From Actinomycetota bacterium (GTDB lineage Bacteria > Actinomycetota > UBA4738 > HRBIN12), in the NCBI GenBank assembly GCA_046094825.1, contig JBJTIF010000126.1, positions 8,989-72,988 of the forward strand: a DNA stretch of 64,000 bases, in the 5' to 3' direction. Shown one piece after another: positions 1-64,000 of the stretch; the first letter of the stretch is position 1, and the number at the start of each line of letters is the position of its first letter. The translations under genes were made by a program, and so were the position numbers. Under the pieces are notes generated by a model. That model saw nothing but the letters and a program-made list of their open reading frames with translations. It made no database searches and was not told the DNA's origin.

Positions 1-1
1 C

Positions 2-595
2 GCACGCGGCGCGACCCGGGCGGAGGCCGAGTCCGCGATCGATCCGATCGCGGTCGAGGTCGTGGCCCGGCTCGGCGACGCCGTCATCTCCGATCGCGGC
101 GAGGACCTCGAGACCCGGATCGTCCGCCTCCTCGTCGAGAGCGGTCGCACGCTCGCCGTCGCGGAGTCGCTCACCGGGGGTGAGGTCGGAGCCCGCCTCA
201 CCGCGGTCCCCGGGGCGTCGGCGGCGTTCCTCGGATCGGTGGGCGCGTACGCGACGGCCGCGAAGGTCGCCCTCCTCGGCGTCGACCCCGACCTCCTCGC
301 GCGCGAGGGCGTCGTGAGCGAGGCCTGCGCCCTCGCGATGGCCGCCGGGGCGCGCGAGCGCTTCGGCGGCGACGTCGCGCTCGCCCTCACCGGCGTCGCC
401 GGTCCCGACGCGCAGGACGGCATCGAGCCGGGGACCGTGTGGCTCGGGCTCGTCGCGGACGGCGTCGCCCACGCGCGCCTGCTGCGGATGCCGGGGGAGC
501 GCGCGGCCGTGCGGCGATGGGCCGCGCAGAACGGTCTCGATCTCGTCCGGCGCCACCTCGAGGGGCGCGAGCTCCCGACCGGCCCTGCCCGCTGA
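2..595 (+). CDS. cinA: CinA-family protein, C-terminal PncC-like (NMN deamidase) domain; 5' end probably outside the window (alternative GTG start at 62)
   Basis: The translation contains the CinA C-domain signature LAVAESLTGGEVGARLTAVPGAS...ALALTGVAGPD. The frame is open from position 2. Confidence 0.6.
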   Translation, partial: ARGATRAEAESAIDPIAVEVVARLGDAVISDRGEDLETRIVRLLVESGRTLAVAESLTGGEVGARLTAVPGASAAFLGSVGAYATAAKVALLGVDPDLLAREGVVSEACALAMAAGARERFGGDVALALTGVAGPDAQDGIEPGTVWLGLVADGVAHARLLRMPGERAAVRRWAAQNGLDLVRRHLEGRELPTGPAR

Positions 596-1137
596 TGCCC
601 GGCGGGTCGATCCGCCTCTTCGTGGGGGTCCCGGTCCCGGATGCGGCCGTCGCGTCGGCAGCCGCCGCGGCTGGTCGTCTCCTCACCGACCGGTCCGCCC
701 GTGTCGTCCCTGCGGGCTCCCACCACGTGACCCTCCGGTTCCTCGGCGCGGTGACCGAGGGCGACCTCCCCTCGCTCGTCGCGGCGATCGCCCTCGCGAC
801 CTCCGACGTCCCGGCGACGTCCGCCCGGCTCCGCGGGCTCGGGGCCTTCCCCGGCGGACGGCGGCGCGCCCGGATCCTGTGGGCGGGCGTCGCAGATGAC
901 GGGACCCTCGCCCGCCTCGCGGCCGCGCTCCGGGACCTGCCCGGGGATCGGCCACAGGAGCCCTTCGTCGCCCACGTCACGCTCGCCCGATACGACCCCC
1001 CGGCCCGGGTCCCGGAGGCCTCCGATGCCCCGGGCGGCCCCGTCGGGGAGGCCTTCCCGGTCGACCGGGTCGTCCTCTACCGCAGCCGCCCGGGGTCGGC
1101 CTACGAGCCCCTCGAGATCTTCCCCCTGGGTCGTTGA
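595..1137 (+). CDS. thpR: RNA 2',3'-cyclic phosphodiesterase / 2'-5' RNA ligase (LigT/ThpR family)
   Basis: Two H-x-T-x motifs are present (HHVTLRF and HVTLAR). Its ATG overlaps the cinA TGA (ATGA). Confidence 0.7.
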   Translation: MPGGSIRLFVGVPVPDAAVASAAAAAGRLLTDRSARVVPAGSHHVTLRFLGAVTEGDLPSLVAAIALATSDVPATSARLRGLGAFPGGRRRARILWAGVADDGTLARLAAALRDLPGDRPQEPFVAHVTLARYDPPARVPEASDAPGGPVGEAFPVDRVVLYRSRPGSAYEPLEIFPLGR

Positions 1138-1139
1138 CC

Positions 1140-1155
1140 CCGAACATACGTTCGG
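1140..1155. promoter_or_regulatory. LexA SOS box (GAAC-N4-GTTC, cCGAACatacGTTCGg) between a -35-like TTGACC (1133-1138) and a -10-like TACCGT of recA
   Basis: A palindrome matching the actinobacterial Cheo-box consensus TCGAAC-N4-GTTCGA lies 45 bp upstream of the recA ORF. Confidence 0.7.
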
Positions 1156-1200
1156 ATACCGTTCCCACGTTGCACGTGGGTAACTACGACGATGTAATCC

Positions 1201-2424
1201 ATGTCAGCGCCGGGGGCTAGCGTCCCCCGTCCGGGCGGAGGAACGCCCGGCCGGGCAGCTGCCCGGACGGACCAGGAGGAGGCTCCGATGGCTTCGGCTT
1301 CGCCCGACCGCGACAAGATGCTCGACGTCGCTCTGTCCCAGATCGAGAAGCAGCACGGGAAGGGCGCGGTCATGCGCCTCGGAGAGCACCCGATGGGAGC
1401 CGGTATCTCGGTGATCCCGACGGGGTCGCTCGCGCTCGACATCGCGCTCGGAGTCGGCGGCATCCCACGGGGCCGGATCATGGAGGTCTTCGGTCCCGAG
1501 GGATCCGGCAAGACGACCGTGACGCTCCACATCATCGCCGAGGCGCAGCGCCGGGGCGGCATCGCCGCGTTCATCGATGCGGAGCACGCGCTCGACCCGA
1601 CGTACGCGCAGCGGCTCGGCGTGAACATCGAGGAGCTCCTCGTCTCGCAGCCCGACTCGGGAGAGCAGGCGCTCGAGATCGCGGACATGCTCGTCCGCTC
1701 GGGCGCGCTCGACCTCGTCGTCATCGACTCGGTGGCGGCGCTCGTGCCGCGCGCCGAGATCGAGGGTGAGATGGGCGACTCGCATGTCGGACTCCAAGCC
1801 CGGCTCATGTCCCAGGCGATGCGCAAGCTCGCAGGGACGCTCTCGCGGTACGACACCACTGCGATCTTCATCAACCAGCTCCGCGAGAAGATCGGCGTGA
1901 TGTTCGGCAACCCCGAGACGACGACGGGTGGCCGCGCGCTGAAGTTCTACTCCTCGATCCGCCTCGACGTCCGCAAGGTCGAGAACCTGAAGGACGGCAC
2001 GGACGTCGTCGGTTCGCGCACCCGCGTGAAGGTCGTGAAGAACAAGGTCGCGCCGCCCTTCCGGCAGTGCGAGTTCGACATCATGTACGGGACGGGTATC
2101 TCCCGCGAGGGGAGCCTCCTGGACGTCGGCGTCGACCTCGAGATCGTGAAGAAGTCCGGCGCCTGGTTCACCTACGAGGGCGAGCAGCTCGGCCAGGGAC
2201 GGGAGAACGCTCGCCAGTTCCTCGCGGAGCACCGGGACCTCGCCGAGGAGATCGAGCGCAAGGTGCGCGAGGCGGTCGGGCTGAGTTCGTTCGGCGTCGG
2301 TGGCGACGCCCCGGCGATCGCCCCGGCACCGGTGGCGGACCTCGCGGAGGACGACCTCCCCGCCGACAAGGCCGCAGCGAAGCCGCGGGAACGGGCCGGC
2401 GCGGGTACCCCCGCCGGGGCGTGA
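1201..2424 (+). CDS. recA: Recombinase RecA (no intein; start may be the internal ATG at 1285)
   Basis: Walker [10 protein letters not shown] and the RecA core motifs [10 protein letters not shown] and IDSVAAL are present. An SOS box lies upstream. Confidence 0.9.
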
Positions 2425-2939
2425 CGATCCCGCAGGGCCGAGGGCGCGCTCGGGAGCCGAAGCAGCCGCTCCCGCTCCACGAGCGCGCCCTCGGCCTCCT
2501 CGCGGTCCGGCAGCGCTCGCGCCGGGAGCTCCGCTCACGGCTCCTGCGGGCAGGCTTCGAAGCCGTCGCGGTCGATGAGGAGCTCACCGCGCTCGAATCC
2601 GTCGGCCTCATCGACGACGACGCGTTCGCGCGCTCGGTCGTGGAGCAGGCAGCGGGTCGTCGGCTCCAGGGCCGCCGGGCCGTCGCCTCGGCACTCTCGG
2701 CCAAGGGGGTCGACCGCGGGACGATCGAGCGGGCGCTCGATGAGCTCGACGGGCCGGGGGAGGAGGAGCGGGCGTTCGCGCTCGCTCGGACCCGCGCCTC
2801 GCGGCTCGTCGGCGCACCACCGGAGGCCGCGGCGCGCCGGCTCACGGACTTCCTCGCCCGTCGCGGTTACGCGCCGGGCCTCGCCCGTCGCGCCGCGGCG
2901 GCCGCGCTCTCCGTGGATCCCGACCCCGCGGATGCCTGA
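2421..2939 (+). CDS. recX: Regulatory protein RecX
   Basis: GTG start overlaps the recA stop (GTGA). The translation shows a RecX-like helical repeat pattern and sits in the conserved recA-recX arrangement. Confidence 0.8.
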
Positions 2940-3160
2940 CGCCTTGTCTGCCGTCGCAGACCGGTCGTACCCTGATGGGGTACCGGTAGGACCCGAGGCA
3001 GCACTTCGACACGTGAACGTCCCGATGACCATCCAGACCGACACCATCGACCGGAGGACCGAGGACCCGCCCCGACCGGGGCTCGTCGCACCCTAGTCCG
3101 CCGACCGGACACGTTCGAAGCGGCATCCCGGGCCCTCCCTCGGACACGGAGGAGGACCGG

Positions 3161-4693
3161 ATGGAGACGGCGTACGTCGCAGCGGTCGCCCTGCTCGTCG
3201 GCGGCCTCGTCGGTTTCGCCGTGCGGCGCGCGCTGGGCACTCGGCAGGTGCACGGGGCCGAGGTGCGGGCACAGCGGCTCGTGGCCGATGCCGAGCGGGA
3301 GGCCGAGCGCCTCACCCGCGAGGCCCTCGTCGAGGCGAAGGAGCAGATCGGCGCGCTCCGGCGCGAGACGGAGGAGGACCTCCGCGTCCGTCGCGAGGAC
3401 GTGACTCGGCTCGAGTCTCGGCTCCTCGCGCGCGAGGAGAGCCTCGATCGCAAGCTCGAGGACGTCGAGCGGCGCGCGGAGGAGCTCGCGGATCGCGACG
3501 CGCGGCTCCGGACGGTGCGCGAACAGCTCGAGCAGGCGGCCGGAGAGCATCGCGCCGCCCTCGAGCGCATCGCCCAGCTCACGACGCAGGAGGCGAAGGA
3601 CGCGATCGTCGCGCAGGTGGTGGAGCAGGCCCGCCGCGAGGCGATGGTGAGCGTCCGCGAGCTCGAGCAGCGAGCGCGTGAGGAGGGCGAACAGCGGGCC
3701 CGGAAGATCGTGACGACGGCGATCCAGCGCGTCGCCTCGGAGCAGACCGCGGAATCGAGCGTGTCGGTGTTCCCGTTGCCCTCGGAGGACATGAAGGGGC
3801 GGATCATCGGTCGCGAGGGCCGCAACATTCGCAGCTTCGAGGCGGTGACCGGCGTGAACCTCATCATCGACGACACCCCGGAGGCGGTCGTGCTCTCGAG
3901 CTTCGATCCGGTCCGCCGCGAGACGGCACGCCTCACCCTCGAGAAGCTCGTCGCCGACGGACGGATCCACCCGTCGCGGATCGAGGAGATGCACGAGCGG
4001 TCGGTGCGCGAGGTCGACGAGCAGATCCGCCGGGCCGGAGAGGATGCGACGATCGAGGTCGGCATCACCGATCTCCACCCCGAGCTCGTGAAGCTCCTCG
4101 GACGGCTGCGGTTCCGCACCTCGTACGGTCAGAACGTCCTGCGCCACCTCGTCGAGTCCGCGCACATCGCGGCCGCGATCGCCGCGGAACTCGGGGTCGA
4201 CCCCCGCGTCGCGAAGCGCGGCGCGTTCCTCCACGACATCGGAAAGGCGGTGACGCCCGAGGTGGAGGGGTCCCACGCCCTCATCGGGGCGGAGATCGCG
4301 CGTCGACTCCAGGAGCCCGAGGACGTCGTCCACTGCATCGAGTCGCACCACGGTGAGGTGGAGCAGCGCTCGATCGACGCCGTGCTCGCCCAGGTGGCGG
4401 ACGGCATCTCCGGAGGTCGCCCGGGAGCCCGCCGCGAGAACCTCGAGACGTACGTGAAGCGCCTCCAGCGGCTCGAGGAGCTCTGCCTGGCCCATCCCGG
4501 CGTCGAGAAGGTCTACGCGATGCAGGCGGGCCGCGACGTGCGGGTCATGGTGAAGCCCGAGGAGCTCGACGACATCGCCGCTCAGCTCCTCGCGCGCGAC
4601 ATCGCGAAGCAGGTCGAGGAGGAGCTCCAGTACCCCGGGCAGATCCGGATCACCGTCGTGCGGGAGATGCGCTCCGTGGAGTTCGCGAAGTAG
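3161..4693 (+). CDS. rny: Ribonuclease Y
   Basis: N-terminal TM helix, a coiled-coil region, a KH domain (IGREGRNIRSFEAVTGV) and an HD domain (HDIGK...H). Confidence 0.85.
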   Translation: METAYVAAVALLVGGLVGFAVRRALGTRQVHGAEVRAQRLVADAEREAERLTREALVEAKEQIGALRRETEEDLRVRREDVTRLESRLLAREESLDRKLEDVERRAEELADRDARLRTVREQLEQAAGEHRAALERIAQLTTQEAKDAIVAQVVEQARREAMVSVRELEQRAREEGEQRARKIVTTAIQRVASEQTAESSVSVFPLPSEDMKGRIIGREGRNIRSFEAVTGVNLIIDDTPEAVVLSSFDPVRRETARLTLEKLVADGRIHPSRIEEMHERSVREVDEQIRRAGEDATIEVGITDLHPELVKLLGRLRFRTSYGQNVLRHLVESAHIAAAIAAELGVDPRVAKRGAFLHDIGKAVTPEVEGSHALIGAEIARRLQEPEDVVHCIESHHGEVEQRSIDAVLAQVADGISGGRPGARRENLETYVKRLQRLEELCLAHPGVEKVYAMQAGRDVRVMVKPEELDDIAAQLLARDIAKQVEEELQYPGQIRITVVREMRSVEFAK

Positions 4694-6034
4694 ATGCGCG
4701 GCCGCTACCTCCTCCGGACGTTCGGCTGCCAGATGAACGAGCACGACTCCGAGCGCATCGCGGGGCTCCTCGAGGGCGAGGGGCTCGTCGCGACCGAGGT
4801 CGCGGGGGAGGCCGAGGTCATCGTCCTGAACACCTGCGCCGTCCGCGAGAACGCCGACAACCGCCTCTACGGCAACCTCGGGCACCTGCGGCCCCTGAAG
4901 ATCGCGAACCCTCGGCTCCGGATCGTGGTCGCCGGGTGCCTCGCCCAGAAGGACCGGGGCGAGATCCAGCGGCGGGCACCCTGGGTGGACGTCGTCGTCG
5001 GCACCCACGCGCTGCCCGGCCTCCTCGAACTCATCCGGCGGTCGGAGGAGGAGGGGCCGCTCATGGACGTCGCGGAGTACACGGAGACGTTCGCGAGCGC
5101 CCTGCCGGCGGTCCGGGACTCGGCCCACAGCGCGTGGGTCTCGATCGCGGTCGGGTGCGACAACGCCTGCACGTTCTGCATCGTCCCGCTCGTCCGCGGA
5201 CCGCAGCGCTCGCGCGCCGTGGGCGACGTCCTCGCCGAGGTGCAGGGCCTCGTCGACCGGGGTGTCGTCGAGATCACGCTCCTCGGACAGAACGTGAACA
5301 CGTTCGGCCGCGATCTCACGGTCCCCGGCTCCGATCGCCGTTCGCGCTTCGCGGAGCTCCTCCGCGCCGTCTGCGCGGTCGACGGCCTGCGACGGCTCCG
5401 GTTCACGAGCCCCCATCCCCACGACTTCACGCCCGACGTCATCGCCGCGATGGCGGAGACGCCGTCCGTGTGCGAGCACATCCATTTCCCGCTCCAGTCG
5501 GGGTCCGACCGCATCCTGCGGACGATGCAGCGGTCGTACCGGGCCGAGCGGTACCTCGGGTGGCTGGACGCGATCCGAGCGGCGATCCCGGAGGTCGCCG
5601 TGTCCACCGACGTGATCGTCGGGTTCCCCGGGGAGACCGAGGACGACTTCGCGGCCACCCTCGATGTCGTCGGACGGGCGGGGTTCGATCAGGCGTACAC
5701 GTTCCAGTACTCGCCGAGACCGGGGACGGTCGCGGGCTCGATGGAGGACCAGGTCGCGAAGGAGGTCGTGCAGGAGCGCTTCGAGCGACTCGTCGCGCTC
5801 CAGGAGGGCATCTCCCTCGAGCGCATGCGGGGTCGCCTCGGGCAGGTCGAGGAGGTCCTCGTCGAGGGGACGGGGCGCAAGGGCGGGGTGCAGGGCAGGA
5901 CGCGGACGAACCGCGTCGTCCACCTCCCGGAGGACGGGTCGCCGATCGTCGCCGGAACGTTCCTCGACGCCCGGATCGTCTCCGCGCACCCGCACCACCT
6001 CGTGGCCGAGCGGGTCCCGGCCGCGGTCGCATGA
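4694..6034 (+). CDS. miaB: tRNA-i6A37 methylthiotransferase MiaB
   Basis: The MTTase N-terminus has a Cys motif and the radical-SAM CxxxCxxC (CDNACTFC). Its ATG directly follows the rny stop. Confidence 0.9.
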
Positions 6035-6954
6035 CGGGTCCCCTCCTCGCCCTCGTCGGTCCGACCGCGAGCGGCAAGACGGCGGTGGCCCTCGCGATCG
6101 CCGAGGCGCTCGACGCGGAGATCGTCTCCGTCGACTCGATGCTCCTGTACCGCGGGCTGGACATCGGGACGGCCAAGCCGACGCCCGCGGAGCGCGCCCG
6201 CGTCCCGCACCACCTCGTCGACATCGCGGACCCGGGGGAGGCGTTCTCCGTGCAGCGCTACCAGGAGCTCGCACGCGTCGCGCTCGCGGGCATCGCGGCC
6301 CGGGGCCGGCGGGCGCTCCTCGTCGGAGGGTCCGGGCTCTACTTCCGGGCGGTCGTCGACGACCTCGAGTTCCCCGCGACCGATCCCGACCTCCGCGCCG
6401 CGCTCGAGGCCGAGGCGGAGCGGGAGGGGCAGCCCGCCCTCTACGCGCGGCTCGCCGCGACCGATCCGATCGCGGCGAGCCGCATCGAGCCCGGCAACGT
6501 GCGCCGGACGGTGCGGGCGCTCGAGGTCGCGGCGGTGACCGGTCGGCCCTTCTCGTCCTTCGGGAGCGACTGGGGGGCCTACCCGAGCGAGCGCGTCAGA
6601 GCCGTGGGGGTGCTCCCGGATCGCGCGGCGATCGACCGACGCATCGAGGCGCGCGTCCGTTCGATGGTCGACGCGGGGTTCGTCGACGAGGTGCGCGGCC
6701 TGCTCGCGCGCGGGGGCATCGGGCGCATCACCGCCGGGCAGGCCATCGGCTACGCTGACGTCGCGCGCCATCTGGCAGGGGAGACGACGATCGAGGACGC
6801 GATCGAGGCGACGGTCCGGCGGACCCGGGCGCTCGCGCGTCGCCAGATCGCCTGGTTCCGTCGCGACCCCCGCGTGGAGTGGATCGCGACGCCCGATGGC
6901 GCCGAGGCCGTCGCGGGCGAACTCCTCGACCGCCTCGCCGGGAGGGCGGCGTGA
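6031..6954 (+). CDS. miaA: tRNA dimethylallyltransferase MiaA
   Basis: P-loop GPTASGKT and the [13 protein letters not shown] motif are present. The start overlaps the miaB stop (ATGA). Confidence 0.85.
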
Positions 6955-7832
6955 GCGCCCCGGTCGACCTCGCCGTCTCGAAGTACCACGGCACCGGCAA
7001 CGACTTCGTCATGGTCCTCGACCTCGAGGACGCGCGACCGATCGACGCCCCGCTCGCCGCGGCCCTCTGCGACCGGAGGTTCGGGGTCGGTGGAGACGGC
7101 GTGATCCGCGTCACCCGCGACCCCGACGGCGCCGACCTGTTCATGGACTACCGCAACGCCGACGGCTCGCTCGCGGAGATGTGCGGCAACGGTATCCGGT
7201 GCCTCGCCGCGTTCGCCGTCGACCGCGGCGTGCGCTCGTCCGACACGCTCACCGTCGGGACCCGTTCGGGACGCAAGCACCTCCGGCTCGACCTCGACGC
7301 GGGGTGCGTCCGGAGCGTGACGGTCGCGATGGGGGCGCCGGCACTCGAACCCGCGGCGATCCCGATGGCGGGTCCTTCGGCGCAGCCACTCATCGGGGCC
7401 CCGTTCGACGCACCCGACGGTCGCACGTATCGGGCGACCGCCGTCTCGATGGGCAACCCGCACCTCGTCCTCCACCTCGAGGACGATCCGACCACCGCCC
7501 CGGTGACGACGCTCGGTCCCGCCATCGAGCGCGACCCCCGGTTCCCCGAAGGGGTGAACGTCGAGTTCGCCCAGGTCCGCGACGGCGTCGTCGTCGCGCG
7601 CGTGTGGGAGCGCGGGGTGGGCGAGACGAAGGCCTGCGGCACGGGCGCCTGCGCCGTCGTCGTCGCGACCCACGCCAGCGGGCTCACCGCCGCGCGCGCG
7701 ACGGTCCGGTTCCCGGGGGGCGACCTCCTCGTCGAACGCGGCGAGGACGATGTCACGCTCACCGGCCCCGCGGAGCGAGCGTTCGACGGGGTCGTCCCCG
7801 CGTCCTGGTTCTCGGCACGGGGGTTCGCGTGA
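6951..7832 (+). CDS. dapF: Diaminopimelate epimerase
   Basis: Contains KYHGTGNDFV and the catalytic Cys motifs MCGNG and CGTGA. The GTG start overlaps the miaA stop. Confidence 0.85.
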   Translation: MSAPVDLAVSKYHGTGNDFVMVLDLEDARPIDAPLAAALCDRRFGVGGDGVIRVTRDPDGADLFMDYRNADGSLAEMCGNGIRCLAAFAVDRGVRSSDTLTVGTRSGRKHLRLDLDAGCVRSVTVAMGAPALEPAAIPMAGPSAQPLIGAPFDAPDGRTYRATAVSMGNPHLVLHLEDDPTTAPVTTLGPAIERDPRFPEGVNVEFAQVRDGVVVARVWERGVGETKACGTGACAVVVATHASGLTAARATVRFPGGDLLVERGEDDVTLTGPAERAFDGVVPASWFSARGFA

Positions 7833-8983
7833 GACCGGCGGCCCGCGTGGACGCGCTGCCTCCGTACCTCTTCGCCTCGCTCGACGCGAAGCTCTCCGCC
7901 CGCCGCGCGCAGGGCGTCGACGTGATCTCGCTCGGGGTCGGCGACCCCGATCTCCCGACGCCCGACTACGTGCTCGACGCGATGCGCGAGGCGATCGCCG
8001 ATCCCGCCACGCACCGGTACCCGAGCTACATCGGGAGCCCGGAGTTCCGTCGGGCCGTCGCCGACTGGTACCGGCGGCGCTTCGCCGTGGAGCTCGACCC
8101 CGACATGGAGGTCATGGCGCTCATCGGGTCGAAGGAGGGTCTCGGCCACCTCTCGTTCGCCTTCGTCGACCCCGGGGACGAGGCGCTCGTCCCCGACCCC
8201 GGCTACCCCGTCTACGCGACGTCGACGCGCCTCGCGGGCGGGACCCCCGTGTCGCTCCCGATGCCCGCCGAGCGCGGATTCCTCCCCGACCTCGATGCGG
8301 TCGCCCCGGGCGCGCGCACGAAGCTCCTGTGGCTGAACGTCCCGACGAACCCCACCGCGGCGGTCGCCGACCTCGGGACGTTCGAGCGCGCGGTCGCGTT
8401 CGCCCGCGAGCACGACCTCCTGCTCGCCCACGACGCGGCGTACTCCGAGATCACCTTCGACGGCTACGTCGCTCCGTCGGTGCTCCAGGTTCCCGGTGCG
8501 AAGGACGTCGCCCTCGAGTTCGGATCGCTCTCGAAGTTCTTCAACATGACCGGGTGGCGGATCGGCTGGGCCGTCGGTTCCGCGGAGGCGCTCCGGGCGC
8601 TCGGGGTCGTGAAGACGAACCTCGACTCGGGGCAGTTCACGGCGATCCAGCGCGCCGCCATCGCGGCCCTGGAGCGCCCGCTCACCGACCTCGATGGCCT
8701 CCGCGCGACGTACCGCGATCGGCGTGACCGCATCGTCTCGACGCTGAACGGCCTCGGGTGGCGCCTCGAGCCCCCGAAGGGGTCCTGCTACGTGTGGGCT
8801 CCGACGCCGGAGGGGATGACCTCGACGGCGTTCGCCGACCTCCTCCTCGACCGGGCGGGCGTGTTCGTCGCACCGGGGAGCGGGTACGGGGCGCGGGGCG
8901 AGGGCTACGTCCGCTTCTCGCTCACGGTGGCCGACGACCGCCTCGACGAGGCGCTCGAGCGCCTCCGGACGACCCTCGCCTAG
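7829..8983 (+). CDS. Class-I PLP-dependent aminotransferase, probably LL-diaminopimelate aminotransferase (DapL-like), translationally coupled to dapF
   Basis: Aminotransferase fold signatures are present (NPTG-like and SLSKFFNMTGWRIGW with a Lys). The GTG start overlaps the dapF stop. Confidence 0.55.
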   Translation: MRPAARVDALPPYLFASLDAKLSARRAQGVDVISLGVGDPDLPTPDYVLDAMREAIADPATHRYPSYIGSPEFRRAVADWYRRRFAVELDPDMEVMALIGSKEGLGHLSFAFVDPGDEALVPDPGYPVYATSTRLAGGTPVSLPMPAERGFLPDLDAVAPGARTKLLWLNVPTNPTAAVADLGTFERAVAFAREHDLLLAHDAAYSEITFDGYVAPSVLQVPGAKDVALEFGSLSKFFNMTGWRIGWAVGSAEALRALGVVKTNLDSGQFTAIQRAAIAALERPLTDLDGLRATYRDRRDRIVSTLNGLGWRLEPPKGSCYVWAPTPEGMTSTAFADLLLDRAGVFVAPGSGYGARGEGYVRFSLTVADDRLDEALERLRTTLA

Positions 8984-8986
8984 CCC

Positions 8987-10312
8987 GTGGCGAAGGATCG
9001 GAGCCGGCGCGGCGTCCACGAGGGCACGATGCTCGAGTCGCCGCTCTCGGCGACGTGGCGCCCCCGCGTCCGCGAGCGCGCGGTCCTCGTCGGCGTCGGC
9101 CCGGGCAAGACCGAGACCGATCTCGACGAGCTCGCGGCCCTCGCGGACTCCGCCGGCGCCGAGGCCGTCGGTCGCCTCGTCCAGACCCGGGCCGACCCCG
9201 ACCCCGCGACGTTCGTGGGGCGCGGGAAGGTCGAGGAGATCGCGCGCACGGTGCGGTCGCTCCGCGCGGACGCGGTGATCTTCGATGACGAACTCTCGCC
9301 GGGGCAGCTCCGCAACCTCGAGGAACGCCTGAAGACGAAGGTCATCGACCGGACGGCGCTCATCCTCGACATCTTCGCGCTCCACGCGCGCTCGCGGGAG
9401 GGCAAGGCGCAGGTCGAGCTCGCGCAGCTGAACTACCTCCTGCCGCGGCTCCGCGGGTGGGGTGAGGCGATGTCCCGTCTCGGTGGTGGTATCGGCACGC
9501 GCGGCCCGGGAGAGACGAAGATCGAGGTCGACCGCCAGCACATCCGTCGGCGGATCGCGAAGCTCCGGCGCGACCTGAAGGACCTGGCGCGGACCCGGGA
9601 TGTGAAGCGCTCCGGGCGCATCCGGTCGGGGGTCCCCCAGATCGCGATCGCGGGCTACACGAACGCCGGCAAGTCCACCCTCCTGAACGCGCTCACGCAG
9701 GCGGACGCCCTCGTCGCCGACCAGCTGTTCGCGACCCTCGACCCGACGACGCGGCGTCTCGACCTGCCGGCCGGCCGCGGTGCGGTCCTCACCGACACCG
9801 TCGGGTTCGTCGGCAAGCTCCCGCACCAGCTCGTGGAGGCGTTCCGCTCGACCCTCGAGGAGGTCACGACGGCCTCCCTCGTACTCCACGTCGCGGACGC
9901 CTCCTCGCCCGACCTCCGGCAGCAGGTCGCGGCGGTGCGTGGGGTCCTCGCGGAGATCGGCGCCGCGGCGCTGCCGGAGATCGTCGCGTTGAACAAGATC
10001 GACCTCGTCGGGGACGACGGGCGGCGGTCGCTCGCGGAGCGCTACCCGGATGCGGTGCCGATCTCCGCGGTGACGGGGGAGGGGCTCGAAGCGCTCCTCG
10101 TCCGACTCGCGGACGCCGTCCCTCGGCCTCCGTACGTCGTCGAACTCCTCGTACCGTTCGGACGCGAGGACGTGATCGCCCGGCTCCACCGCGATGCCGA
10201 GGTGCTCTCGGAGCAGGTCACCGACGACGGGACCGTCGTGCGGGCTCGCATCGGCGATCGCGACCTGGCGGTCGCGGGAGACTTCGTGATCTCCGGCGGC
10301 GCGACCGCGTAG
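8987..10312 (+). CDS. hflX: GTPase HflX
   Basis: HflX N-domain followed by G-domain motifs (GYTNAGKST, DTVGF, NKID). Confidence 0.85.
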   Translation: MAKDRSRRGVHEGTMLESPLSATWRPRVRERAVLVGVGPGKTETDLDELAALADSAGAEAVGRLVQTRADPDPATFVGRGKVEEIARTVRSLRADAVIFDDELSPGQLRNLEERLKTKVIDRTALILDIFALHARSREGKAQVELAQLNYLLPRLRGWGEAMSRLGGGIGTRGPGETKIEVDRQHIRRRIAKLRRDLKDLARTRDVKRSGRIRSGVPQIAIAGYTNAGKSTLLNALTQADALVADQLFATLDPTTRRLDLPAGRGAVLTDTVGFVGKLPHQLVEAFRSTLEEVTTASLVLHVADASSPDLRQQVAAVRGVLAEIGAAALPEIVALNKIDLVGDDGRRSLAERYPDAVPISAVTGEGLEALLVRLADAVPRPPYVVELLVPFGREDVIARLHRDAEVLSEQVTDDGTVVRARIGDRDLAVAGDFVISGGATA

Positions 10313-10334
10313 CGCTCGCGCCGCCGCGCGGGAT

Positions 10335-11024
10335 CTACAGCGTCCGCAGCACCCCGGTCACCACGCCGACGATCCGGCCGCCCTCCTGCATCTCGAAGGG
10401 GCGCAGGGCCGGGTTCTCGGGGACGAGGAGCACCGTGCCGCCCGATCGCCGGAGCCGCTTCACCGTCGCCTCATCCTCGGCCGGTCCGGGGAGGAGCGCC
10501 GCGACGATGTCGCCGTCGCGGGCGTCGTCGGCACGTCGGACGACGACGAGGTCGCGATCGAGGATGCCGGCACCGATCATCGAGTCGCCGACGACGCGCA
10601 GGGCGAAGTGCTCGCCGGAGCGGACGAAGTCGGCGGGGACGCGGACGCGGTCCTCGACGTGCTCGGCAGCCAGGAGCGGAGCTCCGGCAGCGATGCGTCC
10701 GAGGAGGGGAACCGTGCCGTCGCCCGCGGCTCCCGAGGCCGATGGCGTCGTCGCCCTCGAGGCCTCGGCGAGGCCGATCGCCCGGGGCTTCGTCGGGTCG
10801 CGGTGGAGCAGGCCCCGGGCCTCGAGGTTCGCGAGCTGCGCATGGACGCTCGACGACGAGGTGAGGCCCACGGCCTCCCCGATCTCCCGCACCGTCGGCG
10901 GGTAGCCCCGTTCCGTGACCGTTCGCGCGATGAAGTCCAGGATCCGGCGCTGGCGCGCCGTGGGGGCGGACGGACCCTCGGGGACCGCCGCCGTGCCGTG
11001 AGCCGTACCGGTGTTCGACGCCAT
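10335..11024 (-). CDS. lexA: Transcriptional repressor LexA (230 aa from MASNTG; the longer upstream ORF is unlikely)
   Basis: Winged HTH is followed by the S24 peptidase motifs VVGDSMIGAGI (Ser) and a Lys further on. An RBS AGGAGGA lies upstream and SOS boxes are present in the promoter. Confidence 0.85.
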   Translation of the reverse strand: MASNTGTAHGTAAVPEGPSAPTARQRRILDFIARTVTERGYPPTVREIGEAVGLTSSSSVHAQLANLEARGLLHRDPTKPRAIGLAEASRATTPSASGAAGDGTVPLLGRIAAGAPLLAAEHVEDRVRVPADFVRSGEHFALRVVGDSMIGAGILDRDLVVVRRADDARDGDIVAALLPGPAEDEATVKRLRRSGGTVLLVPENPALRPFEMQEGGRIVGVVTGVLRTL

Positions 11025-11075
11025 GTCAGACCCTCCTCCTAGGGTCGCGAACGTAGCACCCAGGGGAGGTCGGGG

Positions 11076-11089
11076 CAAACATATGTTCG
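11076..11089. promoter_or_regulatory. SOS box (imperfect, AAACatatGTTC) upstream of lexA
   Basis: Matches the GAAC-N4-GTTC consensus with one mismatch, about 52 bp upstream of the lexA ATG. Confidence 0.5.
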
Positions 11090-11104
11090 GAGAAGTGCTT
11101 GCAA

Positions 11105-11120
11105 TCGAACACCCGTTCGA
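11105..11120. promoter_or_regulatory. SOS box (perfect palindrome TCGAACacccGTTCGA) upstream of the divergent LysM gene
   Basis: Perfect 16-bp Cheo-box palindrome, followed by a -10-like TACCAT and the ATG. Confidence 0.7.
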
Positions 11121-11124
11121 TACC

Positions 11125-11499
11125 ATGCCCGGCATGGAGATCGCGATGGCAGGAGCGACGGTCGGCTCGGGAGCGGCCCGGGGCACGGATCGGGTCCTCC
11201 GTGGGCACGATCGGGGCGTCTTCCTGCGGCGCCGCGTGCTCGTCGCGGCCCTCGCTGCCGTCATGGTCGGTCCCTGGGTCGGCCCGCTCCACGACGCGCT
11301 TTCGGGGTCCGGGGCGGCCCCGCTCCCCGTCTCGAGGGGCACCTACCTCGTCCGGCCCGGCGACACGCTCTGGAGCGTCGCCGAGCGCCTGGCTCCCGGC
11401 GAGGACCCCAGGCCCCTCGTGGACGCGATCGCCCTGGCCAACGGGCTGGACGCCCGCGGGCTCCAGGCAGGCACCACCCTCGTGATCCCCGCGCGTTGA
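11125..11499 (+). CDS. LysM-domain protein (SOS-inducible, Rv2719c-like); start could be 11125 or 11134
   Basis: N-terminal TM segment and a C-terminal LysM domain (YLVRPGDTLWSVAERL...GTTLVIP). It is divergent from lexA and has its own SOS box. Confidence 0.6.
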   Translation: MPGMEIAMAGATVGSGAARGTDRVLRGHDRGVFLRRRVLVAALAAVMVGPWVGPLHDALSGSGAAPLPVSRGTYLVRPGDTLWSVAERLAPGEDPRPLVDAIALANGLDARGLQAGTTLVIPAR

Positions 11500-11524
11500 C
11501 GCGCCGGGGCGGAGTCCCTATCCT
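11496..11524 (+). promoter_or_regulatory. Putative nrdR promoter (-35 TTGACG, 17-bp spacer, -10 TATCCT)
   Basis: Sigma-70-like hexamers 20-50 bp upstream of nrdR. This is a prediction only. Confidence 0.3.
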
Positions 11525-11544
11525 CGGCTTGCCCCCTACATCTT

Positions 11545-12027
11545 GTGGTGATGCCGATGCGCTGCCCCTGGTGCGCCCGCGAGGACGACAAGGTCATCGA
11601 CTCCCGTCCCGCTGACGGGGGAGCGGCCGTGCGCCGCCGCCGCCAGTGGCTCGCCGGCGGTCGGCGCGACAAGAACTTCGAGCGGGTCGAGGAGCTCGGT
11701 CTCACCGTCGTGAAGCGCAACGGGACCATGGAGCCCTACGACCGAGCGAAGCTCCTCGCCGGCATCGAGAAGGCCGTCGCGAACAGCCCCGTGACCGCCG
11801 ACCAGGTGGCCGCGGTGGTGGTCAGGATCGAGGACCGCCTCCGGAGGAAGGGCCCGCGGATCCGCTCCGAGCAGGTCGGCCTGGAGGTGCTCGCCGCCCT
11901 CGCGAAGCTCGACCAGGTGGCCTACCTCCGCTACGCGAGCGTCTACAAGGACTTCCAGGGCGCGAGCGACTTCGAGCGCGAGCTCGGGATCCTCCAGAAG
12001 AAGTCCGCCAAGCCCCGCACCCCCTGA
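11545..12027 (+). CDS. nrdR: Transcriptional repressor NrdR, with the second half of its zinc ribbon non-canonical; start more likely the ATG at 11557 (MRCPWC)
   Basis: CPWC is followed by VIDSR, RRRR and an ATP-cone (KRNGTMEPYDRAKL...). The second CxxC expected after RRRRQ is absent and reads QWLAGG instead. Confidence 0.8.
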   Translation: MVMPMRCPWCAREDDKVIDSRPADGGAAVRRRRQWLAGGRRDKNFERVEELGLTVVKRNGTMEPYDRAKLLAGIEKAVANSPVTADQVAAVVVRIEDRLRRKGPRIRSEQVGLEVLAALAKLDQVAYLRYASVYKDFQGASDFERELGILQKKSAKPRTP

Positions 12028-12046
12028 CCTGCGGAGACGCGAGCCA

Positions 12047-12062
12047 CCCCAACATGTTGGGG
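12047..12062. promoter_or_regulatory. Putative NrdR box 1 (perfect 16-bp palindrome CCCCAACATGTTGGGG)
   Basis: Palindrome with a C-A-A-x-ATxT-T-G core resembling the NrdR-box consensus. It lies in the nrdR-nrdJ gap. Confidence 0.45.
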
Positions 12063-12078
12063 GTTAGGGCTTCCGGCG

Positions 12079-12092
12079 GCACGATATCTTGC
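12079..12092. promoter_or_regulatory. Putative NrdR box 2 (GCACGATATCTTGC)
   Basis: Near-palindrome resembling CACtATATaGTG. Its centre is 31 bp from box 1, the typical tandem spacing. Confidence 0.4.
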
Positions 12093-12215
12093 CACGGGTG
12101 GCTTGACCGTGCCCGTCCCCGGCGGCAGAATCACGCCCCTGTCATTCCCGGCCGTTACGGTGCCGGGACGGCGGTCACGAACGGCAGCGATCAGGCGGAG
12201 TACGGGAAAGGGGCA

Positions 12216-14969
<2,754 letters not shown>

Positions 14970-15404
14970 GTGGAGGTACCGGTCCGGCGGCTCGACCCCG
15001 GGATGCCCCTGCCCGAACGGGCGCATCCCGGGGACGCCGGCCTCGACCTGCGGTCCGCGGTCGACGCCGAGGTCCCGCCCGGCGCTCGTGTCCTCGTTCC
15101 CACGGGGCTCGCGGTCGCGATCCCCGACGGACACGCGGGGCTCGTCCTGCCCCGCTCCGGGCTCGCCTCGAAGGTCGGTCTCACCCTCGCGAACGCCCCC
15201 GGGCTCATCGATGCCGGGTACCGGGGGGAGGTCGTCTGCGCGGTCGTGAACCTCGATCGTTCCGAGCCCGTGCGGATCGCCCGCGGCGACCGCATTGCGC
15301 AGCTCGTCATCGTCGCCGTCCCGAGCGCGACCGCCGTCGAGGTGGCCGAGCTCCCGGAGACCACGCGGGGGAGCGGCGGGTTCGGGTCGACCGGCGTCGG
15401 TTGA
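14970..15404 (+). CDS. dut: dUTP diphosphatase
   Basis: dUTPase motifs are present ([16 protein letters not shown], the C-terminal [10 protein letters not shown]). The GTG start immediately follows the nrdJ TAG. Confidence 0.85.
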
Positions 15405-15446
15405 AGGACCGCCCGACGCGCCCCTAGACTGTCATCGCACCGCCAC

Positions 15447-15522
<76 letters not shown>

Positions 15523-15591
15523 AGCGCCTCTCGGGGCGTGGTCCCAACCCCGCCCCCTGTAGACTCCGGACATCGCGGTTCGCCGTGATCC

Positions 15592-15662
15592 GGCGGGGTG
15601 GCCGAGTGGTTAGGCAGCGGCCTGCAAAGCCGCGCACACCGGTTCAATTCCGGTCCCCGCCT
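15592..15662 (+). tRNA. tRNA-Cys (anticodon GCA)
   Basis: Acceptor GGCGGGG/CCCCGCC, anticodon loop CTGCAAA, T-loop GGTTCAATTCC. Confidence 0.8.
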
Positions 15663-15690
15663 CGAAGGCGGCCTGTAGCATGGCCACCGC

Positions 15691-15762
15691 GGGCGCTTAG
15701 CTCAGGGGCAGAGCGCTTCCTTGACACGGAAGAGGTCAGAGGTTCAATTCCTCTAGCGCCCA
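15691..15762 (+). tRNA. tRNA-Val (anticodon GAC)
   Basis: Acceptor GGGCGCT/AGCGCCC, anticodon loop TTGACAC, T-loop GGTTCAATTCC. Confidence 0.8.
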
Positions 15763-16125
15763 CCGCAGGTCCGAGAGCCCGAGCCTCCCGTGCGGGGTTC
15801 CCCCGCGGAGGATCGACCCGCTCCGCTCCTCGCTCCCGCCGCTCCCGAGCGGGCCGCGAACCGTTGCGCTCCTTGACAACCCTCCGGACGGCCTGTTCAC
15901 TGCGACCGCTCGCACGGCGGCGGCCGGTCAGGGACCCAGTTCATCCCTGCCCCCCAGGGCACCGGCCGACGCGGCGGGCGCGGAGGGGGCCGGGTGACCG
16001 GCCTCCTCCGTCCATCTCCGGTCGGGACGCGGCCGGGCGGCGGTCGGGGGGGCTGCGCCCGGATCGGGGTCCTCGCCGGCGCGCCGGGGAGGGCGCGTGG
16101 GCACCGCTGCTACGCTTGCGACCCC

Positions 16126-16197
16126 GGGCGCGTAGCTCAGTGGAAGAGCGCTCGCCTCACACGCGAGAGGTCGCAGGATCGAGTCCTGCCGCGCCCA
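16126..16197 (+). tRNA. tRNA-Val (anticodon CAC)
   Basis: Acceptor GGGCGCG/CGCGCCC, anticodon loop CTCACAC, T-loop GGATCGAGTCC. Confidence 0.8.
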
Positions 16198-16270
16198 CCC
16201 GGTGCACCGAGGGCCATCGCGTGCCGCGCACGGCGGCCGCCCGTCGGCGGACCCGAGGAGCGAGGGCGAG

Positions 16271-16999
16271 ATGACCGAGATCGCGGCGCGCGCGGAGGAC
16301 CTCCGGAAGGTCTACGGCCGGGGGGACGCGGAGGTCCGTGCCCTCGATGGGGTCACCGTCGAGTTCGGCCGCGGGGTCTTCACCGCGATCATGGGGCCGT
16401 CGGGGTCGGGGAAGTCCACGCTCCTCCACTGCCTCGCCGGGCTCGACGCCCCCACCTCCGGCAAGGTCTTCATCGGCGACACCGAACTCACCGCGCTCTC
16501 CGAACGGGACCTCACGCGCCTGCGCCGCGACCGGATCGGGTTCGTCTTCCAGGCCTTCAACCTCGTGCCGACGCTCACCGCGTCGGAGAACATCACGCTG
16601 CCGCTCGACATCGCCGGTCGCCGTCCCGACCGCGCGTGGTTCGACGAGGTCGTCGACACGATCGGGCTCCGCGACCGGCTCGGGCACCGTCCGAACGAGC
16701 TCTCCGGCGGGCAGCAGCAGCGCGTCGCCGGTGCCCGCGCGCTCGTCTCCCGCCCCGACATCGTCTTCGCCGACGAACCGACCGGCAACCTCGATTCGCG
16801 GTCCGGGGCGGAGCTCCTCGGGTTCCTCCGGGGCGCGGTGCGCACGCACGGCGAGACGATCGTCATGGTCACCCACGACGCGAACGCCGCGAGCTACGCC
16901 GACCGCGTCGTGTTCCTCGCCGACGGCCGCGTCGTCGGTGAGCTCCTCGGGCCGACGGCGGCGACGGTGCTCGATCGCCTGAAGTCCCTCGAGGGCTGA
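16271..16999 (+). CDS. ABC transporter ATP-binding protein, MacB/LolD-like
   Basis: Walker A GPSGSGKST, signature LSGGQQQRVAGARAL, Walker B IVFADEPTGNLD, H-loop. Confidence 0.85.
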   Translation: MTEIAARAEDLRKVYGRGDAEVRALDGVTVEFGRGVFTAIMGPSGSGKSTLLHCLAGLDAPTSGKVFIGDTELTALSERDLTRLRRDRIGFVFQAFNLVPTLTASENITLPLDIAGRRPDRAWFDEVVDTIGLRDRLGHRPNELSGGQQQRVAGARALVSRPDIVFADEPTGNLDSRSGAELLGFLRGAVRTHGETIVMVTHDANAASYADRVVFLADGRVVGELLGPTAATVLDRLKSLEG

Positions 17000-17004
17000 A
17001 GCCC

Positions 17005-19554
17005 GTGCTCCGCGCCACCTGGAAGAGCCTCCTCGCCCGGAAGGTGCGTCTCGCGCTCACGGTCGTCGCGATCGTGCTCGGGGTCGGGTTCGTCTCCGGC
17101 ACCTACGTCCTCACCGACACCCTCGACGCCGCGTTCTCCGAGGCCTTCTCGATCGCGACCGGCAGCGTCGACGTCGTCGTCCGCTCCGAGGCCGCGTTCG
17201 AGTCCGGCGGCACCGGCCCCGGGGGAGGGCGGACCGACGAGCGCGAACCGGTGCCGGAGTCGCTCCTCGAAGACGTCGCGCGGATCCCGGGCGTCGATCG
17301 GGTGACGGGGGAGATCACCGGGTACGCGCAGATGGTCGACGCGCAGGACGGGATGCCGATCGAGACGAGCGGTGCCCCGACCCTCGGGGTCGCGTGGAAC
17401 GACGGCACCGCGACGGTCACGATCCGCGAGGGCCGCAGGCCCATGGAGCGCGACGAGACGGCGATCGATGTCGTGACCGCCGAGGAGTACGGGATCGCGA
17501 TCGGCGACCCGATCGATGTGATCTTCACGACCGGTCCGCGCTCCTTCACCGTCGTCGGCACGATCGGGTTCCCGGGATCGGACAGCCTCGCCGGCACGAC
17601 GATCGCGGCGTTCGACGTCGCGACCGCACAGCGGGTCCTCGATCGACGGGGGGAGTTCGACACCCTCTCGGTGATGGGGGACGGCTCGATCGGGCCGGAG
17701 GCCCTGCGCGAGCGGGTCGTCGCCGCACTCCCGGAGGGCTACGAGGCGATCACGGGACAGGCCGCCGCCGCGCAGTCCGCCGAGCAGCTCCAGGAGGCCT
17801 TCGGGTTCTTCGGCACGGCGCTCCTCGTCTTCGCCGCGGTCGCGCTCTTCGTCGGGGCGGTCATCATCTTCAACACGTTCTCGATCGTCGTCGCGCAGCG
17901 CTCCCGCGAACTCGCCCTCCTGCGCGCTCTCGGCGCGAGCCGCGCGCAGGTGCGCGCCTCGGTCCTCGTCGAGGCGGCGATCCTCGGGGTGCTCGCCTCC
18001 GCCCTCGGCGTCGGAGCCGGGGTGCTCATCGCGTACGGGCTCCAGGGCCTCCTCGGGGCGTTCGGGCTCGACCTGCCGTCGACGACCTCCCGCGTCCTGC
18101 CGCGGACCGTCGTCGTCTCCTTCGTCCTCGGGACCGGCATCACGCTCGTGTCCGCGCTCCTGCCCGCGCGTCGCGCGTCCCGCGTCGCGCCGATCCAGGC
18201 CCTGCGGGCCGGGGAGGCTCCGCCCCAGGGCTCGCTCCGCACGCGCCTGCTCCTCGGCAGCCTCATCTCCCTCGCAGGCGTCGGGGTCCTGCTCGCCGGG
18301 CTCTTCGCCGAGGTGCCGGAACCGCTTCGGTTCCTCGGCGGCGGCGCAGCCGCGACCTTCCTCGGGGTCGCCGTCCTCGCGCCGACGTTCGCCCGCCGGC
18401 TCGCCGCGTGGATCGGGGCGCCGATCCGCCGCCTCGGGATCGCGGGCCGGCTCGGGCGGGAGAACGCGATGCGGAGCCCACGGCGCACGGCCTCGACCGC
18501 GTCCGCGCTCATGATCGGGCTCGGCCTCGTCGCGTTCGTCACGGTGTTCGCGGCCTCGCTCCGGGCGTCGTTCCTCGTGCGCCTCGGCGACACGCTCCGC
18601 GCCGACTTCATCCTCTCGACGACGCAGTACCAGCCCTTCAGCCCGAAGCTCGCTCGCGAGCTCGACCGCGACCCGCGGCTCGGCGCGGTGGCGGCGTTCC
18701 GGCTCGGCGAGGTGAAGATCCGGGGCGAGGTGACCCGCGTCGAGGGCGTCGACCCCGCGGACGCGACCGAGGTCATCGACCCGAAGGTCTCCGCGGGCGA
18801 CCTCGCGACGCTCGGCGACGACGGGATCGCGGTCCTCCGTCGAACGGCGGGAGACCTCGGGCTCGCGCTCGGGGACCGCGTCCGGGTGACGTTCGCGCGG
18901 ACGGGGAAGCAGGACTTCACCGTCCGGGCGTTGTTCGACGAGGAGCGCGCGTTCAACGCCCCGTGGGCGATCTCGCTCGACGCCTATCGCGCGAACTTCT
19001 CCGAGACGCTCGACCTCGTCGTCGGCGTCACGGCCGCTCCGGGTGTGACGCGGGCCGAGGCCCGCGAGGCGGTCGACGCGGTGCTCGATGACTACCCGAA
19101 CGTCCGGGCCTACGACCAGGCGCAGTACCGGGCCCAGCAGGAGGACTTCATCGACCAGCTCCTCGGGCTCATCACGGCGCTCCTCGGGCTCGCGATCCTC
19201 ATCGCGCTCTTCGGCATCGTGAACACGCTCGGGCTCTCGATCTTCGAGCGGACCCGGGAGATCGGGCTCCTGCGAGCGGTCGGGATGAGCCGACGGCAGC
19301 TCCGAGCGATGATCCGCTGGGAGTCCGTCATCATCGCGATCCTCGGCGCCCTCCTCGGCATCGCGATCGGGGTCTTCTTCGGCTGGGGCCTGCAGCGGGC
19401 GCTCGAGCCGGAGGGCGTGACGGAGCTCCGCATCCCCGTCGACCGACTCGCCCTCGACGTCATCGCCGCCGCGGTCGCCGGGGTCCTCGCCGCGGTGCTC
19501 CCCGCACGGCGCGCCGCCCGCCTCGACGTCCTCGACGCGATCGCGTACGAGTAG
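17005..19554 (+). CDS. ABC transporter permease with two FtsX-like domains (849 aa, MacB/DevC-like)
   Basis: Two TM bundles, each preceded by a large extracytoplasmic domain, following the FtsX/MacB permease pattern. It is adjacent to the ATPase. Confidence 0.85.
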   Translation: MLRATWKSLLARKVRLALTVVAIVLGVGFVSGTYVLTDTLDAAFSEAFSIATGSVDVVVRSEAAFESGGTGPGGGRTDEREPVPESLLEDVARIPGVDRVTGEITGYAQMVDAQDGMPIETSGAPTLGVAWNDGTATVTIREGRRPMERDETAIDVVTAEEYGIAIGDPIDVIFTTGPRSFTVVGTIGFPGSDSLAGTTIAAFDVATAQRVLDRRGEFDTLSVMGDGSIGPEALRERVVAALPEGYEAITGQAAAAQSAEQLQEAFGFFGTALLVFAAVALFVGAVIIFNTFSIVVAQRSRELALLRALGASRAQVRASVLVEAAILGVLASALGVGAGVLIAYGLQGLLGAFGLDLPSTTSRVLPRTVVVSFVLGTGITLVSALLPARRASRVAPIQALRAGEAPPQGSLRTRLLLGSLISLAGVGVLLAGLFAEVPEPLRFLGGGAAATFLGVAVLAPTFARRLAAWIGAPIRRLGIAGRLGRENAMRSPRRTASTASALMIGLGLVAFVTVFAASLRASFLVRLGDTLRADFILSTTQYQPFSPKLARELDRDPRLGAVAAFRLGEVKIRGEVTRVEGVDPADATEVIDPKVSAGDLATLGDDGIAVLRRTAGDLGLALGDRVRVTFARTGKQDFTVRALFDEERAFNAPWAISLDAYRANFSETLDLVVGVTAAPGVTRAEAREAVDAVLDDYPNVRAYDQAQYRAQQEDFIDQLLGLITALLGLAILIALFGIVNTLGLSIFERTREIGLLRAVGMSRRQLRAMIRWESVIIAILGALLGIAIGVFFGWGLQRALEPEGVTELRIPVDRLALDVIAAAVAGVLAAVLPARRAARLDVLDAIAYE

Positions 19555-19589
19555 CGGTCGGCCCGGGTCGGCGCGATAGCATCCCCCGC

Positions 19590-21515
19590 ATGCCCGAGGT
19601 GACCCTCCCGGACGACCGGCGCGTCGCGCTCCCCGAGGGGGAGCCGATCGGGTCGGTCCTGCAGCCCGACGCGATCGCCGCGCGCTGGAACGGCGAGCTC
19701 ACGGACCTCGCCCCCGTGCCGGCGGGATCCGGCTCACTCGCCCCGGTCGTCGCGTCCTCGAAGGACGGACTCCACGTCCTCCGCCACTCGACCGCGCACG
19801 TGATGGCCCAGGCGGTCTGCGACCTCTACCCGGGCGCGCGGTACGCGATCGGGCCGGCGATCGACGATGGCTTCTACTACGACTTCGAGCTCCCTGCGCC
19901 GCTCTCCCCGGAGGACCTCCCGCGGATCGAGGAGCGCATGGCCGCGATCAAGGCCGCCGACCAGCCGTTCGTCCGCGAGGAACTGCCGCGCACCGAGGCC
20001 CTCGACCGGTTCGCCGACCAGCCGTTCAAGCGGGAGATCATCGAGGGACTCGACGCGACCGAGGGGGCGACGGGGGAGACCGTCTCCGTGTACCGCAACG
20101 CCGCGTGGGGCGATCTCTGCCTCGGGCCGCACGTGCCATCGACGGGGCGGCTCGGAGCGTTCAAGCTCACGAAGCTCGCCGGAGCGTACTGGCGCGGCGA
20201 CAGCACGCGGCCGATGCTCACGCGGATCTACGGCACCGCCTGGGCCACGGAGAAGGACCTCCGCGCGTACCTCGCCCGGCTCGCCGAAGCGGAGAAGCGC
20301 GACCACCGTCGCCTCGGGCAGCAACTCGATCTCTTCTCGTTCCCCGAGGAACTCGGACCGGGCCTCGCGGTCTGGCATCCGAACGGGGGCATCTTCCGCA
20401 AGCAGCTCGAGGACTACGTCCGCGACCTCCACCTCGCGCGCGGCTACGACCTCGTGCAGTCGCCGCACGTCGCCCGCCGGGTCCTGTGGGACACCTCGGG
20501 GCACACCGCGAAGTACGTCGAGAACATGTTCCCGGAGATGGTCCGCGACGAGGCCGCGTACTTCGCGAAGCCGATGAACTGCCCGTTCCACGTGCTCATC
20601 TACAAGAGCCAGGTGCGCTCGTACCGCGACCTGCCGATGCGGCTGTCCGAGCTCGGGACCGTGTACCGCTACGAGAAGCTCGGGACGCTCCACGGCCTGC
20701 TCCGGGCGCGCGGCCTCACCCAGGACGACTCCCACATCATCTGCCGCGAGGACCAGCTCGTCGACGAGATCCGGCGCGTCTTCGAGCTCACGCTCGAGAT
20801 CCACCGGACCTTCGGGTTCGCCGACCCCGAGGTCCACCTCTCGACGAAGCCCGGGCTGGCGATCGGCGACGAGGCGATGTGGGCGCGCGCGATCGACGCG
20901 CTGCGTGCGGCGCTCGACGGTAGCGGTCTGTCCTACGAGGTCGCCGAGGGCGAGGGCGCGTTCTACGGCCCGAAGGTCGACTTCCACTTCCACGATGCGA
21001 TCGGTCGCCGTTGGCAGCTCACGACCGTGCAGTGCGACTTCGCCCTCCCGGAGCGCTTCGGGATGGAGTACGTCGGCGAGGACAACGAACGGCACCGACC
21101 GGCCATGGTCCACCGCGCGATCCTCGGCTCGATCGAGCGCTTCAGCGGGGTGCTCATCGAGCACTTCGCCGGCGCCTTCCCGCTCTGGCTCGCGCCGGAG
21201 CAGGTGCGTCTGCTCCCCGTCGCGGACCGGCACCTCGACCACGCGCGGGCGCTCGCGGATCGCTTCGTCGCCGCGGGGCTCCGCGCGCGGGTCGACGAGA
21301 GCTCCGAGACGGTCGGCAAGCGGGTCCGTGCCGCGCAGCTCATGAAGATCCCCTACGTGCTCGTCGTCGGCGACGCCGAGGCGGCCGGCGGCGGGCTCAC
21401 CGTCCGCGATCGCGCCGGCACGGAGACGAAGGACGTCGAGGTCGAGCGCTTCGTCGATGCGCTCGGACGGGAGATCGCGACGAAGGCGCTCGTCCAGACC
21501 GCGTTCGGGGGTTGA
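19590..21515 (+). CDS. thrS: Threonine--tRNA ligase
   Basis: Full-length class II aaRS with a TGS/second additional domain, motifs HRDLPMRLSELG and FYGPKVD. Confidence 0.9.
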   Translation: MPEVTLPDDRRVALPEGEPIGSVLQPDAIAARWNGELTDLAPVPAGSGSLAPVVASSKDGLHVLRHSTAHVMAQAVCDLYPGARYAIGPAIDDGFYYDFELPAPLSPEDLPRIEERMAAIKAADQPFVREELPRTEALDRFADQPFKREIIEGLDATEGATGETVSVYRNAAWGDLCLGPHVPSTGRLGAFKLTKLAGAYWRGDSTRPMLTRIYGTAWATEKDLRAYLARLAEAEKRDHRRLGQQLDLFSFPEELGPGLAVWHPNGGIFRKQLEDYVRDLHLARGYDLVQSPHVARRVLWDTSGHTAKYVENMFPEMVRDEAAYFAKPMNCPFHVLIYKSQVRSYRDLPMRLSELGTVYRYEKLGTLHGLLRARGLTQDDSHIICREDQLVDEIRRVFELTLEIHRTFGFADPEVHLSTKPGLAIGDEAMWARAIDALRAALDGSGLSYEVAEGEGAFYGPKVDFHFHDAIGRRWQLTTVQCDFALPERFGMEYVGEDNERHRPAMVHRAILGSIERFSGVLIEHFAGAFPLWLAPEQVRLLPVADRHLDHARALADRFVAAGLRARVDESSETVGKRVRAAQLMKIPYVLVVGDAEAAGGGLTVRDRAGTETKDVEVERFVDALGREIATKALVQTAFGG

Positions 21516-21516
21516 C

Positions 21517-22002
21517 GTGGAGCACCTGTGGAGCCCCTGGCGGATGGAGTACATCGCCGAGGCGCGCGACGACGCCGGGGGCGGCTGTGTGTTCTGCGCG
21601 ATCGTCGCCGGCGGTGCCGGCGACGATCGCATCCTCGCCCCCTCGGAGCGCGCGTTCGCGACGCTCGCGAAGTACCCGTACAACCCCGGGCACGTCCTCG
21701 TGCTCCCGACGCGGCACACCGGCGACCTCGAGACGCTCGCGGCCGAGGAGATGGCCGAGATCTCCGCGCTCCTCCAGCGCGCGATCCGCGCGATCCGGGC
21801 CGAGGTCGTCCCCGACGCGTTCAACGTCGGCCTGAACCTCGGCCGTATGGCGGGGGCGGGGATCCCGGAGCACCTCCACTGGCACGTCGTGCCGCGCTGG
21901 GGCGGCGACACGAACTTCATGCCCGTCGTCGGCGCGACCCGCGTGCTCCCCGAGCTCCTCGCGGAGACGCACCGACGGCTCGCGCCGAGGTTCGCGGGAT
22001 GA
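21517..22002 (+). CDS. HIT-family protein (Ap4A phosphorylase-like, Rv2613c position)
   Basis: Histidine-triad motif HLHWHVVPR. The GTG start is 1 nt after the thrS stop. Confidence 0.8.
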   Translation: MEHLWSPWRMEYIAEARDDAGGGCVFCAIVAGGAGDDRILAPSERAFATLAKYPYNPGHVLVLPTRHTGDLETLAAEEMAEISALLQRAIRAIRAEVVPDAFNVGLNLGRMAGAGIPEHLHWHVVPRWGGDTNFMPVVGATRVLPELLAETHRRLAPRFAG

Positions 22003-22367
22003 GCAGGGCCACGCTCTTCGCGGTCGGCGCGATCCTCGCGGGCGTCGGCGTGACGTTCGGTGCCTTCGGCGCGCACGCGCTCGAGGCGCGGGTGACCGCG
22101 GAGCGCCTCGTGACCTTCGAGACCGCGGTGCGCTACCAGATGCTCCACGCGCTCGCGATCCTCGCGGCGGCCCTCCTCGGCGGCGAACGCGCGGCGCTCG
22201 CGGGGCTCCTGTTCGTCCTCGGGATCGCGCTCTTCTCCGGGAGCCTCTACCTGCTCGTGCTCACGGGCGTGCGGTGGCTCGGCGCGATCACGCCGCTCGG
22301 GGGCGTCGCGTTCATCGCCGGGTGGGTCGTGCTCGCGCTCGCCGGCTTCCGCGCACTCCGCGGGTAG
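21999..22367 (+). CDS. DUF423-family small membrane protein
   Basis: Four predicted TM helices. The ATG overlaps the HIT gene stop. Confidence 0.6.
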   Translation: MSRATLFAVGAILAGVGVTFGAFGAHALEARVTAERLVTFETAVRYQMLHALAILAAALLGGERAALAGLLFVLGIALFSGSLYLLVLTGVRWLGAITPLGGVAFIAGWVVLALAGFRALRG

Positions 22368-22394
22368 GCGCCCCTCCGGGCGGGGGCCGCGTCC

Positions 22395-24488
22395 CTACCG
22401 CTTCGCCGTCGCCGCGGCCTCCTGCGCCGCGCGCGCCGCGGCGATGAGCCGGTCCGCGAGCTGCGGGGGGACCTCCTCGTAGTGCGAGAACGCGAGGGAG
22501 AACGTGCCGCGCCCACCGGTCATCGAGCGCAGATCGATCGCGTAGCGGGCCACCTCGGCGGCCGGTGCGCTCGCGCGGATCCGCTGCTTGCCCGCGCCGA
22601 CGACCTCCATCCCCGCGATCTTCGCCCGCTTGCCGTTCAGGTCGCCGATGACATCGCCGGTGTGCGACTCGGGGACGATGACCTCGAGGTCGACGACCGG
22701 TTCGAGGAGCGCGACGCCCGCCGCCTCCGCCGCCTCCCGCATCGCGAGTCCCCCCGCGATCTGGAACGCCATGTCGGAGGAGTCCACGGGATGGAACTTC
22801 CCATCGGTGAGCGTCACGCGGAGGTCGACCATCGGGTTGCCGCTCACGACGCCGCCGGCGAGCGCCTTCGCGACGCCCTTCTCGACCGACGGGATGAACT
22901 GGTTCGGGACGGCGCCGCCGACGATCCGGTCGACGAACTCGAACCCGCTCCCGCGGGGCAGGGGCTGGACCTCGATCGTGCACACGGCGTACTGCCCGTG
23001 GCCGCCGGACTGCTTCACGTGACGCCCGGTCGCCGTCGCCTTCTTCCGGAGGGTCTCGCGGTAGGCGATCCGCGCCGGCTCGTGCGTCACGTCGACGCCG
23101 AACTTCCGCTGCATCCGGGCGAGCGTCACGTCGAGGTGCGCCTCGCCCATGCCGGAGAGGATCGTCTGGTGCGTCTCGTCGGTGCGCTCGACGCGGATCG
23201 TCGGGTCCTCCTCGCGGAGGCGCGTGAGAGCGTTCGAGAGCTTCTCCTCGTCGCCCTTCGCCTTCGGCTCGATCGCGTACGCGAGCACGGGCTCGGGCAG
23301 GGGGAGCGTCGGGATGCGGATGGTCTCACCCTTCGCCGCGAGCGTGTCGCCGGTGTGGGTGTGGATGAGCTTCGCCGCCGCCCCGATGTCGCCGGCCCGC
23401 ACCTCCGTGACCGGCACGTGCTCCTTGCCGCGGAGCGAGAAGAGCTGACCCACCCGTTCCTCGAGCCCCTTCGTCGCGTTGAAGAGGCCGCCGTCGGGGC
23501 GCACGGTGCCCGAGAAGACGCGGAACATCGAGATGTGGCCGACGTAGGGGTCGGAGAGCGTCTTGAACACGAGCGCGGCGAGCGGCGCGGTGTCGGTCGT
23601 CGGTCGCTCGACCGACGACCCGTCGGCGGCCTCGACGCGCACCGTCGGTCGGTCGGTCGGCGCGGGGAACTCCTCCGCGATGAAGGCGAGGATCCGGTCG
23701 ACGCCGATCCCGCGGGAGGCGGAGCCGCAGAGGACGGGCGCGATGCGTGCCGCCGCGAAGCCCTCCTTCACCCCGCGGGCGACGACGTCCTCCGGCAGGG
23801 TCCCGGTCTCGAGGTAGCGCTCGATGAGCGCATCGTCGGACTCGGCGACCGCCTCGGCGAGCTTGACGTGGAGCGGCGTCGCCCGGCCCGCGACGTCGTC
23901 GGGCCAGGGCCCCTCCGAGACCGTGCCGTCGACGTACGTGTACGCCTTCTCGTGGAGGAGGTCGGCGACGCCGGTGAAGCCGTGCTCGGTACCGATCGGG
24001 AGCTCGAGCGGTGCGACCTGCTTGCCGAAGGCCTGGACGAGCCCCTCGAGTGTCGCTTCGAACGATGCCCGCTCGCGATCGAGCTTGTTCACGAGGATCG
24101 CCCGAGGGATTCCCGCTTCGACGGCGAGCTCCCAGGCCGCCTCGGTCTGGACCTCGACGCCGTCGACGGCCGACACGACGACGACGACCGCGTCGACCGC
24201 GCGGATCGCGTTGCGGAGCTCGCCGACGAAGTCCGCGGTGCCCGGCGCGTCGAGGACGTTGATCTTCGTCCCGCGCCACTCGATCGGCGCCATCGCGAGC
24301 GAGACGCTGATGCCCTTCGCGACCTCCTCGGGTTCGTGGTCCGCGACCGTCGTGCCGTCGGTGACCGATCCCATCCGGGTGATCGCGCCGGAGGTGAGGA
24401 GCATGGCCTCGAGGAGGGTCGTCTTGCCCGACCCGGAGTGTCCGACGAGCAGGACGTTGCGGATGTCGTTCGCGGCGTACGTGTCCAT
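22395..24488 (-). CDS. Elongation factor G paralogue (EF-G-like GTPase, 697 aa)
   Basis: G-domain motifs (GHSGSGKTT, DAPG, NKLD) and EF-G domains II-V with HVKQSGGHGQYA. Confidence 0.85.
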   Translation of the reverse strand: MDTYAANDIRNVLLVGHSGSGKTTLLEAMLLTSGAITRMGSVTDGTTVADHEPEEVAKGISVSLAMAPIEWRGTKINVLDAPGTADFVGELRNAIRAVDAVVVVVSAVDGVEVQTEAAWELAVEAGIPRAILVNKLDRERASFEATLEGLVQAFGKQVAPLELPIGTEHGFTGVADLLHEKAYTYVDGTVSEGPWPDDVAGRATPLHVKLAEAVAESDDALIERYLETGTLPEDVVARGVKEGFAAARIAPVLCGSASRGIGVDRILAFIAEEFPAPTDRPTVRVEAADGSSVERPTTDTAPLAALVFKTLSDPYVGHISMFRVFSGTVRPDGGLFNATKGLEERVGQLFSLRGKEHVPVTEVRAGDIGAAAKLIHTHTGDTLAAKGETIRIPTLPLPEPVLAYAIEPKAKGDEEKLSNALTRLREEDPTIRVERTDETHQTILSGMGEAHLDVTLARMQRKFGVDVTHEPARIAYRETLRKKATATGRHVKQSGGHGQYAVCTIEVQPLPRGSGFEFVDRIVGGAVPNQFIPSVEKGVAKALAGGVVSGNPMVDLRVTLTDGKFHPVDSSDMAFQIAGGLAMREAAEAAGVALLEPVVDLEVIVPESHTGDVIGDLNGKRAKIAGMEVVGAGKQRIRASAPAAEVARYAIDLRSMTGGRGTFSLAFSHYEEVPPQLADRLIAAARAAQEAAATAKR

Positions 24489-24590
24489 GTCCGCTCCGAT
24501 CTCGCGCTGTGCGCCGAGTGTAATCCCGCCCCTCGGAGCGTGCGCCCGACCGTGCCGGGCGCACGCGGGGTCGCTGCTAGGCTCGCGCCG

Positions 24591-25124
24591 ATGCCGGACG
24601 CGGGGAACGGATCGGCGGTCGGGGGGGCGCGCGCGGGCGTCGCGCTCGCCTGCGTCGCGGCGCTCGCCGGGGCGATCACGTCCGCGTGGCTCGTCCTCGG
24701 GGACCGGTCCGGCGCGGGGCCGGTTGCGCTCACCGCCGGTGCCACCCTCATCGCGGCCGCGGCGGCGACCGGACGACCCGGGCGGCCGCGGGAGCGCGTC
24801 CTCGTCTCGATCGTCGACCGCGCCTACGACGGAGCGATCCTCGGCGCGGTCGTGTGGACCGCGCGGGCCGACGATCCCGCCGTCGCGGCCGCCGCCCTCG
24901 TGGCCTTCGGCCTCGGCTCCCTCGCCGCGTACGCGCGCGCCCGCGCGTGCGGACTCGGCTACGACCTCGCGTTCCTCGCGCCGGTCTCCGTCGTGCGGGT
25001 CGCGGTCGTCGGGCTGGCGCTGTGGCTCGACTGGGGTGCCGGCGCGTACGTCGCGCTCGCCCTCTGGCAGTTCGGGTCCGCCGCCGTCCGCGTCTCGCAG
25101 GTCTGGAAGGAGGAGCTCGCGTGA
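24591..25124 (+). CDS. Hypothetical Ala-rich integral membrane protein (start could be the GTG at 24540)
   Basis: Four to five hydrophobic segments. It occupies the slot that holds pgsA1 in mycobacteria, but the CDP-alcohol phosphatidyltransferase motif was not found. Confidence 0.45.
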   Translation: MPDAGNGSAVGGARAGVALACVAALAGAITSAWLVLGDRSGAGPVALTAGATLIAAAAATGRPGRPRERVLVSIVDRAYDGAILGAVVWTARADDPAVAAAALVAFGLGSLAAYARARACGLGYDLAFLAPVSVVRVAVVGLALWLDWGAGAYVALALWQFGSAAVRVSQVWKEELA

Positions 25125-26026
25125 GCGGTCCTCGCGACCGACGCGAGACGCCGGCGGAGACGCTCACGTACTGGGGGTACCGCGCCGTCCAGCGCCTCGC
25201 GGGTGCGCTGCCCGAGCCCGTCGGCCGCGCGCTCTTCATCGTCGGCGGCCGCGTCGCGTTCCGCATCGCGGGTGAGCGGCGCCGCAACGTCATCGCGAAC
25301 CTCGCGCGGATCCTCGGCCGCGACCCGCAGGATGCCCTCGTCCGCGCGACCGCGGTCGAGGCCTTCGAGCTCTACGCGCGGTACTGGTTCGACGCGTTCC
25401 GCGTCCCGACGCTGTCGCCCGCCGAGGTGGACGCGCGGATGGACGGCGCCGGGCTCGACGAGATCGATCGCGCCCTCGAGCGGGGGAGGGGCTGCGTCGT
25501 CGTGCTCGGCCACCTCGGCAACCCCGACGTCGCGGCGTCGTGGGCGGCGCGGCAGGGGTACCCGATCACCGCCGTCGCGGAGCGCCTGCGGCCCGAGCGT
25601 CTCTTCGACCTCTTCCGACGACAGCGCGAGGGCTACGGGCTCACGATCCTCGGCACCGGGGACCCGACGCTGAAGCAGCGGCTCGCCGACCACCTCCGTG
25701 GCAACGGGGTCGTCGCCCTCGCCGCGGACCGCGACCTGAGCGGCCGGGGCATCCCGATCGAGATGTTCGGCGCGACGCGGACGCTCCCCACGGGACCCGC
25801 CACGCTCGCCCTCGCGAACGACGCGCCGCTCCACTTCTTCGCGATCTCGACGACGGATCGCGGATGGCGCGGACGGGTCGGACCCGCGCTCGAGATCGCG
25901 CGCTCCGGCGACCTGCGGACCGACGTCCGGGCGCTCACCGAGCGGCTCGCGCGGGAGTTCGAGCGCGCGATCGCCGCGAACCCGGCGGACTGGCACGTCC
26001 TCCAACCGGGGTGGCCCGCCGCGTGA
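25121..26026 (+). CDS. LPLAT/HtrB-family acyltransferase (PIM acyltransferase PatA-like)
   Basis: Lipid A biosynthesis acyltransferase-like fold (HLGNPD, ADRD...G). The GTG start overlaps the upstream stop and the gene precedes pimA. Confidence 0.7.
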   Translation: MSGPRDRRETPAETLTYWGYRAVQRLAGALPEPVGRALFIVGGRVAFRIAGERRRNVIANLARILGRDPQDALVRATAVEAFELYARYWFDAFRVPTLSPAEVDARMDGAGLDEIDRALERGRGCVVVLGHLGNPDVAASWAARQGYPITAVAERLRPERLFDLFRRQREGYGLTILGTGDPTLKQRLADHLRGNGVVALAADRDLSGRGIPIEMFGATRTLPTGPATLALANDAPLHFFAISTTDRGWRGRVGPALEIARSGDLRTDVRALTERLAREFERAIAANPADWHVLQPGWPAA

Positions 26027-27106
26027 GGATCGCGCTCGCCTGCCCGTACGCCTGGGACGCGGCGGGGGGCGTCCAGGTGCACGTCGGCGACCTCGCGCGG
26101 CGGCTCCTCGATGCCGGGCACGATGTCCGCGTCCTCGCCCCCTCATCGAATCCCGCCGACGAGCCGTGGGTGCGGGTCGTGGGCCGGCCCCTGCGCGTCG
26201 CGTACGCGGGCACCGTCGCGCCGATCTGCCCGTCACCGCGCTCGTGGGCCCGGGTCCGTGCGGAGCTCGACGTCTTCGCACCCGACGTCGTCCACGTCCA
26301 CGAGCCGTTCGCGCCGAGCACCGGTCGTCGCGACCTTCCACGCGTACCTCGACCGATCGAGGATCCAGCGCGCCGCGCGCCCGCTCCTGCGCCCGGTCGC
26401 GCGTCGCATCACCGTCGGCATCGCGGTCTCCGAGGCAGCGGCATCGTTCGCGCGGCGCGCGACCGACCTCCCGCTCGAGGTCATCCCGAACGGCGTGGAG
26501 ATCGCTCGGTTCCGGCGCGGCGCGGGGCGGCGCGGGGCGGCGCCGCCGACGATCGCGTGGGTGAACCGCCTCGATCCGCAGAAGGGGTTCGCGGTGTTCC
26601 TCGACGCGATCGCCCCGCTCCTCGCGCGCAGGCCGGACCTCCGCGTCGTCGTCGCGGGCGACGGCCCGCTCCGGGACGCGACCGATCGGCTCGCGCCCGC
26701 GCTCCGTGGCCGCATCGACGTCCGTGGCCGCGTCGCGAACGCGGAGGTCGCGAACGTCCTCCACGGCGCCGACGTCTTCGCCTCGCCCGCGACGGGGCAG
26801 GAGTCCTTCGGCATCGTCCTCGTCGAGGCGATGGCGGCCGGCGTGCCGGTCGTGGCGACCGACATCCCCGGCTACCGCGAGGTCGTCCGCGACGGTATCG
26901 ACGGCCTCCTCGTCCCACCGGGCGACGCCGTGGTGCTCGCGGCCGCGCTCGGCCGGGTCCTCGATGACCCGGCGCTCGCGGCGCGGCTCGCCGCGGCGGG
27001 ACTCGACCGCGCGGCGGCGTACGGATGGGACGCCGTGCTCCCGCGGATCCTCGCCACCTACGAGCGCGTGCTCGGTCGTCCGCGCGCGGCCGATGGTCCG
27101 CCCTGA
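26023..27106 (+). pseudogene. pimA: GT4 phosphatidylinositol alpha-mannosyltransferase PimA-like, disrupted: the N-terminal part is in one frame to about 26322 and the remainder is in the +1 frame
   Basis: Frame 1 reads VRIALACPYAWDAAGGVQVHV...HVHEPFAPST. Frame 2 reads PVVATFHAYLD...ESFGIVLVEAMAAGVPVVATDIPGYREVV. About 11 residues of the helix between them are missing relative to typical PimA. Confidence 0.7.
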
Positions 27107-27119
27107 GGCCGTTGCTACG

Positions 27120-27692
27120 ATGACCCCGATGGACCCGGTCGTCCTCCTCCTCGTCGTCCTCCTGCTCCTCGCCGTCTGGTTCGCGCTCGCCTTCAACCGG
27201 CTCGTGGCGCTGCGGGCCCGGGTCGAGAACGGGTGGGCGCAGATCGACGTCCAGCTCCGGCGGCGCTCCGACCTCATCCCGAACCTCGTCGAGACGGTCC
27301 AGGGCTACGCGAGCCACGAGCGCGAGGTCTTCGAAGCGATCACGGCGGCGCGCGCCCGGAGCCTCGAGGCGCGGACGGTCGGGGAGCAGTCCGAGGCCGC
27401 GCGCTCCGTCGGGATCGGGCTCCGATCGCTCCTCGCCGTCGCGGAGGCGTACCCGACGTTGAAGGCCGACGCGAACTTCCTCGCGCTTCAGGAGGAGCTC
27501 TCCGGGACCGAGTCGAAGATCGCGTACGCGCGGCAGTTCTACAACGACGAGGTGATGCGCCTGAACACCGCGATCGGGTCGTTCCCCTCGAACCTCATCG
27601 CGCGGATGTTCGCGTTCGCCGAGCGCGAGTTCTTCGACCCGGGCGACGACGCCCGCGAACCGGTGCGCGTCGACTTCCCGGGAGGTGCGTAG
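27120..27692 (+). CDS. lemA: LemA-family protein
   Basis: N-terminal TM followed by the LemA domain (FNRLVALRARVENGWAQIDVQLRRR). Confidence 0.8.
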   Translation: MTPMDPVVLLLVVLLLLAVWFALAFNRLVALRARVENGWAQIDVQLRRRSDLIPNLVETVQGYASHEREVFEAITAARARSLEARTVGEQSEAARSVGIGLRSLLAVAEAYPTLKADANFLALQEELSGTESKIAYARQFYNDEVMRLNTAIGSFPSNLIARMFAFAEREFFDPGDDAREPVRVDFPGGA

Positions 27693-28631
27693 GTGTTCGA
27701 GCAGGTGGCGTCGAACCGCCGGCGGACGCTCGTGCTCGTCGTCGCCGCGTTCGTCCTCCTCGGGGCGACCGGGTACGTCCTCGGCTCGCTCTCGCGCAGC
27801 GGCCCCTTCGGCCTCGTCGTCGCGCTCGTCATCGCCGGCGGGATGTCGTGGGCGTCGTACTTCCGCGGCGACCGCATCGTGCTCCGCAGCACCGGCGCGA
27901 AGGAGGTGACGCCGGAGCAGGAGCCGCGCCTCCACAACGTCATCGAGGGGCTCGCGATCGCCGCGGGCATCCCGAAGCCCCGCGTCTACGTCGTCCCGGA
28001 GGCCGCGCTGAACGCGTACGCGACGGGTCGCGATCCCGAGCACGCATCGATCGCCGTGACACGGGGCCTCCTCGACGGGATGAACCGCCTCGAGCTCGAG
28101 GGGGTCATCGGCCACGAGCTCGCGCACGTCGCCGACCGCGACATCCTCCTCGGCACCGTCGTCGCGACGCTCGTCGGTGCGGTGATCCTCATCTCGGACT
28201 TCTTCCTCCACTCGCTCTGGTGGGGCGGCATGGGTCGTCGCGATGATCGCGAGGGGGGCGGCAACGGGATCCTCGCGATCGTCGGCATCGTGTTCCTCAT
28301 CCTCGCCCCGATCGCGGGCCGCCTCGTGAGCCTCGCGGTGTCGCGTCGGCGCGAGTTCCTCGCCGACGCCCAGGGCGCGCTCTGCACGCGCTACCCGCCC
28401 GGCCTCGCGAGCGCGCTGCGGAAGATCCAGGCATCGAGCGCGATCCCGCTCCGCGCCGCGAGCAACGCGACGGCGCACCTGTGGCTCTCCGAGCCCACCC
28501 GCGTCCGCCGGCGCGGCGAGGGCGTCGCCGGGCTCCTCTCGACGCACCCGCCGATCGATGAGCGGATCCGGCGTCTTGAGGAGATGAGATTTCGGCCGGA
28601 GGTCGTTGAGCCGCCCACCCGCGCCGGGTAG
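27693..28631 (+). CDS. htpX: Zinc metalloprotease HtpX (M48)
   Basis: HELAH zinc motif and TM helices. The GTG start immediately follows the lemA stop. Confidence 0.85.
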   Translation: MFEQVASNRRRTLVLVVAAFVLLGATGYVLGSLSRSGPFGLVVALVIAGGMSWASYFRGDRIVLRSTGAKEVTPEQEPRLHNVIEGLAIAAGIPKPRVYVVPEAALNAYATGRDPEHASIAVTRGLLDGMNRLELEGVIGHELAHVADRDILLGTVVATLVGAVILISDFFLHSLWWGGMGRRDDREGGGNGILAIVGIVFLILAPIAGRLVSLAVSRRREFLADAQGALCTRYPPGLASALRKIQASSAIPLRAASNATAHLWLSEPTRVRRRGEGVAGLLSTHPPIDERIRRLEEMRFRPEVVEPPTRAG

Positions 28632-28685
28632 CGTCGCGCGCGTCGCCGCACCCGCGGTCGCACCCCCGAGCACGGAGGACCGACG

Positions 28686-29732
28686 ATGACGCTGACCCGC
28701 CGAGGCCGCATCGCGCTCCTCGTCGTCGCCGCCGCCGTCGTCGCCGCCGCGGTCGTCATCGCGGCGATCGTGACCCGGCCGCAGGGGACCTCGATCGCCG
28801 AGGCGGTCTCGGACATCGTCGCGCCCGACCCGATCTGCCCGCTCACCGGACTCGACGCACCGAGCGGCACGGTCCCGGCGCGCCCGGTCCTCGCGGTGAA
28901 GATCGAGAACAGTCCGCTCGCGCGCCCCCAGGCCGGACTGAACGACGCGGACATCGTCTACGAGGAGCCCGTCGAGGGCGGCATCACGCGGTTCATCGCG
29001 CTCTTCCAGTGCACGGACGTCGATCGGCTCGGACCGGTGCGCAGCGCGCGGACGACCGATGCCGACGTCCTCGTGCAGTACGGCGTCCCGGTGTTCGCCT
29101 ACTCGGGAGCCGCGCCCCCCGTCCGGCAGCTCGTCGCACAGGTCGGGCTCCTCGACGTGAACTTCGAGTCGAACCCCGACCTCTACGACCGCGATCCCGC
29201 GCGCGAGATGCCGCACGACGTGTTCACGTCGACCTCGCGGCTCTGGGCGGGGGCGTCGTGGCCGTCGGAGGCACCCGAACCGGTCCTCCCGTACGACGCC
29301 GACCCGCCGCCGGTCTCCCGGCCGGCGGCGAGCGTCCACCTCGACTTCTCGGCGTCGTCCGACGTCTGGTGGCGGTGGGATGCCGCCCTCGGACTTTGGC
29401 TCCGGTCGCACGGCGACGAGGCCCACCTGCTCGAGGATGGGATGCAGGTGGGGGCAGCGACGGTCATCGTCCAGGTCGTCGAGGTCGTCCCCGGCACGAT
29501 CATCGACGCCGCCGGCAACCCCTCCCCGGAGGTCACGCTCGTCGGGACGGGCAAGGCCTACGTCTTCCGCGACGGCCGCGTCGTCGTCGGCACCTGGGTC
29601 CGGGGCTCGCTCGGCGAGGGCACCCGGTTCCTCACGAAGGATGGGCAGGAGATCGCCCTCGCGCCCGGGCGGACCTGGATCGAGCTCTTCCCCTCGACGA
29701 TCGACGTCGTCATCGCGAAGCGCCCCGCCTGA
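28686..29732 (+). CDS. DUF3048-domain protein (secreted or membrane-anchored)
   Basis: N-terminal signal/TM segment and a DUF3048-like motif [31 protein letters not shown]. Confidence 0.65.
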
Positions 29733-29820
29733 GCGGCGAGGTCCCGGCGGTACACTTCCGGGCGTGCCGACCGAGGGTCGGCGCGGCGGTACCCATCGGG
29801 GAGTCCCAGGAGGGGCGATC

Positions 29821-30708
29821 GTGGAGCGCGACACCGGCACGTTCCGGGTGAAGGCGGGCCTGGCCGAGATGCTGAAGGGCGGCGTCATCATGGACGTCAC
29901 CGACGCCGAGCAGGCGAAGATCGCGGAGGACGCCGGCGCGTGCGCCGTCATGGCCCTCGAGCGCGTCCCCGCCGACATCCGCCGGGACGGCGGGGTCGCG
30001 CGGATGTCCGACGCCGCGATGATCGAGGAGATCATCGCCACCGTCTCGATCCCCGTCATGGCGAAGGCACGGATCGGTCACTTCGTCGAGGCGCAGATCC
30101 TCCAGGCGCTCGGCGTCGACTACGTCGACGAGTCCGAGGTCCTCACGCCCGCCGACGAGGAGCACCACCTCGACAAGTGGGCGTTCACCGTCCCGTTCGT
30201 CTGCGGCGCCCGCGACCTCGGCGAGGCGCTCCGTCGCATCGGCGAGGGCGCGGCGATGATCCGGACGAAGGGCGAGGCCGGCACCGGCAACGTCGTCGAG
30301 GCGGTCCGCCACCAGCGCACGATGGTCCGCGGGATGCGCGAGCTCTCGACCCTCGGCTCGGAGGAGCTCGCCGCCGCGGCGAAGGAGCTCCGCGCGCCGC
30401 TCGACCTCGTCCGCGAGATCGCCTCGACCGGTCGGCTCCCGGTCGTGAACTTCGCCGCGGGCGGCATCGCCACGCCGGCGGACGCGGCACTCATGATGCA
30501 GCTCGGCGTCGACGGGGTGTTCGTCGGTTCCGGCATCTTCAAGTCCTCCGACCCGGCGTCGCGCGCCCGCGCGATCGTCGAGGCGACGACGCACTTCCAG
30601 GACCCTTCCGTCCTCGCGAAGGTCTCGCACGGGCTCGGCGAGGCCATGCCCGGCATCGAGATCGGCCAGCTCGGCGAGGAAGGGCTCCTCCAGACCCGCG
30701 GCTGGTAG
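29821..30708 (+). CDS. pdxS: Pyridoxal 5'-phosphate synthase, lyase subunit PdxS
   Basis: Highly conserved PdxS sequence ([19 protein letters not shown], a Lys). GTG start with an upstream AGGAGG. Confidence 0.9.
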
Positions 30709-30713
30709 GGCGC

Positions 30714-31271
30714 GTGAAGGCCGGCGTCCTCGCGCTCCAGGGCGACTTCCGCGAACACGCGCGGTGCTTCGCCGACCTCGGGTTCGCCCCGATCGAGGTG
30801 CGCACACCGGCCGACCTCGCCGCGGTCGACCTCCTCGCGATCCCCGGGGGCGAGTCGACGACGATCGGGCTCCTCGCGCGGAGCGCCGGCCTCGTCGAGC
30901 CGATCCGCGAGCGCGCGCGGGCGGGGATGCCGATCCTCGGGACGTGCGCCGGGCTCATCGTCCTCGCGGAACGCGTCGAGGGCGGGACGCCGCTCCTCGG
31001 GCTCCTCGATGTGACCGCGGAGCGCAACGCGTACGGACGACAGCTCGAGTCGTTCGAGGCCGACGTCGCGGTCTCCGGCATCGACCGCCCGGTCCGCGCG
31101 GTGTTCATCCGCGCCCCGATCGTCGCGGAGATCGGACCGGGGGTCCGCGTGCTCGCCGAGCACGAGGGGCGACCGGTCGTCGTCGAGCAGGGCGCCATCG
31201 TCGCGGCGACGTTCCACCCGGAGCTCGTCGGAGAGACCGGGCTCCACGCGTACGTCGCGAGGAAGGCGTGA
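30714..31271 (+). CDS. pdxT: Pyridoxal 5'-phosphate synthase, glutaminase subunit PdxT
   Basis: Class I GATase with catalytic GTCAG and a HPE motif. Confidence 0.85.
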   Translation: MKAGVLALQGDFREHARCFADLGFAPIEVRTPADLAAVDLLAIPGGESTTIGLLARSAGLVEPIRERARAGMPILGTCAGLIVLAERVEGGTPLLGLLDVTAERNAYGRQLESFEADVAVSGIDRPVRAVFIRAPIVAEIGPGVRVLAEHEGRPVVVEQGAIVAATFHPELVGETGLHAYVARKA

Positions 31272-31275
31272 GGGC

Positions 31276-32024
<749 letters not shown>

Positions 32025-32028
<4 letters not shown>

Positions 32029-32429
32029 TCGCGGCGCCCCGGGTCTTCCCGATCCGCTTCGACGGCATCTCGCGACCGATGGCGCTCATCGGGTTCACCA
32101 GGGCGGGGTCCCGGGTCGTCCTCGAGGAGCGCGACCTCGACGTGCGGATGGGCTGGGGGTTCGCGCTCCGGGTGCCGCGGGCCGCGGTGCGGACCGCGGC
32201 ACCCGACCACCGGCCGCTCCTCGATCGCGGCGTCCACGGCTGGTTCGGTCGGTGGAACGTCGCGGCCTCGTCGCGCGGCCTCGTCCGGATCGAGTTCGCG
32301 AGCCCGGTCGCCGCCCGCGTCGGCCCGGTCCCCGTGCGCGTACGGACGCTCCGCGTGAGCCTCGAGGAGCCGGAGGCCTTCCTCCTCGCGCTCGAGGCGC
32401 CCGCCGCGGCTCCGCCCGACGCCGGGTGA
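32025..32429 (+). CDS. Hypothetical protein (134 aa), translationally coupled to yebC
   Basis: GTG overlaps the yebC stop. The translation is not simple GC noise (MGWGFALRVP...VHGWFGRWNV...GLVRIEF) but could not be assigned a family. Confidence 0.4.
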
Positions 32430-32457
32430 TTGCCCGGGCTCCCGGGCGACCCTAGAC

Positions 32458-32472
32458 TGAACACATGTTCGA
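32458..32472. promoter_or_regulatory. SOS box (tGAACacatGTTCga) overlapping the ruvC start codon, preceded by a -10-like TAGACT
   Basis: Perfect GAAC-N4-GTTC palindrome. The ATG of ruvC lies inside it. Confidence 0.65.
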
Positions 32473-32968
32473 TTCCCCCGTGCTCGGGGTGGACCCCGGG
32501 CTCGCCTCCGTCGGGATCGCCGCGGTCGGCCTCGCCGATCGCCGGCCGGTGCTCCTCGAGGCCCGGCACCTCGCGACCTCGGCCTCCGAGCCCGAGGCCG
32601 CGCGGCTCGCGACGATCCACGCGGCGGTCGCCGAGGCGATCGCGCGCCACGCGCCATCGAGCCTCGCCGTCGAGCGCGTGGCCTGGAACCGCAACCAGGG
32701 GAGCGCGCTCCACGTCGCGCGCGCGACGGGCGTCGCACTGCTCGCGGCCGCGCAGGCCGGCATCCCGGTCGTCGAGTACGGACCGCTCGAGGTGAAGATG
32801 GCGATCACCGGGACGGGGACCGCGCCGAAGGAGCAGGTGCGCCACGCGCTCGCGCGGCTCCACGGCCTCCGCGGCGTCCCGGAGCAACCGGATGCGGCCG
32901 ACGCCGTCGCGGTCGCGCTCTGCCACCTCACGAACGCACGGCGTCGGACCCCGGCGGTGGCGCGGTGA
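32465..32968 (+). CDS. ruvC: Holliday junction resolvase RuvC
   Basis: VLGVDPGL N-terminus with catalytic acidic residues. It lies in the ruvCAB cluster. Confidence 0.8.
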   Translation: MFDSPVLGVDPGLASVGIAAVGLADRRPVLLEARHLATSASEPEAARLATIHAAVAEAIARHAPSSLAVERVAWNRNQGSALHVARATGVALLAAAQAGIPVVEYGPLEVKMAITGTGTAPKEQVRHALARLHGLRGVPEQPDAADAVAVALCHLTNARRRTPAVAR

Positions 32969-33531
32969 TCGCCTTCCTCGAGGGCGCCGTCGTCGACCGA
33001 CGCGAGGACCGCGTCGTCCTCGACGTCGGCGGCGTCGGCTACGAGCTCCTCGTGCCGACGTCGACCGCGGCACGGCTGCCCGCGAACGGCATGACGGCCC
33101 GGCTCCACACGCGGCTCGCCGTCCGCGACGACGCGATGATCCTCTACGGCTTCGCCTCGGGGGAGGAGCGCGCGTCCTTCGACCTCCTCACGACCGTGAG
33201 CGGGGTCGGACCGAAGGTCGCGCTCGCGTTCCTCTCGACGCTCAGCGCCGACGCGCTCCGCCGCGCCGTCGCGTCCGGCGACGTGGCGGCCCTCACCGTC
33301 GTCCCCGGCGTCGGCAAGAAGGTCGCCCAGCGCGTCGTCCTCGATCTGAAGGATCGGTTCGGCGGCGACGGCGTCGCGATCGAAGGACCGCTCGCCGACG
33401 TGCGCGACGCGCTCCTGGCCCTCGGGCTCTCACCGCAGGAGGCGAGCGACGCGATCGGAGCGCTCGAGACGACCGACGCCCCCGCCGAGGCGCTCCTCCG
33501 TGATGCGCTCCGCGCGGTCGGACGGGGCTAG
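32965..33531 (+). CDS. ruvA: Holliday junction branch migration protein RuvA
   Basis: OB domain followed by HhH motifs (VSGVGPKVA, VPGVGKKVA). GTG overlaps the ruvC stop. Confidence 0.85.
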   Translation: MIAFLEGAVVDRREDRVVLDVGGVGYELLVPTSTAARLPANGMTARLHTRLAVRDDAMILYGFASGEERASFDLLTTVSGVGPKVALAFLSTLSADALRRAVASGDVAALTVVPGVGKKVAQRVVLDLKDRFGGDGVAIEGPLADVRDALLALGLSPQEASDAIGALETTDAPAEALLRDALRAVGRG

Positions 33532-33540
33532 GCTGGCGAC

Positions 33541-34554
33541 GTGACGGACGAACGGATCGTCGACGCGGAGGTCCCCGAAGAGGAACGCGCCTTCGACGCG
33601 GCGCTGCGGCCGCGGAGCCTCGCGGAGTTCGTCGGACAGGAGCGCATCAAGGAACAGCTCGGGCTCCTCATCGACGGCGCCCGTGCGCGGGGCGAGACGC
33701 TCGACCACCTCCTCTTCGCGGGTCCGCCCGGGCTCGGCAAGACGACGCTCGCCGGCATCGTCGCGAACGAGCTCGGCGCCGGGTTCCAGCCGACCTCGGG
33801 CCCGGCGCTCGACCGACCCGGCGACCTCGCCGCGATCCTCACGAACCTCCAGGAGGGCGACGTCCTGTTCGTCGACGAGATCCACCGCATGCCTCGGCCC
33901 GTCGAGGAGGTCCTCTACCCGGCGCTCGAGGACTTCCAGCTCGACGTCGTGCTCGGCAAGGGCCCGAGCGCCCGGTCGCTGCGGCTCGACCTCCCGCGCT
34001 TCACGCTCGTCGCCGCGACGACGCGTCCCGGCCGCATCACGCTCCCGCTCCGCGAGCGGTTCGGGTTCTCGCCGCGGCTCGACTACTACACCCCCGATGA
34101 ACTCGCGCTCGTCGTGCGACGGTCGGCAGGCATCCTCGGCGTCGACATCGAGCCCGCCGGTGCCGCGGAGATCGCCCGTCGGTCCCGCGGGACGCCCCGT
34201 ATCGCGAACCGGCTGCTGCGGCGTGTCCGCGACGTCGCCCAGGTGCGCCACGACGGCGCCATCACCGAGGCGATCGCTCGCGACGGGCTCGCGGTCTTCG
34301 AGGTCGACGAGGAGGGCCTCGACCGCCTCGACCTCGCGATCATCGGGGCGATCGTCCGGAAGTTCGGCGGCGGTCCCGTCGGGCTCTCGACGCTCGCCGC
34401 GGCGGTCGGGGAGGAGTCCGACACGATCGAGGACGTCGTCGAGCCCTTCCTGCTCCAGCTCGGGTTCCTCCAGCGGACGCCGCGGGGTCGCGTCGCCACC
34501 GAGCGCGCGTGGCGCCACCTCGGCGAACGTATCGAGGGGGCCCTGCCGATCTGA
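33541..34554 (+). CDS. ruvB: Holliday junction branch migration ATPase RuvB
   Basis: AAA+ Walker [10 protein letters not shown], Walker B DEIHR and sensor motifs. Confidence 0.9.
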
Positions 34555-34615
34555 GCGCGGGCGGGACGGCTCGGGCCGGCCTGTATGCTTCCGCACCGTG
34601 CTCCGGAGAGGAACC

Positions 34616-34924
34616 ATGGACCTGCTCGCCCAGGCGTCGACCGGCTCGGGACTCGAGAGCCTCCTCATCCCCGCGATCCTCATCGTCGGGATGTACGTCC
34701 TGCTCATCCGGCCCCAGCGTGCCCGCCAGCGTGCGCAGCAGGCGATGCTCGACGATCTCGCGGTCGGCGACGAGGTGATGACCGCGGGCGGGCTCTTCGG
34801 ACGCGTGACGCGGATCGACGCGGAGTCGGGTCGCGTCACCCTCCGCATCGCCGCCGGCGTCGAGGTCGAGGTGCTCCGCATCGCGGTCCGCGAGCGGATC
34901 GCCCCGCTCACGCCGGAACCGTGA
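34616..34924 (+). CDS. yajC: Preprotein translocase subunit YajC
   Basis: Single TM segment with the YajC motif LIRPQRAR...GDEVMTAGGLFGRV. Confidence 0.8.
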   Translation: MDLLAQASTGSGLESLLIPAILIVGMYVLLIRPQRARQRAQQAMLDDLAVGDEVMTAGGLFGRVTRIDAESGRVTLRIAAGVEVEVLRIAVRERIAPLTPEP

Positions 34925-35634
34925 CCGATCGGCATCCGCATCCCGCGGAGGGGGTCCCCGGCTCCGCCGAGCCCACCGCGATCACCCTCGCCGACGTCCA
35001 GGCGAACCCCGAACTCTCGACGTTCATCGCCGCGGCGGACCGCGTCATGGAGGGCCTCGGCTACACGGAGCACGGGTTCCGGCACGCGAACCTCACCGCG
35101 AAGATCGCGTACAACGTCCTCACGCGCCTCGGGTTCGACGAGCACGAGGCGAATATCGCGTGCGTGTCGGGCTACCTCCACGACGTCGGGAACATGGTGT
35201 CGCGCGAGCTCCACGGCCAGACCGGGGCGATCCTCGTCTACGAGGCGCTCCGCGGTCAGGTCCCGGGGACCGACCTCGCGACGATCGTCGGAGCCATCGC
35301 GAACCACGAGGAGCCCAACGGCGCCCAGATCTCCGTCGCGGCGGCCGCGGTCATCCTCGCGGACAAGTCGGACGTCCACCGGAGCCGGGTCCGCCGCCAG
35401 GACCAGGAGGACTTCGACATCCACGACCGGGTGAACCTCGCGGCCGAACAGTCCTTCCTGCGGGTAGACTCCGCCGCCAAGACCCTCACGCTCGAACTCA
35501 CGATCGCCACCGACATCAGCACCGTGATGAACTACTTCGAGATCTTCCTCGGCCGCATGCAGATGTGCCGAACCGCTGCCCAGACCCTCGGCAGCCGGTT
35601 CCGCCTGACGATCAACGGCGCGGAGCTCGCATGA
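34921..35634 (+). CDS. HD-domain phosphohydrolase
   Basis: HD motif present (FRHAN...LHDVGN). GTG overlaps the yajC stop and the gene's stop overlaps the secD ATG. Confidence 0.7.
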   Translation: MTDRHPHPAEGVPGSAEPTAITLADVQANPELSTFIAAADRVMEGLGYTEHGFRHANLTAKIAYNVLTRLGFDEHEANIACVSGYLHDVGNMVSRELHGQTGAILVYEALRGQVPGTDLATIVGAIANHEEPNGAQISVAAAAVILADKSDVHRSRVRRQDQEDFDIHDRVNLAAEQSFLRVDSAAKTLTLELTIATDISTVMNYFEIFLGRMQMCRTAAQTLGSRFRLTINGAELA

Positions 35635-37643
35635 GGACCCGCCGGCTCTGGGCGTCGATCATCGTCGTCGCGACGCTCGTCGCGGGCGCGATCGCCTCGT
35701 GGGTCGTCGGCGTGCGTCCGGTGCTCGGGCTCGACCTCGAGGGCGGGGTCTCCGTGATCCTCACGGCGCCGCAGGACACGCCGCCGGACGTCATGGAGCG
35801 CGCGCTCGAGAACATCCGTCGGCGGATCGACGCGTTCGGCACCGCGGAGCCGCAGCTCTTCGTCTCCGGGACGAGCATCGAGGTGCAGATCCCGGGGCTC
35901 GCACGCGGCAGCGTCGAGGAACGCGCGATCGCGCGGTCGTGCGTCCGCGACGCGGGCGGCGCGTCGTGGGGCTGCTTCGACACCGAGGGCGAGGCCACGA
36001 CGGCGCTCGACGGCACGGTCGTCGCGCCCGTGGTCCGCCAGGTGTGCCTGACCGGCGACGTGTGGGGCGGCCAGGCGCCGTGCTTCCCCTCGGTCGACGC
36101 CGCGCAGACGGCGCTCGACGGCATCGCGATCGCGGCCGGCGACGCCGCGTCGCCCTCGCCGACCGGGACGGGACCCGCGCCCGCGACGACCGTGTGCCTC
36201 GACGGCACCGGGCTCGCGGAGGCGCCGTGCTTCGCGAGCCGCGAGGAGGCGCAGGCGGCGCTCGACGCGATCGCCCTCGGCGAGCCGGACGAGGAGTTCT
36301 GCCTCCAGCGCGACGGGGCGACGATCGAGGCCGACGGCGTCGTGCCCTGCGCGGCGACCGCGGATGCGGCCGATGCGGTCCTCGCGGGGCTCTCCGTCGT
36401 GACGGAGACCCGTGAGTTCTGCGTCGTGAGCTCGGCCGGTCGCGACCTCGGCTGCTTCGGGTCCCAGGCCGACGCGGACGCGAAGCTCCAGGCGACCGGA
36501 CAGGAGCGCCTCCTCGAGGTCATCGGGACGACCGCGCGGCTCGAGCAACGCGAGGTCCTCGGCATCTACGCCCCGGGCGACCCGACGTACGACGCGACCC
36601 CCCTCACGTGCGCGACGGACGCCGAACGGGCGACCGACGCCTGCTCGCCGGAGGCGCTCGCCGACCAGGAGGTCGTCTACGCGGGGCAGGGCGACGCCGC
36701 GGTGAAGTACGTGCTCGGTCCGCAGGCGCTCACCGGGGACGCGATCCGCCGCGCGACCGCCGTGTTCGGCACGGGCGGGACGGACGGCACCGGCGCGACC
36801 GGGTGGCAGATCGACTTCGAACTCACCTCCGCGGGCTCGGACGCGTTCGGCGAGCTCACGCAGCGCCTCATCGGCAAGCAGCTCGCGATCGTCGTCGACG
36901 AGGTCGTGATCTCCGCGCCGACGGTCCAGAGCGCGATCACCGGCGGCTCGGGCGTCATCACGGGGGCGTTCACCGAGCAGGAGGCTCGCGACCTCGCGAC
37001 GCAGCTGAACGCGGGGGCGCTCCCCGTCGCCCTCACGACCGAGCAGGTCCTCACCGTCAGCCCGACGCTCGGCAAGGAGTCGCTCGACCAGGGACTCCTC
37101 GCGGCGATCGCGGGGCTTGTCGCGCTCGCGCTCTACCTCCTCTTCTACTACCGGCTCCTCGGCATCGTCGCGTGGTTCGGGATGTCGATCTGGGCGCTCC
37201 TCGCCGTCGCGCTCGTGTCGCTCGCGGGGACGGCGATCGGCTACAGCCTCACGCTCGCCGGCGTCGCGGGGCTCGTCATCTCGCTCGGGGTGACCGCCGA
37301 CTCCTACATCGTCTTCTTCGAACGCCTGAAGGACGAGGTGCGCGCGGGTCGGACGCCGCGGGCCGCGGTCCAGCCGGCGTTCAAGCGCGCGTACCGCACG
37401 ATCGTCGCGGCGGACGTCGTGACCGGGCTCGCCGCGATCGTGCTCTACGTGACGGCGATCAGCTCCGTACGCGGCTTCGCCCTCACCCTCGGCGTCGCGA
37501 CCCTCCTCGACCTCTTCGTCGTGTACTTCTTCAAGCGTCCGACGGTCTTCCTCATCGCGCGGAGCGACCGGCTCGTGAACCTCCCCGGCTTCGGCCTCAC
37601 GAGCGGGGTCGCCGCGGAGCCCCTCCCGGGGGAGGGCCGATGA
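35631..37643 (+). CDS. secD: Protein translocase subunit SecD (670 aa) with an atypical Cys-repeat insertion in periplasmic domain P1
   Basis: TM1 and LGLDLEGG are followed by six TM helices at the C-terminus (RND-like). The insert is described under the repeat feature. Confidence 0.85.
   Translation: MRTRRLWASIIVVATLVAGAIASWVVGVRPVLGLDLEGGVSVILTAPQDTPPDVMERALENIRRRIDAFGTAEPQLFVSGTSIEVQIPGLARGSVEERAIARSCVRDAGGASWGCFDTEGEATTALDGTVVAPVVRQVCLTGDVWGGQAPCFPSVDAAQTALDGIAIAAGDAASPSPTGTGPAPATTVCLDGTGLAEAPCFASREEAQAALDAIALGEPDEEFCLQRDGATIEADGVVPCAATADAADAVLAGLSVVTETREFCVVSSAGRDLGCFGSQADADAKLQATGQERLLEVIGTTARLEQREVLGIYAPGDPTYDATPLTCATDAERATDACSPEALADQEVVYAGQGDAAVKYVLGPQALTGDAIRRATAVFGTGGTDGTGATGWQIDFELTSAGSDAFGELTQRLIGKQLAIVVDEVVISAPTVQSAITGGSGVITGAFTEQEARDLATQLNAGALPVALTTEQVLTVSPTLGKESLDQGLLAAIAGLVALALYLLFYYRLLGIVAWFGMSIWALLAVALVSLAGTAIGYSLTLAGVAGLVISLGVTADSYIVFFERLKDEVRAGRTPRAAVQPAFKRAYRTIVAADVVTGLAAIVLYVTAISSVRGFALTLGVATLLDLFVVYFFKRPTVFLIARSDRLVNLPGFGLTSGVAAEPLPGEGR
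35937..36665 (+). repeat. Six tandem ~30-40 aa Cys-pair modules inside secD (protein-level repeat; DNA motif gcgctcgacgg recurs)
   Basis: Each module follows C-x(10-15)-C-[FA]-x-[ST]-x-[DE]-A-x2-A-L-D; the six module sequences are given in the findings. Confidence 0.5.
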
Positions 37644-38731
37644 ACCTCGAACGCGCCATCTCGACGTTCCGGGGGCACACCGTCCCGCACTTCCGGATCG
37701 TCCAGCAGCGCCGCCGGTGGGCGATCGCGTCGGGGATCGTGATCCTGCTCTCCTTGGCGGGGTTCCTCGTGCGCGGCATCAACCTCTCGATCGAGTTCAC
37801 GGGCGGGACGCAGCTCCTCTACGAGAACCCGTCGGGTGCGACCGTCGATGCCATCCGCGGCACGCTCGCCGCCGAACCCTTCGCCCGCGAGGCGGCGGAG
37901 ATCCAGTCGGTCGGCAGCGGCGGGGTGTCCGTCCGCACGACCTCGCTCACCGACCTCACCCCGGACGAGCGGACGGCGCTCATCGCGGCGCTCGCGGACC
38001 AGGCCGGGATCGAGCCGGAGGCGATCAGCCAGCAGGTCGTCGGGCCGACGTGGGGCGCGCAGATCTCGCGCCAAGCCCTCATCGGGCTCATCGTCGTCCT
38101 CCTCGCGATCACCCTCTACATCACGCTGCGCTTCGAGTGGAAGATGGCGATCGGCGCGATGGTCGCGCTCCTCCACGACGTCGTGATCACGGGGGGCATC
38201 TACGCCCTCTCGGGTCGCGAGGTCGCACCGGCGACGGTCATCGCGATCCTCACGATCCTCGGGTTCTCGCTCTACGACACCGTCGTCATCTACGACAAGG
38301 TCAAGGAGAACGCGGACAACCCCGCGATGCTCGGGCGGGCGACGTACGAAGAGGTCGCGAACACCTCGATGAACCAGGTGTTCATGCGCTCGGTGAACAC
38401 GTCCCTCGTCGTCATCCTGCCGATCATCTCGCTCCTGTTCTTCGGCGGCGCGACCCTGAAGGACTTCGCGCTCGCGATGCTCATCGGGACGACGACGGGC
38501 GCGTACTCATCGATCTTCATCGCCACGCCGCTCCTCGTCGTCCTGAAGGAACGAGAGCCGAAGATGACGATGCTCCGTCACCGCCTCGAGCGCGAGGGCC
38601 AGCGTCACCGCGACGACGCCGCGCCGGTCGCTGCGGTCGCGACGGCGCCGGTCGCCGCGGTGCTCCCGTCCGCCGGCGCGACCTCGCCGCGACCCCGACG
38701 CACGAAGCCGAAGCGGAAGCGCCGCCGCTGA
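37640..38731 (+). CDS. secF: Protein translocase subunit SecF
   Basis: Six TM helices and a SecF-type periplasmic domain. The ATG overlaps the secD stop. Confidence 0.85.
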   Translation: MNLERAISTFRGHTVPHFRIVQQRRRWAIASGIVILLSLAGFLVRGINLSIEFTGGTQLLYENPSGATVDAIRGTLAAEPFAREAAEIQSVGSGGVSVRTTSLTDLTPDERTALIAALADQAGIEPEAISQQVVGPTWGAQISRQALIGLIVVLLAITLYITLRFEWKMAIGAMVALLHDVVITGGIYALSGREVAPATVIAILTILGFSLYDTVVIYDKVKENADNPAMLGRATYEEVANTSMNQVFMRSVNTSLVVILPIISLLFFGGATLKDFALAMLIGTTTGAYSSIFIATPLLVVLKEREPKMTMLRHRLEREGQRHRDDAAPVAAVATAPVAAVLPSAGATSPRPRRTKPKRKRRR

Positions 38732-39252
38732 TGGACATCCCCCAGCTCCGGGCGCTCGTCCGCGACGTCCCCGACTTCCCGAAGCCGGGCATCGTCTTCA
38801 AGGACATCACGCCGCTCCTCGCAGATCCGCTCGCGTTCTCGACGGTCATCGACCTCATCGTCGTCCACTTCGGTCGCGGCAACGTCGACAAGGTGGTCGG
38901 GATCGAGGCGAGGGGGTTCATCCTCGCCTCGCCGGGCGCCTACCACTTCGGCGCGGGCTGCGTGCCGGTCCGCAAGGCGGGGAAGCTCCCCGCCGCCACC
39001 GCGGCCGAGGCGTACGCGCTCGAGTACGGCGACGCCACTCTCGAGATCCACACCGATACGATCCTGCCGGGGGAGCGCGTCCTCATCGTCGACGACGTCC
39101 TCGCGACCGGCGGGACGGCGCGCGCGGCCGCGAACCTCGTCGAGCGCGTCGGCGGCCGCGTCGTCGGCATCGCGTGCCTCATCGAGCTCGGGTTCCTCGG
39201 CGGCCGCGCGACGGTCGGCGACCACGACGTCTTCTCGCTCCTCGACTACTGA
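38731..39252 (+). CDS. apt: Adenine phosphoribosyltransferase
   Basis: PRTase motif VLIVDDVLATGGT. The ATG overlaps the secF stop. Confidence 0.85.
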   Translation: MDIPQLRALVRDVPDFPKPGIVFKDITPLLADPLAFSTVIDLIVVHFGRGNVDKVVGIEARGFILASPGAYHFGAGCVPVRKAGKLPAATAAEAYALEYGDATLEIHTDTILPGERVLIVDDVLATGGTARAAANLVERVGGRVVGIACLIELGFLGGRATVGDHDVFSLLDY

Positions 39253-39312
39253 GCGCCGTCCCGCCCGGGCGGCGGGGGACCCGCCGCTACACTGGGGCGC
39301 AGGAGGGAGCCG

Positions 39313-41559
39313 TTGGAGAGCCGGGAGCCTGCGCGCAGCGAACGCCGGGGCGGCCTCCTCGCGCGGCGCCGGGGTGACCAGGCCCCCGCACGGGCCTCGT
39401 TCGACGGGCTCCTCCAGGCGCTGAAGGCCCGCAATCCCCGCGGCGACCTCGTCCGCGTCCAGCAGGCCTACGACCTCGCGGACGCCGCCCACGCCGGCCA
39501 GCGGCGGATGTCCGGCGAGGACTACATCGAACACCCGATCGCGGTCGCCCGGATCGTCGCCGAGCTCGGCCTCGATACGACCGCCGTCCTCGCGGCGCTC
39601 CTCCACGACACCGTCGAGGACACGCCGCTCACGCTCGAGGAGATCCGGGAAGCCTTCGGCGACGAGGTCCGCGTCCTCGTCGGCGGCCTCACGAAGCTCG
39701 ATGGGATCGCGTTCCGCACCCGCGAGCATGAGCAGGCGGAGAACGTCCGGAAGATGATGGTCGCGATGGCGGGGGACATCCGCGTCCTCCTCATCAAGCT
39801 CGCCGACCGGCTCCACAACATGCGCACGCTCGGTGCGCTCGAACCGCCCCGCCAGGAACGGATCGCCCGCGAGACGCTCGCGATCTACGCGCCGCTCGCC
39901 GACCGGCTCGGGGTCCAGCAGTGGAAGTGGGAGCTCGAGGACCTCGCGTTCAAGACGCTCCACCCCGGTCCGTACCGGGAGATCGCGCACCTCGTGGAAC
40001 GCCGCCGCGAGGAGCGCCAGGAGTACGTCGACGGCCTCCTCGGCGCGATCCGCCAGCGGCTCCGCGAGGCGGGCATCAAGGCCGAGATCGACGGGCGACC
40101 GAAGCACCTGTACTCGATCTACGAGAAGATGGTGATCGGCGGCAAGGAGTTCGACGAGATCTACGACCTCGCCGGCGTCCGCGTCCTCGTCGCCACGACC
40201 CGCGACGCCTACGGTGCGCTCGGCGCCGTCCACGCCCTGTGGAAGCCCGTCCCCGGACGGTTCAAGGACTACGTCGCGATGCCGAAGGAGAACATGTACC
40301 AGTCGCTCCACACGACGGTCGTCGGTCCCGGAGGGCGCCCGCTCGAGGTGCAGATCCGGACGCACGAGATGCACCGGACGGCCGAGTACGGCATCGCCGC
40401 GCACTGGCGCTACAAGGAGGGGCGCGATGGCCGACGGTCGAAGGACGCCGCCGACCTCACGTGGCTGCGGCAGATGCTCGAGTGGCTCCAGGACGCGGCC
40501 GATCCGACCGACGTCATGGAGGGGCTGCGCATCGACCTCTACGGCGGCCAGGTGTTCGTCTTCACGCCGAAGGGCGACGTCGTGAACCTCCCCGACGGGG
40601 CGACGCCGGTCGACTTCGCGTACACGATCCACACGGAGGTCGGGCACCGGACGATGGGGGCGAAGGTGAACGGTCGCCTCGTGCCGCTCGACTACCAGCT
40701 CCGCACCGGCGACACCGTCGAGGTGCTCACATCGCGCTCGGTCGACGAGGGGCCCTCGCAGGACTGGCTCGGGTTCGTCGTCTCCCCGCGGGCGCGGACG
40801 AAGATCCGCCAGTGGTTCAGCCGCGAGCGGCGCGAGGACGCGCTCGAGGAGGGGCGCGACGCGCTCCAGCGCCTCCTGCGCAAGCAGCACCTCCCCGTGC
40901 GCCGGCTCGCGACCGACGCCGCACTGCGGACGGTCGCCGCCGACCTCGGGTTCCCCGACGTCGACGCGCTCCACATCGCGGTCGGCGAGGGCGCGGTCTC
41001 GCCGCAGTCGGTCCTCGCGCGGATGACGCGCGATGCGAACGAGACCGCGGAGGAGGAGACCGCCGAGGTTCCGCTCGCTCGGCCCGTCGACCTCGAGCGC
41101 ACGCGCGGGACCTCGAGCGTCGTCGTCCCCGGCGACGAGGACGTGTGGGTGCGCCTCGCGCGCTGCTGCACGCCCGTGCCCGGCGACGAGATCCTCGGGT
41201 TCGTCACCCGCGGGGCCGGCGTCTCGGTCCACCGCACCGACTGCCCGAACGCCGTCGCGCTCCGCGGGCAGCCCGAGCGCCTCATGCCGGTGTCCTGGCG
41301 GGCCGGGCGATCGACGTCCTTCGTCGTCGCGGTCGCGGTCGAGGCGCTCGACCGGACCCGGCTGCTCTCCGACGTCGCGATGGCCCTGTCGGACCACCAC
41401 GTGAACATCCTGTCGGCGACCTCGACCGTCCGCAAGGACCGGACGACGACCCTGCGGTTCACCTTCGAGCTCGCCGACATCGCGCACCTCGCCGGCCTCC
41501 TCGCGGCGGTGCGCAAGGTGGACAACGTGTACGACGCGTACCGCATCGTGCCCCGCTGA
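39313..41559 (+). CDS. relA: Bifunctional (p)ppGpp synthetase/hydrolase Rel (RelA/SpoT); TTG start uncertain
   Basis: HD hydrolase domain (HDTVEDT), synthetase domain, and TGS and ACT domains. Confidence 0.85.
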   Translation: MESREPARSERRGGLLARRRGDQAPARASFDGLLQALKARNPRGDLVRVQQAYDLADAAHAGQRRMSGEDYIEHPIAVARIVAELGLDTTAVLAALLHDTVEDTPLTLEEIREAFGDEVRVLVGGLTKLDGIAFRTREHEQAENVRKMMVAMAGDIRVLLIKLADRLHNMRTLGALEPPRQERIARETLAIYAPLADRLGVQQWKWELEDLAFKTLHPGPYREIAHLVERRREERQEYVDGLLGAIRQRLREAGIKAEIDGRPKHLYSIYEKMVIGGKEFDEIYDLAGVRVLVATTRDAYGALGAVHALWKPVPGRFKDYVAMPKENMYQSLHTTVVGPGGRPLEVQIRTHEMHRTAEYGIAAHWRYKEGRDGRRSKDAADLTWLRQMLEWLQDAADPTDVMEGLRIDLYGGQVFVFTPKGDVVNLPDGATPVDFAYTIHTEVGHRTMGAKVNGRLVPLDYQLRTGDTVEVLTSRSVDEGPSQDWLGFVVSPRARTKIRQWFSRERREDALEEGRDALQRLLRKQHLPVRRLATDAALRTVAADLGFPDVDALHIAVGEGAVSPQSVLARMTRDANETAEEETAEVPLARPVDLERTRGTSSVVVPGDEDVWVRLARCCTPVPGDEILGFVTRGAGVSVHRTDCPNAVALRGQPERLMPVSWRAGRSTSFVVAVAVEALDRTRLLSDVAMALSDHHVNILSATSTVRKDRTTTLRFTFELADIAHLAGLLAAVRKVDNVYDAYRIVPR

Positions 41560-41630
41560 GGACCGGCGCGCCGGCCGCGGGTCGGCGGGTCCCCGGGCGG
41601 CACGGGGCCCCGCGATACGATGCCCGCCTC

Positions 41631-42248
41631 ATGTGGATCGACGTGTTCTCCGACAACTCCTTCGAGACGAACTGCTGGCTCATCGCGGCCGAGGGGAGCG
41701 ACGACGCGGTCGTCGTCGACCCCGGCTTCTCGCCCGCCCGGGTCCGCCGGATGCTCGAGGCCGAGGGGAAGCGCCCGGTCGCCGTGCTCGCGACCCACGG
41801 TCACTTCGACCACGTCGGGGCGGCGGCGGAGTTCTGCGGGGAGGACCTCCCGTTCCACATCCACGAAGCGGATGCCCCGGCGCTCATCGACCCCGCCGCG
41901 TGGGGGGCGGGCTACGAGACGCCGCCGGTCCCGGTCCGGGAGGTCCGCACGGTCGTGGACGGCGACGTCCTCACGTTCGCGGGCTTCCGGATCGAGGTCG
42001 TCCACACGCCGGGCCACACGCCGGGGTCGGTCCTGTACCGGACGGACGGCTGGGTCCTCTCCGGCGACGTCGTGTTCGCCGGTGCGATCGGCCGCAGCGA
42101 CTTCCCGAACTCCTCGGCGAGCGCGATGGACGCGAGCCTCGCGCGCTTCCTCGAGCTCCCCGACCCGTTGCCGGTGCTCCCCGGACACGGCCCGCGGACG
42201 ACGGTCGGTCGCGAGCGCACGTCGAACCCGTACCTGCGGGGCCGTTGA
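41631..42248 (+). CDS. MBL-fold metallo-hydrolase (glyoxalase II-like)
   Basis: Metallo-beta-lactamase motifs THGHFDH, HTPGHTPG and PGHG. Confidence 0.75.
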   Translation: MWIDVFSDNSFETNCWLIAAEGSDDAVVVDPGFSPARVRRMLEAEGKRPVAVLATHGHFDHVGAAAEFCGEDLPFHIHEADAPALIDPAAWGAGYETPPVPVREVRTVVDGDVLTFAGFRIEVVHTPGHTPGSVLYRTDGWVLSGDVVFAGAIGRSDFPNSSASAMDASLARFLELPDPLPVLPGHGPRTTVGRERTSNPYLRGR

Positions 42249-43505
42249 TGGACCTCGCGCCGCCCCGCGGCACCGACGATCTCCTGCCTCCGCGATCGGA
42301 CGCGATGCTCGGGCTCTACGACGCCGCCCACGACGCCGCCCGGCTCCGCGGGTTCCGCTACGTCGAGACGCCGACGTTCGAGCACACGGAGCTCTTCGCG
42401 CGGACCTCGGGCGACACGTCGGACGTCGTCACGAAGGAGATGTACACGTTCGACGATCAGGGCGGACGCTCGATGACGCTCCGACCGGAGTCCACCGCCG
42501 CGGTCGTCCGCGCCTACCTCGCCAACGCGCACGACCTCGGGGCGACGTTCCGCGGGTACTACGTCCACACGAACTTCCGGCACGCGCGTCCCCAGGCGGG
42601 CCGGCTGCGCGAGTTCCGCGTGTTCGGCGCCGAGATCCTCGGCTCCGCCTCGCCCGAGGCCGACGTCGAGGTGATCGCGATGGCGGACGCGTTCCTCCGC
42701 GCGCGCGGGCTCACCCGCACCGCGCTCCACGTGAACTCGATCGGCGATCCCGCGTGTCGCCCCGCGTACCGGGCTGCGCTCGTCGCGCACCTCGCCCCGC
42801 ACGCCGATGCCTTCGACGAGGACTGCCGCGCCCGGCTCGAGGCGAACCCCCTCCGCGTCCTCGACTGCAAGGTCGACCGAGATCATCCCGCGGTGCGCTC
42901 CGCGCCCGCGATCACCGACCACCTCTGCGCCGACTGCCGCGCGCACCTCGAGGGCGTCCGCGCGGGCCTCGCCGCCGCCGGGATCTCCTGGACCGAGGAC
43001 CCCCGGCTCGTCCGCGGGCTCGACTACTACACGCGGACGGCCTTCGAGTTCGTGTCCGACGCGCTCCCCGCGGCGCAGGCCACCGTGTGCGGCGGCGGGC
43101 GCTACGACGGGCTCGCCGAGGTGCTCGGCGGCGCCGACACGCCCGGCGTGGGCTTCGGCATGGGTCTCGACCGCGTGCTCCTCGCCCTCGAGGGGGAGGG
43201 GCTCGCGTGGCCACCGCCGCGCGCGCCGCGCGTGTTCGTCGTCGCGGTCGGCGCAGGTGCGCGCGGCGGCGGCCACGCTCCTCACCGACCTCCGCGCGGC
43301 CGGTGTCGCGGCGACCGCGGCGCTCGAGGATCGGCCGGTGAAGGCGCAGTTCAAGATGGCCGATCGCGTGGGCGCATCCGTCGCCGCCGTCGTCGGCGAG
43401 CGCGAGGCCGCCGAGGGCGTCGTCACGATCCACCGCCTCGACGACGGCACCGAGCGGACCGTCCCGCGCGCCGCCGCCGTCGCCGAGCTCGGGGGGTCCG
43501 CGTGA
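42248..43505 (+). pseudogene. hisS: Histidine--tRNA ligase with a +1 frame break near 43260 inside a GCG/GGC repeat (probably an indel error)
   Basis: The catalytic core is in one frame up to RVFVVAVGAGA. The anticodon-binding domain (RAAAATLLTDLRAAGVAA...) continues in the +1 frame. Confidence 0.75.
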
Positions 43506-43522
43506 GCGGACGGGCGACCGCG

Positions 43523-45312
43523 ATGCGCACGCACACGTGCGGCGCCCTCCGCGCGACCGACGCCGGCGCCGAGGTCGTCCTCTGCGGGTGGGTCGCCCGA
43601 CGGCGCGACCACGGTGGCGTGACGTTCATCGACCTCCGCGACCGCGAGGGCATCACGCAGCTCGTGTTCCATCCCGACGAGGAGCCCGCGGCCCACGAGG
43701 CCGCCCAGGGGCTTCGGGGTGAATGGGTCGTCCGCGTCGTCGGCACGGTGCGGCCGCGGAAGGAGGGCACCGTGAACCCGGGCTCGCGACCGGGGAGATC
43801 GAGGTCGCGGCGACGTCCGTCGTGGTGCTCGCCGCCGCGGACACGCCACCGTTCCCGATCGAGGACCGGATCGACGCGGACGAGCTCCTGCGACTCAGGT
43901 ACCGCTACCTCGACCTCCGTCGACCGGAGATGACGCGGGTCCTCGCGATGCGCGCGCGGATCAACGCGATCGTCCGTGAGGAGATGGAGGCCGCGGGGTT
44001 CCTCGAGGTCGAGACGCCGATCCTCACCCGGAGCACCCCGGAGGGGGCGCGGGACTTCCTCGTCCCGTCGCGGTTGTTCCCCGGCACGTTCTACGCGCTC
44101 CCGCAGTCCCCGCAGCAGCTGAAGCAGCTCCTCATGGTCGCGGGACAGGACCGCTACTACCAGCTCGTGCGCTGCCTCCGCGACGAGGCGCTCCGCGCCG
44201 ACCGCGGGCTCGAGTTCACGCAGCTCGACATCGAGATGTCGTTCATCGACGAGGAGGACGTCTTCGCGCTCATCGAGCCGCTCATGGCGCGGATCGTCCG
44301 CGAGACCACCGGGACGGAGGTCGCGACGCCGTTCCCGCGGATGACCTACGACGAGATGCTCGCGCGCTTCGGCTCGGACAAGCCCGACCTCCGCTACGGC
44401 ATGGAACTCGCCGACGTGTCGGCGGCGTTCGCCTCGACCGGGTTCCAGGCGTTCGCCGGGGCCCTCACGAAGGGGTGCGTCATCAAGGCGCTCGCCGCCC
44501 CGGGTGGGGCGGCCCTCTCGCGGAAGGAACTCGACGAGCTCGTGCAGGACGCGAAAGGACGGGGTGCCTCCGGGCTCGTGTGGATCGCCGTCGAGGAGTC
44601 GGGGGTCCGCTCGCCGGTCGAGAAGCACCTGTCCGCCGCGGAGGTCGCGGCGCTCCGCGACGCGACCGGCGCCGGGGTCGGCGACCTCATCCTCGTCGTC
44701 GCGGATCCCGTCGATCGCGCGAACGTCGCGCTCGACGGCCTCCGCCGTCGCCTCGCCGCGCGGCTCGACCTCGTCCCCGCGGACACGTGGGCCTTCTGCT
44801 GGCAGGTGCGGCCGCCGCTCTTCGAGTGGAGCGAGGAGGAGGGGAAGTGGGTGTCGGTGCACCACCCGTTCACCTCGCCGGTCGACGACGACGACCTCGA
44901 CCCCGCGACCGCGAAGGCGCGCGCGTACGACCTCGTCCTGAACGGCTTCGAGCTCGGCGGCGGGAGCATCCGGATCCACCGCCCCGACGTCCAGCGGCGC
45001 GTCTTCGAGATCCTCGGGCTCGCCCCCGAGCAGATCGACGAGCAGTTCGGCCACCTCCTCACGGCCTTCCGGTACGGGGTGCCCCCGCACGGCGGCGTCG
45101 CGTTCGGGATCGACCGGCTCGTCATGCTCATGGCCGGCAAGGACGCGATCCGCGACGTCACGGCCTTCCCGAAGGCGCAGTCGGGTGCCGACCCGCTCAC
45201 CGGCGCGCCCGCCGCGGCCGACGACGCGCAGCTGCGCGAGCTCGGCATCCGCCTCGTCGCGCCACCCGCTCCGCCGAACGCCGAACCCACGAGCGCCCCG
45301 AAGGAGGCCTGA
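43523..45312 (+). pseudogene. aspS: Aspartate--tRNA ligase with a -1 frame break near 43782 (one base apparently missing in ccgggctcg)
   Basis: The N-terminal OB fold (MRTHTCGALR...GTVNPG) is in one frame. LATGEIEV onward, with the class II core and C-terminus, is in the -1 frame. Confidence 0.75.
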
Positions 45313-45314
45313 GG

Positions 45315-45701
45315 ATGCTCACCGACGACGATCGCGCGTTCCTCCGCGCACCGAACTTCGCCCACCTCGCGACGCTCCGTGAGGACGGGACACCCCAGGT
45401 GTCGGTCGTGTGGATCGACACCGACGGGGACCACGTCCTCGTGAACAGCGCGCGCGGACGCGTGAAGGATCGCAACATCGCGCGGGACCCGCGCGTCGCG
45501 GTGTCGGTCCATCGCCAGGACGACCCGTACGCGACGATCGCCGTCGACGGGGTCGTCGACGGCGAGGTGACCGGCCCGGAGGCCGACGCGCACATCGACG
45601 CGCTCTCCCGCGCCTACACGGGGAAGCCGTGGACCTCGACCGAGGGCCAGGTCCGTGTGATCTGGCGCATCCGGCCGACCCGGGTGGTCCGCCACACGTG
45701 A
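45315..45701 (+). CDS. PPOX-class (pyridoxamine 5'-phosphate oxidase-like, probably F420-dependent) family protein
   Basis: Split-barrel FMN-binding-like sequence (FAHLATLREDGTPQVSVVW). Confidence 0.55.
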   Translation: MLTDDDRAFLRAPNFAHLATLREDGTPQVSVVWIDTDGDHVLVNSARGRVKDRNIARDPRVAVSVHRQDDPYATIAVDGVVDGEVTGPEADAHIDALSRAYTGKPWTSTEGQVRVIWRIRPTRVVRHT

Positions 45702-46924
45702 GCGAGGTGCCGCTCGCGGCGCGGATGCGCCCGCGGACGTTCGACGAGTACGTCGGGCAGGCGCACCTCATCGGACCGGGCCGTGCGCTCACGCGCATCC
45801 TCGAGGGGGGGAACCTCCCCTCGGTGATCCTCTGGGGACCCGCGGGGACCGGGAAGACGACGCTCGCGCACCTGCTCGCGGAGGCGGTCGGGGCCGAGCT
45901 CCGGGAACTCTCCGCGGTGAGCTCGGGCGTCGCCGACGCGCGCAAGGTGATCGAGCGCGCGGGAGGGATGTTCCGCACGGTCCTGTTCGTCGACGAGGTC
46001 CACCGGTGGAGCAAGGCGCAGCAGGACGTCCTGCTGCCCGCCGTCGAGGCGGGGCAGGTGACGCTCATCGGTGCGACGACGGAGAACCCGTTCTCCTCGC
46101 TGAACACGCCGCTCCTGTCGCGCTGCCTGCTCCTGCGGCTCGAGCCGCTCACCGTCGAGGAGCTCCGTTCGCTGCTCGCGCGTGCGCTCCTCGACGCCGC
46201 CCGCGGCCTCGGACGCCTCGGGGTGCGTGCGACCGACGATGCGCTCGAGCACCTCGCCGAGGCCGCGGGCGGCGACGCGCGGATCGCCCTCACCGGCCTC
46301 GAGGCCGCCGCGCTCGCGGTGGGTCGAGACGGCGAGATCACCCGCGAGGTCGCCGAGGACGCGATCCAGCGCAAGGCGATCGTCTACGACCGCGCGGGCG
46401 ACGCGCACTACGACGTCATCTCCGCGTTCATCAAGAGCATCCGCGGCTCGGATCCGGATGCCGCGCTCTTCTGGCTCGCGCGGATGCTCGCAGGTGGCGA
46501 GGACCCGCGGTTCATCGCGCGCCGCATGATCGTCCACGCGTCGGAGGACATCGGTCTCGCCGATCCGCGCGCGCTCCTCGTCGCCACCGCCGCCGCGCAG
46601 GCCGTCGAGTACGTCGGGCTCCCCGAGGCGCGGATCAACCTCGCGGAGGCCGCGATCTACCTCGCGCGCGCCCCGAAGTCGAACAGCGTCATCGTCGCGA
46701 TCGGACGCGCGGAGGCCGACGCGGCGTCCTCGGAGCCGGTCCCGCGCCACCTCCGCGACGCCCACGGGCCGGGCGCGCGGCAGCTCGGGCACGGCGAGGG
46801 CTACCGCTACCCGCACGACCACCCGGGCCACCGGGTCGACCAGGAGTACCTCCCGGCGCGCTTCTCCGGGGCGACGTACTACGTGCCCTCGGGGGAGGGG
46901 GAGGAGACCCCGGAGGCACCGTGA
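45698..46924 (+). CDS. rarA: Replication-associated recombination protein A (RarA/MgsA AAA+ ATPase)
   Basis: Walker A GPAGTGKTT, Walker B FVDEVHR and the MgsA C-terminal domain. Confidence 0.85.
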   Translation: MSEVPLAARMRPRTFDEYVGQAHLIGPGRALTRILEGGNLPSVILWGPAGTGKTTLAHLLAEAVGAELRELSAVSSGVADARKVIERAGGMFRTVLFVDEVHRWSKAQQDVLLPAVEAGQVTLIGATTENPFSSLNTPLLSRCLLLRLEPLTVEELRSLLARALLDAARGLGRLGVRATDDALEHLAEAAGGDARIALTGLEAAALAVGRDGEITREVAEDAIQRKAIVYDRAGDAHYDVISAFIKSIRGSDPDAALFWLARMLAGGEDPRFIARRMIVHASEDIGLADPRALLVATAAAQAVEYVGLPEARINLAEAAIYLARAPKSNSVIVAIGRAEADAASSEPVPRHLRDAHGPGARQLGHGEGYRYPHDHPGHRVDQEYLPARFSGATYYVPSGEGEETPEAP

Positions 46925-46991
46925 GCCCGATGGGGCGGGGTATCATGCCCCCGCAGCGCCCCGCACCGCTTCCCCGACCCAAGGAGCGCAG

Positions 46992-47342
46992 ATGGGATCC
47001 CTCGACGGCGGCGACATCGCCCTCATCATCCTCGCGGCCTTCTGGGGCCTGCTCGTCCTCTTCCTCTGCGTCGTCCTGCTGAACGCGTTCCGCGTCCTCG
47101 AGAGCGTGAAGCTCCTCATCGACGGGGTGCGCCAGGAGACCGTCCCGCTCCTCGGCGAGGTGAAGGGGTCCGTCGAACGCGCGAACCGCGAACTCGACCG
47201 CGTCGACGGGGTGCTCGAATCCGCGGGCCGCGTCGCGAAGCAGGTCGAGGACGCGGTGACCGGGCCGCTCGCGAAGCTCATCTCGCTCGGCGCCGGCCTC
47301 TCGCGCGCGTTCGACCGCGATCGCGACCGCGATCGCGCCTGA
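46992..47342 (+). CDS. DUF948-domain membrane protein
   Basis: N-terminal TM helix, a coiled-coil, and a C-terminal DRDRDRDR tail. Confidence 0.6.
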   Translation: MGSLDGGDIALIILAAFWGLLVLFLCVVLLNAFRVLESVKLLIDGVRQETVPLLGEVKGSVERANRELDRVDGVLESAGRVAKQVEDAVTGPLAKLISLGAGLSRAFDRDRDRDRA

Positions 47343-47383
47343 GCGTCCGGGTCCGATGCGGACCCCCCGCTAGACTCTCGCGC

Positions 47384-49999
47384 ATGGACGGCTGGCGGAT
47401 CCGCGAGGAGTTCCTGCGCTTCTTCGAGGAGCGCGGGCACCGACGGGTCCCGTCGGCCTCCCTGATCCCGCCTCCCGAATCGGGCCTGCTCCTCACGAAC
47501 GCGGGCATGAACCAGTTCATCCCGTACTTCCTCGGCCACGCCCCCGCGCCCTTCGACCGCGCCGTCTCGGTCCAGAAGTGCTTCCGGACCAACGACATCG
47601 AGAACGTCGGCCGCACGGCACGGCACCTCACGCTCTTCGAGATGCTCGGCAACTTCTCGTTCGGCGACTACTTCAAGCGGGAGTCCTGCGGGTGGGGCCT
47701 CGAGCTCGTCACCGAGGTGTTCGGCATCGACCCCGACCGCATCTGGGTGACGGTCTTCGAGACCGACGACGAATCGATCGGGATCTGGCAGGACCTCGGG
47801 ATCGCGCGCGAGCGGATCGTCCGGCGCGGTCGGGCGGACAACTACTGGTGGACGCACGCGGCGGGACCCGCCGGGCCGTGCTCCGAGATCTTCGTCGACC
47901 GGGGGCCGCGCTACGGGCAGGAGGGTGGGCCGGAGGTCGACGAGGATCGCTACATGGAGATCTGGAACCACGTCTTCATGCAGGACGAGGTCGACGAGCA
48001 CGCGGAGCGGCGCGCCGAGCTCCCCGCGAAGAACATCGACACCGGGTCGAGCCTCGAGCGCGTCGCGACGGTCCTCCAGGACAAGGCGACAATCTTCGAG
48101 ACCGACATCTTCCAGCCGCTCTTCGCCGTCGCGGAAGCCCTCGCGGGCGTCCGGCAGGGTGCGGACGAGCGTACGGACATCTCCCTGCGCGTCATGGCCG
48201 AGCACGGTCGCGCGACGACGTTCCTCATCGCCGACGGGGTCCAGCCGTCGAACGAGGGCCGCGGCTACGTCCTGCGGCGCATGCTCCGCCGGCTCGTGAG
48301 CCACGCGCGGCGCCTCGGCATCGAGCGCCCGGTCGTCGAGGAGCTCGCGGAGGCGACGATCGCCTCGTTCGGAGGCGCCTACCCCGAGCTCGTCGAGAAC
48401 CGCGCGTACGTCCTGCAGGTCGCGACCTCCGAGGAGGAGCGCTTCGCCGGCACGCTCCGTCAGGGGATGGCCCTGTTCGAGGACGCCGTCGGCCGCGCGA
48501 GCGGCACCCTGCCCGGCGAGGTCGTGTTCAAGCTCCACGACACGTTCGGCTTCCCGAAGGAGCTCACCCGCGAGCTCGTCGAGGATGCGGGCCTCGCGCT
48601 CGACGAGGCCGGGTTCGAGGAGCGCATGGCCGAGCAGCGCGAGCGTGCGAAGCGCGCCGCGCGCAAGGGACGCGAGGGCGAGGACGTCGCCGCGGTCGCG
48701 GCCGAGGTCGGCGCGACGGAGTTCGTCGGCTACGAGCGCCTCACCGCCGATGCCCGGATCCGGGGGCTCCTCGGCGACGCGGGGCCGCTCGAGGTGGCCG
48801 GGGAGGGCGACGAGGTGCGTGTCGTCCTCGACCGGACACCGTTCTACGCGGAGGCCGGGGGACAGATCGGCGACGCCGGCTACCTCCGCACGGATGGAGG
48901 CGTCGTCCGCGTCCTCGACACACGCCCCGGGCCGGGGGGCGTGAGCGTCCACGTGGGGATCGTGCAGTCGGGGGAACTCCGTGCCGGCGACGAGGCGAGC
49001 GCCGAGGTCGACGAGGTCCGCCGGATCGCGACCGCCCGCGCCCACACCGCGACCCACGTCGTCCATTGGACCCTGAAGCACCTCCTCGGCGAGCACGCGC
49101 GGCAGGCGGGGTCGCTCGTGTCGCCGGGGCGCCTGCGGTTCGACTTCCCCCACCACGCGGCGGTGCCCGGCGACGTCCTCGCCCAGGCGGAGGACCTCGC
49201 GAACGAGCGCCTCGCGGAGAACGGGGTCGTGACGATCTACGAGACGACGTTCGACGAGGCGAAGAACCAGGGCGCGACCGCGCTCTTCGGCGAGAAGTAC
49301 GGGGAGTTCGTCCGCGTCGTGGAGATCGGTGACTTCTCGATCGAGCTCTGCGGCGGGACGCACGTCCCACGCGCGGGCAACGTCGCCCTCATCCGCATCC
49401 TCGGGGAGGGGAGCATCGGGGCGGGGATGCGCCGGGTCGAGGCGCTCGTCGGTCCCGACGCCCTCCGCGAGCTCCGCGACGAGCGCGCGCTCCTCGACGA
49501 CCTCGTCGCCGCGGTCGGGGGTGGCGATCCCCGCTCGGCGCCCGAGCGCGCCCGGGCGCTCGTCGAGCGCGTGAAGCGTCTCGAGAGCGAACTCGGACGC
49601 TTCGGCAAGGAGGCCCGCCGCGGTCGCGCCGACGCGATCGTCGCCGACGCGGTGGAGCGCGGTGGGGTCCGCGTCGTCGTCGCTCGCGAGGACGCGCCCG
49701 CCGATGACCTCCGTGAGCTCGCGCAGGACGCCCTCGGACGGCTCGTGGGTCCGAGTGCGGTCGTCCTCGGCAGCGGACACGGCGACCGCCCGCTCCTCGT
49801 CGCCGCGGTGAGCGGCGAGCTCGTCTCGCGCGGCGTCACGGCGCCGGCGCTCCTCGAACGTGCGGCGACGGCGATCGGGGGCGGCGCGGGCGGAAAGCCC
49901 GTCCTCGGGATGGCGGGCGGCCGCGACGCCGCCGCGCTCGAGGGCGCGCTCGCGTCGATCCCGGCGCGTCTGGAGGACCTCCTCGCGGGTCGTGGCTGA
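47384..49999 (+). CDS. alaS: Alanine--tRNA ligase
   Basis: Class II catalytic domain, editing domain (HTATH, CGGTH) and C-terminal domain. Confidence 0.9.
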   Translation: MDGWRIREEFLRFFEERGHRRVPSASLIPPPESGLLLTNAGMNQFIPYFLGHAPAPFDRAVSVQKCFRTNDIENVGRTARHLTLFEMLGNFSFGDYFKRESCGWGLELVTEVFGIDPDRIWVTVFETDDESIGIWQDLGIARERIVRRGRADNYWWTHAAGPAGPCSEIFVDRGPRYGQEGGPEVDEDRYMEIWNHVFMQDEVDEHAERRAELPAKNIDTGSSLERVATVLQDKATIFETDIFQPLFAVAEALAGVRQGADERTDISLRVMAEHGRATTFLIADGVQPSNEGRGYVLRRMLRRLVSHARRLGIERPVVEELAEATIASFGGAYPELVENRAYVLQVATSEEERFAGTLRQGMALFEDAVGRASGTLPGEVVFKLHDTFGFPKELTRELVEDAGLALDEAGFEERMAEQRERAKRAARKGREGEDVAAVAAEVGATEFVGYERLTADARIRGLLGDAGPLEVAGEGDEVRVVLDRTPFYAEAGGQIGDAGYLRTDGGVVRVLDTRPGPGGVSVHVGIVQSGELRAGDEASAEVDEVRRIATARAHTATHVVHWTLKHLLGEHARQAGSLVSPGRLRFDFPHHAAVPGDVLAQAEDLANERLAENGVVTIYETTFDEAKNQGATALFGEKYGEFVRVVEIGDFSIELCGGTHVPRAGNVALIRILGEGSIGAGMRRVEALVGPDALRELRDERALLDDLVAAVGGGDPRSAPERARALVERVKRLESELGRFGKEARRGRADAIVADAVERGGVRVVVAREDAPADDLRELAQDALGRLVGPSAVVLGSGHGDRPLLVAAVSGELVSRGVTAPALLERAATAIGGGAGGKPVLGMAGGRDAAALEGALASIPARLEDLLAGRG

Positions 50000-50417
50000 G
50001 TCCGGTCGCGTCCTCGGGCTCGACCTCGGCGACGCGCGGATCGGCGTCGCGATCTCCGATCCCGACCGTCGGCTCGCCGTGCCGCTCGGCACCGTCCGCA
50101 CCGGCGCCCCGGCGGATCTCCGCGCGATCGCGGGACTCGTCGACGAGCACGCGGTGACGCTCGTCGTCGTCGGGCACCCGCTCCTGCTCTCCGGGACGGC
50201 GGGGGAGCGCGCGCACCACGCGGAGCGCTTCGCCGAGGCGCTCGGTGCGGTCCTCGCGGTCCCGGTCGTGCTGCAGGACGAGCGTCTCTCGACGAAGGAG
50301 GCGGAGCGCGCGCTCCGGGCGGCGGGCCGCAGCGCCCGCGACGCGCGGAGGTCGGTCGACGAGACCGCGGCGACGGTGATCCTCCAGGCGTTCCTCGACC
50401 GACCGTCGGCCGGATGA
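49992..50417 (+). CDS. ruvX: Putative pre-16S rRNA nuclease / Holliday junction resolvase YqgF (RuvX)
   Basis: GLDLGDARIGVAISD N-terminus. Overlaps the alaS 3' end by 8 nt. Confidence 0.8.
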   Translation: MAESGRVLGLDLGDARIGVAISDPDRRLAVPLGTVRTGAPADLRAIAGLVDEHAVTLVVVGHPLLLSGTAGERAHHAERFAEALGAVLAVPVVLQDERLSTKEAERALRAAGRSARDARRSVDETAATVILQAFLDRPSAG

Positions 50418-51496
50418 CGCCCTCTATGCTGCCCGGCGTGCGCGACGGGGACTACCGCGGGCTCCACCAGGCGCCGAAGCGGCGCGCGCCGCGGGTCCTC
50501 GCGACGCTCGGCATCGCCCTCCTCGCGTTCGGCGGCGTCGCGCTCGCGGGGTTCCGCTACCTCGACGGGTGTCGGCACCCCGAAGGCGTGCGGATCCCGG
50601 TCGAGTTCGCGATCGGGGTCGGCGCGTCGGGGTCGACGGTCGTCGACGACCTCCACGACGCTGGCGTCGTGCCCTGCGCGGCGGTGACGGGCTGGGACCT
50701 CCGCCGCAGCGGCCTCGCGGACGAGATCCGTGCGGGGACGTACGCGCTCACGACGAACATGGCGCCCGCCGAGGTGTTCGCGATCCTCACGGCACCGCCT
50801 CCGGAGGTGCCGACCGATCGGCTCACGGTCCCCGAGGGGTTCCGGATCACGCAGATCGCCGACCGGGTCGAGGAGCAGCTCGGGATCCCCGCGAAGCGGT
50901 TCCTCGCCGCGATCGAGCGCGAGAACTGGTCGCTGCCGCCGTACCTGCCGCGAGAGGCGCGGAGCCCCGAAGGGTTCCTGTACCCGGAGACCTACGAGTT
51001 CCGCGCGGACGGGACCACGGCGACCGAGGTGATCGCCCGGCTCCTCGAGGAGTTCCGCGCCGTCGCCGCGGACCTGCCGTGGGAGAACGCGGAGGCGCTC
51101 GGCGTCACGCCGTACGAGGTCGTCGTCATCGCCTCGATGATCGAGGAGGAGGCCCGGGTCGACGGCGACCGCGCCCGGATCGCGGCGGTGATCTACAACC
51201 GACTCGAGATCGGGATGACGCTCGGCATCGACGCGACGCTCCAGTACGTCGATCCCGACCCCTCGAACGGGCTCGTGAGCTCGGACTTCGAGATCGTGAG
51301 CCCGTACAACACCCGGATCTCCGGCGGTCTGCCGCCGACGCCGATCGCGAGCCCGGGCCTCGCGTCGCTCCGCGCGGCGCTCGAGCCCTCGGACGTGACG
51401 TTCCTCTACTACGTGCTCTGCGGGGACGACGGGAGCCACGCGTTCAGCGACACGTACGCGGAGTTCCTGCGGAACAAGGACCGGTGCCTGGGGTGA
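50414..51496 (+). CDS. mltG: Endolytic murein transglycosylase MltG (YceG-like)
   Basis: TM anchor and the YceG domain (YNTRISGGLPPTPIASPG). Confidence 0.8.
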   Translation: MTPSMLPGVRDGDYRGLHQAPKRRAPRVLATLGIALLAFGGVALAGFRYLDGCRHPEGVRIPVEFAIGVGASGSTVVDDLHDAGVVPCAAVTGWDLRRSGLADEIRAGTYALTTNMAPAEVFAILTAPPPEVPTDRLTVPEGFRITQIADRVEEQLGIPAKRFLAAIERENWSLPPYLPREARSPEGFLYPETYEFRADGTTATEVIARLLEEFRAVAADLPWENAEALGVTPYEVVVIASMIEEEARVDGDRARIAAVIYNRLEIGMTLGIDATLQYVDPDPSNGLVSSDFEIVSPYNTRISGGLPPTPIASPGLASLRAALEPSDVTFLYYVLCGDDGSHAFSDTYAEFLRNKDRCLG

Positions 51497-51502
51497 GCGC
51501 GC

Positions 51503-52378
51503 GTGGATGATCCCGCCGTCGGCCCGCGGCACCCGACGCGGACGCTCGGGGTGATCGGGTGGCCGGTCGCCGCGAGCCTCTCGCCGACGATCCACGAGGC
51601 GGCGTTCCGCGCCCTCGGGCTCGACTGGTCGTACGTGCCGCTCCCGGTGCGACCGGGCGATCTCCCGGAGGCGTTCCGCGGGCTGCGGGCGCTCGGGTTC
51701 TCCGGCGCGAACGTCACGATGCCGCACAAGACCGAGGCGGCCGCGCTCGTCGACGTCCGGAGCGAGGACGCGGAGCTCCTCCGGTCGGTGAACACCGTCG
51801 TCGTCACGCCGGACGGTCTCGAGGGCCACAACACCGACGCGCCCGGGTTCGAGCGGGTGCTCCGGGAGGACCTCGCGTTCGACCCCGCCGGTCGCTCGGC
51901 GCTCGTGTACGGGGCGGGCGGCGCGGCGCGCGCGTGCGCGCTCGCGCTCGCGCGGGGCGGCGCCGCCCGCATCGCCATCGCGGTCCGCGACGTCGCCCGC
52001 GCCCCCGACCTCGCGCGGATCGCCGCGGGGGGCACCCTCGAGGTCGTCGCGTTCGACGACGCGCCGGCGGAGGATCCCGACCTCATCGTGAACGCGACCC
52101 CCGTCGGCGCCGCGGGGGAGTCGCTCCCGCTGCCGGCCCTCGGTCCGGCAACCGTCGTCGTCGACCTCCTCTACCGTCCGGCCGTCACCCCGCTGCAGGT
52201 GGTCGCGCGAGCGGCGGGCGCCGTCGCGTCGAACGGCCTCGGGCTCCTCCTCCACCAGGCGGCGATCGCGTTCGAACGGTGGACGGGGCAGGTGCCGCCG
52301 CTCGACGTGATGTCCGCGGCCGCTGTCGCCGCGCTCGCGGATCGACCCGACGAACGCCCGGGCGAGCGTCGGCGCTAG
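51503..52378 (+). CDS. aroE: Shikimate dehydrogenase
   Basis: Contains SLSPTIH, a MPHK motif with the catalytic Lys, and the NADP-binding GAGGAA. Confidence 0.8.
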   Translation: MDDPAVGPRHPTRTLGVIGWPVAASLSPTIHEAAFRALGLDWSYVPLPVRPGDLPEAFRGLRALGFSGANVTMPHKTEAAALVDVRSEDAELLRSVNTVVVTPDGLEGHNTDAPGFERVLREDLAFDPAGRSALVYGAGGAARACALALARGGAARIAIAVRDVARAPDLARIAAGGTLEVVAFDDAPAEDPDLIVNATPVGAAGESLPLPALGPATVVVDLLYRPAVTPLQVVARAAGAVASNGLGLLLHQAAIAFERWTGQVPPLDVMSAAAVAALADRPDERPGERRR

Positions 52379-52474
52379 CCTCCGCGCTGGCGTCCCGACC
52401 GGAAGCGACCGAGCGGCGCCGTGCCGCCCATCCCTCGGGCGGCGTCCGCGGGGGGCGCGGACCCCCCGCCTATC

Positions 52475-53635
52475 ATGGTCGACATGCTGCGCCTCACGAC
52501 CGCCGGCGAGTCCCACGGGCAGGCGCTCGTCGGCGTCCTCGAGGGGCTGCCCGCGGGCGTCCCGATCTCGCCGAAGGAGATCGCGGGCGAACTCGCGCGC
52601 CGGCGTGCCGGCCACGGCCGCAGCGGACGGCAGCAGCTCGAGGCCGACGCCCTTGAGATCCTCGGCGGGGTTCGCCACGGGCGCTCCCTCGGGAGCCCGA
52701 TCGCGCTCACGATCGCGAACGCCGAATGGGAGTCGAAGTTCCGCGAGCTCATGGCGGTCGAGGGCGAGCCTGATCCCGACCGCCGACTCACGCGTCCCCG
52801 GCCCGGCCATGCGGATCTCGCGGGCGTCCAGAAGTACGGGTTCGACGACGTCCGCAACGTCCTCGAGCGTGCGAGCGCGCGGGAGACGGCGGCGCGGGTC
52901 GCGCTCGGCGCGTGCTGCAAGGCCTTCCTCGCCGAACTCGGCATCGGCGTCGTCTCGCACGTCGTGCGGATCGGCACCGTCGCCGCGCCCGACGGTGCGG
53001 TGCCCGGGCCGACCGACCTCGAACGGATCGACGCCTCGCCCGTGCGCTGCCTCGACGAGGTCGCCGCGACGGCGATGGTCGAGGAGATCGACCGGATCCG
53101 CCGGGACGGCGACACCATCGGCGGCGTGTTCGAGGTCGTCGCGACCGGCACGCCGCCCGGCCTCGGTTCCTACGTCTCCGCGGATCGCCGCCTCGACGGT
53201 CGGCTCGCGCAGGCGCTCATGGCGATCCCCTCGGTGAAGGGGGTCGAGGTCGGTGACGGCTTCGCGAGCGCCGCGCGGACCGGTTCCGCCGCGCACGACG
53301 AGATCGTCCCCGGCGCCGCGGGCCCGGAGCGGACCTCGGCGCGCGCGGGCGGGATCGAGGGCGGCATGACGACGGGCCAGCCGATCCGCGTCCGAGCCGC
53401 GATGAAGCCCTTCTCCACCGTGCCGCGTCCGCTCGCGACCGTCGACCTCGAGACCGGAGAGGCCGACCGCGCGATCACGCAGCGCACGGATGTCTGCGCC
53501 GTCCCCGCGGGCGGAGTGATCGGCGAGGCGATGGTCGCGTTCGTGCTCGCCGACGCGATCCTCGAGAAGTTCGGCGGGGATTCGCTCCCGGAGACGCGTC
53601 GCAACCTCGACGCGTACGTCGCGGGGCTCGGATGA
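52475..53635 (+). CDS. aroC: Chorismate synthase
   Basis: TAGESHG motif and the conserved core. Confidence 0.85.
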
Positions 53636-54132
53636 TCGTCTACCTCGTCGGGATGCCGGGCTCGGGGAAGTCGAGCGTCGGTCCGGTCCTCGCCGACCGG
53701 CTCGGGGTCCCCTTCGTCGAGCTCGATCGCGAGGTCGAACGTGCCGCGGGCAAGCCCGTCGCGTCGATCTTCGCCGAGGACGGCGAGCCGCGGTTCCGGG
53801 CGCTCGAGGCGGAGGCGCTCGTCGCCGCGGCGGGTCGCGACCCGTCGGTCGTGTCCTGCGGCGGCGGGGTCGTCCTCGAGCCCGCGAACCGCGTGACGCT
53901 CCGGGCGAGCGGCGAGGTCGTGTTCCTCGACGTGCCGCTCGAGGTCCTCGAGGCGCGCGTCGCACCCGGTGCGGACCGCCCGCTCATCCGCGAGCGCGGC
54001 GATCTCGCGCGGCTCTTCGCGGACCGCCGCCCGCTCTACCGGGAGTTCGCCGCGCACGTCGTCGATGGCACCGGGACCGTCGAGGAGGTCGCGGATCGCG
54101 TCCGGGAGGAACTGCTCCGATGGCAACGGTGA
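53632..54132 (+). CDS. aroK: Shikimate kinase
   Basis: P-loop GMPGSGKSS. The ATG overlaps the aroC stop. Confidence 0.85.
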
Positions 54133-55208
54133 CGGTCGCGACGCCCTCGCGCACGTACGACGTGACGATCGGGGCGGGGATCCTCGACCGCGCCGACGCC
54201 CTGCTGCCGCCGCTCCCCGGGGCGGAGAAGGCCTTCGTCGTCGCGGACGATGCGGTCGCGTCGCTCGCGTTCGCGCCCCTCGGCGCGGCGCTCGAGCGCC
54301 GCGGGCTCCGCATCGTCCGCCTGGCCGTGCCCGCCGGCGAGGCGGCGAAGACGCTCGGCGAGGCCGAGCGGCTCCTCCGCGCCCTCGCGGCGGCCGAGGC
54401 GCACCGCGACGACGTCGTCGTCGCGCTCGGCGGCGGGAGCGTCGGCGACCTCGCGGGGTTCGTCGCCGCGACGTACATGCGCGGGGTGCCCGTCGTCCAG
54501 GTGCCGACCTCCCTCACCGCGCAGGTCGACGCAGCGATCGGTGGGAAGACCGCCGTGAACCTCCCCGAGGGCAAGAACCTCGTCGGGGCCTACCACCAGC
54601 CGATCGCCGTCCTCGCAGACGTCGCCCTGCTCGCGTCGTTGCCCCCGCGCGAGGTTCGGGCGGGTCTCGCCGAGATCGCGAAGGTGGCGCTCGCCCTCGA
54701 CGCCGACCTCCTCGACCTCCTCGGCGCACGCACGACGGCCGTGCTCAAGTGCGATCCCGACGTCCTCGAACCGGTCGTCTGCGCCGCGGTGCGCGCGAAG
54801 GCCGCGGTCGTCGCCACCGACGAACGCGACGGCGGGGCACGGCTCGTCCTGAACTACGGCCACACGCTCGGGCACGCCCTCGAACGCCTCGACGGGTTCG
54901 GCGTCCGGACCCACGGCGAGGCCGTCGCCGTGGGGATGCGGTTCGCGGCGCGCCTGGCGGCCCGCATCGGTGTCGGATCCTCCGCGCTCGTCGATCGGCA
55001 CGACGCGCTCCTCGGCGCGCTCGGCCTCGGCGACGTCGGCGGACTCCCCGCGACGGAGGACCTCCTCGCGGCGCTCCGGATGGACAAGAAGTACGCGGGC
55101 GGGCTCCGGTTCGTCCTCCTCGAGGCCCTCGGTCGTCCGCGCGTCGTCGAGGGCGTGGGCGAGGGCGACGTTCGGGCGGCGCTCGCCGACCTCGGGGCCG
55201 CGGCGTGA
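54120..55208 (+). CDS. aroB: 3-dehydroquinate synthase
   Basis: GGGSVGDLAGF and metal-binding His motifs. Confidence 0.85.
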   Translation: MATVTVATPSRTYDVTIGAGILDRADALLPPLPGAEKAFVVADDAVASLAFAPLGAALERRGLRIVRLAVPAGEAAKTLGEAERLLRALAAAEAHRDDVVVALGGGSVGDLAGFVAATYMRGVPVVQVPTSLTAQVDAAIGGKTAVNLPEGKNLVGAYHQPIAVLADVALLASLPPREVRAGLAEIAKVALALDADLLDLLGARTTAVLKCDPDVLEPVVCAAVRAKAAVVATDERDGGARLVLNYGHTLGHALERLDGFGVRTHGEAVAVGMRFAARLAARIGVGSSALVDRHDALLGALGLGDVGGLPATEDLLAALRMDKKYAGGLRFVLLEALGRPRVVEGVGEGDVRAALADLGAAA

Positions 55209-55601
55209 ACGTCCTCTTCCTCTTCGGGCCGAACCTCGGCGCGCTCGGGACGCGCGAGCCCGAGCGCTACGGCACGGAGACGCTCGAGGAGATCATGCGC
55301 GGCGTGGCGGCAGTCCGACCTCGAGGCGGACCTCCTCGGGTGGGTCCGCGGCGCGGCGGGGGAGGGCTTCGGGGCGATCGTCGTGAACCCGGCCGCGCTC
55401 TCGCACTACTCGTACGCGCTCCGCGACGCGGTCGCGGCGTGCGGGATCCCCGTCGTCGAGGTCCACATGACGAACATCCACGCGCGCGAGGGGTTCCGCA
55501 GGACCTCCGTCGTCTCACCGGTCGCGCGTGCGGTCGTCGTCGGTGCCGGTGCCGGCAGCTACCACCTCGCCCTGGAGGCCCTCGCATGGATCACGCGCTG
55601 A
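55205..55601 (+). pseudogene. aroQ: Type II 3-dehydroquinate dehydratase, disrupted: about 10 residues (the beta2 region) are missing and the frame breaks near 55311
   Basis: The N-terminus VNVLFLFGPNLGALGTREPERYG...EEIMRGVAA is in one frame. QSDLEADLLGWVRGAAGEGFGAIVVNPAALSHYSYALRDA...HMTNIHAREGFRRTS continues in the +1 frame. Confidence 0.7.
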
Positions 55602-56665
55602 GACGGGACCGGCTCCGCGGCGCGCTCGACGATCTCGGCGTCGACGCGCTCCTCGTGACGCAGCTCTCGAACGTCCGCTACCTGACCGGGTTCACCGGCT
55701 CGAACGCCCAGTGCATCGTCGCGCGCGAGCGCGACCACCTCTTCACCGACGGCCGCTACGACGAGCAGGCGTCCCACGAGTCGCCCGACGTCCCTCGCAC
55801 GATCTACCTCGACGGCATCCCGCCGTACGTCGGCATCGCGACGCAGGGCGTGACCCGGCTCGGGTTCGAGGGCGGCTTCCTCACCTGGGCGGCGTGGAAC
55901 CGTCTCGTGCAGGTCACGGGGGAGGCCCGCATCGAGCTCGTCCCCACCTCCGGCGCGGTCGAGGAGCTCCGCCGGGTGAAGGAGCCGCGCGAGGTGGCGC
56001 TCCTGCGCGACGCGCAGGAGGCGACCGACGTCGCGTTCGCCCGGGTGATCCGCGGGGGCGGGCTGCGCGAGGGGATGACCGAACGCGAGCTCGCGTGGGC
56101 GCTCGAGCGGGCGATGCGCGACGCGGGCGCCGACGGCATGGCGTTCGATCCGATCGTCGCCTTCGGGGAGCACGCCGCGGAGCCGCACCACCACCCGACC
56201 GATCGGGCGCTCCGACCCGGGGACGTCGTGAAGACCGATTTCGGGGCGCTCGTCGCCGGGTACCACGCGGACATGACGCGCACCGTCGGATTCGGCGCGG
56301 TCCCGGGCGAGCTCCGCGAGATCCGTGACCTCGTCCACGCGGCGCAGGCGGCGGGGATCGCGGCGGTGCGTCCGGGAGCGCTCGTGTCGGACATCGACGC
56401 CGCGGCCCGTCGCGTCATCGAGGAGGCGGGGCACGGTCCGAACTTCCCCCACGGCCTCGGTCACGGCGTCGGCCTCGACATCCACGAGGACCCGTTCCTG
56501 CGCCGGACCACCGACGAGGTGCTGCCGCTCGGCGCGGTCGTCACGATCGAGCCCGGCGTGTATCTTCCCGGCCTCGGCGGCGTACGGATCGAGGATTCCG
56601 TCGAGGTGACGACCGACGGCGGTCGGCCCCTCCCGCGCTCGGACAAGGAGTTCCTGCTGACGTGA
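55586..56665 (+). CDS. M24-family Xaa-Pro aminopeptidase/dipeptidase (PepP/PepQ-like)
   Basis: Creatinase N-domain followed by a pita-bread fold with metal ligands ([16 protein letters not shown]). Confidence 0.8.
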
Positions 56666-57225
56666 GCACCTCCACGAACGACTTCAAGAACGGCATGACC
56701 CTGAACCTCGACGGCACGCTGTTCCAGATCGTCGAGTTCCAGCACGTGAAGCCCGGCAAGGGCGGAGCCTTCGTCCGCACGAAGCTCCGGAACCTGAAGA
56801 CCGGTGGGGTCGTCGAGCGCACGTTCAACGCCGGCGTGAAGGTCGGGATGGCGATCGTCGAGCGCAAGGACATGCAGTACCTGTACAAGGACGGCGACGC
56901 GTACCTCTTCATGGATCTCCAGACCTACGATCAGGTCGGCGTCCCCGCGGCGATCGTCGGCGACCTCGGCGGCTACCTCGGCGAGGGGTCGACGGCACAG
57001 GTGGCCCTCCACGAGGGCACGCCGATCGGGATCGAGCTCCCCGCGTCCGTCGTCATGACGGTCGTCGAGACCCAGCCCGCGGTGAAGGGCGACACGAAGA
57101 CGAACACCCTGAAGGCGGCGACGGTGGACACCGGTCTCGTCGTCCAGGTCCCGCTCTTCGTGAGCGAGGGGGAGCGCATCAAGGTCGACACGCGCTCCGG
57201 GGCCTACATCGAACGGGTGAAGTAG
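56662..57225 (+). CDS. efp: Elongation factor P
   Basis: KPGKGGAF loop and three OB/KOW domains. Confidence 0.9.
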
Positions 57226-57229
57226 CCCG

Positions 57230-57631
57230 GTGGCCGCCCGCCACGCCGCGCGGCGGCAGGCCCTCGACCTCCTCTACCAGTCCGACGTCACGGGGCAGGA
57301 ACCCGCCGCGGCGATCGCGGCGTGGCGGGCGGCCGGCGAGACGGTCGACCCCTTCGCGGTCGAGCTCGTCGACGGTGTCACGGCCAACGCGGACGCGATC
57401 GACGCGCTCCTCGGGTCGGCGGCGGTCGGCTGGACCGTCGACCGGATGCCCGCGCTCGATCGGACGATCCTGCGCATCGCGATCCTCGAGCTGCGGTTCC
57501 GCGACGATGTGCCGGCCGCGGTCGCGATCGACGAGGCGGTCGCCGCCGCGAAGGAACTCTCGACCGAGGACTCCGCGCGGTTCGTGAACGGCGTGCTCGG
57601 TCGGATCGCCCGCGAGAGCGGTTCGGGCTAG
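57230..57631 (+). CDS. nusB: Transcription antitermination factor NusB
   Basis: NusB fold motifs ([17 protein letters not shown]). Confidence 0.85.
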
Positions 57632-57674
57632 CCAGCCACGCGGGTCGGTCGCGCCGCCGTCGACCCGCTGGACG

Positions 57675-57869
57675 TCAGGCGGAGGTCGTCGGTCCCTTCG
57701 GGGCCTCGCCGCCGTCGGCGGCCTTCGGCTCCTCGGACCCCTCGCGGATCCCCTTCTTGAACTCGCTCGACGAGCGTCCGAGGGAGCGCGCGAACTCCGG
57801 GAGCTTCTTCGCGCCGAACAGCAGGACGACGACGACGAGGATGATCAGCCACTCGGGACCACCGGGCAT
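57675..57869 (-). CDS. tatA: Twin-arginine translocase TatA/E-family subunit (64 aa from MPGGPEW; alternative upstream ATG at 57899)
   Basis: TM helix and amphipathic helix ([30 protein letters not shown]). An SD-like GGAAAGG lies before the 57869 ATG. Confidence 0.7.
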
Positions 57870-57974
57870 CTGCGGGACCGCCTTTCCGTCTGAGGCCATC
57901 AGTGTAGGGGAGCGGGGCGCTTGAGGGACCCGCGTCCGGGCGCTATCCTCCGCCCGACCACTTCCCCCCTTTAA

Positions 57975-59486
<1,512 letters not shown>

Positions 59487-59494
<8 letters not shown>

Positions 59495-60798
59495 GGCGTT
59501 CCGGATCCGCGGCGCGCGCGTCGTCGACCCCGCGGGGGGTCGCGACGGCGTCGCCGACGTCGCGGTCGCGGGCGGGGTCGGCGTCGCGACCCCCCGCGGT
59601 CGGCGACGACGCGCGCGCCGCGTCGGGACGGGTCCTCGAGGCCGACGGGCTCGTCCTCGCGCCGGGGCTCGTCGACCTGCACACGCACCTCCGCGAGCCG
59701 GGGTTCGAGCACAAGGAGACGATCGCCTCCGGGACGCGTGCCGCTGCGGTCGGCGGCTTCACCGCCGTCGCACCGATGGCGCACACCGCCCCTGTGACCG
59801 ACGCCGCCGCGGTCGTCCACGAGGTCCGCGCCCGCGCCGCGGACGCGGGGCTCTGCGACGTCTTCCCCGTCGGGGCCATCACCCGCGGTCTCGCCGGAGA
59901 GGAGATGAGCGAGATCGGCGAGCTCTACGAGGCGGGCGTCCGGGTCCTGTCCGACGACGGGCGGGTCGTGCCGAGCGCGCGCGTCCTGCGGAACGCGCTC
60001 ACGTACGCCCGCGCCTTCCCGGGCCTCGTGATCGCCGAGCACTGCGAGGAGCCCTCGCTCGCCGAGGGCGGTCTCGTCCACGAGGGGCCGATGTCGGCGA
60101 CGCTCGGCCTCGCCGGCGTCCCACGCGAGGCCGAGGAGATCGTCGTCGCCCGCGACCTCGCCCTCGCGCGGCTCACCGGGGGTCGCATCCATTTCTGCCA
60201 CCTGTCCTCCGCGGGCTCGGTCGAGCTCGTCCGCGCCGCGAAGGCCGCGGGGCTCGCGGTGAGTGCCGAGGTCACGCCCCACCACCTCGCGCTCACGGAC
60301 GCCGCGCTGCCGACGTACGACACGAGCCTCCGGATCAACCCGCCGCTCCGGGCCGCGACGGATCGCGACGCGCTCCGCGCGGCGCTCGCGGACGGCACGA
60401 TCGACGCGGTCGCCACCGACCACGCACCGCACGCGCCCGAGGAGAAGGAGGTCGAGTTCGACCAGGCGCTACCCGGGACGATCGGGCTCGAGACCGCGCT
60501 CGCGGTCGTCCTCACCGACCTCGTCGCCCCGGGGCTCCTCGACCTCCCGAGGGCGATCGCGGTGCTCTCGACCTCCCCCGCGCGGATCCTCGGGGCGACG
60601 GGCCACGGCGGGCCGATCGCGCCCGGCGCGCCGGCGAACCTCGTGCTCCTCGATCCCGCCGCGACGTGGACCGTCGCCCCGCCGTTCGTCTCCCGGAGCC
60701 GCAACTCCGCGTTCACCGGTCGCGAGCTCCGCGGTCGCGTCGTCGCGACGTTCCTCCGCGGCGAACCGGTCGTCCTCGAGGGCACGGCCCGGCGGTGA
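59487..60798 (+). pseudogene. pyrC: Dihydroorotase with a +1 frame break at a C6 homopolymer (59590-59595); probably a homopolymer sequencing error
   Basis: The N-terminus [30 protein letters not shown] is in frame 0. VGDDARAASGRVLEADGLVLAPGLVDLHTHLREPG onward is in frame 1. Confidence 0.75.
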
Positions 60799-61949
60799 CG
60801 CGACCGGCGCTCCTCGCCCTCGAGGACGGGACCGTGTTCCGCGGTCGCGGCTTCGGGGCCGCGGGGGAGGCGTTCGGCGAAGCGGTGTTCAACACCGGGA
60901 TGTCGGGGTACCAGGAGGTCCTCACCGACCCCTCGTACCGTCGGCAGATCGTCGCGATGACGGCACCGCAGCAGGGGAACTACGGCACGAACGCCCTCGA
61001 CGCGGAGTCCGCGCGGATCCAGGTCTCCGCGTTCGCGGTCCGTGAGGTGAGCCGCCGCGCCTCGAGCTGGCGCAGCGAGCGCCCGCTCCCCGAGCTCCTC
61101 GAGGCGGCGGGCGTGCCGGGGATCGAGGGGATCGACACGCGTGCGCTCACGCTCCGTCTCCGCGACGCCGGCGCGATGCGTGCCGCGGTCTCCACGGAGG
61201 ACCTCGATCCGACGTCGCTCGTCGCCCGCGTCCGGGCTTCCGAGGGGATGGAGGGCGCCGACCTCGCCCGCGACGTCTCGTGCGCGGCACCGTTCGACGC
61301 CGCCGACCTCGTCGGCCCCCCGGCGACCGACCGGGGCCGCGTGCTCCGCGTCGCCGCCTACGACTTCGGGATGAAGACGGACATCCTCCGCCGGCTCGCC
61401 GACGCCGGCGTCGCAGCGACGGTCTTCCCCGCCGCGACGCCGGCCGAGGAGGTGCGCGGCGGGGGCTACGACGGCGTGTTCCTCTCGAACGGCCCCGGCG
61501 ATCCCGCGGTGACGCGGTACGGGATCGAGGCGACCCGCGCCTTCCTCGGCGAGGTGCCGGTCTTCGGCATCTGCCTCGGGCACCAGCTCCTCGGCCTCGC
61601 CCTCGGCGGTGCGACCCGGAAGATGAAGTTCGGCCACCGCGGCGCGAACCAGCCGGTCATCGATCGCACCACCGGCCGCGTCGAGATCACGAGCCACAAC
61701 CACGGGTTCGAGGTCGACCCCCGGTCGTTCGGGTGCGACGCGCGGGGGCCGGAAGCGCCCGTCGCGGAGACGCCGTTCGGTCGGGTCGCCCTCACGCACT
61801 GGAACCTGAACGACGGCACGCTCGAGGGCCTGCGCTGCCTCGACGTCCCGGCGTTCTCGGTCCAGTACCACCCGGAGGCCTCGCCGGGTCCCCACGACGC
61901 CGGGCACCTCTTCGCGGAGTTCCGCGCCCGCATCGAGGGCGCCGCCTGA
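60795..61949 (+). CDS. carA: Carbamoyl-phosphate synthase small (glutaminase) subunit
   Basis: GATase triad (GICLGHQ, a His, a Glu) and the CPSase small-subunit N-domain. Confidence 0.9.
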
Positions 61950-64000
61950 TGCCGCGGCGGACCGATCTCCACCGCATCCTCGTGATCGGCTCGGGGCCGA
62001 TCGTCATCGGGCAGGCGTGCGAGTTCGACTACTCGGGGACGCAGGCGTGCCGGGTGCTCCGCGAGCAGGGGTTCCACGTCTCGCTCGTGAACTCGAACCC
62101 GGCGACGATCATGACGGACCCGGAGTTCGCCGACCGCACGTACGTCGAACCCCTCACGCCCGCGTCGCTCCTGTCGGTCCTCGAGCGCGAGCGTCCGGAC
62201 GCGCTCCTGCCGACGCTCGGTGGGCAGACGGCCCTGAACCTCGCGGTCGCGCTCGCGGAGTCCGGCGACCTCGATCGGCTCGGGGTCCGCCTCATCGGCG
62301 CGAACCTCGAGGCGATCCGTCGCGCGGAGGACCGCAGCGGGTTCCAGCGGGCGATGGAGGAGGCCGGGTTGCCGATCCCGAGCGCGGGGACCGCCACGAG
62401 CGTCGAGGAAGCCCTCACGATCGCCGCGCGGGTCGGCTACCCCGTCATCGTGCGCCCGTCGTTCACCCTCGGTGGGGGTGGCGGCGGGTTCGCCCACGAC
62501 GCCGACGGGCTCCGCGTCCTCGCCGCCCGGGGGCTCGAGCAGAGCCCCGCGACCGAGATCCTCGTGGAGGAGTCGATCGCGGGGTGGAAGGAGTTCGAGC
62601 TCGAGGTCATGCGCGACGGCGCGGACAACGCGGTCATCATCTGCTCGATCGAGAACGTCGATCCGATGGGCGTCCACACCGGCGACTCGATCACCGTCGC
62701 GCCGGCGCAGACGCTCACGGACCGCGAGTACCAGGTGATGCGCGACATGGCCCTCCGGTGCATCCGTGCGATCGGCGTGGAGACCGGTGGGTCGAACGTC
62801 CAGTTCGCGGTGCATCCGGAGGACGGCCGCATCGTCCTCATCGAGATGAACCCGCGCGTCTCGCGGTCGTCGGCGCTCGCCTCGAAGGCGACGGGGTTCC
62901 CGATCGCGAAGATCGCCGCGCTCCTCGCGGTCGGCTACCGGCTCGACGAGGTCGTGAACGACATCACGGGCGAGACCCCCGCCGCGTTCGAGCCGACGCT
63001 CGACTACGTCGTCGTGAAGATCCCGCGGTTCGCGTTCGAGAAGTTCCCCGGCGCCGACCCGGAGCTCGGCTCGACGATGAAGTCCGTCGGCGAGGTCATG
63101 GCGATCGGCCGGACGTTCAAGGAGGCACTCGGGAAGGCGTGGCGCGCCCTCGAGCGCGGCGGCGCGGATCTCGGGGCGTGGGCGCCGGACGTCCGCGCCG
63201 CCGCGCTCGAGGACCTCGCCGTCCCGACCGAGGACCGGCTCCGTCGCGTCGAGGCCGCGCTGCGTGCCGGCGCCACCGTCGACGACGTCGCCCGCGCGTC
63301 GAGGATCGACCCGTGGTTCGTCGACCAGATCGCGCAGGTCGCGGAGGCGAGCACCGCCCTCGAGGGCGCCGTGCTCGACGGTCTCGACGCGGAGGTGCTC
63401 CGCGAGGCGAAGCGGCTCGGGTGCTCCGACTCGCGGATCGGCGCGCTCACCGGCACCTCCGCCGCCGCGGTCCGCGACCGACGCCGCAGGCTCGGGGTGA
63501 CGCCGGTGTTCAAGACCGTCGACACCTGCGCCGGGGAGTTCCCGGCGCGGACGCCGTACCACTACTCCGCGTACGAGGACGAGGACGAAGTGCGGCCGGC
63601 GGAGCGACCGCGCATCGTCATCCTCGGGGCGGGGCCGAACCGGATCGGGCAGGGGATCGAGTTCGACTACACGTGCGTCCACGCGGCGTACGCGCTCGAG
63701 GCAGCGGGGTACGAGTCGGTGATGCTGAACAGCAACCCGGAGACGGTCTCGACGGACTACGACACGAGCGCGCGCCTGTACTTCGAGCCCCTGACCGAGG
63801 AGGACGTCCTCGCCGTCTGCGACCGCGAGCGCCCCGAGGGCGTCATCGTGCAGTTCGGCGGTCAGACGCCGCTCCGGCTCGCGCCCGCGATCGAAGCGGC
63901 GGGGTACCGCGTCCTCGGCTCGCCCGCCGCCGCGATCGACCTCGCGGAGGACCGCGGGAAGTTCGCGGAGGTCTGCGCGGAGCTCGGGGTCGCCGCGCCG
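61949..64000 (+). CDS. carB: Carbamoyl-phosphate synthase large subunit (3' end outside the window)
   Basis: ATP-grasp motifs [19 protein letters not shown] and, in the second repeat, [17 protein letters not shown]. The ATG overlaps the carA stop. Confidence 0.9.

Follow-up and report, generated by a model that had tools for sequence, protein, structure and literature searches.

The nrdR gene in the stretch of actinobacterial DNA analysed here (64 kb in full, referred to below as the window) raises a simple question: does it encode a new kind of NrdR repressor, a broken one, or a protein that exists only in a deposited sequence? The coding sequence (11557–12027, + strand) comprises 156 amino acids plus the stop codon, matches the Pfam Zn_ribbon_NrdR and ATP-cone models as well as TIGR00244, and its translation begins MRCPWCAREDDKVIDSRPADGGAAVRRRRQWLAGGRRDKNFERVEE. 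The GenBank start is ATG 11551, two codons before 11557. The first zinc knuckle, C3-P-W-C6 (11563–11574, +), is intact, and both C3 and C6 are invariant alignment columns. Further on the protein reads RRRRQWLAGGRRDKNFE, where the family consensus is RRRR-x-CxxC-x-RR(Y/F)TTFE. The initial annotation had reported that the second CxxC is missing at 11644–11662, and this is indeed what is found: the interval covers Q30–G35, with Trp at position 31 and Gly at position 34 in place of the two cysteines. In addition, the conserved strand (Y/F)-T-T-(F/Y)-E is replaced by D-K-N-F-E.

The lost knuckle is reflected in the domain scores. With TIGR00244 (the NrdR equivalog model, cut-off 124.65) the window protein reaches 141.6 bits and so passes, compared with 163.6 bits for the wild-type allele of the sister samples described below. 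With Zn_ribbon_NrdR (PF22811) it reaches 47.7 bits over model positions 1–37 of 42, while the wild type reaches 71.2 bits over positions 1–42, a difference of 23.5 bits. The ATP-cone domain (amino acids 50–134; 11704–11958, +) is identical to that of the wild type and scores 61 bits with PF03477 in both alleles; the earlier statement that it is intact is thus correct. In the alignment to the Streptomyces coelicolor NrdR structure 7P37, the window residues K53, R54, E59 and K65 correspond to K50, R51, E56 and K62, and the VY of the window ASVY motif corresponds to V127-Y128; the nucleotide-site roles of these S. coelicolor residues have been described (PMC9110341). All the DNA-contact residues (D15, R17, R26–R29 and R36–R37) are kept, along with E42; D15, R17, R26, R28 and R37 belong to the invariant alignment columns.

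The gene stands among hflX, lexA (on the minus strand), a LysM protein gene, nrdR, class II nrdJ and dut. Orthology by descent is evident from the common locus and from flanks that are 99.0–99.6% identical in DNA to those of bona fide alleles, and no second nrdR copy is present within the 64-kb window. The window gene is therefore an ordinary nrdR orthologue in the lexA / LysM / nrdR / nrdJ / dut arrangement. Every tested feature by which NrdR proteins are recognized is found in it apart from the second CxxC and the (Y/F)TT strand, and these two are wanting in one record only.

The nature of the difference can be seen from comparison with sister samples, namely the Logan assemblies of the run series SRR29270164 to -192. 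Twenty contigs passing a threshold of 99% identity together span 15.5 kb of the window; they are 99.0–99.9% identical to it, with zero indels. Four of them (L067, L068, L069 and L084, from SRR29270164, -182, -184 and -192) cover the altered part of the gene; they are 99.0–99.6% identical to the window around nrdR and all four read CLACGRRYTTF. Relative to them the window carries a patch of five private transversions within 27 nt (11649–11675, +), at each of which all four overlapping contigs from the other runs have the canonical base: C>G at 11649 (TGC>TGG, C31W), T>G at 11656 (TGC>GGC, C34G), T>G at 11668 (TAC>GAC, Y38D), C>A at 11672 (ACG>AAG, T39K) and C>A at 11675 (ACC>AAC, T40N). The patch removes the second zinc knuckle and changes the start of β-strand 3. 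Each of the five is non-synonymous, and four belong to the A<->C or G<->T class; stop codons and frameshifts are not introduced, and the arginines are spared. The remaining 444 nt of nrdR contain no private difference, and a haplotype with a subset of the five changes was found in none of the samples compared. A frameshift or an alternative reading frame was rejected, in agreement with the initial annotation: the changes are pure substitutions with no indel against the wild-type alleles, and CxxC is absent from all five other frames of 11617–11700.

The wild-type allele P0127 differs from the window protein at six residues (96% identity), five of which lie in the patch. Position 11575 is polymorphic in the population (A7 or T7): L069 shares the N-terminal haplotype CPWCA of the window, and the other three contigs read CPWCT. 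Within the part of nrdR covered by L069, this contig differs from the window at the five patch positions only. The initial annotation had named restoration of a CxxC by re-sequencing as the outcome that would overturn its reading, and this has come about in part, in the form of four assemblies of other runs, including the haplotype-matched L069. Inside the same stretch, position 11661 shows a synonymous GGT/GGC polymorphism in SRR29270184 (L068), and L069 ends exactly one k-mer (31 nt) past this position. On this evidence both 11661 alleles probably coexist in SRR29270164, and in the population the stretch seems to be evolving normally, under purifying selection. At another place of the window (32204–32450, just upstream of ruvC) contig L081 (positions 26–270; SRR29270182) shows a sharp divergence with many substitutions and several indels, and identity reaches about 99.7% further downstream, as would be expected of a strain-variable segment or a recombination boundary.

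Comparison across the family leads to the same picture. All 28 aligned relatives (66–94% identity) read RRRR-x-CxxC-x-RR(Y/F)TTFE. The second CxxC is kept in 132 of the 133 related proteins retrieved, the sole exception being P0122, and in all 63 genomic homologues, which range from Actinomycetota to Pseudomonas, Rickettsiales and Saccharibacteria. After the second knuckle the related proteins read (Y/F)(T/S)(T/S)(F/Y)E, and so do the genomic homologues, a few of which carry N as residue 39 or V/A as residue 41. As judged from these alignments, the missing cysteine pair lies far outside the normal variation of the family. Of 17 proteins listed for the four nearest clusters, P0122 alone carries the variant. 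This protein, a 158-amino-acid form identical to the window protein, is MFM8999723.1 from one metagenome-assembled genome (MAG) labelled 'Actinomycetota bacterium', where it lies on a contig of 74,241 nt. Since 17 of 20 other window proteins are found exactly under MFM8999713-768, from the same contig (the other three are alternative start guesses), P0122 is the window's own record. The 156-amino-acid form is absent from both the protein collection and the contig index, and no contig encoding the 158-amino-acid form is on record in that index. The variant thus appears to be confined to one assembled genome and not to be a property of the lineage, and the reading implied by the initial annotation, in which it is a feature of the organism's NrdR, is not supported. 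A clade-level variant was rejected, as no relative shares the patch changes; in particular, orthologues of the same clade with the QWLAGG sequence, whose existence the initial annotation had allowed for, were not found.

How unusual such a cluster is can be estimated from the rest of the compared DNA. A difference was considered private when the window base was unlike that of every overlapping contig, using contigs of at least 99% identity over 15,504 window positions. There are 37 such differences (about 0.24%, or roughly one per 420 nt), and the nrdR patch is the only cluster of at least three within 30 nt. The simulated probability of finding five within 27 nt is 1.3e-5 (26 differences over the first 10,768 nt). 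Outside the patch, the same 10.8 kb contain 17 private coding differences, 11 of them synonymous and 6 non-synonymous, and the excess of non-synonymous changes in the patch (5/5 vs 6/17) gives a two-sided Fisher value of 0.035. The synonymous bias, together with the lack of indels, indicates that the consensus is generally trustworthy and that the MAG represents a real strain of slight divergence. A generally error-ridden assembly was rejected on the same grounds and for want of a second cluster in 15.5 kb. Two further private bases lie near nrdR, C>A at 11513 (in the spacer of the nrdR promoter-like site) and C>A at 12094 (the last position of the second nrdJ box); their density is not above the background of private differences. 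The NusB, RecA and MiaB alleles of the MAG are present only in NCBI, NusB with a private I>L change, and its private LexA allele (A>T) is on record nowhere else.

The regulatory sites around the gene are well preserved. Two promoter-like sites were found, with 0.0 expected in shuffled sequences. That of nrdR (11496–11524, +; TTGACG, 17 nt, TATCCT) is followed immediately by an NrdR box at 11533–11548 (CCCCTACATCTTGTGG), with a 10-nt core beginning 21 nt ahead of the nrdR ATG and close to where transcription is predicted to start; a partner for this box was not found. The presence of NrdR boxes upstream of nrdJ, pointed out in the initial annotation, holds: box 1 (12047–12062, CCCCAACATGTTGGGG) is identical in the wild-type contigs, and box 2 (12079–12094, GCACGATATCTTGCCA) follows at a core or centre distance of 32 nt, which leaves a spacer of 15–16 bp depending on the register. 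A spacer of this length is canonical (PMC12051234). The two form the only pair of boxes 30–33 nt apart in the window. Perfect-core boxes occur twice in the 64 kb (11533–11548 and 12047–12062), with 0.13 expected by chance for the pattern, and the boxes are identical in the wild-type contigs except for the private base 12094. In all 27 related loci (L001–L027) a box lies 19–58 nt upstream of nrdR, and in 20 of the 27 a strong pair spaced by 32–33 nt stands directly after nrdR, so the layout is conserved in related loci and characterises the regulation of these genes throughout the clade. Some of the 27 loci also have a weaker second box 31–32 nt further upstream of nrdR.

The downstream gene nrdJ (12219–14969, +), encoding a class II (B12-dependent) ribonucleotide reductase (Ribonuc_red_lgC 481 bits, Ribonuc_red_2_N, TSCPD), is the presumed target of NrdR repression. 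Its own promoter-like site (TTGACC at 12103, CAGAAT at 12126) is situated downstream of the boxes. Automatic gene calling on L067 starts nrdJ at an ATG inside box 1 (L067:1764, corresponding to window 12054), because the frame is open from 11646; GTG at 12216 or 12219, after GGGAAAGGGG, is the likelier start. Further along the window, four tRNA genes stand in a row at 15447–16198 downstream of dut (Rfam RF00005, 64–73 bits). Two ORFs with coding-type GC3 (16942–19554 and 19092–21515, +), located downstream of an ABC-transporter ATPase gene, overlap by about 460 nt, which corresponds to either a misplaced start or a frameshift in a permease gene.

The consequence for the protein can be predicted from the known structures. 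In E. coli NrdR the zinc ligands are C3, C6, C31 and C34, residues 39–45 form the antiparallel strand that pairs two zinc ribbons, and the residues facing the DNA are D15, R17, R26, R28 and R37 (PMC12176259). In S. coelicolor NrdR, pairs of ribbons bind the boxes via arginines, D15 and R17 provide specificity, and the protein without its zinc ribbon forms dimers only (PMC9110341). The window NrdR loses two of the four zinc ligands, the aromatic residue Y38 and the first residues of the pairing strand. Loss of zinc binding is predicted from the missing ligands C31 and C34. Loss of DNA binding by the encoded protein is a reasonable expectation, as these two cysteines are zinc ligands (PMC12176259), and the sequence as written would be that of a DNA-binding-dead NrdR irrespective of whether it arose by error or by mutation. 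In such a protein the ribbon would not fold around zinc, ribbon pairs and tetramers would not form, the NrdR boxes would stay unbound, and both nrdJ and nrdR would be derepressed at all times; the ATP-cone should go on binding nucleotides and dimerising. Retention of all the DNA-contact residues and of E42 speaks against loss of function. Deletion of nrdR is reported to be tolerated in E. coli (PMC4898720).

The patch is the result of a single very recent event and not an evolved NrdR variant: from its distribution it would be either a one-off null allele or an assembly error. The comparisons show the patch itself, its confinement to this record, its young age and its statistical oddity, and from these the loss of function and the choice between error and mutation are inferred. 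The boxes next to a broken repressor, to which the initial annotation had drawn attention, present no paradox since the lesion is too young for the boxes to have decayed. Accordingly this is no novel type of NrdR: the system is a known one, carrying either a private allele that looks null or an error.

Most likely the patch does not belong to the gene of the living population and is a local consensus or assembly error, a reading to which we give about an even chance. The error would have occurred after the (GCC)4 run, inside a G+C-rich inverted repeat (11631–11667), in which GCGCCGCCGCCG (11631–11642) is opposed to CGGCGG-T-CGGCGC (11655–11667). The repeat comes after the (GCC)4 run and overlaps the beginning of the patch, which starts 5 nt past the run. 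G+C-rich inverted-repeat contexts are prone to coverage drop-outs and sequence-specific miscalls. The composition of the patch, five transversions with four of them A<->C or G<->T, also points in this direction, and a selected loss of nrdR would far more probably arise by a simple mutation than by a cluster of five bases. Some of the local evidence is indifferent. The change at 11656 (T>G) adds two pairs to the stem of the inverted repeat and no other patch change improves the local hairpin; the folding energy of the repeat is no better than that of shuffles (DNA folds, both window and wild-type versions). As to a lagging- or leading-phase signature of miscalling, three of the five new bases are the same as the preceding base, which is not significant. 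Against an error stands the quality of the contig, with no indel against 20 contigs and no other error-like cluster in the 15.5 kb compared. The predominance of synonymous changes (11/17) is a signature of real, selection-filtered strain divergence and not of noise. For a de Bruijn assembler to follow such a path, several reads would normally have to concur at each of the five bases, and oxidative damage in vivo likewise gives rise to A<->C and G<->T changes. The absence of the variant elsewhere is no proof of error, as the private NusB and LexA alleles of this MAG are equally unseen.

A genuine multi-nucleotide mutation that occurred in one step is nearly as likely as an error. It is quite possible, at somewhat under even probability, that the patch is a real strain-private null allele created by a single event, either an error-prone repair-synthesis patch or clustered oxidative lesions, and that the strain lives without NrdR repression and expresses nrdJ and nrdR constitutively. 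The MAG does represent a distinct strain (37 private differences in 15.5 kb) with a trustworthy consensus, the five-base path must have had enough support to be assembled inside a 74-kb contig, and the reading frame is undamaged. The four A<->C or G<->T changes belong to the G:C>T:A or A:T>C:G classes, which are typical of oxidised guanine. It is very rare, however, for a single mutation to leave five substitutions in 27 nt, and a knock-out that is selected or drifting would be expected to be a simple mutation. No mutational signature links the changes to a mechanism, only one of the five fitting quasi-palindrome correction. The variant is unseen in four sister samples and in the remaining listed proteins of the four closest clusters. 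A scan of JGI metagenomes with a codon-degenerate pattern for WLAGGRRDKNFE gave 0 hits, as did a strain-exact pattern with N at the five positions, so that even the wild-type codons of the strain are missing from this collection; these scans have low power, since the strain-exact pattern would match the wild-type allele too and yet found nothing. The literature on long-term evolution experiments yielded no usable case of parallel nrdR mutation, and no paper was found for the run accessions.

It is improbable in the extreme that the gene encodes an evolved functional NrdR, one which binds DNA without the second knuckle (using D38 or other ligands) or serves as a DNA-free ATP/dATP sensor. The frame is open, the ATP-cone and the known DNA-contact residues (PMC9110341, PMC12176259) are kept, and the uniformly non-synonymous hits avoid the arginines. 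On the other side, none of the five changes occurs in any relative at any distance, intermediate haplotypes are lacking, and the loss of two Cys ligands plus a conserved aromatic residue is a classic destabilising combination. The zero private divergence in the rest of nrdR leaves no time for adaptive remodelling; together with the lack of intermediate haplotypes, it excludes both such remodelling and gradual decay. It is likewise very unlikely that the patch is real and the protein still in use, the knuckle having been shed in one step with the arginine surface and the ATP-cone kept. If this were true, the protein could be a non-repressing nucleotide sensor or a dominant-negative partner, and the organism would be a wild, constitutively RNR-derepressed strain of an uncultured actinobacterium.

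Import of the patch by recombination or ectopic gene conversion, from the nrdR of another lineage, a degenerate paralogue or a template repeat of the diversity-generating (DGR) type, is hardly probable either. Where near-identical bacterial genomes differ in a dense cluster, a recombination tract is usually responsible. No donor can be pointed to. The best ungapped match to the 35-nt variant elsewhere in the window, on either strand, is 23/35, and the wild-type sequence gives an equal one; sub-segments with at most three mismatches give background matches only. Among related loci (734 kb), strong matches are confined to orthologous nrdR stretches, and all of these lack the variant bases. Moreover, a donor nrdR would carry synonymous changes and canonical residues, and the window has no second nrdR. 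A DGR does not fit, for want of both adenine specificity in the changes and a template repeat. Gene conversion, template switching and DGR activity were rejected for lack of a donor in the window or in these 734 kb. The least probable reading, stepwise decay of nrdR under relaxed selection with the ribbon decaying first, agrees with the hits on conserved residues, as expected after function is lost, and is already effectively refuted by the distribution of the differences, because neutral changes would scatter and include synonymous ones, whereas here all five fall within 27 nt (clustering P about 1e-5), the other 444 nt are unchanged, and so are the boxes and the promoter apart from the single bases at 11513 and 12094.

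The biological weight of the patch is small, as it is an anomaly in one deposited MAG that has arisen or been introduced in one step. A real allele would mean that RNR repression has been knocked out naturally in an uncultured actinobacterium of soil or sediment, by a multi-nucleotide mutation of unusual size, which would be of modest interest for work on mutation spectra. The practical lesson is that when an invariant motif is lost in a MAG, near-identical sequences from sister samples should be compared first; here, doing so reveals immediately that the population has kept the motif intact. The record MFM8999723.1 is to be treated as suspect over the patch stretch.

The circuit of NrdR, NrdR boxes and class II RNR is textbook knowledge, and the locus may be placed beside its known representatives. 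One of these is the sister wild-type allele (P0127; contigs L067, L068, L069 and L084), with 99.0–99.6% nucleotide identity over 0.9–3 kb and with identical ATP-cone, promoter-like sites and neighbours; within nrdR it differs at the five patch positions and by the 11575 and synonymous 11661 polymorphisms. The best match among solved structures is S. coelicolor NrdR (7P37, 7P3F, 7P3Q; E = 3e-32 over residues 1–153), the repressor of nrdRJ and nrdAB. The two have in common the order of zinc ribbon and ATP-cone, the position of nrdR directly upstream of class II nrdJ, the paired 16-bp palindromic boxes with a 15–16 bp spacer, the DNA-contact residues D15, R17 and RRRR, and the nucleotide-site residues of the ATP-cone. 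In contrast to S. coelicolor NrdR, the window protein has W and G at the positions of the zinc ligands Cys31 and Cys34, D-K-N in place of F38-T39-T40, and three extra linker residues, as in E. coli; in the clade of the window, the nrdR–nrdJ interval holds the main box pair, and one further box stands alone ahead of nrdR. In functional terms, the expected equivalent of the window protein is the engineered S. coelicolor NrdR without its zinc ribbon (PMC9110341), in which the ATP-cone is intact and the ribbon non-functional, and which forms dimers only and no DNA-binding tetramer. Unlike in that construct, the ribbon residues of the window protein are present, and they are predicted not to fold around zinc.

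Follow-up and report, generated by a model that had tools for sequence, protein, structure and literature searches.

A putative disulfide-stabilised five-module insertion in the P1 base of SecD from uncultured Actinomycetota

The secD gene of the window (the whole 64,000-nt stretch of DNA analysed here) encodes a housekeeping SecD which, in our preferred reading, carries a structural, disulfide-locked appendage of five modules on the base of its P1 domain; we put the probability of this reading at roughly 0.7. SecDF assists general secretion; it is conserved, its mechanism has been studied, and P1 is its moving part, which pulls exported chains. The array is a real and undescribed addition to this well-known export machine, in which the static part of P1 accepts a large structured insert while the proton-driven core stays intact. 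The appendage, of ~20 kDa, is lineage-wide and probably stapled by six disulfides, and it offers a natural test of whether, in a cell with one membrane enclosed by a wall, the geometry or surface of P1 matters outside the head cavity as well. Its practical impact is modest, the carriers being uncultured and the insertion being linked to no phenotype.

The secD gene and the site of the insertion

The features of the locus are given below in window coordinates, with the evidence for each in parentheses.

34616..34924, + strand: yajC (PF02699 on the called gene)
35631..37643, + strand: secD, 670 aa (matches to TIGR01129 and to Pfam SecD_1st, SecDF_P1_head and SecD_SecF_C)
35793..35903, + strand: P1 N-terminal (base) subdomain, first part, residues 55–91 (PF21760 positions 1–38 of 60)
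35919..36497, + strand: lineage-specific insertion, residues 97–289, five Cys-pair modules and one Pro/Ser/Thr-rich linker (PF21760 restored by deletion)
35925..36029, + strand: module 1 (M1), residues 99–133, C104/C115 (hhalign probability 87–95% against M2–M5)
36030..36137, + strand: module 2 (M2), residues 134–169, C139/C151 (hhalign probability 87–97% against M1, M3 and M4)
36138..36188, + strand: variable Pro/Ser/Thr/Ala-rich M2–M3 linker, residues 170–186 (pLDDT ~56)
36189..36284, + strand: module 3 (M3), residues 187–218, C189/C200 (hhalign probability 90–97% against M1, M2 and M4)
36285..36404, + strand: module 4 (M4), residues 219–258, C224/C240, with a longer hairpin loop (hhalign 90–93% against M1–M3)
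36405..36497, + strand: module 5 (M5), residues 259–289, C264/C275 (consensus FCVVSSAGxxLGCF)
36498..36569, + strand: P1 N-terminal subdomain resumed, residues 290–313 (TIGR01129 picks up at query 291)
36600..36665, + strand: sixth Cys pair, C327/C338, in the neck that joins the base strand to the P1 head (hhalign, orthologue alignment)
36693..37028, + strand: P1 head subdomain, residues 355–466 (PF22599, 102.7 bits, positions 8–114 of 114)
37035..37550, + strand: TM2–TM6 bundle with the essential Asp (PF02355; alignment to 3aqp)
37640..38731, + strand: secF, 363 aa, translationally coupled to secD (PF02355 at 203 bits, and Sec_GG)

Translation of positions 35631–37640 gave a 670-aa protein, whose gene is called identically in independent assemblies and whose ATG start shares bases with the stop codon of the HD-domain gene before it (ATGA). 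Two opposite-strand ORFs (35532–36548 and 35612–36565), missing from independent gene calls, were rejected as high-G+C artefacts. The product of 35631–37643 is a genuine SecD: it exceeded the curated equivalog threshold of TIGR01129 (314.5 bits; cut-off 244.4), its domains follow the order PF21760 (split), PF22599 at residues 355–466 and PF02355 at 469–640, its best Foldseek matches were SecDF structures (E 1e-17), and a protein 100% identical to it carries the name SecD at NCBI. The order yajC-HD-secD-secF in the window extends to ruvB-yajC-HD-secD-secF in 63 of 80 related loci. SecF is of canonical size, contains no Cys, and aligned to Thermus SecDF 442–728 with D637 and R671 (the TM10 Asp and TM11 Arg) kept, while D557 of SecD, the equivalent of the essential TM4 Asp (D340) of Thermus, is invariant in the orthologue alignment. 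In both SecD and SecF, the residues on which the proton-driven mechanism depends are intact; their roles are taken from the swinging-head model of SecDF (PMC5974789).

The SecDF proteins of Thermus thermophilus (3AQP/5YHF) and Deinococcus radiodurans (5XAN/5XAP) share with the lineage protein TM1, the P1 base, the P1 head and five further TM helices, together with the essential TM4 Asp, the SecF Asp and Arg and the yajC-secD-secF operon. What the lineage protein has in addition is ~193 residues (97–289, the five modules) downstream of the PGL motif in the P1 base, and ~20 residues in the neck bearing the sixth Cys pair. The earlier note had assigned ~230 extra residues to the P1 head, within positions 35904–36665 (residues 92–345). 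The presence of sequence beyond the canonical SecD was borne out by the TIGR01129 match, which fell into two parts with the main stretch starting at query 291 (profile 77 of 397), and by Thermus SecDF, which could be aligned solely to query 31–100 and 361–639; the corresponding anchor points lie ~50 residues apart in the Thermus and Deinococcus proteins. The size thus needed trimming to the two additions just given, and the placement in the head did not hold, as the array divides PF21760, at position 38 of the 60 in the profile, and the head (PF22599) lies unbroken downstream.

The first part of the base (residues 55–91) aligned to Thermus SecDF 34–104 and ends with the conserved strand IEVQIPGLA; the resumed part (residues 290–313) consists of the helix QERLLEVIG and the strand TARLEQREV, and completes PF21760 after in-silico deletion. 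Removal of residues 97–289 gave a match over positions 1–58 of 60 at 44.6 bits. Since the deletion restores the full PF21760 match, this is a clean insertion into the P1 N-terminal subdomain, in the loop after the PGL motif. The insert region is Ala-rich, with 77–79% G+C, and matched no Pfam, NCBIfam or PDB sequence at permissive thresholds; a query with the whole 254-aa stretch found no Pfam match at E up to 1. No known domain matched the array, and neither refuting outcome named in the earlier note, a widespread domain already known from SecD or unconserved Cys in a low-complexity linker, was observed.

Five related modules and six cysteine pairs

Most pairings among M1–M5 gave hhalign probabilities of 87–97% (E 1e-7 to 1e-10); M5 aligned to M1 at 92% and more weakly to M2–M4 (0.8–48%). 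By these profile comparisons, the five ~35-aa strand-hairpin-strand-helix modules are mutually homologous. Six tandem modules had been proposed, from six peptide strings that we found exact in the translation; five of them stand, and the sixth Cys pair aligns to none (hhalign probability 0.1% or less against M1–M5), so C327/C338 was rejected as a diverged module. The idea that the modules arose as duplicates of the canonical strand-PGL-helix segment next to them was rejected at the same level (hhalign probability 0.1% or less).

The motif GCGCTCGACGG, put forward in the earlier note as a recurring trace of internal duplication, occurs in only two exact copies within the region; the window as a whole has 5 copies where 1.6 are expected, a count of 5 being reached in 3 of 100 shuffles. 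Module DNA is just 62–75% identical over 60 nt, and TRF reported no ~105-nt period, which together with the weak motif excess rules out a recent DNA duplication. Because the motif is scarce, the module DNA this diverged and the TRF period absent, the internal duplication is ancient and its DNA signal weak.

AlphaFold predicted each unit as a hairpin followed by a helix with pLDDT >90 in two independent runs (insert-only model: mean pLDDT 87.6, pTM 0.63; full-length SecD model: pTM 0.46), and placed both Cys of the modules inside the hairpin strands. The predicted elements are strands 94–106 and 112–116 and helix 119–128 in M1 (pLDDT >90), strand 130–141 and helix 155–163 in M2, and helix 204–213 in M3. 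Only the 17-residue M2–M3 linker behaves as a low-complexity linker, the alternative that had been raised for the region as a whole.

SecD has 12 Cys, all encoded by TGC, at positions 104/115, 139/151, 189/200, 224/240, 264/275 and 327/338 and nowhere else; under random placement, the chance of 12 out of 12 falling within the 235-residue stretch is ~3.5e-6, and the other long proteins of the window have 0–5 Cys each. All of them lie between TM1 (residues 2–25) and TM2 (from ~482), in the segment that corresponds by homology to P1, which is periplasmic in the solved SecDF structures. The sixth pair belongs to a region predicted as short helices. C327 and C338 are invariant in the 117-sequence alignment, Cys occupy these positions in all 120 orthologues among the matches listed, and 67 of 68 GTDB loci have two Cys downstream of the insert, the remaining one (L064) being cut off by its contig end. 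This pair is a separate, invariant feature of the neck before the P1 head, probably a staple, and not a module.

All 12 Cys are kept in 94 of 117 aligned orthologues (60–100% identity) and in 153 of 186 distinct full-length sequences, GTDB genomes included; some orthologues lack one or two pairs. Across the 186 sequences, losses of a pair outnumber single losses by 27 to 1, with 19 pair losses in M1, 2 in M2 and 6 in M3; both Cys of M4 are invariant in the 117-sequence alignment. Five seeming single losses in M4 look like alignment shifts; in at least two of these loci (L070 and L071) ten of ten insert Cys were counted. The rest of the module stays after the loss of a pair, as in changes of C..C to R..T, T..E or T..R. 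Because the Cys are kept, or disappear, two at a time, and because the units are predicted to fold at pLDDT >90, disulfide-stabilised mini-domains are the best reading of the modules, and on this point the predicted hairpins agree with what the earlier note had suggested from paired extracytoplasmic Cys.

Aerobic Actinobacteria favour even-numbered Cys and disulfides in their exported proteins (PMC2823432, PMC12421883). Substrates of the actinobacterial DsbA/MdbA-VKOR system resemble SecD in having even-numbered, paired Cys confined to the exported part. The window ORF list contained no identified disulfide-forming enzyme. SecD goes unmentioned in the main text of the mycobacterial study (PMC12421883), and our literature search returned no description of six Cys pairs as a tandem repeat in one Sec component.

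Conservation in the lineage and relatives outside SecD

The array was present in all 120 orthologues among the matches listed, and a relative is encoded in at least 110 species-level MAG genomes; from these, 80 loci were fetched, in 68 of which the array could be checked. Relatives were gathered by a full-length search and an exhaustive representative search, as a word-indexed search with the insert alone missed even the identical protein; in the genome scan, an alignment query found relatives and a single-sequence query found none. All carriers are uncultured Actinomycetota, GTDB UBA4738/HRBIN12 included, and the array is kept down to ~39% identity. They form an uncultured soil actinobacterial lineage. 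In a search of 1.84 billion representatives, the array profile matched only 86 clusters, and the SecD-type ones all come from this lineage. For M. tuberculosis SecD, which the earlier note took to lack such a motif, this is indirect evidence.

Sequence conservation is uneven along the protein. Identity to the window sequence is 33–49% for M1–M4, against 66–85% for the canonical P1 head and TM parts and a mean of 60% for M5, the best conserved module. The conserved positions of M1–M4 are mainly Cys, Gly, Ala and hydrophobic residues, a selection pattern that is more in keeping with a structural element than with a specific site of catalysis. Among 68 GTDB species, successive modules are spaced by 23–24 residues at most junctions, counted between the second Cys of a module and the first of its successor; the main exception is the M2–M3 junction with its variable linker. 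This linker, the least conserved of all segments, is missing from the shortest orthologues, has ~39 aa more in the longest GTDB one, and is longer still in some aligned orthologues. The loop within a pair spans 9–39 residues in the same species and ~60 in sister forms, where the inter-Cys loop of M4 is expanded by ~50 aa. Module-specific loop motifs are kept at 60–90% or more, for example CLTG in M2, GTGL in M3, TL..D.G in M4 and SSAG..LG in M5.

The motif is not unique to SecD. Beyond SecD, module relatives were found only in phage head-maturation proteases, with 2–3 copies, and in some small, phage-like stand-alone proteins of 45–69 aa, which consist of one module each; PHROGs and Pfam assign the phage carriers to head-maturation proteases or to a portal fusion. 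The module HMM matched eight phage proteins at 13–34 bits per copy, and hhalign related the SecD modules to the phage modules with a probability of 98.2% (E 3e-14, 34 columns), a comparison that is partly circular because the phage set was picked with a SecD-derived profile. No direct match of the SecD modules to phrog_3684 was found at E up to 1. The phage modules, in the phrog_3684 region, resemble those of SecD in length (~35 aa) and in the pattern aromatic-C-V...G-C-aromatic/His-x-T-x-x-E-A-x-A, and M5 is the most phage-like of the SecD modules, non-SecD matches covering profile positions ~135–190. They differ in setting, being cytoplasmic or in the virion in 1–3 copies, whereas the five copies of SecD sit in an extracytoplasmic loop. 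Since the cytoplasmic phage modules carry the Cys pair too, the pair may have a role other than a disulfide, in a set that is biased toward Cys because the search profile rewards Cys. The unnamed ~35-aa mini-domain common to SecD, the phage proteases and the stand-alone proteins is a candidate for the domain databases.

A weaker likeness was seen to the small domain DUF2188 (PF09954), which has a hairpin-then-helix pattern akin to that of the modules; the connection is a weak one that runs through the phage-type modules. At E up to 10 no match came from 144 SecD modules, 3 of 19 phage-type modules gave weak matches (best E 0.0078), and one phage-type carrier protein scored 22.2 bits against a cut-off of 22. 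DUF2188 is not known to have a conserved Cys pair.

Possible origins and roles of the appendage

In our preferred reading, an ancient internal amplification put five self-folding ~35-aa modules in the loop after PGL. Once exported, the modules would be oxidised by actinobacterial DsbA/MdbA-VKOR, an intramodule disulfide closing each hairpin, and a sixth, unrelated disulfide would staple the neck before the P1 head. The outcome would be an appendage of ~20 kDa, rigid and stabilised by oxidation, on the static P1 base, with the swinging-head proton-driven mechanism left as is. Such an appendage would most likely serve as a structural extension, a buttress or a docking surface in the wall-proximal space, and is unlikely to be a catalytic element.

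The strongest competitor, though in our judgement an unlikely one, is that the insertion is a neutral passenger, a self-folding repeat amplified in a tolerant surface loop with no gain for SecD. M1–M4 do evolve far faster than the remaining SecD, the linker and hairpin loops accept large low-complexity expansions, individual Cys pairs can go missing, and the module folds autonomously elsewhere, in the stand-alone proteins. Against a neutral passenger, whole-module loss or altered copy number was seen in 0 of 186 full-length orthologues, the inter-module spacing and the loop motifs are held as described above, and the array persists down to ~39% identity. A functional extension of the Sec machinery confined to this one soil lineage (UBA4738/HRBIN12-like), in which a disulfide-rigid arm, made from a mini-domain that phage head-maturation proteases share, would hold or hand over emerging exported chains or dock a folding or wall-assembly partner at the exit of the translocon, is a tentative proposal that we would rate as doubtful. 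If it were true, the SecDF pulling cycle would gain a substrate-handling or partner-docking element, and the Cys-pair hairpin-helix unit would define a domain family that has had no name so far.

Two further explanations change the chemistry of the Cys pairs that the structural appendage takes as disulfides. As redox-active pairs, they would form a tethered thiol-disulfide relay or buffer that aids oxidative folding at the Sec exit; ten to twelve Cys are indeed clustered on the extracytoplasmic side of a protein that works with the translocon, in a phylum that depends on oxidative folding. This is improbable, as the SecD insert has neither a CxxC motif nor a thioredoxin-like match, the spacing within pairs is wide and variable (9–39 residues, and ~60 in sister forms), single pairs are dispensable with the fold retained, and the Cys are predicted in hairpin strands, where structural cross-strand bonds would be. 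Binding of a metal, for example Zn between two modules or proteins, gains some credit from the cytoplasmic phage and stand-alone modules, in which the second Cys is often followed at once by His (GCHPT). In SecD this position is Phe or Tyr, the modules have no further conserved ligand, and they are extracytoplasmic; moreover, one pair can be lost while the neighbouring pair stays, which disfavours four-Cys sites shared by modules, and we regard a metal site as very improbable.

Finally, the view that the region is merely unstructured, low-complexity linker sequence, or an artefact of assembly or annotation, suggested by the Ala-rich, high-G+C composition and by a first word-indexed insert-only search that gave four fragments only, is refuted by the confident fold (pLDDT >90, regular secondary structure) and by the 120 orthologues among the matches listed and the at least 110 species-level genomes, from many independent assemblies, that encode a relative.

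SecD identity and position of the insertion

The reading frame through positions 35904–36665 starts at an ATG at 35631 and encodes a 670-aa protein; the same gene was called in independent metagenome assemblies, where yajC, an HD-domain gene and secF flank it as they do in this window of ~73% G+C.

Features of the secD region (window coordinates)
34616–34924 (+), yajC
34921–35634 (+), HD-domain gene, 237 aa
35631–37643 (+), secD, 670 aa
37640–38731 (+), secF
35532–36548 (−), antisense ORF opposite the insert, 338 aa
35612–36565 (−), antisense ORF opposite the insert, 317 aa

By every sequence test applied, the protein is a bona fide SecD. It scored 314.5 bits against TIGR01129 (cut-off 244.4), Pfam assigned SecD_1st to residues 55–91, an uninterrupted SecDF_P1_head to residues 355–466 and SecD_SecF_C to residues 469–640, the best Foldseek matches of the full-length AlphaFold model were SecDF crystal structures (E 1e-17), and an identical deposited protein is the SecD of an ‘Actinomycetota bacterium’ MAG. 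The canonical SecD/SecF machinery is intact: the TM4 aspartate D557 of SecD is invariant in the orthologue alignment, the TM10 Asp and TM11 Arg are kept in SecF, the P1 head is uninterrupted and the gene context is a housekeeping one, with the order ruvB-yajC-HD-secD-secF in 63 of 80 related loci and the remaining loci ending at contig ends.

SecD contains 12 Cys residues (104/115, 139/151, 189/200, 224/240, 264/275 and 327/338) and none elsewhere, all located between TM1 and TM2, a stretch that lies in the periplasm in solved SecDF structures. The probability that 12 randomly scattered Cys would all fall inside this 235-residue stretch is ~3.5e-6; other long proteins nearby in the window carry 0–5 Cys. 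The peptide strings and coordinates given in the earlier note were exact (nt 35904–36665 correspond to residues 92–345), but the note had placed the modules inside the P1 head domain, which is in fact intact downstream of an array that splits the P1 base instead. The TIGR01129 match fell in two pieces, with the main piece restarting only at query residue 291 (profile position 77), and Thermus SecDF aligned to residues 31–100 and 361–639, leaving 260 query residues facing 50 Thermus residues. SecD_1st, the N-terminal (base) subdomain of P1, matched the intact protein only at profile positions 1–38 of 60 (38.0 bits); in-silico deletion of residues 97–289 restored the match to positions 1–58 (44.6 bits). 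Together, the split match, the alignment gap and the restored match indicate that the array is a clean ~193-residue insertion into the P1 base loop between the IEVQIPGL strand and the QERLLEVIG helix.

SecF has no Cys and no insertion; within the operon, the elaboration is limited to the P1 domain of SecD. The HD-domain gene, which matches PF01966 weakly, overlaps both yajC and secD by 4 nt, suggesting translational coupling with the two neighbours; such a gene is not known from mycobacterial and Streptomyces secDF operons. The antisense ORFs were rejected as genes, as the independent assemblies did not call them. Long antisense ORFs are typical where third codon positions have very high G+C.

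Anatomy and origin of the modules

We used 117 orthologues to build a profile of each of the six Cys-pair units and compared these by hhalign. The first four ~35-aa modules (M1–M4) are mutually homologous (probability 87–97%, E 1e-7 to 1e-10), and M5 aligns with M1 at 92% probability and more weakly with M2–M4. The earlier note had counted six tandem modules; the sixth unit, C327/C338 in the neck before the head, could not be aligned to any module (probability ≤0.1%), leaving five. The adjoining canonical strand-PGL-helix segment likewise gave no hhalign alignment to the modules and was rejected as their source.

In AlphaFold2 models built with the orthologue alignment, each module begins with a long strand that stops just past the first Cys. 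A turn links it to a short strand holding the second Cys, and a helix of 9–10 residues completes the module, directly followed by the strand of the next one. The pLDDT exceeded 90 over the modules when the full-length protein was modelled; residues 76–362, modelled separately, gave a mean pLDDT of 87.6 and a pTM of 0.63. The 17-residue, Pro/Ser/Thr-rich M2–M3 linker was the only low-confidence part of the model and is also the least conserved segment. The module amplification is old, since module-to-module DNA identity is low (62–75% over 60 nt), the 11-mer DNA motif that had been taken as a sign of duplication has just two exact copies in the region, and TRF found no repeat with a period of ~105 nt.

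Cysteine pairs and the proposed role of the array

The earlier note had proposed disulfide-stabilised mini-domains. The hairpin fold was predicted as described, and the Cys pairs are conserved and lost together: all 12 Cys are kept in 153 of 186 distinct full-length sequences, while a complete pair is missing in 27 (pair 1 in 19, pair 3 in 6, pair 2 in 2), these counts referring to sequences and not to independent events. Judging by the varied substitutions and by which pairs are gone, the losses probably arose at least five times, and the rest of the module is retained where its pair is missing. A true single-Cys loss was found in 1 of 186 sequences; five further apparent single losses, all in module 4, probably reflect alignment shifts, and at least two of the loci, L070 and L071, have ten insert Cys by direct count. 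Among 68 scorable GTDB loci, the insert holds 10 Cys in 62 and 8 Cys in five, each time with 2 more in the neck; one last locus is interrupted by a contig end.

Neighbouring modules keep a spacing of 23–24 residues, counted from second Cys to first Cys, at most junctions of these loci, the main exception being the M2–M3 junction with its variable linker, whereas the within-pair distance ranges from 9 to 39 residues and reaches ~60 in sister forms carrying a Ser/Ala/Pro-rich stretch in the module-4 hairpin loop. Such fixed inter-module and variable within-pair spacing would be expected of two Cys that clamp a loop at its base and leave it free to vary otherwise. Exported proteins of 31 of 31 aerobic Actinobacteria show an even-Cys bias (PMC2823432), and disulfide-bonded proteins and DsbA-VKOR dependence are documented in Actinobacteria (PMC2823432, PMC12421883). 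From the sequences and the model, we strongly infer a disulfide within each pair. Among sister SecDs, P0142, P0145, P0153 and P0174 carry long Ser/Ala/Pro/Thr low-complexity stretches between the M4 Cys and in the M2–M3 linker, and P0132 keeps its modules despite the loss of Cys pairs 2 and 4.

In the current SecDF model, a static base, forming a sheet/barrel with SecF P4, carries the swinging P1 head (PMC5974789). Five rigid, probably disulfide-clamped units in a base loop are best taken as a structural addition to the part of P1 that stays still, possibly acting as an extension, a buttress or a docking surface in the wall-proximal space, while the sixth disulfide (C327/C338) would stiffen the neck toward the head. 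M1–M4 retain 33–49% identity to the window sequence, mainly at fold-determining positions, and M5, directly next to the canonical helix, shows stronger conservation (60%). A functional arm and a tolerated passenger would both fit the data, but the invariant module copy number across the lineage and the largely fixed inter-module spacing despite divergence to ~40% identity in the region argue against pure neutrality. A redox relay is unlikely, given no CxxC motif, variable Cys spacing and individually dispensable pairs, as is metal binding in SecD, with no further ligand conserved and pairs lost independently of their neighbours.

Distribution and relatives outside SecD

A full-length search returned at least 120 orthologues of 659–699 aa with 60–100% identity, and, with each GTDB species represented by one genome, at least 110 genomes encode a relative, identities being as low as 39% in the region among the best 80 of these. 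All carriers are MAGs of uncultured Actinomycetota, apart from a few short contigs (L004, L023 and L058, labelled Candidatus Velamenicoccus, Leifsonia sp. and Solirubrobacterales) that are probably mis-binned and not true occurrences outside the lineage. The carriers include ‘Bacterium HR12’, left unclassified by NCBI, from whose bin the family name HRBIN12 presumably derives. A published MAG table (PMC13248718) places the family HRBIN12 in the order UBA4738.

The earlier note had allowed for a widespread SecD-associated domain. An exhaustive HMMER search with the array profile at E 1e-3 or better matched only 86 clusters among 1.84 billion representative proteins; at least 51 of them carry the SecD flanking motifs and most others are visibly SecD fragments. 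The array is therefore a narrow, lineage-defining feature and not a domain common among SecD proteins. No description of such an array was found in full-text searches of the literature on SecD/SecDF with cysteine, disulfide, insertion or Actinobacteria. The insertion is an undescribed, lineage-specific repeated domain in a known machine with a known mechanism. We regard the finding as solid and of moderate interest, since the machine and the way it works are familiar, exposed loops are commonly expanded in single lineages, and the role of the array is one that we only infer.

Eight non-SecD proteins examined from the exhaustive search, all encoded outside the window (P0181, P0185, P0192, P0199, P0201, P0202, P0203 and P0208), carry 2–3 copies each of a very similar unit, e.g. 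GQFCVVSEDGSETLGCHDTREEAVDQL. By Pfam or PHROGs, seven are phage head-maturation proteases (Peptidase_S78, Mu gpI-like, phrog_976/80/328/3894) or a portal fusion, and the eighth, P0199, had just a marginal PHROG match (E 1.4e-6); the module region lies within phrog_3684, of unknown function, in four of these proteins. The SecD-module and phage-module profiles aligned with 98.2% probability (E 3e-14), although the profile that collected the phage set was derived from SecD and favours Cys. Among named families, DUF2188 alone gave a signal: itself uncharacterised, it weakly matched 3 of 19 phage modules, with one carrier protein at its gathering score, and matched none of the SecD modules; kinship with it is unproven. 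The Cys-pair hairpin-helix module thus looks like an unnamed mini-domain family common to SecD and phage proteins. Single-module stand-alone proteins of 45–69 aa (P0209–P0214, no precomputed Pfam domains, GCHPT signature in five of six) and small AT-rich two-module proteins (P0184, P0191 and P0196) also exist, indicating that the unit folds on its own.
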